DNA from: Camelus ferus
Taxonomy: Eukaryota
Assembly (NCBI RefSeq): GCF_009834535.1
Contig: NC_045696.1
Coordinates: 18,850,001-18,914,000, forward strand
Direction: 5' to 3'
DNA length: 64,000 bases
Below, in pieces: positions 1 to 64,000 of this stretch (within the stretch, counting starts at the first letter, position 1; the number at the start of each line of letters is the position of its first letter). The notes beneath the pieces are model-generated. The model did no database searches. It was not told the DNA's origin and saw nothing but the letters and a program-made list of their open reading frames with translations. A program made the position numbers and the translations under genes.

Positions 1-2473
1 ACATATAAGTAAGGTACATGTCACCTCAATCCTAATTCAAGGGGCAGGGACTTTCTGAAGGCTGCTCTTGATTTTATTAAGATTAAAATATCTCCCCATG
101 AAACATTCTCAGTAATTTAACTTATCCTGTAACTGTAGCAAACCCAATAAAAAAATCAAAACTAGCTTCCCTGCCTGTTGAATAGCACCCTATTCCACTA
201 CAGCTATGACTTAAATATATTTTTCTTAATGTCCAACTCAGTCTTTATTAACTGTTTCATCTTGGTAACCAGTGGTAACACATGGTGCGGTGCACCTTTA
301 TGCATGTCAAGGACCCTAGGGTACACCCTTGAGAAGAGAGGATAAATCCAGTTGCAGAACACACATGGCAGTTTGGAGGGTGGGAAAAGGGGCACAGTAT
401 TTACAGACTTAAGGGGTGGTGGAGAAGATTCGTCAGCAACAGTGCAGGATGGTGCTGAAGGGAAATGAAATGAGGCAGCGTCAGGCACCAACCTGGACCC
501 CGTCAGCCTCAGCCAGAGGGGTGTTCTTTTCATGATGTTTTCATGTTATGCCACTTATATATGTGACCTTCAGTTAATAACTAGAAAGTCCTAGACTAAC
601 TAAATCTAGTGAATCATTTGTCAGACATTCTAGTAGGAACAGTTCCTAAAAGGATGCATGAGGTACAGTGTCAACCCTCTGCATGTTTCCATCTGTTGAC
701 TACACAGAGCTCTCAGACACCTTCAATCTGTTTTTTTTTCTTTTCCTAAATCGTAATATTTTAGAAATAACATATTTTGCCATTCATGTCCCCTGTGTTT
801 TTTTAAATGATGGTGTTTAAAGATGGCAAATATTTGATATAATTGGACTGGAAACATTTAGAACACTTACACTTGATTACACTTAGCTGCAGCTACGCTT
901 TAAAAATTTAATAGTGTGATATTTCTAAGGTATTTCTAAGAACAGGATATTTCTAAGAAGAGTAGCGTGATTTTTTTCAAATGGAGTTTTTTTCTAGTAT
1001 CGGTTTATTTTAACTATAGAATATATTCTAGACAGTATTTGTAAGAGCTATTATGAAGTATAAATTGCTCAGGGTCCTGAAGAAGGCATAAAGAGTAAAA
1101 TACAATGGAATAAGTCAATACATCCGTTTTGTAACAAAAATTTTCTTTACTCTGATCCTAATGTCCACTATTAAGTAAATAGATCTGAAATCCATGCAAA
1201 TGGGATGTCAGCCTTGCTAATTAACTATTTGTAAAACAATATATGTGCACAGTGAATTGGCAAGATTACTACATCATAACTATAGCTAGAACATATTAAC
1301 TAATTTATTATAGCAATCTCAACGTCACAATCTTTCGATCTTAATTTCTTAGTAACTTGACATCAGAGAAAATTCCACCATGTAATGAAAATTACTTACC
1401 ACACATTTTAAAACCAGTAGTTTTTAGGTAGTGTGAAATATAGAGTATAAATTTGAGAAAAACACAATGCAAGATTAATTAGAATACTTAGAATAGTGGC
1501 ACAAATCCTTCATAATCTTCTAAAAACCAAGTCAGAAGTAAAACAGAAAAGTAACAATGAAATCCTTAGATATATACTTCCATGAAAAATTAAATATAAA
1601 CTATATACAAAATGAGTGCTCTGTTGGTTCAATTTATTTCAGCCTTGCACATTGATTTGTATTAACTTCCATTTCCTCCTGCCTCCTTAGTGGTGCTTGT
1701 TTTCATGGGTGGTTTATAATTCATCATTATATTCAGTGAAGCATATGGCTCCTTTTACATGCAAAAAATGAAATGCATGTTTGGGGACTACATAACTAAA
1801 TATGGCCCTTTCCTTACTATCAAGGTATTATTTTCAGAAATCTCCGTGAGGCTGCAGCTGCAACCACGTCTCTCACAGATCATCAACACTGTCAAATGCG
1901 TTTAGGAAGACAGTCAGATGGGCACAGCCAATTTCAGCCGCACGGAATGAGTTTTGCCTGTATTTTTAACCACTAGAAAAAACTTCAGGATGTTTTAGCA
2001 GTAAAGAAAGCCCCAAAGGATTAAATTCATTATTTTCTCACTTCTTGGGGTTTAAATCTACCACAAATAAGAAATATGATTCTACATTCTTCATCTTGCT
2101 ATAATCAGTGTAGGAAAGATATTAAACTTGCCTATGAAAAGAATAAGACTTGCACATTGAGTGTATGAATATTCCCAACTCAACAACGGATACAGGAGAC
2201 ATACGTAAAAGGAGATAATTCTGTAAAGCTGTATACAAAGCCATGGACAAAGTGTTATGAGGCAAGTCTACGCAAAACTAAAACATAAATCATAATTCTG
2301 TTGTCAGATAAAGGGAAGGCATAAAATAAGACAAATCATTAAATGTGAAAAAGGCCTTTTCTAAAATTAATGGAAACAAGTTTAAATAAAATACAATAAA
2401 TTATGAAGTCAAAAAACATAGGAACAGCATTAATTTCAGAAGTTGTAAGAGAAAACAGAAGTATTAAGATAGT

Positions 2474-2840
2474 TTATTTTTAAAAATTGAGATGTAGTTT
2501 ACATACTTGAAATTGGCTTTTTGTGTTCATAGTCCTGTGAGTTTTTACAAAAGAAAACAGTCATGTAGCCACAATCTCTGTCAAGATATAGGACACTTCT
2601 AACCACCAGTTTTGCTCCTAAATCCTCACCCATCAATCCCTCATGCTCCTTTGTCGTCAACCCCTCCTCACTCCCCTAGTCCCTGGCAAATGTTGATCTG
2701 TTTCTGTTTCTGTAATTTTGCCTTTTCCTGAATGCCGTCTAAATGTGATCATACAGAATGTGGCCTTAAAAGTTGAGGCTTCTTTCACTTAGAGTAGATA
2801 ATGCCTTGAGATTCACACATGTGGTTGCCTGCTTGTATTT
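2474..2840 (-). mobile_element. Old L1M (L1MC/MD/ME-type) 3' end fragment
   Basis: Antisense L1M 3'UTR motifs: ttttaaaaattgagatgtagtttacata..., cctggcaaatgttgatctgtttc...ttttgccttttcctgaatg...tcatacag...ttctttcactta. Confidence 0.75.
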
Positions 2841-3450
2841 GCCAGTGGGGACACTAATCTCATATAAATGGATGCAGCCAAGATCCAAAGAACCTTGCCT
2901 AGAGATTCTTTTTCTATAGGTTGGCTATAGGGCATGGTTAGTACACGGTATCAGATTATTTGATGCAAAAGGGCTGTAGAATATACTGTGAGAATCCCTG
3001 AAATATGCAAAAGTAAACTACCCCAAATTAATTCTGAAGTCTCTTTGCAGGTATAGTTAAAGGGGTAGAGACTTCAGCCTCCCAGTACTTACCCATTACC
3101 AAGGCTAATAGAACCTAGTTTTATTGATAAAGGTCTCATGTACTGATTAGACACCCCACTCTAGAACAGATGGTAGATCATTAAAACACAGATCCCACAT
3201 TTGGCAAGATATGACTGTCTCTGCAGGGAGGCAGTGTTCATTGGTTACAGGCCATAGGAGTCCCTATAATTAGAGAAGTGAAGGAGGTGAGTTAGAATTG
3301 TTTTACTTGTAATCAATGAGTGAAACAAAATACAATGCATCCGCTCTTGTATCTGAAATGTTCAGAATTACAGTTGGCAACAGGCACAATAGGGACCTAG
3401 CGATCAAACATTTCTCCTTTTATCTCTACCTCTTTGTCTCCTTGCAACCA

Positions 3451-3909
3451 TGTTATGGGTTGAATTGTGCCCCCACCGCCTAAAGAGAAAGGGTATGTTG
3501 AAGTGCTAACCCATAGTACCTCGGCATGTGACCTTATTTGGAAATAGGGTTATTTCAGATATAAGTTAAGAAGAGACTATACTGAAGTAAGAAGAACCCC
3601 TACTCCTGGATGACTTGTATCTTTATTAGAAGATGGCCGTGTGAAGACATGCACACTGAGAGTACCATGTGATAAAGGCAGAGATCAGGGTCATGCAGCT
3701 GCAAGGGAAGGAACTGCAGAAATTGCTAGAAAGCTACAAGCTAGGAAGAGGAAAGGATGGATTCCCCTATAGATTTCATAGAAAGCACAGCCTTGAAAAC
3801 ATCTTGATTTCAGACTTCTAACTTCCAGAGCTGTGAGAAAATAAATTTCCCTTGTTTGAAGTTCTCATTTTGTGGGACTGTGTTACAACAGTCATAGGAA
3901 ACTAACATA
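3451..3909 (+). mobile_element. MaLR solo LTR, MLT1C-like
   Basis: Starts tgttatgggttgaattgtgcccc; contains gtgaccttatttggaaataggg and cttgatttcagacttct...ctgtgagaaaataaattt; ends ggaaactaacata. Confidence 0.85.
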
Positions 3910-4525
3910 TCCCACCATGAATAACCTGAGTTTTTTTCTTTTTAAAACTGTGTTAACTTTATTCTCATGCTCAGAAAATTGGTTTCCTTCTGAACCAAGG
4001 AAAAGGGGTCAGGAAGCATGATCACAGACTGTCCCAGGTTTATGTCACCTCTGTTTCTTCTTTTGTTGTGTTGTGGTCTCCAGAGAGAAGTAAGAATTTC
4101 CTGCATCTAGTCACTATATATAAAATTCAAAGGAAGAACTGTGATTGTCCAATCAATGTGATTGTTACCAGCAAGACTGACTCTCGCTCTCTTCCGAGAC
4201 GGGAAGGGAAGGAAGGTGGAGTGATTTACAGGTCCTCCAGAGCCACATGGAGTGGAAGTGTGTCAATTTCGAGAGGGATTGCCATTCTTGGTTCAGAGGG
4301 GTTACTGAGCATTCAAAGTAAAGATACAGTAACTAGACAGATAAATGTATATGTTTACCTATATAAATCTACGCACACATAAACAACAGTAAGACAAATG
4401 CATTTTTACACGAATTCTATGATACTGTACGCATTGTTCTAGTGTTACCATATATTAACAAAGTGGATGATCAAATGTGTCATTATCTACATTTGTAGAA
4501 AGAGGATTCTCTTTTACCCTGAGGC

Positions 4526-4750
4526 AGAGCCTGGTGATTATAAGCTTTGAAGTCAGAGAGACTTGGATTCTAATCTAAGCTCTGGTACTTGTCACCTGTG
4601 TGATTTTCATGATTAATTTGCCCTCTTCAAACTTCAGTGTCTTCACCATGCCAATGGCTATTGGGGAGGTTAAATAAGGTACATAAAGTATTTAGCAGAG
4701 TGTCTGGGATTTTTAGTCAGTGGTTGCAAATGTTAAATTTGTTATCATTT
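4526..4750 (+). mobile_element. MIR SINE
   Basis: gctttgaagtcagagagacttggattctaatc...ctgtgtga...cttcagtgtcttcacc...tatttagcagagtgtctgg matches the MIR core and tail. Confidence 0.7.
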
Positions 4751-6059
4751 TAATTTCCCCTTTCCAGATGAGACAGCTGCTGCCAAGGGTCCTATGTTCT
4801 TATTACCCTGATCATGTGTGTGTGTCTGACGTCAGAGCACAGAAATAAGGAGATACACCTGAGGGGGAGGAATTGGTCTCAGGTTTGGGATAATGAGAAA
4901 ATACTACTGTGAGGTTGATGATACAGAACAACTCTCATACCTGTAGAAGTTTGGTCAATTAAGGTTCAGATTGTTCTTGGTAGACCTGAAGAGCTAAATT
5001 TTATAAAGGACAATTTCATGTCAGAGCCATTATCCAAGCTTCACGCCAGAAGCCATTGTAGCAGTGGATGAAGTAGCTTGTGTGCCCTGCTGACTCCAGT
5101 GACTTCCCAGTGTCCAAGAGGTGATGACACTCACTTAAACTGCCTCCTCTTGCTAACCGTGGGTGACACTGTGATGCCATGGGAACCCAGAGACAAGAGG
5201 TTAATTAAAACAAAACCTGTTTAAATGCCAGAGAAGAATTTGGGCTTATATCCCCAAGACCTTTAAGTCTGTATCCATGGCTATCCGAAGTTCTACCCTC
5301 TTGTCTTTTTATTTAGAGTGTCAATACATTTTCTGTGTAGCTTAAATGCTAGATGACCCTACTGACTATAAGACAATAATTACAAGGCATGCAATATTTA
5401 TAATTATGATAAAGTCACAAATGTAAAGGGAACATATGTTATTACTCTTTACATTTCCATATAGAGAAATTTTCCTTAGGTAGCTTCTCTTTTCTCTTCT
5501 CTTAGACAATTACTCTGAGATGTCAAAATGCTCATCAAATCTATGTTGTTTTTTAAATTGCCTGGTTCAAAAAATTATAAATAAGCAAAAATATTTAATA
5601 TTTAGAGATATCTACACTTTGTGTTCTTAGCTGAATTTTTGCTTAAATATTAATTTTCTTGATTTGAGAGTACACTGGAAAAAATTATAAATGTGATCAT
5701 ATCTATAAATATTCATTTGCTTAATTTTTATATTATAAATTTGTTATTTATATGTTTTTGGTGGATTTAAAATAGTCCATTATGCCATTTTATTTCCCAG
5801 AAAGAAATGCCATTTTAATTCAAAGCATGAGTTGATGTAAGATTTATTTCTATAGCTATTATAAATATATGCAGTGTACAAAGAAAATCAGTTGCTCCTC
5901 TCTTAAATCTTATTTTTCCTCATTTCCATGTATCCTTCCTTGCCTTCTATTTTTACTTTTCATCTCTTTGTCCTCACTTATGTAACTTAAAGTTTGGCAC
6001 ACACATAAAGAGGCTTTAAAAAAGAAAGGAGAATAAGATGAGCGTATGAGTAAAGGAAT

Positions 6060-6232
6060 GGGTTTTTAAACCAAGCTGACCGAGTGAGATACTCAGCTCC
6101 AACACTTTTGGTTGAAAAAAATTTAGCCAACTTTCTTAACTTCATTATGAGTCCGTTTGTTTTGATAATTGAGTTAATATGTGTTCACTTAGAAAAGTGT
6201 CTGAGGTACAGTAAGTGCTAAGTGGTAAGTCT
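6060..6232 (+). mobile_element. MIR SINE (degenerate)
   Basis: cagctccaacact...tttcttaacttc...cacttagaaaagtgtctgaggtacagtaagtgct. Confidence 0.55.
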
Positions 6233-6519
6233 AATTTAGCAGGAATAAAGATTGTTTATCATCAAGAAATATAAGAAGATGGCTTGATTTTGAAAATTAT
6301 GATAATTAAAATGAAATATTAATTTACACACAGTAATATATTTGCATAAATGATCAAGGCATCATCAATTCATAGGTAAGAAATAAAAATTAATTTAGAG
6401 GATGTTTTGGATAAATATATAAGAACAGTTTCCTAAATGTTACTAAAATACAGGAATCGGTGAGATATTGCTAATCATCCATTTAAAATGGGTGAGTTAT
6501 AACAGTTGATATAATTATA

Positions 6520-7142
6520 TCAAGTATCTGTGAGTTTATGAAAACACCAGAACTCTCACACCATTATAAAATGGTGCAACCGCTTTGGTGCATTTCTTGT
6601 CAGTTTCTATTGTTACAACATACTGCAATTCCACTCCTAGGCATTTAACAGAGAGAAATGAAAATATATGTCCACAAGACAACTTGTACATAAGAGTTAA
6701 TAAAATTTTTATTCATAATAATCAAAAACTGGAAAAAAAAACTGGAAATAGCACAGTTGTCCATCACTATTAGAATGGATAAATTGCAATGAATTTCTAT
6801 AAAGGAAATAATTCTCAACAATAATATGACAGAAACCACTGACATACTCCGTATGAATGAATATCAAAAACATTTTGCTGGTGATGACAAAAATTTAAAC
6901 AATTTTATTTCATTTGCTTGAAATTTTCAAACAGGCAAAACTAATCAAAAAGAAGCTCACTGACTGCCAGGCCCCAGAATGGGGAAGAATTAACTGGAAA
7001 TAGGAGTGAGGGTATATTGAGGGTAAAGGAAAAACCTACATTCTGCTCATGGTGGTGGTTATATGGGTGCATTCGACAAAATTCGTTGATCTGTACATTT
7101 AAAATGGGTGCACTGTATTATACATAATTTAAACCTCGAAAA
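6520..7142 (+). mobile_element. Old L1ME/MC 3' end
   Basis: aaaatggtgcaaccgctttgg, caattccactcctaggcattta, gaaatgaaaatatatgtccac, acaggcaaaactaatc, ggtggtggttatatgggtg, gtacatttaaaatgggtgca. Confidence 0.8.
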
Positions 7143-8478
7143 ATGACAAAAAGTAGGACTATGCACAGTATTAAAGATTAACTAAGACAAATATTTGTTC
7201 TATAATAGGCAAGAAAAAACTGGGCTTAATGCAAGTGGTTCTGACCCAATAAACAAATCAGTATGTGAGGTAAGTTAGGAATACATAAGCTTTCGTTTAC
7301 TTTATTATTAAAAATCTCCTGGCTCCATAGCATATTCCAGGTATTTCAGAACATGTTTTCAGAACTGTTTTAAATACTTCAGGAATTGGCCCATATTGTT
7401 TTCCATTCCTTGCTTTTCTCAGGCCACACGCTATTTTTCTCAGGTTGCAAGATAACCACTCCATATGGAGCACAGTGATCATCTCAGGGTTGGTGTTGCA
7501 GTTTGCAACCTTTCTGCCTGCAAGGAAAGAAAGCTGGTTGCATATTCCTGTTACTACTCCATTTCAAGTTTATGACAAAACTTTTCTATTCCTCCAAACA
7601 AAGAAAAAAAAATAGATTATATCTTCTGTTGAGAAGGCTGAATAATATGGCAGTGAAGTACCAAGAGAGTAACTTCTGAGCACTGGAGATTCCTAAGGGC
7701 CCCCCAAGACAGAGCATTTCTGTTTTCTCCCCAGATGCTAAGCAAGCTGAGATATGAAATAAGGAGTAAATATCAAGGCCAAAAAATTACCTTTATTCTA
7801 GATAAACCCCGATACAGGAACATGCAGTAGCAGACGAACAAAATCTAAAGTAGAACTGGGGAGGCTTCAGCCAGGCTCTCGGAGGTGGTGCTAATATAGA
7901 TCAGCGAGGCTCAGAGACCAGGATAGCAAATGGAGAACCCATCTTCTCCTTGGGCAAGCTGGATCCCCAGAGAAAAAAGCATCAGTTATTCATTCCAAAT
8001 TTTCAAATCATATATCACTTTCCACCACACAAGGGACAGAGTGGAGAAAAATGAAAGTAGAAGGAAACACTAAGGGTGGTAAAACAGTATCCTCCGAAGG
8101 AGTGTGTGTTCATTTTCCCCACAGGATCAAGTCTCCGCCTTTCTCCAGCCTCATCAGTATTCCAACAGGCTGAATGTAGGTACTGAATCAACAGGATTTG
8201 TGACCTCTGAACCCACTGAGTTTAGCTAATGGGAGATGCTGGCAGGAGATAAGGAGGTACAGGGTGAAGGTGGCCAGTGGCTTCATTTCTCTGCAGAAGT
8301 CTAAAGCACTTGTCACCTTTTCCAAAGTTCCAGCTGCAGTTCTTTCCCTGGATTAAACCATATTTTACCCTTGATTCTTCTTTCCTGTGGATAGCAACAT
8401 CTCCCATGGTTTATCCTAACACTGGACACGCTGGGAAATAATCCCTTCTTTGAGTACTTCATGGTTGCCTGTTAGAGC

Positions 8479-8509
<31 letters not shown>

Positions 8510-9921
8510 GCCAGCTACTATATTAAAATGCAGTTGGCTCCCAGTTCTCCTCATTACAACACAATTGAATCCTAGTATCCAGGTTCTTTCAAGATCCTTT
8601 TATTCAAATGACAGAGAAAATTTTAGACATGACCACAGATATTTAGCAGACACAATATAAATTTGAGTATTTGACGGAACATAGTGATTTGCCAATGGAG
8701 AACCGGTTATAAATATGAGTAGCTTATTAAGTATTTGGTGTCAAATAAGGAAAACTAACAGTTCTTTTTAAAAGTCAGTTTGATCCCCTTACAGTTGGCC
8801 CTTTAGTCATGATATCTTGATAATTGACAATAGCAGTAGACTATTAAAAATATTGTTTTCTGGATGCTTTAATTTCACCAGTGCTGTAAAAAGAAAACAA
8901 CGTGACTTTAGAGGGTGTTCTAGATTCATTATTGTCTGTTCCAAAAAATATGAACATCAGTCACTTAAAACCAGAAATTCATTATGATACGTTTTTCTTT
9001 GAACCGATTTATAAAGAATTGCCTAGAAAAGGTCACTTCTTGTGACAATTTATAGTTCCTCAGATAAGCTATCTTATTTAAAAATAAGCATTCTCCTTAT
9101 CAAATATTGTTACTATGAAAAGAAAAAAATGTGATATACGCAGACAGAAGGCCAATAAAGCAATGTATCTTATCTTTGCCACACCAATTACGATATGGTT
9201 AGAATGATTAAAACTTCAAATGTAGACAACAGTAAAGCACATTTTTATTCACAAAAAGACATTTTAAGTACTTTGTAAATTTTCAACAACTTTAGATGGT
9301 GTCAATTGCCATCCCCTAAAGGCAGTTTCAATTTGAACATTGTCAAGTCACGCAGGGTGTGTCTCCCTTCTAGACTGAAGTTAAATAAAATTGTTTCATT
9401 ACCATAGCCACCGTTAAACTGCATGAAACATTAGCATCTGTTCAGAAGTGAAGCTCTCCCTGGGGCCATGTGCTGGAGAATTCTGTGTGTCCCAGTGAAT
9501 CTGAGAGAAGACTTCAGATCCCCAAAATATCTCCAAAGTAATTTACTTTTTAGCAGCGGGAAGCCTTGGTCTGAGGAAGAGAACTCTTTGAAATTTTTTC
9601 AGTTTAATTACAAAGATGAGTTATTTTTATCCAAGTCACCATTTAAAGCAGCAATTTTTTTTTCTCTTCTATAATTGCAACCCTGAATTATTCACTTAAG
9701 AGGTGAGATAGACTGAATGTGTATGTTTATTGAACAAGTTATCAAAACAGATCAAAGAAGCAGTGTTGTAGACTAAGTTAAGTAATTTTTGTTTAATTTT
9801 AATAGTTAAAAGAAAAAGATAGTACCCTGGAGAAGTTTTTAAAAAGCTAAATAATGTGCTAACAGGAAGTAAAAGAAGATGCAGCAGAAAGACAGCTGGC
9901 TAAAATATATTAAATACCACT

Positions 9922-10092
9922 GAAATTGAAGTCAGAAAAGCAGTTTCTTATAAGTCTGAGTATTAATTAATTATATTATCTTTGGCAAATCAGTTTTTGC
10001 ATTCTCCGAGTCTGCTCTCTCACCTACATGAAGAGAAACTGTTCTGGATTATTTCTCAGGTTCTGCTTCACACTTACATTCTGTAATTCTAC
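9922..10092 (+). mobile_element. MIR (MIRc/MIR3-like) fragment
   Basis: ttgaagtcagaaaa...ctttggcaaatca...ctccgagtctg...tctcaggttc...cattctgtaattct. Confidence 0.5.
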
Positions 10093-10226
10093 TGATAATT
10101 AAATTATTAAAGGATTAAATATAATAATAATATATTCACTACCTTGTTCTCTTTCTCTTTTTGCTTTGATTTTCATGGCGATTGATAGTGATGAAAGTGT
10201 ATACATTTTAGAATTTGAGGACATAC

Positions 10227-10873
10227 TGTTGCCGGTGGATCCAACCAGTGTTCCAGGTTCTTGTCCCATCCCAGAAAAAATTCAAAGACAAGACTTAGAG
10301 GTTAAAAAAAGTAAAGCGAGGATTTATTAAAGGATGGATAGTACACTCTCAAGGGGAGAGCAGGCAGGCCCAGGTGAGCAGCTGCCCTGAGTTTCTTTGG
10401 CAAGTTAGTTACATTGGGTGTAAAAATGAATGGGTGGAATGTTCATTGAGGAGGGAAGGGCTTGGGGTCATACTTCCTGATTATCATCTCAACTCCACCT
10501 TCCCAAAGGGAGGAGGGATTTTTGTCTTTATTTAGTCTGGATCAGAAGTGTCATGGCGTCGGTGCATGATCAGTACTTCTGACCTGCAAGGCTAATTTTA
10601 TTGAAATAAGGACATAATGAGCAAAAGGTCACATTCGGACACTGGAATTTCCTGACTTTTCTGACCTTTCTTTGTTGGTTTCCAGGCCAAAAGATGTGGC
10701 CCCTTACCAGCCCAAAGATTCCAGCTTTTCTTTCTCCGCCTGGGGACCCCTGGTGCTTACATGATGCATGGTTTCCTGCATTTGGCTTGTGCCCCTCCTT
10801 TCTGCCCAGTTACTGCCATTTGGTCTGTGTCTCCCTTTCTCTGCTCATACCTAGCTATCTGCCTGCTGTAACA
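10227..10873 (-). mobile_element. ERV1-type solo LTR
   Basis: TGTT...AACA termini; minus strand begins tgttacagcaggcagatagctaggtatgagcag; minus-strand AATAAA at 10323-10328 followed by a U5-like segment; GC-richer than flanks; no clean TSD. Confidence 0.8.
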
Positions 10874-11102
10874 ATGATTAAGTATTTAGCACATTATTCA
10901 TTGAATATAATCAGTTGGTCTAACCACAGTGGTTGCTTTCTAGTTCTGGGAAAGTATACTTTTTATCGTCTTACCTAGAGGCACTCAAACTGTTACTGAA
11001 TTGCATTCTCTATAACCCTTCTTTACCAATTAAAAAGTTAATCCATCTTCAAGTTATGTGTCTAAATGCCACTTATTCAGGAAAAAAAATCTGCAGTCGT
11101 AC

Positions 11103-11860
11103 TGAGACAGGAGGGAAGAGGGCAGGACACAACCACTGAAGGAATGACACAGCCATTGATGACAGGACACACTGGTTAGAACCAAGATGGCGGAAGATTC
11201 AACTTCAAGTAGACCTTGAGCCTCATGACACAGCCACAGGCTCCATGACAGTTCCTAGACTCATAAAAGCTCAAAAAGTGGGTAGGGTCCCAATTCCTGG
11301 AATTCCCTGCCCCTTTCCCAACATAGTTGGAATAATCCTCCTATTCATTAGCATATGAAATTACCGAGCCCATAAAAACTAAGAGCTCTGCACCTCCTGA
11401 TGATGCCCATGCTCACTCTCGCTTGCGCGCTCCCTCCCTCTCTCTCTCCCCCTCCTTCCCTCCCTCCCTCCCTCTCTCTCTCCCCCTCCTTCCCTCCCTC
11501 CCTCCCTCCCTCTCCCTCCTTCTCTCCCTCCCTCCCTCTCTCTCTCTCTCTCTTTCTCTCTCTCCTTCTGAGTTGGCCTGCACTCCATCTATGGAGTGTG
11601 TATCTACTTTTACTTTAAACTAAACATCCCCACACCCCGCGGTCTCTGCCCCTCTCACCTTTTTGAGATGGCCCGCATTCCGCTGATGGAGTGTGTATCT
11701 CCTAAGCTGCCCTCCCTTTGAATGGAGAGGGACCACACTCCATGGAGTATGCATCTCCCTGAATAAACGACTTTCACTTTACTGTGCCTTGCACTTGAAT
11801 TCTTTCCTGTGTGAGGTAAGAACCTATCCTGTGGCCACAGGATTATCTTCTTCCCACTGT
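11103..11860 (+). mobile_element. ERV1 solo LTR, MER41-like
   Basis: Starts tgagacagg; YY1 motif CAAGATGGCGG 11183-11193; TATA-like cataaaaa 11371-11378; AATAAA 11762-11767; U5-like cttgaattctttcctgtgtgaggtaagaacc; 3' end approximate. Confidence 0.8.
11430..11569. repeat. Pure polypyrimidine (CT/CCCT)n compound microsatellite
   Basis: 140 nt containing only C and T, inside the LTR R region. Confidence 0.95.
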
Positions 11861-11920
11861 TTATAATAGTCAATCCATTCATATATTTAGTATGTATTTA
11901 TAAGGAAAAGTTAATCATAT

Positions 11921-12480
11921 CTGCATGAGTTTCCTGTCAGTGCCTTAGCAAATTATCACAAGCTTAGTTGCTCCAAATAGCACTAATTTATTATCCCAGA
12001 ATTCTGTAGGTCAGAAGTCTGACATAAGTATCATCCCAGGGCTGAAATCAAGGTGTCTGCTGGACTGTCTTCCTTCCTAGAGGCTCTGGGGTAGGAACTG
12101 TTTCCTTGCCCATTCAAGCCACTGACAAAATTCAGGTCCTTGCGACCATCGATGTTAAGTTCCTGTGTCCTGCTAGCTGTCAGGTGAGGACACTTCCCAG
12201 CTTCTAGAGGGCACCCAGACTCCTTGGCTCCTGTCTCCCTTTCCCCATCCTCCATCATGAAAGCCAGCAAGGAGGGGCCAGTCTCTCATACACTTCAAAT
12301 CTCTCCTTCCACTTAACCTTTCTTAATTATGCAGGAAAGATTCTCAGTTTTAGGGACTTGAGTGATTAGATTAGGCCAACCCTGGTAAGCCAGGATAATC
12401 TCCCTCTCACAGTGTCCTTGACCTTAATCACATCTGCAAAGTCCCTTCTGCATTATAAGATGACATTCTCACAGGTTCCT
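11921..12480 (-). mobile_element. MaLR LTR, MLT1D/E-like, 5' tip truncated
   Basis: aattctgtaggtcagaagtctgac, ggctgaaatcaaggtgtc, ccagcttctagagg, ccaggataatctccc, ccttaatcacatctgcaaagtccctt. Confidence 0.85.
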
Positions 12481-13129
12481 ACGACCTGTGATATCTCACA
12501 GAACATGGAAGGACAAGCATTAATCTTTTTATGATACTTTGAAATGGGCAAAAAAGATTAATTGATAACTTGTCAGTAGAATGCTGTGTCCTTTGGAGAT
12601 TTTCTTAACCTGTAAGGATATGTTATTTCCACTAACATTATAACAATCTAGTTCAGATTAATAGCCGTGTAATTTCACTAATATTTAGACATTGGCTCCT
12701 GTAGAGCTCTAGTCCACCACTCCTTTATGCTATTTTTAATCACAATTCATCTTCATACATTGTTTTTCCATCAACATAGGTTTGTAGTTAATATTTTACA
12801 TAGTTTTCTTTATAAAATTAAGAACACTCCTTTCAGAAATAAAAATAGTGAAAACTAGGGAGGTGTGACCTGTCACGTTTTAGTGAAAGGGCTATGGAAC
12901 TTAACATTTTTATACCTAAAAAGTGTTGAGTTTCTAGATTGAAAAAAAATCCGTTCAGTGCTAAAGAGAATGGATGAAAATGGATGTATATGTAGAAAGT
13001 TATCATGATATTTCACAGCATGAACAAAAAATGGCCTTAAATGGGGGAGGAGTGCAGAAGAGAAAGAAAGAGAGAAAGAGAGAGGAAAATAAAAAGAAAA
13101 CAAGACAGCAAGAAGACACAAAATATAAT

Positions 13130-13680
13130 AAACCAAAATAACTTCATGGGAAATTCTGAAAGCCAGAAAATAGGAAGCAATACTTTTTAAATTAAAAAAA
13201 CACACACACATTTGGGTTTAAACTCAATACCCAAGCAGTCAATCAAATATGAAAAGTTTAATTAAGAGAACACAGCATAAAAAGTATTAGGACTCATACA
13301 GTCTTTCCCAAGATGCTATAATGGAAGCACCAAATTAAGGATGGCATGGGATAAAAGAAAAAGCAAATAGGATATTTTATCCAGGAAGGAGGTTACCAAA
13401 ATGAATGGAGTTACCAAAAAACAGTAATGTGCAAGACCCAGCTAACCACCAGCCCAGATAAGAGAGGATAAAGATGCTTCTTTAAAACTGATACATTATT
13501 TGATGAAAAACAGCTTTACAAAAGTTGATACTCTTGGCTAATGATTTGCAAGTCCTTGTCTCTGGGAAGGGAGAAATGGATGAAGTGAGGAAAGGAAGCT
13601 ATTGTTTTCATAACAAACTTATTGAAGCATTTGACTCTTAAAATAATGTGCATATGTGTATATGAAAAAATTAAAAAAGA
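13130..13680 (+). mobile_element. Degenerate L1ME/HAL1-like fragments
   Basis: ctgaaagccagaaaataggaagcaatac (ORF1-like) and 3'-end-like ctctgggaagggagaaatg...catttgactcttaaa...gtgcatatg followed by an A-rich tail. Confidence 0.45.
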
Positions 13681-15367
13681 AGAAAGCAGCATAAGCTCTT
13701 AAATAAGAAAGTGTTAGTATGTCCCTTTTTCAGTTAAATAAATCTGTAATTGCAAAGTGAGTATATTCATATTGCAAAACAAAATACTGAAGTACTTTAG
13801 CAAACCATTCTTACACTTAAGTGAAATGTTGGGATGATATTGCATCTAACAAGTACAGCATTACAGATAGAATGATTCTGCTCTCAGTTCTGAGTGCTGA
13901 ATAAAACCTTCCTAATTGCATATACAGTATCTGAGATTTTTGAGGCAAAATATTAATGAATGCATGATCTTTATGTCAGCTTGACCCAGAAAGCTGAACT
14001 GAATGGTCTCCTCAGATTTATTATACTGTAATTCAGACAAAATTACAAAAAAAATGCTTAGGACAATTTTTGAGTAATAATTATGATACATTTGGGTAAA
14101 ATAGACTCATTTTTCTTTGATTTTGGAAAAGTAAAATATTGGAAGGTTTACAATCAGAAGAGTTTGCTGAAATAACAGTGTGTTTTGTTTAGCTGTTTGG
14201 ATTTCTGTTTATGCATAGTACTTATTCTGTTTACTCTATGAAAAAAAAAAATTCCTCCAAAAAGATTCTCTTAACTAGCTTGTAGAATCTGAAATCAATG
14301 TTAATGATTTAGTAAATATTCGAAGTAGTTTTCTTATACCAAAATGTTATTTTTTTCAATATAGAGATCTCTCTCTCCTTCAGATTTAAAAACATCCTCA
14401 GAAAAATGTTTCTGGGAACCTCTGTGAATTTTCTACTTTCTATTAGAATTTCTTTGAAATTGTGATACAGAGTTCGATGAGGAAATGTTGGCATAATTTG
14501 CAGTGAAACTTCGTCCATGTGCCCGATACTGTGTCCATCTTTTTCCTTTCATAGATGTTGATCCATAATGAATATTTTGTGCCCTAAAATTTGTTTTAAG
14601 TTCTGCTCCTAGAGAATCTGATCTCTGAATCTGTCCTATCAAAAGTAGTATCTTCTGGCACTTTCTATCTCTGCAAATATTTCCATTTTTAGGGTTTATC
14701 AGAAGCACAAGTACCATCTGTTAATATATCAGTGTGGTCAGTTGCTGTCTGTAATTCTATTTGCCCATATTATTTATGTTACAAATTTTTGTATTCTATG
14801 AATCTTTAGAATTAGCTGTTAGCTCTATGAATCTTTTTATGACCTTCAATAGATTATTTCATGTTTAAAATATTTTCTCATATAAATTAAACTCACATAA
14901 AACATTATCCTTTGAACGTTTTTTGATGTGACAGCATCCTTAAAAACCAGTTTTTAAGGATCCTTTTGAATTTTTTGGTTCACACCAAATTTCTAGTGAG
15001 ACCCTGGAACAAATTAATGTAGACATTAACCAATTTTATGAGGATTTTGTGGAACTGAGTTTTTCAAAACTATTCTACACTGTGCTTTCCATTCCAAGAA
15101 AGTAATTACCAATCCTCACAGTTTTTCAGTATTTTGGACTTGTGAAATTCAACTACTGGTATGCATTTAGCTTTGAAATTACAGTAAATTTCCTGAATGT
15201 TTCTCAGTTTATGGGTTTGTCGATTAATGTCACAGCAGTTGTCTTTCTCTGTAATAGAGGACATATTTCCCACCTGGCACAATTTCCAGTTTTGTTAGGC
15301 AGATCACTGTTTGGTCTCATCCAAACCTGACCTCTGCAGAAAATTCATTTTCTTGATTCCTCTCGAT

Positions 15368-15575
15368 GAAAGATTGGCAAATGTTTTCTTAAAGAGCCAG
15401 ATAGTAAATATTTTAGGCTTGTTAGGAGAGAAGTTTTAAGATATTATTTAGGTACTTATGTAACCGTTTATAATCACTTTTAAAATTATTGTAAAGGAAT
15501 TTGTATTTTTGTAGACTGTACAAAACGAAGTGTTGGGGCAGATTTAGCCATCAGGCCGTCATTTGCCGAACCCCG
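15368..15575. mobile_element. hAT-Charlie MITE, MER58-like
   Basis: ttggcaaatgttttcttaaagagccagatagtaaatattttaggctt at one end and ggccgtcatttgccgaaccccg at the other (MER58-type TIRs). Confidence 0.8.
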
Positions 15576-15899
15576 CTTAGAGGACAGTGACAGTTTATGG
15601 TTATCCACTCTCTGCTAGGCTTGGAATCCATTCTGAAGGGAAGTTAAATACAAATTTTGTAGGTGAGAAAATGTAAACTGTTATAAATACAGGCTGCACC
15701 TATCAATAGTCTTCCTCTCCTTTTTCTTTGTTCTCCAATTAAAATATCATTTTACTTCAATTACTGACTCTCCTGGATTGGTCTTAAATTTTATTTTTCT
15801 ATTTTTTCTGTGTTTTGTGCTTTTTTTCCCCTTCTGATTTATGGGAAACACACTTAACTACATTTCCCAAAAGCTTGTATCAATTTTTCTTTAGTTTAC

Positions 15900-17100
15900 T
15901 GTATTTCAAAAAATATATAATTTCAAGTGATTATAGATTCATGGGAGCTTTTTTAAAAAAACAATACAGAGAGGTTTCATATACGTTTGACCTCGCTTCT
16001 CCCAATGCTAACATCTTGCACAGCCATAGTACACTATCAAAACTGGTGAACTGTCTGTGTACAATCCAGAGTTTATTCAGATTTCACCAGTTTTACAAGC
16101 ACTTTGTGTGTGTATGCACTTGAGCATGCCCGCTCATTCATATATGTAGTTCTATGCAATTGATACTCCAGGCAAGTTCTGGTGCCCAACATACCATGAC
16201 GCCAAACAAACCTTAATGCTGAAGTTTGGAGCAGAGAAAGGTTTACTGCAAGGGCCGAGCAAGGAGGATGGGGTGGCTCATGCCCAAGAAAACCCTGAGT
16301 TCCCAGAGGGGTTCAGCAAAGTGTGTTTAAAGGCCAGGTAAGGGAAGGAGGTCACAGGGTAAGTAATCAGCTCGGCTCAATTCTCTGATTGAAGTGAGGT
16401 CAGAGAGGTCAACACTATCAACCCCTAGGCACCAGAAGGTCTGGGGGCCAAGTGCTCACAATCATCAAGTAGTTAATTTCCTCCTTTTGGTGGTGTTTTA
16501 TAGCATCTGAAAAACTCAGGAAATATACATGAGATACTATTATCTGGGTACTTCAGAGAGGAGCTACAGCAGAGGATATGGGGGGAGGGGGTCTGTCCCA
16601 GGAAGTTCCCACAGGGTCCTGCTCAGTTACACAATTTTATCACATATGCAGGCTTTGTGTAACAAGCATCTTAATCGAGACAAAGAACAGTTCCATCACC
16701 ACAGGACTTTTTTGTGCTATTCTTTCATAACCACACCCTTCCCTACCTGTCCCATCACTAACCCCTGAAAGCCATTAATCTGTTTCCATCTCTATAATAT
16801 TATTTCATAAATGTTATATAGAAGGACTCATATAAATATTTAACCGTTTGAGATGATTTTTTTCCCTCAGCATAATTATTTTGAGATTATTCAAGTTGTA
16901 ATGTGTTTTAGTAAGATTGTTCATTTTTTGGATTCTGAGTCGTATTCCAAGGCATGGATGTGCCGTTGCTTTACTAAAAGACTTTGGGCCTGGGCCAGTG
17001 TTGGATTATTATGAAAAGAGCTTCTATGAACAACTGCGTATACATTTTTGCTTAAATGTAAGTTTGCATTTGTCTGGGATAAATGCCCAACAGTGGTAGG
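15900..17100 (-). mobile_element. Old L1MC/MD 3' end interrupted by an LTR
   Basis: ttctcccaatgctaacatcttgca...cagatttcaccagtttta; ctatgcaat|tttatcacat rejoins when 16161-16635 is removed; continues to ttgtctgggataaatgccc. Confidence 0.75.
16161..16631 (-). mobile_element. ERV1 solo LTR (MER34-group-like) with 4-bp TSD
   Basis: TG...CA termini (minus strand tgtaactgagcaggaccc...gtatca); TSD CAAT at 16157-16160 and 16632-16635. Confidence 0.88.
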
Positions 17101-17427
17101 CTGTCATACTTATAATATCCAAGAACTTGTTTTGTTCTCTTAATCTGTCTGTTTTCTAACCTACTGCTTCTTTTCATTGATCACATTTTTTCCTCTTTTT
17201 ATTCCTCTGAGGACATGAATGGTACATTTGTGAAAGTCTCCTTCTACTAGAACTTCTTTTCTTCATGTTGCTTCTATCCATTTACTTGTTTGATTTTTAT
17301 CTTTCATCATTGTAGTTTTCCAAAGATACCTGCCGATGCTTGTTTTCTACTTGTATTTAAGGATGGATTTCTAAAAATTAATTAATAGAAGGCTCTGTAT
17401 CCATGCTTTTGGCATGCTGCCTGTATT

Positions 17428-17784
17428 TTTTTTATTTATCTTTTTTTTAACATTTTTTATTGATTTATAATCATTTTACAATGCTGTGTCAAATTCCAGT
17501 GTAGAGCACAATTTTTCAGTTATGCATGAACATATATATATTCATTGTCACATTTTTTTCTCTGTGAGCTACCGTAAGATCTTGTATATATTTCCCTGTG
17601 CCATACAGTATAATCTTGTTTATCTATTCTACAATTCTGAAATCCCAGTCTATCTCTTCCCAATTCCCACCCCCTTGGCAACCACAAGTTTGTATTCTAT
17701 GTCTGTGAGTCTGTTTCTGTTTTGTATTTATGCTTTTTTTTTTTATTTTTGTTTTTTGGGTTTTTTTAGATTCCACATATGAGT
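17428..17784 (-). mobile_element. Young lineage-specific L1, 3'UTR only
   Basis: Poly-T start; close reverse complement of 56975-57320; probable TSD CTGTATT at 17421-17427 and 17785-17791. Confidence 0.9.
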
Positions 17785-18153
17785 CTGTATTATTTATTGT
17801 AGTTCATCCTCAGGGGCATTTCATTAGAGGGTGCCCAATGCTACCATCTTCAGTTATCTCTTGTTGAACTTGATAAATTCCCAAGAGTATTTTCTTCTGA
17901 TTATTTGTCTGTAGAATGTCTAGAACTGGCTGTTAACAGCTGTGGAAACTAAGTATGAGGAGTGAGCTGGGTGACTTACCATTAAGTATGTATTTACTAA
18001 ATTCAACCTTTTCACTATTTTTTATTCAAAATATGCAAGAATTCCTCAGTTCGGAGAACTTTTTTTGACATAGTATTGCCAGAAGTTTTCCATTTTGTTT
18101 GTGTTTATAAAGCTTTAATTTTAGCTTTACTTTGTTAGTTCTCATTATTTTAC

Positions 18154-18282
18154 TTTTATTTTGGGGGGGGGGCAGGGGTGGTGGTAATTATATGTTTATT
18201 TTTAGAGGAAGGACTGAGAATTGAACCCAGGACCTTGTGTATACTAAGCTGCTCTCTACCGCTGAGCTACACCCTACCCCCC
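18154..18282 (-). mobile_element. tRNA-derived SINE, Vic-1-like (camelid)
   Basis: Minus strand ggggtagggtgtagctcagcggtagag...ggtcctgggttcaattc...aaaaataaa...taattacc...cccc plus A tail; A box 18259-18269, B box 18218-18227. Confidence 0.8.
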
Positions 18283-18805
18283 TTATTCTTTATTTTTAAG
18301 ACAAAAAGTATATTGTAATCACTCTGTGTTGTAGCTATATTGTCTCTGTTTTGATTTGACTATTCATAGGGAATAGCAAAAAACTGAAGAATTACTTTTT
18401 TCAGTCTTTAGCAATTATCATCAGAGAAAAGGATGGGTGCCAAATCAGGATACATGTTCCAGTTTGCGTGTAACTTAATGATTATACTGCTGGTTGGGCT
18501 CAGTGCTCCATACTGATTCTTCTTAATAAGACAAAGATAAATAAGGACATGTCATCTGAGTTACTAATACATGATTAGTGAATGAATATTAAGCTCATAC
18601 TCTAAAACATTGTGTCATTCAGGTGGTAACTGATAATTAAAGACTTAGATGTATTAGTGCTAATAATTATATGACAAATCTCTTTCTATAAATCACAGCT
18701 TCTAAAAATAAATAATTCTTTATATTCAGTTTAAAAATCTAGACTTTTAGATATATCTTGGAAATAATTAAGTTTAGGTATTAGACACTCCCTAAAAGGT
18801 AAAAA

Positions 18806-19407
18806 TGTTAGGCAGTTAGATAGAAATGAGCACTGGGCAGGGGGAGAGGCAGGGGAAAGGAGCAACCCAGAAAGTAACAGCACGCCTGCACTCAGGATAA
18901 GGGGCTCCAAAAACTTACTTTCTCTAAATGAGGGCCAGCAAAGAGGCCGGCTTGGATCGAACACTGCAGCTGCACAGTAGGGAGAAGGACCCGGCTTAAC
19001 TTGACCCAATGCTCATTATAATGTAATAACATAGCAGTTTGAGCCCCCTCCTGCAGGTTTCTCTGTGTGCATCCTGGGTAAGAACGTGCACAGAAGGGAT
19101 GGGCGTGCCTGAGCACAAGGAACTAAGCTGTCAGTCAGCCTGAGCACTCAAAGAACCTGAGCCGTGAATCAATCAGGAAAACACCCCCTAAGCCAGGATA
19201 TAAACAACAGGAAAAACAAAGGAGAGGTGTGATTTTTCCTGTCCTGGATTGGCCCGCTCCCAATTCTCAGGAGTGTTCCATATTTTACTACCTTTTTACT
19301 TTACTAACAAAATCTTGTGTATATCATACTTTGTCTTCTGTTAAAAATTATTTTTTTCCGGGTGACTAAGAAACGAAGTAATTCTTACCTCCCTCCTTCC
19401 AGTAACA
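18806..19407 (+). mobile_element. ERV1 solo LTR with 4-bp TSD
   Basis: tgttaggcagttagatag...ccttccagtaaca; AAAA on both flanks; TATA-like ggatataaa near 19200. Confidence 0.82.
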
Positions 19408-20424
19408 AAAAAAGTAAAATGGCATCAGTAATTTAAAATTGTATTTAACACATTTATACAACCCTGTTGGATTTTAATAGCAATTCATGGTTAATAAGTT
19501 GAATTCATAGGGATGCAATCCAAATCATTGCTATTACTAAGAAAATTAATTCTTTATATATTAGACATTCACTGTCATGACATATTATCAGATTGAATAT
19601 ATATCAGTAAATAAAATGTGTCTTTCTTAATTCATGAGCCTAAATGTCACCAATACCACTTTCAGATTTTTGCAGTCTATTAAAACTTTTAAGATACACT
19701 GAAGAATACAATCATATGGCAAGTCAGTGTTTTGAGCTTTAAAAATCAAAGCATATTTAAAAAATGAAATATTTGGTGACAGAAAGAACAATAGCTACTT
19801 TTACAATCACAGGCTTTGTCAAAAAATAGCTCACTACTGTTAAATGCAATTTTGTTGACCTAAATATTTTTTTCTTTTCTCAAATTCAGAAGTCACTCAG
19901 TATGTTCAGAATTAACACGAGCTTTGTCTGAGAATATTAATTAGTTTCATAGAGCATTTCATTGCAACTGGTTAGAGATTGAATAATAAAGTGGAATAAA
20001 ATTGAAATTGTTAATGTAGCCAATTAGATCATTTCTTATTGTGTTTATGAGACAGTGTTTTTCCTGTAATGAGATTTTAGCATTGTTATTTGGATAAGCT
20101 TTGTTAAAATATCTGTTGGCTCTTGAATTTTAAATTACTTGAATGCACATGTAAGTCACTTGTAAGACTAGGAATCACATGTGATACAATAATCACATGT
20201 CTGGGTTTTATTACATCTAATTAAACCTACAAAAATTGGTTTTGAAAATGTTGATTTTTTTTTTAGTTTGTTTTTTTTTAAAGACAGGGCAGCTTGTATT
20301 TACATATAAATTGTTAGCAGAACAAGTTATAAAATACACTTGTAGGCTAGTACTTGATAATATGTGGAATAGAAATCATTTCTGGTGTAATCCTTGTAAT
20401 TCCACTGCTTTTATCCCCACCTGT

Positions 20425-20535
20425 CTTTAAGAACCAAGGTGCAGGGATCTTGTATTTTCTACTAATTAAGCCCAGCTTATGGGCCTTACACAGTGCTTGA
20501 AAATAGTAGACACAAACATTTGTTAAATAAACAGA
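20425..20535 (+). mobile_element. L2 3' end fragment
   Basis: ggtgcagggatcttgt...acacagtgcttgaaaatagtagacacaaacatttgttaaataaa. Confidence 0.6.
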
Positions 20536-22900
20536 TAATCTCCAATACATACATATTTTCTCTTCCTCAACTAACATCAAATATTCTAATGTGGAAGGTT
20601 AAGTTTTTTGTCAAGTGGGAAACCAATACAACCTTTAATAAAAATACCATAGAAATAGAAATAAAGGATAAATCTTTCTCCATGATTTTGTTGCTTCTAC
20701 AGCTAAACAGTTTTATTATTTATGTGTTTATTTAATCATTCTTTTTTTAATTAGTAAGGGAAAGCATACCATGGTAGTGGTTCCCAAGCAAATCACAAAG
20801 TTCAATAACTTTATTTAATTTATCTATATTTCTTAAATACAGACTTGATGCATATCATTGACGTAATGTTCAGTTGCACTTCTGAGATTAAACAGAAAAA
20901 TCCCAGGGAAAGAGCTGTTAAAACACATTGCATGTAGTAAGATAAAGAAGCTTTGTCAGCAGAAGTTTAGGACAAATCTCCATCCCTTTATATGATGTGT
21001 TGTTTTCAAGTCTACACTAGCTTACCAATTTTCTCCTACATACATTTGGACTGAATTAATTACATTACATCAGTAAGAACCTACCTATGATACCCCAATA
21101 AGAACTTAATGATATACAAAATAATATTTCTATCATTGCAGGAAGTATGACATAATGTGCTCAAGATAATTTATTGAACAGTTTTTATTTTCTTAAAACT
21201 CTGAACAAGAATCACAAACTAAAGATGTAAAATACAAAGGGGATATGTATATTTGAAGCATATAATTTTGATATGTTAGAGAATTCAATGGTATGGTCCA
21301 GTACAATTTCTTGGAGACATTAAAAAAGATATGAAACAAACTGGATCCAAATACTAGTTCCCAAATTTTAGTGTTGTCTTGGACTGAAAGCGGGGATATT
21401 AATTATGCTTCTGTGATTAACAGCAAACATAATAATAACAGTGTCATATGGTTTATATACTTACTAGCAGTATAACCTGAGTATCAGCTGAGCCCTTGTT
21501 AATCTCTGGAGAGTAGTGAGGGTCAAGGATCCCCCTCATAAAATTTTTAATCACACTTTACCTGCTGATGCTTCTTTTTGCCTCCTTGCTTCTATATCAG
21601 GACATATTGTTTCTGTTTTGTTTTCATTAAATTAAATTTTAAACTCAACCCCTTCATTGATTTCCATAAGGAATTCACTTCCATAAAGTATGATGTGATG
21701 TTTGTAAATTTTTTTCTCACAAGCAAGGATAGCTTTTGCTTTCACCCCATTTATGGGATTTGATGAGTCTCAAATCAATTTTGTGGTAAAAAACATAAGA
21801 AAGGACTATCATAAAATTGGAAAAGAAAGAAAAGTTCAGTAGAAAATGGCTAACTACGTAGATTTAAGAAAAGCAGAAGCAGGATGGGGGTGGGGGGAAG
21901 GGAAAGAAAAAGAAATGGCATCTTCCATGCTAGAGATCAGTGATGTCCTACATGTTTCTTCCAACGAGTTAAACATGCATGGGTCCCTGAGACAAAAAAA
22001 GCAGAGCAGCAACATTTGGGCACTGTGTATTGATAAAATATTTTCCTGAACCAATCAATGAGTTCAAACAATCAATTTAATAAATTAACCAGTCCTTTTA
22101 AAGACTCCATCGGTTACAAAAATCAAAATGATGGGATCAAACAGACATAAAAATATAAAGAAGCAAGAAGATCATCATTACATAATAATTGACTATGTAT
22201 ATTTGGTGTTACTTAATTGGCTTGAGTATTTTTATTCATTTCTTTGTCTATTTATCAAGTTAAAAGATATTTTCCTCTTTTGCCTTTGTGGTGGTTTTGA
22301 TTGAAATTAGGTCTCTAAAAACCTACTTTGTAGTACAGACATCAGGTAGATAATTCTTTCAATTGAAGGCAATTCATTCTTTTATTTTTTGACTTTTTTT
22401 TTGTAATTAAGGATCCCATTAGTATGAAAGATGAAAGAGGCAAAATCTTTTTTTTTTTTTTTTTTTGTAGAAGCTTCTTCCTCTTCTTTTATCTTCTTTC
22501 TCCATACATATAACTCAAAATGCCAGCAATTTTTGTAGGCAATTTATTTTAATGAATTACATAGTTAATCCTATAAGTGAATTATATTCCATATACTGCT
22601 GTCAAAGGTGTTCAAATCATTCCAGTTAACTGTGGATATTAATATGTTGCTGATGTAATTTAGCATCTCCTGGAAATTTTGTCATTTGACATCTCTTCCA
22701 GCTATCAAGATAGTTAACAAAGGAGAGTGATATCACTTCTTCCATGAAATAGCTAACTTCTGTGCTTTGGTTCCTGGTTCATTTCATATTTGTGTAAAAC
22801 TGCCAATTGCAGTTACATACTTCTTAGCTGATCATAAATCCAAAGCATGCCCCCTGCTGGAAACTGGCCTGGCCATGAGAAACACTAACAAAGGAATGTA

Positions 22901-23121
22901 CTGTAGACCCTTGGACAACATGAGTTTGAAGTTCACAGGTCCACTAAGGCTTGAATTTTTTTCAGTCAACACTATTACAGCACTATTTGATCTGCTGTTG
23001 GTTGAATCCTTGTATGTGAAGTCACAGATACAGTGGACCAACCATAAAGTTAGGAATTTTGACTGAGAGAGGGTATGGTCAGGGCTGGCCCATAACCCCT
23101 GTATTGTTCAAGGGTCAACTG
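22901..23121. mobile_element. Tigger2-derived MITE (TcMar-Tigger)
   Basis: TIRs ctgtagacccttggacaac / attgttcaagggtcaactg; TA duplications at 22899-22900 and 23122-23123. Confidence 0.88.
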
Positions 23122-24239
23122 TAATTACCCCAGTGTTGCAGGGAAGATATTATTTTATTCAGTTCAGCCCATCAACTGTTTCATATAGAAGCAAATTTAT
23201 TTTAATTAACATTATAGTTTTAACTAAATCTTCAGAAAGGAGCTCTGCTCGTGAAGAAACGTGTACTTTTAGAAGAGACTTGAGTAAGAGAGTTATTATA
23301 AAAAACTTAAGCTCATGAAATATTGTCCTCTGATTTATTACTCCCATTCATGGAGTTAGAAGATGTCTAAGAAGATAGGTAAAGGACTTTCACACTTCCC
23401 TTTAAGTTGTGTGAGACATATGGGAAAGAGTTATTACTGCTAATTATTGTATACCCAAATCTTACATTACTTGAAATACTAGATCCCATTTCATAGGCTG
23501 AAACAGTTTAAAACACTCTTTCCTTTCTTTACTATTTATGGTATCTATACCAATTTTCTAGGACTACCCTCATTATAATAGACATAGGTGAAAGAAAAAT
23601 TGCATCCACAAAGTAATGTTATCATTTCTTTTATTAGAGATGTATCTTAAGCATCCTAGTCATTTTAAAGTAAAACAGATACAATTTCCACAAATGAGCT
23701 ATATACACAGCAAGAAACCCTCAGTCCTAAAGCATTAACAAAGTGTACGTCCATTACTGCTCAAATTGTGGTAAGATACAGTGCCTCCTGCAATTATGCA
23801 TGTCCTTAATGAAATAATTATCAAACACTTACTAGTGAATATTGATTATGGTTTAAATCAGTAGTCAGAGTGTATTAAGCCATGAATATTGAAGAAGAAA
23901 TTCACTGAAAAATTAAGAGGAATTACTCCAAGGCACATGAACAAAAGAGTAAAGAAACAAGAACTGAATACAGAATGCTCAATGTACTTGAACTTTCAAA
24001 TGTAGGTACATATGGCTTTCCAACAGATTTTTTTTGGTACATTTAAAATGTGTGCATTTTAAAATATGTAAATTATACATCAATAAAGTTAATTTTAGAA
24101 ACTTAACTCACATTGAACATACTGTTTTTCACCTGATAGTAACCTAAAAAGATAGCAATATTTTCTGTATCAATACTTGTATATTTCTGGCATAGTTTTA
24201 ATGGCTTCAAAATATTCCATATTGTGTCTATGACACAAT

Positions 24240-24718
24240 TTATTTTTGATTTTTAATTATTTTATTTTTTATTGAAATATAGTTGGTGTATAATATGACA
24301 TAAGTTACAGATATACAATATAGTGATTCACAGTTTTTAATATTTGTACTCCATTTATAGTTATTATAAAGTATTGGCTGTATTCCCCATCTTGTACAAC
24401 ATATACTTGTAGCTTTTTTTATACCTAATAGTTTGTACCTCTTAATCCTCTAGCCTTACATTGCCCCTCCCCTCTTCCCTCTCCCCACTGGTGACCACTA
24501 GTTTATTCTCTATGTCTGTGAGTCTGCTTCTTTTTTGTTATATTAACTAATTTGTTGTATTTTTTAGATTCCACATATAAATGGTATCATACGGTGTTTG
24601 TCTTTCTCTGCTGACTTATTTTACTTAGCATAATGCTCTCTAAGTCCATTCGTGTTGCTGTAAATGGCAAAATTCCATTCTTTTTTATGACTGAGTAATA
24701 TTCCATTGTGTGTATGTA

Positions 24719-24776
<58 letters not shown>

Positions 24777-26078
24777 CTTCTTTATCCATTCATCTGTTGA
24801 TGGGACAACTAGGTTGTTTCCATATCTTGACAATTATAAATAATACTTCTGTGAACATTGGGATGCATGTACCTTTTTGAATTAGTGTTTTTGTTTCTTT
24901 TGGGTGTATACCCAGGAATGGGATTGGTAGATCATATGGTAGTTCTGTTTTTAGTTTTTTAAGAAATCTCCGCACTGTTTTCCTAAAATGACTGGACCAA
25001 TTTACATTCCCACCAACAGTGTACAAATGTACCCTTTTCTCAACATCCTTGTCAACATTTGTTATTTGTATTCTTTTTGATGATAGCCATTCTGACGGGT
25101 TTGAGGAGCTATCTGATGGTGGTGTTGATTTGCATTTCTCCGATGATTAATGGTATTGAGCCTCTTTTCAGGTGCCGGTTGGCCATCTGCATTTCCCCTT
25201 TGGAAGAAATGTTTGTTCAGTTCTTTTGCCTATTTTTTAATTGGATTGTTTGCTTTTTGGTGTTGAGTTGTGTGAGCTGTTTATATATGTTGGATATTTA
25301 CCCCTTACCAGTCATATCATTTGCAAATATTTTCTCCCTTTCAGTAGGTTGTCTTTTTGTTTTATCAATGGTTGCCTTTGCTGTGCAAAAGCTTTTAGCT
25401 TTAACTAGGTCTCATTTGTTTATTTTTGCTTTTATTGCCTTTACTTTAGGAGACAGATCCAGAAAAATATTGCTTCAATTTATGCCAAAGAATGTTCTGC
25501 CTATGTTTTCCTCTAGAAGTTTTTTAGTATCTGATCTTACATTTAGGTCTTTAATCCATTTTGAGTTTATTTTTATATGGTGTAAATGAATATTCTAATT
25601 TCATTATTTTACAAGTAGCTGTTCAGTTTTCTCAGCATTACATACTGCAGAGGCTGTCTTTCTCCATTATGTATTCCTGCCTCCTTTATTGTAGTTAAAT
25701 TGGCCATTAGGGTATGGGTTTATTTCTGGGCTCTCTATCCTTTTGCATTGATCCATGTATCTCTTTTGGTACCAATGCCATACTGTTTTGATTACTGTAT
25801 CTTTGTAGTATACTCTGAAGTCCCGGAGTGTGATTCATCCAGCTCTGTTCTTCTTTCCCAATATTATTTTGGCTATTCAGGGTCTTTTGTGTTTCCATCC
25901 AAGTTTTAAAATTATTTGTTCTAGTTCTGTGAAAAATGCCATTGGTATTTTTGATAGGGATTTTACTGAGTCTGAAAATTGCCTTGGGTAGTATGGTCAC
26001 TTTAACAATATCAATTCTTCCAATCCAAGAACGCAGTGTATCTTTCCATCTGCTTGTGTCATCTTTAATTTCTTCCAA
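24240..26078 (-). mobile_element. 5'-truncated L1 (ORF2 C-terminus plus 3'UTR)
   Basis: Poly-T start; ORF 25707-26111(-) gives the ORF2 motif EEIKDDTSRWKD..SWIGRIDIVK.TILPKAI; ORF 24790-25026(-) gives ELPYDLPIPFLGIHP. Confidence 0.92.
24707..24776. repeat. (TG)n(TA)n microsatellite
   Basis: Directly visible dinucleotide runs inside the L1 3' region. Confidence 0.95.
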
Positions 26079-26377
26079 TATCTGAAGCCAGATAAATGTC
26101 AGTAGAGCCATTGGTGGATCTCAAGAAAACAGAATGGGCAATATTCTGGAGTCATAGGTAGTAACTATGAGACTAGTGATACAGTGTTTTGAACTTTCCT
26201 ATTGTTTATTTTTTTAAATGGTATAATGTTAGAGATTGTATTGATTTGATAATGGCTAAATGTTTAAATTCTCTCCCTCTCTCTCTTTCTCTCTCTATTT
26301 CCCAGAGAGAATTATAGTTTAAAAAAAAGGGGGAGGGTGAGTGGGGTCATCAGTTGAGTGGAAGTTTGATCAGATGT

Positions 26378-28900
26378 TGCAGTAGTGCACCTTAAACTGT
26401 TCATATCCCTGCATTCACATTTTCAGTTGGTCATACCCAAACTGACTAGGCTGGAATACACTTACTTGGCCCACTGATAATAGTATCCAATGTGACACAA
26501 TCAGAAACTGGAAAAAAGTGCTAAAATATTGGCTTCCCCTTGCTGTTTTTAGAATCTCTGACACAATGTCCATGAGCAGAATTCTGTAAGATCATTACAG
26601 AAATATAACCCCATTGTGTGAGGCACACTAGCTGATAACTGATGATTCCAGAAGCATAACCTACTACCTATTTTGTAGCTCACCACAGACCAAACATGTA
26701 AATGAGTTCACTCATGAGAAGACCCAACAAGTTGAGCCCAGTTCAAATTGCCAAATTGAGAGATTCATGATCAAAACCAGTGGTGGTTGTTTTAAGTCAC
26801 TAAATTTGGAGGGGAGTTTGAAATGCAGTCTTAGACAATGGATGTAGAAATTGGTATCTAGAAGGTAGACGCTATTGTAACAAAACCTAAAGTGAGTGAC
26901 ACTGGCTTTGCTACAAGATAGCAGACAGAGATTTGCTAGGTATTAAGGAGACTGTCATAGTAAGCAGGTAAAATGCTAATACATAGTGGTGAAACAATTG
27001 GAAAAACTTTGCTCCTGATACTTAGAAGATAAAAATGGACCATCTGAACTTTTGAATTTAAGCAATAAAAATCTCCAGACAAAGTATTCAAGAGGTAAGC
27101 TGCTTGCTTTTAAGTATGTCTGATAAAGTACAAAAAAAGAGATAAACTAAGCTAAGTAATGACCAGTTAGCAAGTAATATTTTAAAGAAATATAGAGACG
27201 GTAGGTTTTGATTAGCTAAAAATTGAAATTTTTTCTTCTAGTCCAGTTTATTCAGCATGAAAATTATTATTAGCTGAATTTCATTTCTTCCAAATTGACA
27301 TTTTGAAGTCCTAAGCCCAAGTACCTCAGAATGTGACTGTATTGGATGATAGGGTTATTAATAAGACATAATTAAGCTCAAATGAGGTCATTATGGTGGG
27401 CACTGATCCAATTTAACTGGTATCCTTATTTAAAAAAAAAAAAGAAATTTGGACACAGGCAATACAGAGGGAAAACCATGTGAAGACATAGGGAGAAGAT
27501 GGCTATTTGCAAGCCAGGGAGAGAGGCTTCAGAAGAAACCAACCCTGCTGGCTCTTTAGTCTCAGATTTTTAACCTCCAGGAGTGTGAGAAAAGAAAAAA
27601 TGTTATTTAAACCACTTAGCCTGTGGTACGTTGTTAGAGCAGACCTAGCAAGCTAAAACAAAGATGAAAAAATGAATAAAAGATTCTTAAACCAAAATAC
27701 AATCTAGTGGAATGTGTCTAATCAATGGCTTAGCTATGAAATTCTTCTGTTAAATCTCCAAAAGAATTAAATCAGGACTCCTTAGTGACTCTCAGTTAGA
27801 CAGTAATTTTCTAGACCTCTTGACAGATTTGATCCACTGTAGATTAAATCTCCAATGTACCAGTTACTAGAGTTACGCCAACAAACATTTGACTGTTCCT
27901 ATGAAGAGGTATTGAGACTGTTCAAAGTGAAAAACGTGTCTAGTTCTCCATCTCTGTGAGGAGGAAATAGGTTACAAACGTTGCTCTAAGGGCTATTTTC
28001 CAATGACCTATCCTGAAATTAGGTAAGAAGGATGAAAAAGGAAATCTTGGAGGTTAGAGCCAAGAATCATGAAGAAAATCTGGAAACAACAGGGCCTGAT
28101 CAAGGAGCATCCTTTTCTTTCAAGTTGGCAACTATGACATTATTTGCCCACTTTGATTTCAGAATTGCTATGGGTCAGGAATGCATATGGTTCCTTTTTT
28201 TTTTTTTTTTTTTTTGTCCTCCTCAAATTGAGCATTTCCTGTGATTACTCCATCTTTGTATCATCATCATAAGTTATATTTACATAGAGCCGATACCATG
28301 TCTTTTCAGTGTGGTGTCTGAGTATGATAGCCTATCATTAGATTCAGGACTGTAAGTCCAGTGCTTTGCTTAAGGGAGAATTTTGGTGTTTTTGTGAGAA
28401 AGTGAGTATACTTTACCAGTGGGAGAAAGGTGAATTCTTGGTGCTAGAGGCCGACTATACTAGATCATCAGAGTAACAGCCTCTAGTTTATTCATGCTTT
28501 CCTGTATGTACTATGTGGGTTGTGCCTTACATGTTAAATATGGGCTTTCCCATCTAATCTGATTTGAACAATGAGACAGTAGTAAACATGGCATAAGCAG
28601 AGATTTGAGACATGCTTATGTTTTGGGTCCTGTCTTATATGTTGATGTTCCTAAAACCTGTTCTATAAGGTCCTATAAGCACCATGTGATGATAACCAGG
28701 TTGATTTGCTAAATGAAGAGAGACCATTGGCCCAGTACCTCTTGTCATTTTAGTCAAAAGTTAGAAATTGAGCCCTTGAATTGGCCAGCAACTTACCATT
28801 GTGTGGGTGAGCCCAGTTGAGACTAGTAGCCTAAACTACCAAACCACGGAATTGTGAATTAAATTAATGTTATTTCAAGGCAGTACATTTTGGTGGAATT
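26378..28900 (+). mobile_element. Near-complete ancient MaLR provirus (MLT1G/H-like LTR-int-LTR)
   Basis: 5' LTR ~26378-26846 ends gttgttttaagtcactaaatttgg...; internal starts gaaattggtatctagaag...gtaacaaaacctaaa and ends gtgagtatacttt...gctagaggccgac (28455); 3' LTR ~28456-28900. Confidence 0.72.
27265..27660 (+). mobile_element. MLT1B-like solo LTR nested in the MaLR internal region
   Basis: gtacctcagaatgtgactgtatt, ccatgtgaagacatagggagaagatggc, cagaagaaaccaaccctgc; 5-bp TSD aaaat/aagat (1 mismatch). Confidence 0.85.
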
Positions 28901-30466
28901 CAGTGGGTAGGAGAGAGGAATTGATAATGTTTGGAGAAGAGAAGATATAAAGCACTTACCTTATGTATTAAATAATTTAAATAATTGATAATTTTATTAC
29001 ATTAAATATATTAGTTTTTTATTGTGGAAAGCAACATTATTAACAGAAAAATAAGTTTTACTTTGAAAAAATTGGGGAAAGTAAACATTTGTCTTAATAT
29101 GTCCTGAGCATCATTCAAGATTAAATTTAAATAAATGTTGTACTAAAATCTTTAAAATTTATACTGCTTTAAAATATAGTTAACTTAAAAACATTTCTTT
29201 CTATAATATCAACTTAAAATGATGAAATACTTTAAGGAGGTTTAAAAGATTACACATTATTGGAAAAGGTTTTATTAGGTCAAAATGTATTGGAGAAGAG
29301 CACAAAAGACATGTATTTTATTCCGAGCTCTGCTTTTAGACTCTCTGCATTTGTTCATTCATTTGTAAAATTAGGTAGTTAAGTAGACATTTCCTACCTT
29401 TGTAGCATTATTTTTCTTGTATTTTTTAATGAGATAAATTATGTTTATCTCAAGCATATGTGTTGTTTAAAAAGAAATATTGTAAGTAAATATGCTATAT
29501 TAGTTTATGGAAGACAAATACATTCAAACAGCCATCAAGTATTATTTCATGGTTGGTAAATAACCTTGTAAGACAAATTAACAAAAATAGGATGAAGGGA
29601 GAGATACTTATTTTACTTGTCTCAGTTTTTAATTAACCATGATAATCGTAATAGGAATATTCACCTTCATTAATGTAGTACCCACCCTCCCACAGACTCA
29701 CACTTATGTGGACACATATATACACATAAATTCAAGTTGAACGACAAGAATAATTAACAAAGTCTAAGATAGTTTAATTAATGAGCCGCGGTCTCAGCAC
29801 CAATTCTGAAAGTTAATGAGTGAATGGATCCACTGTGTTGTGCTACTCTGTGTTTTCTTTAAAAGGACAGAATCATGGGAGTCTGCTTACATTCTGTTCT
29901 ACTCTGTATCTCATTAATTTAGCTGTAAGCAGGTACCACCCGACACTCTCTATAGAGATACGCTTTTATACCATCTATGCTTAGTTAACCTGAAAAATAG
30001 TTAATGTTCCAGCCCACTTAAAAAGAGAAAGTTCAAGTGGAAACAAATCCTAAACAATTTGTTCCTGTTCTTAAAAACAAAATGTATCTGAATGTGAAGT
30101 TCAAATAACACACATTGTTTAGTGTGCATAACCTTTTATAGTAGATATCACATCTATGCTTTCTCTTAATTTATTTCTACTTTAGAGACAAGACCTAAGA
30201 TCCCAGAGAAGGTTAGCTTTCTCTATATAAGACTGAAGGTTATCTAGCTTATAATTGGCAGTATTGGATCTGTTCATGACGTTCTGAATCAGTCTGTATT
30301 GCCCCTTTTCTCTATGTGATGGAAAATATATATGTATATGACATTTGTCTACCAAATTAAACAAGCAGAATTTCAAGCATGAAATATGCATATGCTAATA
30401 GTGCATTCATTTACTATATTTCCTGATTTTCTTGTTTGTAATGAGTTTATCTAGGAATACACTTTT

Positions 30467-31555
30467 TTTATTGAAGTATAGTCAGTTACAATGAGGTAGT
30501 TTCTGGTGTACAGTACAATGTCCCAGTCATGCATATACATACACACATTGATTTTCATATTCTGTTTCATTAAAGGTTATTACAAGATAATGACTATAGT
30601 TCCCTGTGCTATACAGAAGAATATTTTTTTCAAATCCATTTTTATATATAGTGACTAACATTTGCAAATCTCACACTCCCAAATTTATCTCTTCCCACCC
30701 CTTGTCTCCTGGTAGCCATAAGATTGTTTACTATGTCTATGAGTCTTTCTGTTTTGTAGATGAGTTCATTAGTGTCCTCTTTTTTTCCCCTTTTTTTTTT
30801 TTTTTAGATTCTACATGTGAATGAATTCATATGGTATTTTTCTTTCTCTTTCTGGTTTACTTCACTTAGAACGACGATCTCCAGGTCCATCCATGTTGCT
30901 GCACATGGCATTATTTTATTCTTTTTTATGGCTGAGTGGTGTTCCCTTTTATAAATATACCACAACTTCTTTATCCAGTCATCTGTCAATGAACATAAAA
31001 CAAAATGACAACCCATGGAATGGGAGAAAATATTTGCAAATGGTGCGACTGACAAAGGCTTAATTTCCAGAATACATAAACAGCTCAGACAAATTAATAA
31101 CAAAAAAACAAAAAAGCCAATCCAAAAATGGGAAGAAGACCTAAACAAGAAATTCTCCAATGAAGACTTGCAAATGGCCAATAGGCACATGAAAAAATGC
31201 TCAATATCACTAATTATCAGAGAAGTGCAAATCAAAACTACAATAAAATATCACTTCACACTGGTCAGAATGGCCATCATTCAAAAGTCTACAAATGGTA
31301 ACTGCTGGGTAGGCTGTGGAGAAAAGGGAACCCTCCTACACTGTTGGTGGGAATGTAGTTTGGTGCAGCCATTATGGAAAACAGTATGGAGATTCCTCAA
31401 AAAACTAAAAACAGACTGACCATATGATCCAGCAGTCCCACTCCTGGGCATTTATCTGGAGGGAACTCTGATACATGTACCCCAGTGTTCACAGCAGCAC
31501 TGTATACAATAGCTAAGACATGGAAACAACCTAAATGTCCATCGACAGTTGACTT
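30467..31555 (-). mobile_element. 5'-inverted (twin-primed) L1
   Basis: 30467-~30996 antisense 3' end with poly-T; ~30997-31555 sense ORF2 C-terminus (ORF 31015-31419: MEWEKIFAN...[18 protein letters not shown]); TSD gaat(a/t)cactttt at 30455-30466 and 31556-31567. Confidence 0.88.
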
Positions 31556-32419
31556 GAATTCACTTTTATTTTACCCTCAGATATGTGTTTCATTTGTAGA
31601 AATTTCAATTTGTAAAATAATTTTCACAAGTCATTTCTTCATCCTCTATGAGACACCTGACCCATCATAATCTTCTAACACAAAAGTGTGATTCCTGACA
31701 GTGCTAACTGTAGATAGCTAAGTGACATATTTTCTAGCCATGGATCTAATGAAACCTCTCAAATTAAATCACAGAGTCTTATTTATTTAGACTATATATG
31801 ATGATTTATTTTTTTTAACCAATTTCCAGTTAAAATTCTTATAAACAATTATAAGAAGAATGGATTTAAAATTTCCAATGACTTCTGTAAAAATTTTGTG
31901 ACCATTGATTTTAGATTTTAAATAAATTCGCTTTGTAAAAGTGACTCAATCACCAGAGCTCTCTCCAGATAGTAACAGCTATCATTCTTACTGTGTTCCT
32001 AGTATTAAATCAAATAGTGGCACGGCATTACCTACTGCCTTCCAAATATCCATTCTCTCCTTCCTCCTTTTTAAATTCAATGTTGGACAGACCATGGGCT
32101 CATCTGAAAATATTCACGCCAAGCTCCATTGTCCATTATGGTGCATTTGCTATGTGTAGAGTTCCAGTCGAGGGCTAAATGGTTCTGATAGAGCATTTAC
32201 TTTCGTGATACAGGCATTTTTGTCTAATTCTCCTTCTTTCTTTCTGAAACATGGAGATGTATAGCCATCCAGAAATCATGACTTTATGATCATGAGTATG
32301 AAAGTTAACCTAGAAAGATGAAGCATGGAGCTGGAGCTCAATTTTACAGTGTTTGTAGGGTTTCGTAGGCCTGTAGAGTTTTCTCTTAATTGTTGCTAAT
32401 TAATAGAGCTAAGGATATC

Positions 32420-32545
32420 TTTTTACATTTATCCTCACAAAACAACATGCGTTAGATATTTTACTACCAGTAATTTGCACATGAAAGAAAAAATAAATCA
32501 AAGAAAAGTTAATCATTTAAGTTGCACCCTGAAAGTGGTTGAAAT
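32420..32545 (-). mobile_element. MIR fragment
   Basis: catttatcctcacaaaacaac...atttgcacatgaaagaaa...aaagttaatcattt. Confidence 0.45.
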
Positions 32546-32954
32546 GGAAATTATACATACACATATAAAATATATTTATATACAAATATATAAACATTTT
32601 CTACATTATATTTACATATAAAATTATGTATATGTTTGCACACAAAAACACATAACATTATGATTCCAAACAAAAGTCAACTGACTTTTATAATTTTTCT
32701 TCATTCATCTCCCAAGAGGGAGAAAAAAAAAAGTTTTTGTGGTCTTTAATGCAGAGTATTTGAAAGCAAGAGGTTAGGAGAATCATAGATTTGTGTAACT
32801 ATGTAGCTGGGAAATATGAACTCTAACAGGGTCAAATTATACATGTACATATATATCAAATAAGCAAACATCTAAGATATGACATAAGAGGGGTTATGCC
32901 CAAATGTCAGTGTGCCAGTTACTCGTAACCAGCGCACGAATTGGACAGTGTGTA

Positions 32955-33160
32955 GACTGTTTAGCAGCACGGGCTTAGAAGCTAGGATAATTTCTTTAAA
33001 AATTCCATCTCTATAGCGTACCTTCCCTGAATTAACCTCTAGGTTAGCACTACTAAATCACTTTTGCTCCGATTCCTCATATGCAAAATGGAATTAATTA
33101 GAATATTCATCACATGGCGGTTGGGAAAAGTAAAATGAGCTCATATATATGTAAAAATGA
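32955..33160 (+). mobile_element. MIR SINE
   Basis: agcacgggcttagaagctag...ttcctcatatgcaaaatgg...gttgggaaaagtaaaatgag. Confidence 0.65.
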
Positions 33161-34248
33161 CTTATTAAAACCTGTAAAATTATGGATTGAAAATGTTCAC
33201 TTAATTACATATTTCACAATATATTCTTTAAAACTCTAATATGTGGAAATATTAATAAATGCTTTTAAAGGAAACTAAAAAGGTTCTGGGGCAAAATGAT
33301 CATGACAAATACATGGTGAAATAGTTAAATGTATGTAGTTTGTGGCATTGCCCCAAATGATTAGATTGTACATTCGTTTTTATCCTGTAACAGACATACC
33401 AGTGTAGGAGCACTGGTGTTTCTTTAGAAAGTAAAGATTCACTGGTAAAAAGCACAGTAAGGAATACTTCCATCTGTGACAGAATATATGTTGGTCAAAT
33501 TATTCTTCCTGAGGTCCCCCTTCAGAGGAAGATAGAGTACTTCTCTACAACTCTCTCCAAAATGTTTAAGAATAGAACTTCTTGGCTTGTGGGAACTGAA
33601 ATTTGTGGTAATAGCACAGGAAATGTTTGATTTGCCTACATGTAAAGTGTTTTAGCTCTTTTTTAAACATCAGCTGTCAAAGTACATTTTAATTGGTTGG
33701 ATAGTGATTTCAAAATGAATGCCTAAGTTACAAAAATAAATAATTCAGGCATGATATTTGAATAAAAAGAGCTTTAAAAACAACCAAGTCGAGGGCAAGA
33801 GGATTATTTTAATCATTTCATCAAGTCATGTATTCTCTTAGAGAAGGAGCCAATTAAATGTGAAGTTACAATGATCTACTTGACACATAAAAAATTGAGT
33901 TTATCTATTTCACAATATTTATTTTTGGTTATAACCAAGTATGAAGTTTTGTTTAAAAAAAATAGGCTGAGAGATCACCTATAATTTGTAACATTAAAAT
34001 CCATGCTATATATTTCTAAAGAAAGACATTTTTTATTAATATGTAAGAATTATAGAATTTTAAATATTAAAGTTTAATGAAGTTTCTGTGTGTCAGGACT
34101 TTTCCTCTATTCTGCAAATTTTAATAATACAAAATAAATAATGTGACTAATAAAAAATAATTATTCCCCTCCAGATAATTCACTACAAGGTAATAGTAAC
34201 TAGTTTTATGTAGCCTTGGTCTTCATAAAGGATCATTAGATAAATTTG

Positions 34249-34410
34249 TACCGAATTCAGTTATAATCACCTATATCCTCATTGGTTGTTAGCATCACTT
34301 ACAAGACTTCAAATGAGTGCAGATTCACGTTACACTCATTTACTAGATGTGTAAGAATGGAAACTGTAATTATTATGATCAACAAAAGGTGGTTATAACA
34401 GATTTACGGA
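34249..34410. repeat. Degenerate ~160-bp palindrome (probable ancient MITE)
   Basis: Outer arms taccgaattcagttataatcacct / aggtggttataacagatttacgga; inner arms cttaca..aaatgagtgcag / ttacactcattt..tgtaag around the same centre. Confidence 0.7.
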
Positions 34411-35242
34411 ACTTAATAGAATGTAGAAATTCTATAATCTCAGTACCCAAATGGATGTTCAGAACCCTAGAGATCCATGAATATGGAACTTTTCAAGCTA
34501 CTTTCACTATTTCCATATTAAAACAACTCAATGAAGGTATTTACTAAACAGGACTTCTGAATAGTTTGTGATAATTGGTGCAATTATACTGAAATGTAAA
34601 ATTCTAATCAAAAGCAAATAAAAACATACTTGAATTTGCAGTGTTCACATGTATAATGTATATCCTAATTCACTGGAAAAAAAATAAGTTGATCTATTCT
34701 TAAATTCAAAAATAAAATTTGTGATTATTTGATATCTTAAGAAAGAACAAATTTAGAGATCAGTGTTCTTCACTATTGTGAAGTTTTATGAACTCAGAAA
34801 TTGTATTTTTAAAATGCTAACTTTTTGGAAAAAAAAGTAACTTTATTTCCCCCCAATGACAGGGTATGTATCAGCAATTTCTGAAAGCTTGAACTGCAAC
34901 AGTTAGTTACAAAATTACCTATGACATCTTCTCTGAGTCAGGAGTTTTCAGCAATGAAATAATTATCTTGTCAGTGCTGTGACAACGGAAATGGTTTTTA
35001 CCCTAGAGGAAAGAGCAAAGAAATTGTTCTCTTTCTAAAAGCCTTAGGACTAATCTTAAAGATATACTTATTACCTCAAAACTCATTGAGTGAAATCTAA
35101 ACAAAATGTGAAAGTCACATTTTTATCAGTGTAGCTTTGAAATATTGATTCTATATATTAATACTATCTTAGTTGATGGTAAGTTAAGCTTTCAGATTTA
35201 CTTGTTTATCATATTAAAGCCAAAGGCCATCAGAAACATATT

Positions 35243-35701
35243 TGTAATAAAAAGTAATTGGATTATTGTGCATGGAGCAGCAAGGGAGAATGCTCTGTGG
35301 AAGAACTCTGGGCAACCCTAAAGGACGTAGTGGAAGGAAGTTGTTATCTTTAAACTAGGCAAGCTGCTGTAAGGCCAGATTGTCAGCAGTTTTATTTGAA
35401 ACACATAGGTATGAAAGAGCTGTGAGTTTCTGTTATTGCTTATTTCTTATTTGTTTTTATTTAAGTATAGTAGATGTATAGTATTGTGTTAGTTTCAAAT
35501 GCACAGCATAGTGATTCAGTGTTTTTGCAGATTATGTTTCATTGTAGGTTGTTACAAAATCTGGTTTTAAGAGTTCAGTCTTTGATAGTCTGTGATGCAC
35601 ATCATGGATTAGTTTGTTATGGTTTAATCTGTTTTGAGAGTCAGGGTGTAGTTCTATTTGACAATTGTGGTTTTTCATTCAATCCTCTGTTGCCTTTCAC
35701 A
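35243..35701 (-). mobile_element. Possible ancient LTR containing a short L1 tail
   Basis: TG...CA-bounded unit (tgtaat...ttcaca) with LTR-like composition; family not recognised with confidence. Confidence 0.3.
35450..35560 (-). mobile_element. Very short L1 3' terminus
   Basis: tttaagtatagtagatgtatagtattgtgttagtttcaaatgcacagcatagtgattcag...cattgtaggttgttacaa. Confidence 0.75.
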
Positions 35702-36086
35702 GTCCTATTGCCAGCAGATCCAATTCTCACTTGTTTCTGCCATGCTCTTTCATAATCCTCTAACTGAAGCTGATGGATAAATCATTATTTTTTGAAGATC
35801 TAAAAAATCCAGATCTGCATTGCAATTCAAAGCTCTTAATCATGTATCATGTTTTTACTCGCTCTTGTTTTGATCTTTATCAGCACCTGACTTCATTTTT
35901 ATTTCTGTTGGAGGATCATATTTTGAATCATCTGGCTTGATAGCATTTGTTTGTGACTCAAACAAGGGTTGTTATTTAAGTTTTCAACATGGCTCACATT
36001 AGCTATAATCTATTTAGATCTTCTTTATATCCAAGTGATATTTCACTTTGATTTGGTATCAGTTGTTTAATTTGCCACATTATCAA

Positions 36087-36128
36087 CAAAACAAAACAAA
36101 ACAAAACAAAACAAAACAAAACAAAACA
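36087..36128. repeat. (CAAAA)8 pentanucleotide microsatellite
   Basis: Directly visible perfect repeat. Confidence 0.95.
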
Positions 36129-38019
36129 GTCCCAATCTAGTGAATGTCAACTAGAAGAATCTGGAGTCCCATGAGGAAAGGGCAGGGATGTCAACTAATA
36201 TGACAGAACCTTGACACTTCGCAAAGGGAAATGGTGTAAAAGTCAAATAACAAAAAGGAAAAAGAGAGAGTGAGGCAATCTGAGGAGTCTTTTCCCAGTG
36301 ACCTTGAATATGACCTTGGGTAAAGCGGTCTACTTCTTAATACTTCTTCCCCCTCTAAAGATCCAAGGTTGTTTGTGAAACGTTAGGTTCTAGAGATTTT
36401 CTAGAAAAATGGAGTTAGTTTTACTGTTCAGATGTTAGCATTCCCTGATAAGTTTCTCTCTACTGAACTTCAAGCTCATTTTGTCTCTAGAGTTATTTCC
36501 AAAGTACTCAGTAGCCAAGTTTAAGATCATACAGGGAGGGGCTGGCTAGGCTTGTGAGGAATGGTGATCCATTCTTCTTGGTAAGTGGTAAGTCTGAGCA
36601 GCTTTAGAAGTTTTATCACTTTGTCAGAATGGGAGGGAACTGAATCCTCTAGTGGGGCATCAGACAACATGTAAGATTAAATCTGTAGATGTTGAATCTG
36701 TGGAATAAATTATACTATCAATATTTCTAATGTATAAGCATATTCAATAAAGAGTATTTTTAGATAGTATTTAACCTATCTTTGCATATAAAATTGAGTA
36801 TACTTCTTGTAGCCAAAGAATACATTTTAACTAAACTTTGACTAAGGTTTCCTTTAACCAAAGGACATAATCATTTTAACATAGTTATAGTAATATTAAT
36901 GTATTTGAAATATATGTAATTAATCTAGGATTTTCTATTTCAAAAATGTCTGGTTTTATTCTTTTTTGTCATAATTCAGTAAACAAAGGAACCCCCAAAA
37001 GGCCTTTGCATTTCTGAGATACGTAACATTTGGAGAGTGCCCAGCATATTTAACCATTCTTAATGTAATTCCTTTTATAAACTGAAGTAACAAAACTTTG
37101 CTTCACCTAATACCTATTCAGGAACCCCAAAGATTTTTAGGTGTGAAAGATGTGCTGACATTTTTACTATTCTGCATTCAGGGCCTGAATTTGGGAAAGG
37201 CAAAATGCAGACAAGACACTGTGGTCAGAGGAGATAGATGTACTTAAGGCAAGAGTTACACTGTGATATTTTAAAAATATAGCAGTAAATGACAATGATT
37301 ATTAGAAAATGAAACTTTAAAAATGGAACTTCAATCAAAGTTATTTTAAAGTATGTAAAAAACAAAGTGTTAGTGTATTTTAGCAATTGAAAGAATTACT
37401 TCTCCCTGAAGACAGGATGACTTGTTCATTTTTAACAGGAAAAAAACCCCTAGTTTTCCACTTTTTTCATTACCATCCATGTTAACAATTTGTAGTAAAG
37501 TATTTATAAGCCTTTTTCCTTACCCATCATAATTAACTATTTTTAATTTAACTGAATTTAATTTTTCCTCATAAACTCAGCATTTATAGGTATTATAAAA
37601 ATAAGCAAATTAGAACACTTCTATTCAGATATTATCCCTTAATAGGATACTGTCCAATATATCTTTTAATGTCTTCTTTTATAGTCTAGAACAATGAAAG
37701 CATTTCTCACTTTAGGAAAATTATTTCTCACTTTTTAATAAACAAAAGATAAGGAACTTTCAGAATTATATTACCATAATGTTTATTTTTTACATTCTTT
37801 TAAATAGCATATGCATTAATATAACTTAAACTTATATATGTCCATTTAATATAATGTATTAAATAAAACTACAGGCATATAAAAATTATGTTGTCTAGAT
37901 ATCCAGAAGTAAGTGGTCAATTAATATTTTACTTTAAGGTCTTAGAGTTAATTATATTGAACTTACTCTGTAAGGTGGCTTTAAATCCTCCTTGTTTGTA
38001 GTATTATAAGAATTTATTT

Positions 38020-41000
38020 TTGAAATCTGTTAAAAACTGTTGCTATTCTAAGTCATTTGCATTTTAATACAAGTTTTAGGAATCACCTTGTCAAGTTCCA
38101 AAACTTTTGCTGAACGTTTTAATTGAGATGCATTAAAATCTTTGGATCTATTTGGGAACATATGACATCTTAATGAATTTTGAGTCTTGCAATCTTAAAG
38201 CAAAGCATATCTCTAGATATTTACTTTTCTAAATATTTCAAAAATATTTCAAAATTTCCAGTGTACAGGTCTTGTAGATGGTTTACTAAGTTCATCTGAG
38301 ACTATTTCATGTTTTTGGAGAATGTATTTTAAATGTAGTTGAATTATTGATTTTGTTTTTAAATTGCTTATTGTTATTTTATAAAAATACAATCAATTGC
38401 TTAATTTATTTATTAGTTCTGGTAGCTTATCTAATACAGTTTCTTGGGATTTTATACAAATAATAATATTCTTTGGAGATAAAGACATTTTTGCTTAAAC
38501 CATTGCAATCGTTTTGCCTATAGTTGCACTGGACAAGAACTCTAGAGTAGTGATAAACAGAGTGATCGGTGTGGTATTTCTTCTTGTTTCAAGTTTTAGG
38601 ATTTCAACGTTAGTCTTGCCGCATTAGTCTCAGTAGTCGACAATTAGTCTTTCAACAGTAAGTATTATCTTGCAGCAGGCTTTTCATAGATGGCCTTTAT
38701 GTGGTTGAGGGAAGTGTCTTTTATTATTAATGCTCAGATTTTTACCAAGAATACGTGGTGATTTTTTTTTTCAAATTTATGTTTTCTCATCTTTTTTACT
38801 GATCAGCTTAACCAGAGTTTTGTATTTTATAAAGCTTATGAAATAAGTATTTGAAGCCATAAATTCACATATAAGGATGTTTTAGCTCCCTTCTGTTAAT
38901 TTTGATATGTCAAGTTTTCATTGTCATTTAGTTCAATATTTCTACTTCCCCTTGTGATTTTATTTATACTTGAGTTGTTTAGAAATAAAAATTGCTTAAT
39001 TTTGAAATATTTAAATATTTAGAAATTTTCTACTTTCTAGATGTTGTTAGCTTATTTAATTTCATTGTGATCAGGAAACATATTCTGAAATATTCTCATG
39101 TTGAAAAATCTGTTGAGACTTGTTTTATGGCCCACAATATAAACGTTTATAAACGTTATTAACATTTTATGTGTGTTTTTAAAAAGTTTAATCAGTTATA
39201 CTTGGGTGCTGTGTTAGAGTTAGTTGAATTTTCTACAAACTTTCTGGATTTTTGTCTAATTCATCTATAAATAATTGGAAAAAAGTAATAAAACCTCCAT
39301 CTGAAGGTACAGATTTGGCTATTTTCCCTTTAATTCCATTATTTTTCCATATACTTTGAAGTGGTTTTATTAGGTACATACATATTTATAATTGTTATGT
39401 ATTTCTAATACATTGACATTTTATTGTGAATAAGTGCCATTTTCTTAGTGTTTCTACTTTAGTGACAATTTTTCCTATCATTAATAAGGCCATTCCAGCT
39501 TTAATATGATTAATAGTTACTTGAATATCTTTTTCCTTTCTTCTATTTACACCCTGTTTGTACCTTTTACTTTTAGTATGTGTTCATCTTGCAAACAGCA
39601 TATAGTTGAATCTTGTTGCTTTTATATTCTAATCATCTCTGCATTTAATATAACGTTTATTCTGTTTACACTTAATGAAATTAGTGACGTGATAGTTTGT
39701 CATTTGGATATTTGCTTTCAATTTATTTTATCTGTTTTTATTTGATTATTCATCTGTTTGTTTCAACTATCCCCTTTATTAGTTTTTTGTCACTTGAATT
39801 TTTTTTTGTATTCTAGTTTGATTTATTCCTTGGCTTTACTTTAACTTAATATTTAGTCATTCTAAAAAAGACAGATTTCTGTTTAATGTGAAGCAATATT
39901 CTTGTATTTAACATATGATTTCTTCATGTTTAAAATGGGAAACTTGAAAACTTGATAATTTATAATTCTATTTATAAACCACCAATTTATAATTCTATTT
40001 ATAAACCACCTGTGTTCTTATACAATGTATATTAATTCTATAAATGTTATAAACCCCAGCATAAGTTGTCACAATTTTTGCTTTCAAGTCATATGGCTTT
40101 TAAAAATTTCATGAAAAAGACAAATTTGTGTGCATGTATACTTTTTTATTTACCTATGTATTTTCTACTTCTTTTTCTCATTATTCTTTCATTCTTGTAA
40201 ATTTGCAGTCCCAACCAGTGTTGTTTCTCATCAGTCTGAAAAATTTTCATCATTTCTTATAGGTCAGGAATGCTTGCTTCAAAGTCTTTCACTTTTTATC
40301 TGAAAATTTTTGTTTTCTTTATTGTTTATGGGTAGTTTCACTGGATATGAAATTCTTGGTTCAGTTTGCTATTCTAATGACTTCCAGCTTCTATCGTTAC
40401 TGTTGTGTCTGCCATCTCCAAGCTGTTGAGAAAATCTACTGATTTGTTTTTCAATTTTATTAGTGTATATTTTTACCAGAATGCTTCTACTGTTTATATT
40501 TTATATTTCTTTATTGGCATTCCTTCTTTGTAATTCATTAAGACTGTTTTTTCCCTTGAATTCTTTCAACACATATTTCTTTACTTTTGAACACATTTCT
40601 AATAGTTGCTCTGGTGTTTTATCTGTGAAATCAAGCACTTAGTTCTGCTCAGATGCAATTTTCACTGATGACGTTTTTCTTCTGTGTAGAGGGTTATTTT
40701 CCTGTTTATTTGCCTATCTAGTGATTTTCGGTTGAAAATTGGCCATTGTGATTAATATACTGCTGAAGGTCTGGTTTACATGTGTTCTTACAACTTCCTT
40801 GGGCAAATAAACCTTTTTTAGCTTTTATGCTCTCTGTGTATGTATAGTTTGGCTCTTAGGCAAGTATTTGGACAAAGTATAGTTTTCAGTAATTTTGTTG
40901 TCCACTTTCTCAGTAATTCCCTTACTACTGGTGAGCCCACCCTGGATTGTCAGTTGCTCTCCCAGGATCATATTCTGTCTTCTGACACATCCATTATGCA

Positions 41001-41520
41001 TGGTCTCAGCTTTCAGTCTCCTGAGCTGAACGCTGACTGGAGAATCTATTAAGATTTAAGTTACAATAGACATTCACAAATATGACCAGGTTTCACGTTG
41101 TCAGTGGTAGTTTCTTGTCTGGTCCCTTCCAGGTTTTTGGTCTGAGCCTCTGGCAATGGCTCTATACATTTAATGGTCACTTACAGATCTAGGCAGAGTT
41201 TATATTCAGATTTTGGATATTATGTCTTCTTAAGGGCTCTCTAAGACTTCTACATGTTTGATTGCCCTATCGTTGATGAACCATATTCTTTGTTGCTGGT
41301 AAGTCTGGCTTTTTTTTTTTTAACAACTCTAGTCATTGTGATCTGGAAGCACCATGAAATAAGAAAACCACAGAAGTCCATTTTTGTTGTGGTTTTTCGA
41401 GATAAATTATTCTCTATCTTCTGTCTGCTTGGGAGACATTTATTAATACTTTTAAATTTTTGTATTTATATTCAGATTTCACAAATATTAGCTTCAGTTG
41501 GTTCCTTTAACCATTTCACT
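38020..41520 (-). mobile_element. Highly degraded old L1M (ORF2, ORF1 and 5' remnants)
   Basis: ttttaggaatcaccttgtcaagttcc...ggatctatttggg...gacatctta (ORF2), tcttgcaaacagcatatagttg (EN), agtttcactggatatgaaattcttgg (ORF1). Confidence 0.7.
39957..40010. repeat. Perfect 27-bp tandem duplication
   Basis: aatttataattctatttataaaccacc twice, identical. Confidence 0.95.
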
Positions 41521-41735
41521 CTGTTATATTTCAGTATAACTGCCATTGACTCTGCCTAACATTTGAAAAAAAGAAACATGAAATTAGCTTAACACTTCTC
41601 TGGTATGAACTCTCCATATTTTGATAGGTCAAACAACTAAAAAAAAGCAGAGTTTGAAATATATTCTGTGTAAAAATATATAGATTCTTTATAAATATGA
41701 GTTTTTAAATTCTATCACTTTTTTCTAAGGATATT

Positions 41736-44700
41736 ATTTTAAACTAAAGTATAGTTGATTTACAATATTAGGTTATATTGAAGTATGCAACATAGTATTT
41801 CAGCATTTTTATAGATTATACTCCATTTAAATTTATTATATAAAATTATTACAGAAATTGACTCTATTTCCTGTGCTGTACAATACATCTTTGTATCTAA
41901 CTTTATTCATAGTAGTTTGTATCTCTTAATTCCCTACCCCTGTTGTCCCTCCCCCTTTCCACTGGTAACCACTAATTTGTTCTCTCTGTGAGTGTGTTTG
42001 CTTTATAATAGTGATTAATTTATAAGTCATTCATTTAGATTACTTTTTATATTCTATATATAAGTGATAATTTACAGTATTTCCCTTTCTCTGTCTGATT
42101 TATTTCAATAAACATAATACCCCCCAGCTCCATCTATGTTGTTGTAGATGGCAACATTTTATTCTTTTTTTAATGCTGAATAATATTTCACTGTATATGT
42201 ATAGTACATATTCTTTATGCGGTCATCTGTTGATAGACACTTATGGTTGCTTCCACATCTTGGCTATTGTAAATAATGTTGCTATGAACAATGTGGTTCA
42301 TACATCTTTTCAAATTACCATTTTTGTTTTCTTTACATATATACCTAAGAAAGAAATTGCTGGATCGTATGATAGTTCTATTTTTAGTTTTTTTAAGGAA
42401 CATCCATATTGTTTTTCGTAGCAGCTGCACCAATTTACATTCCTACCAACAGTGTACTAGGGTTCCCTTTTCTCCGCATCCATGCCAATATTTGTTGTTT
42501 GTTGTCTTTTTGACACTAGCTGTTCTGACAGATGTGAGGTGATATTATGGTTTTAATTTGCATTTCCCTGATGATTACTAATGTTGAACATCTATTTATG
42601 TGTTTGTGGGCCATCTATATGTCTTCTTTAGGAAAATGTCTATTCAGGTCTTCTCCCATGTTTTAATCAGGTTTTTTTTTTTTGATGTTGTGTTATATGA
42701 GCTGTTTATATATTTTGGATATTAACCCTTTTTATAACACAAAGTTTGCAAATATTGTCTCCCACTCAATAGATTATCTTTTCATTTTGTCAGTAGTTTC
42801 TCTTGCTGTGCAAAAAGTTTTAATTGGATGTTATTTGTTTATTTTGCTTTTATTTTCTTTGCTTGAGGAGATAGATCCAAAAATATTGCTAAGAATTATG
42901 TGAAAGGGTATACTGCCTATGTTTTCTTCTCAGAGTTTTATGGTATCTTGTTTATATTTAAATCTTTAATTTACTTTTAGTTTAGTTTTTGTATGGTGTC
43001 AGAAAATTGTAATTTCATTCTTTATATGTAACTGTCCAGTTTTCTCAGCACCACTTACTAAAGAGACATTTCCCCATTGTATATTTTTGCCTCTTTTGTC
43101 ATAGAATAATTGACCATATGTATGTGTTTATTTCTGTCCTCTCTATTGTGTCCAAGTGATATATATGTGTGTTTTTGTTCAAGAACAATATGGTATTGAT
43201 TATAATTTAGTCTGAAGTCAGAGAGCCTAACACCATCAGCTTTGTTAATTTTTCTCAAGATTACTTTAGCTATTCAAGGTGTTTTGTGGTTCCATATAAA
43301 TTTTAGGATTATTATAGTTCTGTAAAAAATGTGGATACTTTTGATGGGGGTCACATTGAATCTATAGATTGCCATGGTCATTTTAATAATATTTTTCAAA
43401 TCTTTAAACATGCAGTATCTTTCAATTTCCTTGTATCATTTTCAGTTACTTTCATCAGTATTTTACAGTTTCAGAGTATAGGTCTTTCAACTCCTTGGTT
43501 AAGCTTATTTCTAGGTATTTTATTTTTTAATATGATTTTAAAATGGGATTATTTTCTTTATTTCTGTTTCTAATAGTTTATTATTATTATGTTGAAAAGC
43601 AACATATTTATGTATATTAATCTGTATCCTGCAAATTTACTAAATTCATTTATTAGTTCTAATAGTTTTTTTGTAGAGACTTTAAGGTTTTCAATATATA
43701 GTATCATGTCATCTGCAAATAGAGAGTTTTATTTCTTCCCTTCCAATCTGACTATTTCTTATTTCTTTACTTGTCTGATTACTGTGGCTAGGACTTGCAA
43801 TGTTATATTAACTAGAAGTGGTGAGAATGGCTATCTTTGTCTTGATCTTGAATTTATAGGAAAAGCTTTTGGATTTTTAGCATTGAATATGATAATGGCT
43901 GTGGGTTGGTCACAAACGGGCTGTATTATGTTGAGAAATGTTCACTTTATACCCAGTTTTCTGGGAGTATTTATCCATGAATGGATGTTGAATTTTGTCA
44001 AATGCTCTTTCTGTATCTATTGAGAAGATCTGGTGATTTTCATCCTTCATTTTGTTAATGTGATATATCACATAAATTAATTTGTACATATTGAACTAGC
44101 CTTGCATCTCTGGAATAAATCCCACTTGATCATGGTGAATGATCCTTTTTTATATATTGTTGAATTTATTTTGATAATATTTTATTGAGAATTTTTGCAT
44201 CTATATTCCTCAAAGTTACTGGCCTATTATTTTCTTTTGTGTAGTATCTTTATCTGGTTTTGTTATCAGGCTAATGGTGGCCTCATAGAATGAAATTGGG
44301 AGTGTCCCATCCTCTTGAATTTTTTAGGAATAGTTTGAGAAAGGTAAGTATTAGCCCTTCTTTATATGTTTGGTTGATTTCCCCTATAAAACATTCAGTC
44401 CTGGACCTTTGCTTGCTGGAATTTTTTTGATTACTGATTTAATTTCACTATGAGTGATCACCTGTTCAGATTATCTGTTTCTTCCTGATTCATTCTTGGA
44501 AGACTCAATGTTTCTAGGAAATTTTTCCATTTCTTCTTGATTGTTCAATTTTTTGGCATGTAACTATTTGCAGTCTTCTCTTATGATTGTTTGTATCTCT
44601 GTGATATTGTTTGTAATTTCTTCACTTTCATTTCTTATTTTGTTTATTTAGGTCCTCTGTCTTCTTTTTCTTAATGAGCCTAGTTATAGGCTTATCAATT

Positions 44701-45694
44701 TTGTTTATCTTTTTGGAAAAATAGCTCTTTGTTTCATTGATATTTTCTGTATTTTGAAGTCTGTTTTATTTACTTTTGCTCTGATCTTTATTATTTCCTT
44801 CCTTCTGCCAATTTTAGGCTGTGTTTGTTCTTTTTTTTTTTTCTAATTTATTTCAATGATAGTTTAGGTTGCTTATTTGAGATTTTTCTTATTTCTTGAT
44901 CCTGTCTTTATACAATAGGCCTATTGGTCTGTATTGCTATAAATCTCCTTCTTAGAAGTGCTTTTGCTGCATCCAATAGATTTTGAAAATTTATCTTTTA
45001 CTTTCATTTATCTCAAGGTATTTTCTGAGTTACTCTTTGATTTCTTGATTTATCCATTGGTTTTCTAGTAGTGTGTTGTTTATTATCCATGTTTGTGTTT
45101 TTCCCATTTTTCTTCCTGTGATTGATTTCTAATTTCATACTGTGTGGTCAGAAAAGATGCATGATAAAATTTCTATTATCTTAAATTTGTTGAGACTTGT
45201 TTCATAGCTTAGCATGTGATTTATCCTGGAGAACATTCCATGTGCACCTGAAAAGAATGTATATTCTTCTGTTTTTGGATGGACTATCCAGTAGGTATTT
45301 ATTAAGTCCTACTAGTTTGATGTCTCTTTTAAGACCACTACTTTGCTTTTTGTCTTTCTGTCTGAATGATCTGGCCATTGATGTAAATGGGATGTTAAAA
45401 CCCCTATTATTATTTTATTATTGTCAATTTCTTCCCAAGGAGGATTTCTGAACCTGTGATCTCCCCCTCCTCTTCTGTATTCCCTGTTAAAGGCACAAAC
45501 CTAGAACTTGTCACCACTTCTCCCTTCCTACTTGACTCCATATGGATGTTTCTTTATGACCTTGGTTGTAGAAGAGCATTTTTGTCAGGTTCCAGATTGT
45601 TTTCAGCGAGTTATTCTGCATGTAGTTGATTATTTGCTGTTTTTGTGGGAGGAGGTGACCTCAGCATCTTCTGACTCCCCTATCTTGATCTCCC
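41736..45694 (-). mobile_element. L1 with most of ORF2 and the 3'UTR, joined directly to the 5'UTR tip
   Basis: RT motif FADD encoded at 43708-43719(-); EN-region gaagaaattgacaa to ~45436; 45437-45694 is L1 5'-end-like, beginning gggagatcaagatagggg on the minus strand. Confidence 0.85.
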
Positions 45695-48449
45695 TAATCT
45701 CAGTACATTTACTCTCACAAGAATGCAATGTTAATTAGTTTTTTTATGTTAATTAGTTTTAAGTATTATATATAGCTCCATATTTTTCAATTTTCTGTTT
45801 CAAATATCACTTGACCTATTTTAACTTCATGCTTTGGTTACTGATTTCCATTTATTCCACTTATTTTTATGTGATAAATTTAAAAAAATGCATTAATGCA
45901 TATTGTTCATACTTCTTCATTATTTCCCAAGGAGTAATTTTTCTCACTTATTGTCCTTACACTATATACTAGAGATTGAAAAAATTGGAAGTCTGTGTCT
46001 TGGGACATTCCCCAGATAGGTCAGTCATCTATAGGAAGTGGATGACATTCCATCCATATTATAATATCTGTGGATATTGGAAAGGAATAATTTGGCCTGA
46101 TTCTGATTCCATCATACAGATTCATATTTTGATTTCTAATATATCAGATATCTTCCACATGGTCAGATTTATTGACATGGAAAATTTTTAGTCTTGGAAA
46201 AGGGAAGAAAAGAAAAGGTTTTTTTGAGCACTTCCACATGGCTTCACCATTTTTCATTCCTCATATTGCTATTTTCTAGAAAATCATTATTCAAATTCTC
46301 TTTCCAAACACACATCACCAATGTAGACTTCAGATTCAGTGATCAGCTGAATGTCAATGATAGCTTGAAATATTTATTAAAATAAAACCAAACCAATACT
46401 TGATTCATTCAGGAGCATCCTTATTCAGTGCTCGAGTATGTGAAAAGCAGAACCTAAAAACCTTGAGTTCTAGGGAGGTAAAATCACTTGTTCTACATCA
46501 CAAGATTATATGATTGATTTATTAGGAGATTGAAACACATTTCTGCATATCTACAGGTACTATATCAAGTTGTTGGATTGTATTTTCACAGTGCTACATT
46601 ATATCTTATTATAGGTCATTGCTCATAATTTTATGCCTTACTTTTTAAACAATTATAAAGACAAAATGAGTAAAAATTTCTAACCAGCAAAATATTCTAG
46701 GTACTAAAATTGTCTTTTGAGATATATATTTCAAATACTTGAGCTTTTTCTACATAACCTCCTCCTTTTCCAAAAAACAATCTTATTTTACATACCCATA
46801 TGAAAAAGACCAGATATAAGATACAGTCTAACAGTTAATGGCGCCATATATCCTGAAATTAAATTAGTAGTAAATGGATGTTACCAAATTATATGACTTA
46901 AATTATTTAAAATAAAAACCTGTGCTAATGAGATAGAATAATTGATTCTGTGATAAGACAAGATAAGCAATGTTGATTCAGAAACTAGAAAATAGCACAT
47001 ACATTTTATTTAATACTTGCACTATTTTTATAACACTAGCTGATAATAAAATAATAATAGTATATTTATATCACCTTATAATTTTAAATAATTTTATATG
47101 GATTGTCATATTTAATGATATTTCTTTGCATGGAAAATTAATTCTAAATTAAAGGTCTAAATTTAGTCTAAATATTTAGTTTGAAAATTAAGACTTTATG
47201 TGGTCTTAAATTAACTTATAAAATCCATATTGGCAAGTTACAAGCAGTACCTTATTTAATGGAAATGAACCAGTGACATACTATTTTCTATGGTATTCAT
47301 TTTCTAGGATGATTTACTTCTAATGTATAACCACAGATAATATTTTTCATGGAATTACAGAGGGTCTCTCAAGATGCATTAACCTAAAGTGAACTAATCA
47401 AGCTCCACCATCTCTAATTTATATAAAGCAATTCATCTTCCTGAATATTTTACAGTTGCTGTTCAGTGCACATTATCTAATTGTGCCTATTAGATGCAGA
47501 AAAGGATAAAGCATGTGCTGAAGATAGAACCCATGTATTATCCGAACTGTAATAGAAGTTTTTAAACTATAGCAAAGCCAAATATCTTCACTTGGGAATG
47601 TTTGATTTAAACCTGTTTGTTGAGCATGTTATATATTTTAAAATAATGAATATAACTGATTTGGATAATGTAGTTTTAAGACCTTGAGGTCACTATTAAA
47701 AGAAACTGTATCATTTAGAATAATTTTCAGCATGAAAAAAACATTTGTGGAATAAAATTTAAAAGAAATATATCAGATTTAAATTACCTTGAAATTGTGA
47801 AGCTATAATTTTGTGTGCTCACATCTTTTATTCTTTGCCAGCTCTGACAGAGTAATCTCCTGATAATATTTTAATAGATAGATTTCTAAGCCAGTTCTGA
47901 GCAGAAAGTAAAAATCCATTTTGTGGTTCAGATGCATTATAGTTTAAACTCCTGGAGCTTTTAATTATCATCCTATTTTTGCTAAAAATCTGCATTTTTT
48001 CCTTTTTCTTTCCATTTCATTATGATACTGAAAGGGCAATTTTGGGTAAGTGAATGTTTTTATGAATATTAACTTAACTGGAAAGTATTTTTACATTTAA
48101 ATAAAATTCATTAGGTACTTTGTAAATAGCAATGAAATCTGTTTTACTGGACATGCATTAAATATCATTCCAGCTTGATAATTTTAAATATGTTCTAAAA
48201 CTTTAGTTCTGGAAAACTGTAAAACTTGCTAACATTACATAATAATATTTTGAGATTTAGTTTTCCTATTAATGTGTTTTTATGTCTTTTACTCTTAGCA
48301 TGTTTTGCAATTTTGTATACATTATTTTACTTTTTTTCTGAGTCAAGCAAATTATATAATGCAACATGGAATTTGAAGTATGGTGGGAGAGGAATGTTCT
48401 TATTTCACCTGATAAAAGATACTTTGTACTTCTCTTAAGTTTTCCCTTT

Positions 48450-48950
48450 TTTGTCAATGACTCCAATAAATGGTCTGTGACAGAAAGCAGAAGACTATTT
48501 TTAGCTCTTTCTTCTCATTTACTCCTGAATCAAACTGGTTGCCAAATATTTGCTGATCCCAACTCTTTAGTAACTAAAAAGTCCGAAGTCTCCTTTACAT
48601 TTCTACTGCCATTGCCTTGGTACTAAGGCTTATCACTCTTGCTCTGGATGACTGGTACTTCTGGCCTCTGGTCTTGTCACCATCCATTAAGTTCTCTGCA
48701 TTGCTGCCAAGAGTCATTCTAAAAAGCACCTAAGATCATCTCACTTCATTGATATCATCTGGATCTAGAACTTTATTATATGATACAAGGACCTTCATAT
48801 GTTATCCTGAACCTGTTTTAGTAGCCTTGTCTTCTGCCAGGTTCTCAGGGTTACTCAGTATTCTAACTGTATCAGTAATTTGTTACCACGTTTCTTATTT
48901 GCTATGCATAACTGAGTCCTTTATGCACATAGTATGTGCATAAAGAAATG
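48450..48950 (+). mobile_element. L2 fragment
   Basis: ctactgccattgccttggt...atcactcttgctctggatgactg...ctctgcattgctgccaagagtcattctaaaa...gatcatctcac. Confidence 0.6.
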
Positions 48951-49286
48951 TTAAACAATTTTATCCTTATCAAAATACATATTCAAAATTACCTTTGTTT
49001 GGTCCTTTTCTGTATCATATGATGCTGAATTTGCACTCACGAATGTGTCATATCAATTTGGATTCATGGTCTTTGCAAAATCAATGTTTCAGTGAAAGAA
49101 TTATGAATATCCAACTCTTTACTACAGAAAGTAGGGGAAACATGAGACAGATGTTTGTAATCAGAAAAAAAAAATCTGAATACATTCCAAACAAAGAAAG
49201 TATCAATAGAAGCAAGGGGTTAGGTCAACCCAATAACAGTGAAGAAAGAAACAAAGTCAGAGAAATAAGTTACTTTATCAGTGGGA

Positions 49287-49667
49287 TGTAGCGGATACAT
49301 CAGAGATGACATAACAAAATGCCACATGTATGTTTTCAACAACAGAAAGTTATTTTTCACAGTTCTGGAGGCTAAAAGTCCAAAATCAAGTTTCTGGCAG
49401 AGTGAGTTTCTCCTGAGGCCTCTCCTCTTGTCTTAAAGATGAGTCTTCTTTCTGTGTCCTCACATGCCTCTTTCTCTCTGTGCATACATGTCTTTTCGTC
49501 TTCTTAGGACACCAGTTCTGTTGGATTAGGACCCTACTCCTATGAACTCACTAAACCTTAATTACCACTTTAAAGGCCCTATCTCCAAATACAGTAACAC
49601 TGAGGTGTTCGGGTTTCAACATTTGAATTTGGAAGCTAGGAGAGGGGATACAATTTAGTCCATAACA
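49287..49667 (-). mobile_element. MLT1A/B-like solo LTR
   Basis: cacagttctggaggctaaaagtccaaaatcaag, taaaggccctatctccaaatacagt, ends caatttagtccataaca. Confidence 0.85.
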
Positions 49668-49689
49668 GTAGGTTATAGTGGACTGTACG

Positions 49690-49838
49690 GTACCAGGAGT
49701 AAGTTCTAGAACATTTTCCACTATTACCCTGTTGCGTGATACTAGGCAAATACATTTTGTATCTGATATCAGTTTCCTCAGTTGCAAAAGGAGAGATTTG
49801 AACCAGATGATTTGTCAACTCCCTTTACTTGCCAGGAT
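49690..49838 (+). mobile_element. MIR fragment
   Basis: gtgatactaggcaaat...tcagtttcctcagttgcaaaaggag...accagatgat. Confidence 0.6.
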
Positions 49839-51559
49839 TAATTGAAATTAAAAAATGATCGAAGCATAAGAATTTAATCTTGATTGATTGATTTAGTTTT
49901 GGAGGTAGCAGCTTAAAGCTGGGCATCATGTTTCCTCTGTGGTCAATGCTCTAGTGTTTACAGAACTAGTAATATCTCCTTTTAATTACAGACTATTATT
50001 GAAACATCTGCCTCAGTGGACAGAGTTGGCACAAATCTAATGCCAGCAAGACTCTGTTGGTAGTGACTACATGATAAACATTATCATTTAAATCAGTTGG
50101 TCATGACATTCTGTCATTGTATAAATATCCCAAGGAAATCTGAGATTTTAAGAAAGCATTACAATAAAATGTTAGACAGTAAACATCTGCTGGTGCGTTG
50201 GCAAATAGCCACAGTATTATGTATAGTATGTACTTAAGACTGAGTGATTGTGCTTAATAAGACAGTATTATTCAAAGAATGCCCCTATGCCCAGAACACT
50301 GAGAAATCTAAAATAATGAAGCATGCATTAGTCAAAGAGATACACATTGTGATATTCATGTATGATGACACAATTTTTCACTTAGGAAAATAATTCAGAT
50401 TCATTTACAGTGCACATTCATTCATGGCATGTAAATTTTTTTCAGGAATTTGATGTATGCATAATTTATCTTGAACTTGTCTGTTAAGTAAATTTAAACA
50501 TATTTCTACTATTACTAATTTCCCCATGAGGACTTGATATAATCTTTCACTCTGTAAATCACTTTTTAATATGAGTAATCACTAAATAAATATTTTGGGG
50601 GAATTTTAATGATCAGATAGTATTCAGTGCACTTACCATCTTGTTAATAAGCATATCAATGGGATAAGCTATTATAATGTTAATGACAGCAGTAATTTTT
50701 ACATGAGACATAAACTAATTTTGTACAACATAGTCTATTTTGTTTGTGCAATTATGAATTTACCTTTGAAAGGTTAAGTATATTGTCTGATACATATGAC
50801 AGTTTTTCATGTAACTATTTCTATTTTTAAAATAGCCTTGCATTAATGTCCTGACTCTTCTGATTCTTTGTGATTATAGTTGGAAAGGATGCAGTTTACT
50901 TCAAAACCTATAAATGTGATGGCACAGATGGATATTTTACTTTCCTAAGTTGTATAATTAATCAAGACTTCTCCAATTACATTGTTGAGTGGTTAGCATA
51001 AATATTGTTAAGTTCTTTTCTAAATCTTAATCACTGTTCATCTGGCCAATACACACATGGCATACAGGAAAATTTGCATCACAAATAATAATGAATAGCT
51101 GATAAAGAATAGTTGTAAAAGCTGGTAACTGCAATACTGAAGCCAATTTTGGTTTTGGTTTTCATTTTTGTGTTTTGTTTTATTTCTCTGTTTCTTTTTT
51201 AAGCTAATACCACTAACCTGAAATATGAAACTATCTCTGTCTTATGTTAGGGATTCTGTGATATTACTATTTTATGTTACAGATCTGTTTCATACAATTA
51301 TTTTGCCTCTTGCTGTTGTTGAGAACAATGATTAATATTTAGACTTTCAGAACAACTACAACCACCAGCGTGGCTTTTTAAAGGCCCAGGTCCTTTGTTA
51401 AATTATTCAGTTGAATTTTGGAGCAAGTTATACAGTACCAGTTTGCCTTTGTTTCTTCATGTGCAATATGACTCAACTTGCAAGATTGCTATATTGACTT
51501 GAAAAAAAGAATAAGATTTTAAATAATGAGCATACTGCCAAGAATGTAGTGTATGCTGT

Positions 51560-52320
51560 ATTATTACTAATTATTTTGTAGAATTGTCTTCCTCTTTTTT
51601 TTTTTCTCAAGATAAAAACTACATACCTATCTAAGTTTTCCCTACATCTATATGCCCTGCACACCCATGACATAGCTGTTACTATTTGGGGTTTATCCTT
51701 TGTATTTTTTTTCTTTTCTTAAGGGTAGAAAGAGGATATAGATGTCTGGATCTGCTATCACATATAACTACAAAAACACATGTACAGAATTTTTTTTGAT
51801 GCATCATTATATACATGCTATTTTGTAGTATTATGTTCATATAAAAGACTATCATTAAAATTTTTTCCTGTCAATGAACAAATACATCTCTGTCATTGTT
51901 TAGAGGTCACATAATATCTCTGAAATGGTTAAACAAATTTCTAATGATTTTTCTATTGTTGGATGTTTTAGAGTATTTGAATTTTGGTTCTTCTTAAATA
52001 ACACTGCCATTTTTGTCTAATTTTCTTAGGTATTTTAAAATATATTTTTCTTGTGGATTGTATGGCTATTATTCTTGCTATGGCTATGACTTTTCAGGTA
52101 TCTTTCTGACACTGTTTGCCTTTCACTTAGTTAATACCAGTATTTTTGAAATACACATAGTGTATTATATTATTTGATGATTTATAGTTTAGCCATATCT
52201 ATTCGTATTTTCCTTCAGTTATACAAACTGGTTTATTGCTTAAAATACATTTATTCCAAAATTATGTATAAAAGACAGTTCAGTTTTTCCTCCTTTTCAT
52301 TAATGATTTATTGTTTTTCC
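51560..52320 (-). mobile_element. Old L1ME 3' fragment
   Basis: ctgttactatttggggtttatccttt, atcattatatacatgctattttgt, tctattgttggatgttta. Confidence 0.5.
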
Positions 52321-52391
52321 TTTTTTTTTTTTTTTTCTTGGTTATAAGGGCATTAGGAACATGCTTCTGATTGTGTTATTGGGGGATAACA

Positions 52392-52582
52392 TGTTTTGTG
52401 GACTGGATGTTTGCCCTCGCCTCAGATTCTTATGATGAAACCCTAATCTCCATGTGAGTGTAGTAGGAGGTGGGGCCTTTGGGAGGTGATTAGGACATAA
52501 GGGTGGAATCCTTATGATGACATTTAATGCCCTTAGAAGAAAGACAGAGAATCATGTTTCTCTTTTTGCTATGAGTTACAAC
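52392..52582 (+). mobile_element. MLT1A-like LTR, 5' half
   Basis: tggactggatgtttg...gaaaccctaatctcc...ggaggtggggcctttgggaggtgattagg...atgcccttagaagaaagac. Confidence 0.8.
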
Positions 52583-54874
52583 TGTTCTGGGCCTTTTGTC
52601 TCATTTTTTAATTTTGAACTTACATTTGGTTGACCTGAATTTGTAATTTGCTTCTGCTGAGTGTTTCTCACCAGAAATCACTTTAAGCTTAGTCCCTGGA
52701 CTGGGATTGTGTGGAATCCAGATAGTGTAAATCCAAACCCCCAAGTATGAATAAGGGTACAAATTCTCATGGGAGATATTTCTTAACCTTGAGATAAGAC
52801 CAGGAAAGATATTTTTCTTTGATTACCATATTTAAGGAGTGGATTTTTAAAAAATCTGTTCTTTTACTCTGTGTAGAAGGCTTTAAGCTCCCCTACCTCT
52901 CCTTCGTAATGTGTCTTGGTTTCACTTCCTTAATTTATGGGAACATGGTTTGTTTCTTAAATCCTAGGCTGCTAAAAACTCCAGTATTACCAAATTACTT
53001 TGGGTTTTCACCAGTTTTTTTTTTTGCTCATGCACGTGACTTTCCTCATCTTTAAGTTTTGTGAATTTATTTCTGTAAGCTTAGCCTAACTATATGTTTA
53101 AAAGGTTATTTATTGCATTTTGTACAGCATGTTAAATGATTCTAAGAGGAATGTGTTTTAGAATATATAAATTCTCATAATGCCAGATGAAGTCCTTTTA
53201 TTTTTTTTAGAGATTTCTCTTTGTTTCCCATTTAAATTTCTCCTTAAGTGAGTGTTCGTTTTTAAATAGTGAGTTTGAACTTATACTTGCATGGATCATA
53301 TATTGCTGAGCAAATACATTTTTCTAATGAAAGTAATTAACATTTGCATACATGTTAATTATGTATTATATGTGATATATAATAATAATGATATTAATTA
53401 TCTATACTATAAATGTAATATACATTATGTATGTATTTATATATCACTTATTTATATTTATCAATTATGTAATAGCTTAATATGTCTTTATATATGTAAA
53501 TACATATATGTGTGTTTACCTTAAAGCATCAGAGCTTAGAGTGATCCATTGATAAACACAATCATGATTTCACTAGTGCTAAATAAGAGTACTAAAATGC
53601 ATTAATTTGTTGTACAACCATGTTAAGACTAGTGCTGCATCTTTGTAAAACAGAAAATGAATTTGAAACAAAATTCTCAGTTTGATCCCATTTTACCATT
53701 TAGGTTTTAATGTAAACCTGTAATTGCAGATGGCAATAACTGTTTACACTGTTAAAATATTTTCATACAGGGTATCAATAAACTTTACATGTAACATTTT
53801 ATACGAGGAATGTTACATTTATATCTTTGTACCTGTTCAAAAGTTTCATTATTTAATGTAGTTTTAGTGATTTTTACAATATTATGATTTGTGAAATACT
53901 TTCCCTTTTATTTAGTTTTTATTGTGCTAATCATTCCAGAGGTAGGCAAATTGAAGAACTGTTACCCTAAACTTAGAGGAAGGAACTTAGACTCAGAAAT
54001 TAATGTGAATCATGATTAGTAAGTATGAGAATTAGAACTCAATCTGGATGTTCTTATTCCCTTCCAGTATTTTTTTAGTTCTGATTTTTATTTTTAATAA
54101 AATTGAAGTATACCTAAAGGACTCTATTTTTAGTAGATCCTTTCTGGTGTTTTTGCATTATATATTACAGTCAAACAGCCAGTAGTCAAGGTACTGTGAG
54201 CTATCTGAATAGAAAGTACTCCTTAATCTTTAACAATATCCTTATTCACAGAAGTGTGACTCTTTTCTGAGAGGGAATATTTCATCAAAACAATAATGCT
54301 CTCTATTTCAGTGTGCTTTGCTTGTGAAAGCTTTAGCTGCAGTTTATCTATTCTATAGACATGTAGTTCTTATAAAAATAAGTTATTTGCAACATAAATA
54401 AGGTTTCTGAGTGCTTGATATTTCCTTTGTCCCCTTTAAATGTGTCAGGTATTTCTATAACGAAGTGGAAAAGATTTATTGGAAATTTGGCTTCTGTTTT
54501 CTTTAAGATTTTCCTTTTTTCCCCCCCCCCCTTAAAAAGGAATTATAGATACCCGGTGACAGTGTGACTACTTCTGACAATGTTATAACAGCAAAACCTA
54601 CTAGGAGAAAACTTTGCAAAAAGAATATCTATCCCATTGTAGAGAGAAACCAATGGAATTGAGCCAAATTCTTAAGTTTAACCCCTCAAAGCTTATGGGC
54701 ATCAGCATTCACCCTAGCTATCTGTACAGTCCCTATTTAAAAAAGGAATCTGGCAAAAACGTGTGTACTATTGAGCACAGCCTGATCACTAAGATTGAAA
54801 AGTAACTCTAATATGCAAAGTTCATGCTTGTGATAATAGCAGGGTTTTTTTCCCTCATTTGTTTTCCTCTTCGT

Positions 54875-55700
54875 ATTCCTGCCAGGCTGCTCCGACTAGG
54901 TCATCTGGTGTCATGCTGAGTAGAAGTGGAGAGGCAGGGCCTCCATCCATTCCTTTTTTCTAAACCTCAAGTGAAAACTTTCCATTTTTTATCAACTAAG
55001 TTGTCTTCTTCAATTTTTTGTAGACCTTCTTTACTCCAGAAATTAAAACATGAACCTCTGACTTACTGAAGTTTGTTTTCTTACCTTGCTTTCAAAACTA
55101 TAACAATTTAGAAGCCTTTGACTTTTGACTTCATTGATATCCTTCCAATTTATATACCAATTACGTCAAGTACTTTAAGTCTGTACATTAAGTCCCATAA
55201 AATCTTTGTTTTATGCAAGGGACATTCACTTAGATTCCCTTACATATGCATTTTTAAACCGATTTATTTATTTAATCTTCATAATTTGTTCCACTTAAGT
55301 ATCTTAGTTTCCATCTTGAAATTTATTATATATTTTTGGTGGTACCATAATTTGCTTTAGTTCATCTAAAAATATCTTTATTTGCTCACGTTCTTGAAAG
55401 AAATTTTTCACAGCTAGATGGAGTTATTTTCATTCAATACATGAACTAACTAACATGGGTCCATTGACTTCTTTCACTGATTCTGTTGCGAACTCAGTCA
55501 TTGGAATAGTTATCCTTCACTGAAACTAACCTGTCTTTCCCCCTACTCCACTTTTGGCTGTTTTTGGGTTTTTTTTGTTTTTTTTTAGATAATCTCTTTG
55601 TCTTTGATTTTCTGCAGTTTTATTATTAAATTTCTAGATGTCCTTTATTTTTCTTCATGCAATTTGGGCTTTAGTGATCTTCTTGAATTGGTTGGTTACC
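54875..55700 (-). mobile_element. Degenerate old L1M fragments
   Basis: atgctgagtagaagtggagaggcaggg (ORF2-like); ctctttgtctttgattttctgcagttt (ORF1-like). Confidence 0.45.
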
Positions 55701-56644
55701 CCATTGCTTAGTAGGAAAAAGTAAAATCCCCTCTAAAACAAATATGGAAATAAAAAAAGAATGTATAAAAATTTCAATAGAATAGTTATGTTTTATTTTT
55801 AAATGTCTAATATAAATTATTGCCCAGGTATGACTTTGAATTTAATGTCTATGAAAATTATAATTAAGAACTTGAAATGTAGGATCTAATTTTTTAATTT
55901 ATATAATTTGAATCCTTGATGTAAGTTATATAATATAAATTATTCTTTTATAGGCATGAGTCTTTTTTTGGTCTTATTTGCATAAAATTGGTATTGGATA
56001 TGGGATACAGGAAAAAAAAATCTTGTGATGAGAATGTCCCAGTGAAACAGTAGCCTTGGAGCCAGGAGTTGTAGTTTTCTCACTTTTTAATGACATGAAA
56101 TTGGGCAACCCAGTATCTCAGTTCTCCCTCTCTCCCTCTCATTCTCCTTCCTTCTCTCCTCTCTTCTCTCTTTTTGTCCCTCCCTCCTCTCTCTCTCAAC
56201 TAAACATCCTACTGGGTTGCAGGAATTCTTCCAGCTATACCTGACAGTAACTGAGTGACAAGGATCATTTACATAGTAATATCTACTCTGTTTTGCTTTC
56301 TTCCCCTCTTTCCTTTATTAATGGCATAAATCAGAACTACTTTCATCATGAAAAGTTCTCAGTGTCAAGATAATGTATCTCTATAAAGAAGCAATTTATC
56401 TGTGGTTTAAATCAAATAATAAGGTGATGGACAGAAGAATGGGGACTCTCAAGATACCCGTTTCTTTTTTCTTCCACTTTTATTGAGATGTAGTTGACAT
56501 ACAACATTGGATAAATTTAAAGTATACAGCATAATGACTTACACACATCATCAAACGATTGCCACATGTTTAGTGAGCATCCATCATCTCACATAGATAT
56601 CAAATTAAAGAAATAGGAAAAATATTTTTGTGATAAGAACTCTC

Positions 56645-57326
56645 AGTATGGAGATTCCTAAAAAGAATAGGAATAGACTTACTATATGACCCAGGAATCC
56701 CACTCATGGGCATATATACAGAAGGAATCCTACTTCAAAATGACACCTGCACCCCAATGTTCATAGCAGCACTATTCACAATAGCCAAGAGATGGAAACA
56801 GCCTAAATGTCCATCAACAGATGACTGGATAAAGAAGAGGTGGTATATTTATACAATGGAATACTACTCAGCCATAAAAACCAACAACATAACGCCATTT
56901 GCAGCAACATGGATGCTTCTGGAGAATGTCATTCTAAGTAAAGTAAGCCAGAAAGAGAAAGAAAAATACCATATGAGGTTGCTCATATGTGGAATCTAAA
57001 AAACAAACAAACAAACAAACAAAAAAACAAAGCATAAATACAAAACAGAAATAGACTCATAGACATAGAATACAAACTTGTGGTTGCCAAGGGGGCAGGG
57101 GGTGGAAAGAGATAGACTGGGATTTCAAAATTGTAGAATAGATAAACAAGATTATACTGTATAGCACAGGGAAATATATACAAGATCTTATGGTAGCTCA
57201 CAGAGAAAAAAATGTGACAATGAATACATATATGTTCATGTATAACTGAAAAATTGTGCTCTACGTTGGAATTTGACACAACATTGTAAAATAATTATAA
57301 ATCAATAAAAAATGTTAAAAATAAAA
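56645..57326 (+). mobile_element. Young 5'-truncated L1 (ORF2 end, 3'UTR, AATAAA, short A tail)
   Basis: ORF 56706-56999 [37 protein letters not shown] 57304-57309; same subfamily as 17428-17784. Confidence 0.92.
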
Positions 57327-58199
57327 GAGACCTGATCTCAAAGTACAGCCTTTATACTTACAGTTTCTCTTAATAATTTTAATGGATGCTTACTGTGTTA
57401 TTCAATGATGGTTAAAATTTATGAATTGACAAAATACTATGCAATTGTCAATTAATTTTAACAACATTTTTATTAATTACACATTTATTGATATTCTAGT
57501 AGAAAAGACAAGCAAATATAAAAACAGAAGACAGACAAATACAAAATGGTCAACAATGACCATATTATTAGAATAGAGATACATGAAATAGAAGTGGGCA
57601 AAATTAGATGAGTTTATATTACTAGTGGGTAATCTGTGATTTAATAGTAATAGACCTAACATATTTTAAAATGGCTTGGCCTTTTACTCATGATTCTTAC
57701 ATATTTCAGATGTCAGCAATCAGGAACTGGTGAGTACTGGGGCAGCCACCCCAAGGAATTTGATTGACAAAGATGTGCTTCCAAAAAGAGTGATATTGAT
57801 TTAATTATAAACAGCTGCCAAATTTTTTAATATCATGCAAGTCTTGGTAACTTTACTTCTGCAAACTGCTGGTGTAGTGTATTTATAGCATGCCAAAAAT
57901 TGCCTTACATTTATCAGAAAATCTTTTTGAATTCCAGGAGTGACATCTGGGAAAAATACAAGAGAAAACACTTAAATATGTTTCTTACATGATTTTGTTT
58001 GTAAATGTCTTTCATCAGGATGAAGAATGATTCCTCTAAACCATAAAATCGGTATTGTTTTAATCTGAGTTTGTGGTCGTGCTCATTTTGTATGATCTTT
58101 GTCTTTAAATCATTCCATTTATTAGCAGATAAAATGCTATCGTTGTATAATTTTAAAAAAGGAAGAATAAATCTTTTAGTCCGTGGGGGGTGGGGGGAG
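57327..58199 (+). other. L1 3'-transduced unique sequence
   Basis: Non-repeat DNA between the L1 tail and the second TSD copy (AAGAACTCTC at 56635-56644 and 58200-58209); own AATAAA at 58166-58171. Confidence 0.8.
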
Positions 58200-59582
58200 A
58201 AGAACTCTCCGGATTTACTCTCTTAATAACTTCCCGTTATTATATATAGCAGTGCTAATTATAGTTATCATATTGTACATTACATCCCTAGTGCTTATTT
58301 ATCTTATAACTGGAAGTTTGTACCTTTTGACTGTCTTCATCTAATACGCTGTCCTCCACCTGTGGTAACCACAAATCTGATCTCTTTTTCTATGAGTTTG
58401 CTTGCTTCTTTTTGAAGGTAATTAACTTACAACACTATGTTACACAACATATCGATTCGGTATTTCTATACATTTCAAAATTATCACTACAATAAAGTCA
58501 GTCATGATATGTCTCATAGGAAGATATACATAGTTACTGACTATCTTGCCACACCGTATATTTCATGTCTGTAACTCATTTATTTTGCAACTGGAAGTTT
58601 GTATCTCTTAATACCCTTTTTATGTCCTGTTTTTTAATTACTTTGTAATATACATAAAATATTATATTAGTTTCAGATGTAGAACAGAGTGATTTAATAT
58701 ATTTATATATTACAAAGTGATCACCACAATAAGTCTAGTTACCATATGTCTATACAGATTTATTACAACATTATTGACTGTATTCTCTGTGCTATATACA
58801 TTGCATCCTCATGATTTCTTTATTTTATAGCTGAAGTTTTATACCTCTTAAGTCCCTCTCCTTATTTCACCCATCTCCCCATCACTCTCCCCTCTGACAA
58901 TCAACAATTTGTTCTCTATATCTATGAGTCTGTTTCTGTTTTGTTTTGTTTGTTCACTTGTTTTGTTGTTTAGATTCCATGTATAAATTGTCATATGCTA
59001 TTTGCTTTTGTCTAACTTATTTCACTTAAAATAATACCCTCAAGGTCCAACCATGTTGTTGCAACTTGCAGGACTTCATTCTTTTTTATGGCTATCCAAT
59101 ATCCAATTGTATATATACACCACTTTTTAAAATCTATTCATCTATCAGTGGACACTTAAGTTGCTCCCATATCATGGTTGTTGTAAATAATACTGCAGTG
59201 AACGTAGGCATACATATATATTTTCAAATGTGTTTTTTTTTCCAGAAAAATACCAAGAAGTGAAATTGATGGATATTATTGTAGTTCTATTTTTAGTTTT
59301 TTGAGAAATCTCCGTAGCGTTCCCCATATTGGCTGCCCCAATTTAGATTCTCACTAACATTGCACTAGGATTTCCTTATCCCCATATCCTCACCAATACT
59401 TGTTGTTTCTTGTCTTTTTGATAACAGTCATTCTGACAGATGTGAGTTGGTACTGCATTGTGGTTTTGATTTTCATTTCCCTGATGATTAATGACGTTGA
59501 GAATTTTTTTTCATGTGCCTATTGGCCATCTGTGTGTCGCCTTTGAAAAAAATTCCTCTTCAGTTCCTTTGCTCATTTAAAA

Positions 59583-61008
59583 TTTTTTTAAAGTACACTC
59601 AGTTACAATGTGTCAATTTCTGGTGTACAGCACAATGTCCCAGTCATGCATGTGTATACATATATTCATTTTCATATTCTCTTTCATTAAAGGTTATTAC
59701 AAGATATTGAATATAGTTCCCTGTACTATACAGAAGAAATCTGATTTTTTAAAATCTATTTTTATATGTAGTGGCTAACTTTTGCAAATCTCAAACTCCC
59801 AGACTTATCCCTTCCCACACCCTTTCCCCCAGTAACCATAAGATTGCTTACTATGTGAGTTTGTTTCTTTTGTAGATGAGTTTCTTAGTGTCCTCTTTTT
59901 TCTTTTTCTTTCTTTCTTTCTTTCTTTTTAGATTCCACATATGAGTGATATCATATGTTATTTTTCTTTCTCCTTCTGGCTTACTTCACTTAGAATTGAC
60001 AATCTCCAAGTCCATCCATGTTGCTGCAAATGGCATTACTTTATTCTTTTTTCTGGCTGAGTAATAGTCCACTGTATAAATATACCACAACTTCTTTATC
60101 CAGTCACCTGTCGATAGACATTTAGGTTGCTTCCATGTCTTGGCTATTGTAAATAGTGCTGCTGTGAACATTGAGGTGCATGTATCTTTGATTTAGAGTT
60201 CCCTCCAGATATATGTCTAGGAGTGGGATTGCTGAACCATATGGTAAGTCTATTTTTAGTTTTTTGAGGAATCTCCATACTGTTTTCCATAATGGCTGCA
60301 CCAAACTACATCACCAACAGCAGTGTAGGAGTGTTCCCTTTTCTCCACACCCTCTCCAGAATTTATTGTTTATGGACTTCTGGATGATGGCTGTTCTGAC
60401 TGGTGAGAGGTGACACCTCATTGTAGTTTTGGTTTGCATTTCTCTGATAATTAGCACTTTTTGAGCCTTTTTTCATATGGCCATTGACCATTTGTATGTC
60501 TTCATTGGAGAATTGCTGATATCTTCTGACCATTTTTGATTGGGTTGTTTGTTTTTTTGTTACTAATTTGTCTGAGCTGTTTATATATTCTACAAATTAA
60601 ACCTCTGTCAGTCTCATCATTTGCAAATATTTTCTCCCATTCCGTAGGTTGTCGTTTTGTTTTGCTTTATGGTTTCCTTTGCTGTGCAAAAGCTTATAAG
60701 TTTAATAGGTCCCACTGTTAATTTTTGCTTTTATTTCTATTGCCTGGGTAGACTGCCCTAGGAGAACATTGATAAGATTTATGTCAGAGAATATTTTGCC
60801 TATGTTTTCTTCTAGGAGGTTTATTGTGTCTTGTCTTATGTTTAAGTCTTTAAGCCATTCTGAGTTTATTTTTGTGTGTGGAGTGAGGGAGTGTTCTAAC
60901 TTCACTGATTTACATGCTGCTATCCAGTTTCCCCAACACCAGTTGCTAAAGAGACTACTTTTCTCCATTCTATATTATTGTCTCCTTTGTCGAAGATTAA
61001 TTGTCCAT
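59583..61008 (-). mobile_element. Younger 5'-truncated L1 (same subfamily as 30467-31555)
   Basis: 3'UTR gtacagcacaatgtcccagtcatgca shared with ~30500-30535; ORF 60702-60968(-) SLFSNWCWGNW...WLKDLNIRQDTINLLEENIG; ends at YGQLIFDKG-encoding sequence. Confidence 0.9.
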
Positions 61009-63230
61009 AATTTTGAAGTGAATTTCTTGTAGGTAGCATATAGAGGGTTTTTTTTTTTTAATTCAGTCAGCTACCCTATGTCTATTGATTGGAGGGTTTA
61101 GTCCATTTATATTTAAATAAATCATTGATAGATATTAATTTATCACCATTTTGTTAATTGTTCTATGGCAGTTTTTTAGTTCCTCTGTTATTTCTTTCTA
61201 TCTCCCTTTGTGGTTTCAATGCTTTTTAGTGTTGTGTTAAGATGCCATTCTTATTTCATCTTGTGTATTTAGTATAAGTTTTATCTTTGTGGTTGCTGTG
61301 ATGATCACATACAATATCCTATGTATTTAACAGTCTCTCTTAAGTTGACAGTGACTTGATTTGAACACATTCCACAGCTTTATAATTTCCTCCTTCCCTC
61401 ATGTTTTATAATTTTTGACTATATATTTTACATCTTACTTTATATACACCATATCATAGTATTTTATTTTTAATTAATTTTGCTAGTTTTGTTTTTTATC
61501 CTTTGCACTTGCTTTATAAGTGATTTGTGCACTACTTTTATTATTTATTTTCCATTCTGGTGAGATTTTTACTTTTGTAGGAGGCTTATTTAGTGGTGTT
61601 GAAGTTCCTTAGCTTTTGCCTATCTGTGAAACTCGAAATCTCTCCATTTTTATTCCTGAATGATAATCTTGCTGGATAGAATTTTGGGTTGGCAGTTTTT
61701 TGTTTTTTGTTTTTTGTTTTTTGTTTTTCTTTCAGCACTTTGAATATGACATGCCACACCCTTCTGGCCTGTAAAGTTTCTGCTAAAAAAATCTGCCAAT
61801 AGCCTTGTGGGATTTCTCTTGTGCATAAGTTGCTTTTCTCTTGCTGTGTTTTAGATATTCTCTTTATCCTTAACTTGTAAAATTCTAATTATAATGCATC
61901 TCAGGATGTTTCTCTTGGGATTCACCTTATCTCTCTGAGATTCTTGGACCTGGATGTCTATATCCTTCCCTAGAGTCAGCAAGTGTTCAGCCATTATTTC
62001 TTCAAAAAACATTTTTTTTTACTCCTTTTCTCTATTCTCCTCCTGGAACTCCCTATAATGCAAATTTTATTCTGCTTGATGATGTCCTTGTCTTCCAGCT
62101 TGCTGATTTGTGCCTCTATAGCATCCTTTCTACCTGTTTACCCCTCTAGACTATTTTTCAGTTCAGTTATAACTTCTGTTTGATACTTTCTTATATTTTC
62201 TATCTCTTGATGTTCTTGTGGTGTGGACTGTGAATACCCCCCTAGCCCCAGCTTTAGTTCATAGCTTGAAAATGTAGAGGATCCCCCTGCTTGCCCTCCA
62301 ATTCAGGAAGGAGAAAAATAACTTGACTGTGCATGCCTACAGACTCAGCAGTGTAGCATGAGAGTGCCTTGTCTGGCACAGGATTGGCGTTAGGGTAAGA
62401 GTTGGAGAAAAACAGGACTGCTTATGCTCAGCAACCCCAACCAGGGGGTGGGGGTTGCTGTAGTGACCCACACTTGCAGATTTTCACTAGAGAACAAGAG
62501 AAAGTTGAGCCCACTCACACCTGCCTTCTCCAGCATGAGCCTGGGGGCATGCTGCAACACTGGACCTCTGTGTCTTCAGCAGTGTGGGAGGGGCTTGCTG
62601 CTATCACTCATCTACCTGTGCTGGCAGGTTAGGCAGGGAACACAACAAAAGTGTCTGCTATTGCCTCCTCTGGGAGCATTTCCATCTTTCCCTGTCCCTC
62701 CTGCTGATTCTTTTAGATTTGCGAATGACACTCCTTCACATATAGTTTCAGCACTTCTCAAACCTTTATTTCACTGGGTCTCAGGGTGAGTGTTACCACG
62801 TTTGAGCCTTTTAGAAGGGGCTTAAAGTTTATATGTGTTTTCTATAGCACTTTGGGACCCTTGGGCCTCAGCCCTATTGGTTTTCTAAAGCCAGGCATTT
62901 TTGGGGCTTGTCTCTGCAGTATAGATCCCAGGAACTGGGGTACCTGCTGTAGGGCCCAGCCCTTTGGTCCTCTGGGAAGAGCACATCTGGTGAGATCCCG
63001 CCCAGTTGTGTGCTGTCTTACTGCAGGAGGGATGTTTAGTGAGAATATTTCTCTGCCTCTTCTACCCATGTTGATGTAGTGTTTTTTTATTATGTGTTGT
63101 AGAGCAAATGTCCAGCTAGTTCTCAGGTTCTTTTCACATGGAATTGATTCACATGTAGGTGTGTATTTATTGTGTCCATGGCAGGAGATAACTTCAGGCT
63201 CTTCATATGCCACCATCTTACCACTCTCTC
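61009..63230 (-). mobile_element. L1 5' part: EN N-terminus, ORF1 remnant and 5'UTR
   Basis: Minus strand encodes degenerate LNINGLNPPINRHRVA..SICYLQEIHF (~61015-61130) and AETLQARRVWHVIFKVLK (~61730-61790); 5' end gagagtggtaagatggtggc (YY1-like). Confidence 0.85.
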
Positions 63231-63479
63231 ATTATATTATAAGTTTTTTCTGTGGAATCTTTTTCATTTTAGATTGGTTCTGAGTAGTAAACAAATAAAT
63301 ACTATGAATTTTCCATGTGCAAATGTTTTTCAAACTCACAAGGAACATAAACCAGTAAGAGGAATTACAATACAAGCCAGTGTATATTGTAATAAAAGTA
63401 CTGATAAGGGAATGTAAAGCTCCACCAGAGTTGATCATCTTGGTACAGGAAAATCACACAAGATTCCGTGTACAATGCT

Positions 63480-63832
63480 GAAAAGATGGGATGTTATTTC
63501 CACAGAAAGATAAAGCTAATTAAAATTCCAGGAAAAATAACAGAAGCAAGAAATGGCTGAATCATGCCACAGTTTACATGATGTGCAAGAAATGGCATGT
63601 CATATAAAAGTGTATCTAGGGCAAAATGTAGGAATGGAGAGACCAAATGGCGGGCATAAAGGCATTTGGTTTTGAAGGTCAGAAGACCACAGAGAAATTA
63701 TTGAAGGTCTGTGAATAAGTGAGTAAACCAGTCATATACTTAGTCTAAAAAGTTTTATCTGGTAGAGAGCTGAAAAGAGAGAGAGCCCGGAGGCAGAGAG
63801 ATCAGTTAAGAGGTCTGTTTAATAGCTCAGGG
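63480..63832 (-). mobile_element. L2 fragment
   Basis: ggaggcagagagatcagttaagaggtctgtttaatagctcagg and preceding antisense-L2 motifs. Confidence 0.6.
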
Positions 63833-64000
63833 TATAACAAGGCAGAACTCAAGAAGGAAGTGGGGCCTTCCCAGGACCGATCTCCCCCATATCCTCTGCT
63901 GTAGCTCCTCTCTGAAGTACCCAGATAATGGTATCTCATGCATATTTCTTGAGTTTTTCAGATGTTAAATACCACCACCAAATGGAAGAGATTAACTGCT
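63833..64000 (+). mobile_element. ERV1 LTR (same family as 16161-16631), running off the window
   Basis: ccatatcctctgctgtagctcctctctgaagtacccagataat is identical to the reverse complement of ~16538-16580. Confidence 0.88.

Follow-up and report, generated by a model that had tools for sequence, protein, structure and literature searches.

The window analysed in this work, that is the whole 64-kb stretch of camel DNA, contains an old L1 in antisense orientation, found in two parts on the minus strand (56467-56634 and 58210-59560), and between them, on the plus strand, an insert of 1,555 bp (56645-58199), bracketed by exact copies of the 10-mer AAGAACTCTC (56635-56644 and 58200-58209). The insert is made up of the 3' end of a younger L1 in sense orientation (682 bp, 56645-57326), followed by 873 bp of non-L1 DNA, here called the cargo (57327-58199). 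The elements succeed each other in the order L1 end, L1 tail and cargo, along a single strand throughout. The insertion is real and well bounded, and the cargo is most likely the DNA which formerly lay downstream of this L1.

Most of the large L1 pieces found between 17441 and 61009 lie on the minus strand, and the insert, on the plus strand, has three AATAAA signals, a situation that may be of consequence should the window be intronic.

The host L1 and the duplicated target site

The left part of the host L1 belongs to its 3' UTR, and was recognized by the match of the sequence upstream of the junction to another copy of the same family (L001, described below). The right part continues the 3' UTR, which contains internal units of about 240 bp, and then runs into the end of ORF2; it is about 70% identical to other old L1 copies within the window. 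Between 58275 and 58850, the repeated units of the host 3' UTR are spaced by 237-281 bp, with about 70% identity to each other. We take the host to be an L1MA-type element.

Metagenome contigs were scanned with a short empty-site motif, and two loci were obtained, L001 and L002, both non-orthologous copies of the host L1 family. The motif had 0 matches in viral contigs and 0 in the window. Since the search motif itself selects for adjacency, it was left out of the contiguity test, in which alignments were compared with those of 200 shuffles. L001 agrees with the left flank (56467-56604) at 102 of 132 aligned positions, and with the right flank (58228-58313) at 61 of 85, scores reached in either case by none of the shuffles; the two flanks keep their order, with the motif between them. 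For L002, the right flank (58228-58386) is matched at 117 of 150 bases (0/200 shuffles), whereas the match to the left flank beyond the motif is not above chance (115/200). If the insert is deleted together with a single 10-mer, the register of both loci is restored, with no base gained or lost. With old L1 copies from within the window, a control made of the cargo end and the right flank scored 101 at one paralog, versus 99 for the true join. The host halves are thus colinear in one of two independent family members: the preliminary description of this DNA, which was based on inspection of the sequence, had the insert splitting an old antisense L1, and this is borne out on both flanks by L001 but on the right flank alone by L002.

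The 10-bp copies bracketing the insert, already described as a perfect target-site duplication, are indeed identical, and no third copy is found on either strand of the 64-kb window. The probability of a match of this length arising by chance, calculated from base composition, is 2.8e-6 with the junctions fixed, and about 1.2e-3 if 10 nt of slack are allowed at each of them. The target reads AT/AAGA, corresponding to TCTT/AT on the lower strand; the proposed resemblance to an L1 endonuclease site was also confirmed, against a background of 1.2% of window positions that are equally endonuclease-like. PMC4859970 lists a similar site, TCTT/AA, for an insertion of L1 into APC. At 56635, where the duplication begins, the base is A here and G in both L001 and L002; as judged from these two copies, the A would bring the lower-strand site, TCTT/AT, nearer to the endonuclease consensus.

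The extent of the microhomology at the 5' junction had been given as CA. One base of it, the C, is established, because a C precedes the first base of the L1 segment in all four L1 paralogs. The 10-mer is followed by an A in L001, L002 and the left copy, and by a different base in the right copy. If the original target also had an A after the 10-mer, the duplication may be as long as 12 bp, with one mismatch due to a later change, or else the microhomology may reach three bases (CAG).

Duplications around the separate components of the insert were also looked for. No common word of at least 8 bases is found on the two sides of the L1 alone, nor one of at least 6 bases on the two sides of the cargo alone. 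Because no separate duplication brackets either component, a single event is favoured. The opposite order of things, in which the cargo came first as a tail-less retrocopy with its own 10-bp duplication and the younger L1 was later inserted at its 5' edge, must be considered very improbable: such retrocopies are known for many types of RNA, according to PMC5322556, and AT-rich words of 5-7 bases are common to both sides of the L1 alone, but no duplication of 8 bases or more brackets the L1 alone, and the L1 begins at the base directly after the left copy of the 10-mer, with microhomology to it.

The younger L1 end and the adjoining cargo

The L1 portion of the insert is 5'-truncated, and begins with the final 117 codons of ORF2 (56645-56999, plus strand), which are open and end with the stop codon, as determined by phmmer and from the list of open reading frames. 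The encoded sequence matches residues 1157-1274 of human L1 ORF2p (phmmer, E 1.9e-39); a Pfam search of the same frame gave no match. The 3' UTR follows (57000-57326), with an AATAAA at 57304, a short internal A-rich tail and a second AATAAA at 57320. It is, presumably, of the camelid type. The tail contains 14 A in 23 bases, and its longest A run is 5. The closest relative in the window is a copy on the minus strand (17783-17441), 92.5% identical over 345 bp; in the gap-free part of the alignment, 267 of 284 sites are identical and 17 differ. The end of the L1 piece is in register with the tail of this copy. The presence of a young sense L1 3' end, with a polyadenylation signal and an A tail of its own, was therefore correctly recognized at the outset, although the tail is short. 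The source L1 had also been called active; this is not supported, the L1 piece being already divergent from its nearest paralog in the window, at 17 of 284 sites.

The related copy at 17441-17783 (minus strand) is itself a 5'-truncated element of 345 bp, belonging to the same younger family, and its A-rich tail is longer (22 A in 30 bases). Another L1 3' end, at 30461-31557, is composed of two parts, one of them inverted relative to the other when aligned with the L1 at 59583-60663 (83% and 84% identity), and the switch occurs at 30996/30997; the pattern is that of a 5' inversion by twin priming.

The cargo (57327-58199, plus strand) has a GC content of 31%. No second copy was found by BLASTN (word size 7) within the 64-kb window, where the best other match has an E value of 0.16. 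The segment had been described as unique, a statement which holds for the window plus the two fetched loci, L001 and L002, this being the DNA over which uniqueness is established. When metagenome contigs, which may contain no camel DNA, were searched for exact occurrences of a 26-base motif from the cargo, there were 0 matches. An Rfam search of the window gave no match, and neither did a Pfam search of a 102-codon minus-strand frame which spans the 3' junction.

The presence of the cargo in sequencing runs was evaluated by using 97 words sampled from it. Fifteen of the 24 listed runs contain 0.96-0.98 of these words, a figure which cannot separate one copy from two. The fifteen come from 7 studies, 14 of them from one organism and 1 from another, and one may be the source of the assembly itself. 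As the cargo is almost whole in these runs, it is real DNA of these animals. Two further runs, from one study and labelled as RNA, contain 0.81 and 0.48 of the words, and may in fact be DNA. The remaining runs, with shares of 0.45, 0.32 and 0.20 (guessed to be RNA) and four at 0.00, were not used as evidence.

These data also bear on the idea that the cargo is multi-copy, being either an extended 3' end of an L1 lineage or an unrecognized repeat, or that the far junction was misassembled within a run of G. Uniqueness covers the window and two loci only, and all 15 of the best DNA runs miss 2-4% of the cargo words, as such an explanation would have it. On the other hand, the closest paralog of the L1 within the window terminates at the normal tail, and the cargo is recovered nearly whole from 15 of the 24 listed runs, in 7 studies; very little weight is given to this idea.

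Exon-like splice signals are found on the plus strand of the cargo, at 57710-57729 and from about 58020, upstream of its AATAAA. The possibility that the cargo represents the last two exons of a gene was examined and was not supported: the 20-nt candidate exon at 57710-57729 failed the splice-signal filter, by which the signals do not rise above background; 56 other exon-like pairs within the window passed it.

The far end of the insert and the mode of insertion

The cargo contains a single AATAAA (58166-58171), exactly where a second signal had been noted, and the insert ends 28 nt past it. An AATAAA is found 10-30 nt upstream of no more than 2.1% of window positions, and for these reasons the end of the insert is not randomly placed, even if 28 nt is near the far edge of that range. 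In human tumours, a signal is found 10-30 nt upstream at 274 of 349 transduction ends (PMC13009371). According to PMC4859970 and PMC12350158, 3' transductions typically carry two A-tracts, the terminal poly(A) being a hallmark. Here a terminal poly(A) is absent, a point that the preliminary description does not mention: A makes up 13% and G 50% of the last 30 bases of the insert, and within the last 40 bases no run of A exceeds 3. Its place is taken by a G-rich tract (58179-58199), which adjoins the duplication and is one of five double G-runs on the plus strand of the window.

The G-rich tract has a short purine match to a feature at 18282 (minus strand), where a G-run is followed by a tRNA-like A-box; this is probably the head of a camelid SINE, which the tract resembles. 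Other repeated sequences of the window include an inverted pair of 117 bp (16468-16584 and 63884-64000), 90.6% identical and 47 kb apart, probably a dispersed repeat present twice and of LTR-like appearance, and a perfect 27-bp tandem duplication at 39957-40010.

The whole of these features is best accounted for by a tail-less partnered L1 3' transduction, a reading in which we have good, though not full, confidence. A source L1 located elsewhere would have been transcribed through its own weak AATAAA, and the transcript would have taken in about 870 nt of downstream flank, ending after the next AATAAA. ORF2p would then have nicked the lower strand of the old L1 at TCTT/AT, a site which is present at the junction. 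Priming may have taken place right where the poly(A) tail begins, which we rate as about an even bet, or, with a considerably smaller chance, on a genomic AAGA-like purine tract just past the G-rich end; in either case no A's would be copied. Reverse transcription would have stopped 682 nt into the L1, and the product would have been joined by 1-3 bases of microhomology, leaving a duplication of 10-12 bp. The L1-mediated 3' transduction originally proposed is thus supported in part, by the target-site duplication, the endonuclease-like site, the order of L1 end, tail and cargo and an end 10-30 nt past an AATAAA, and a typical trait, the terminal poly(A), is absent. Because this tail is missing, the event would work like a 3' transduction while being a non-canonical member of that class.

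The missing poly(A) would be directly explained if the insert were a DNA-templated copy, i.e. a break-repair patch for which a genomic segment that happened to include an L1 end with its flank served as template at a staggered break. Templated insertions of class 2, as described in PMC5110952, have neither duplication nor signal nor tail, whereas the insert has a 10-bp duplication, an endonuclease-like site (1.2% background) and an end 28 nt past an AATAAA (2.1% background), and a copy of this kind seems a poor candidate.

The order of the components bears on a further alternative, an RNA chimera. Reverse transcription would have begun on an unrelated RNA, of (pre-)mRNA or intergenic origin, corresponding to the cargo, and would have jumped from there to an L1 RNA, at its 3' end, or else both RNAs would have been ligated beforehand; no L1 would then lie beside the source of the cargo. 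The structure resulting from such an event is the same, its two parts sharing an orientation (PMC13174262), and the shares of 0.81 and 0.48 of cargo words in the RNA-labelled runs, which may be DNA, fit a transcribed source. In the cases described in PMC4859970 and PMC13174262, however, the non-L1 part is 5' and the L1 part 3', the reverse of what is seen here, and read-through is far commoner: in the figures given by PMC12350158, transductions occur in 466 of 5,311 human polymorphic L1 insertions, 82.2% of them at the 3' side. The chimera is accordingly held to be improbable, and transduction by read-through is retained as the preferred reading.

Relation to known insertions

Both 3' transductions and tail-less insertions are known and common, and the insert is unusual only in its missing terminal A run. 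Little of this would be surprising to a specialist, given that 3,665 of 35,115 human mobile-element insertions are tail-less (PMC12350158; total summed in this analysis). No paper on the combination of a missing tail with transduction was found in the literature searched, made up mostly of freely accessible papers, and no camelid transduction catalogue in the main text of such papers; in the accessible text of PMC8605555, transduction is mentioned once, as a general property.

The missing tail nevertheless has some consequences. It makes it possible to distinguish cleanly whether priming began where the poly(A) starts or on a purine tract of the genome, and it points to a blind spot of pipelines that require two tails. 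The pipeline of PMC12350158, as far as its rules are set out there, requires a second poly(A) for a transduction and at least 75% of repeat for a non-canonical insertion; the insert, which is 44% L1 (682/1,555 bp) and has one tail, would by these rules be neither. It is conceivable, but rather unlikely, that partnered 3' transductions without a tail form a class which goes uncounted, and that the insert is one of them; should this be true, transduction rates would be undercounted. In its boldest form, this proposal would have an intronic L1 carrying along the 3' end of a host gene in unspliced form, the cargo then comprising a 20-nt exon and a last exon with an AATAAA belonging to it. Should the source be identified, one camelid source L1 would be tagged and dated by the cargo, and the presence or absence of the insert at this locus would serve as a marker in camelid phylogeny.

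Internally primed or tail-less L1-mediated insertions were reportedly described by Srikanta et al. in 2009. For tail-less insertions flanked by duplications, the proposed explanation is that the tail was primed at its 5' end, decay not being expected to remove a tail wholly (PMC5402677), or that priming took place on internal A-rich RNA (PMC5322556). The insert resembles those reported in both sources in having a duplication and no poly(A), and differs from them in composition, as theirs are plain copies of Alu, L1, small RNAs or mRNAs rather than of an L1 with its flank. With the class 1 templated insertions of PMC5110952 it shares a duplication, a cryptic AATAAA and an endonuclease site, although those have 10-40 added A's and the insert has none; with class 2 of the same source it shares the lack of a tail, and differs in possessing both duplication and signal. 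The RNA/L1 chimeric insertions of PMC13174262 and PMC4859970 are similar in joining L1 and non-L1 sequences in one orientation within one duplication, while their non-L1 RNA lies 5' of the L1 and that of the insert lies 3'. Compared with partnered L1 3' transductions, the insert is without a terminal poly(A), and comes from a camel genome; it shares with them, as they are described in PMC4859970, PMC13009371 and PMC12350158, the 5'-truncated L1 end, the internal tail, the non-L1 cargo, an AATAAA 10-30 nt from the end, a short duplication and an endonuclease-type site.
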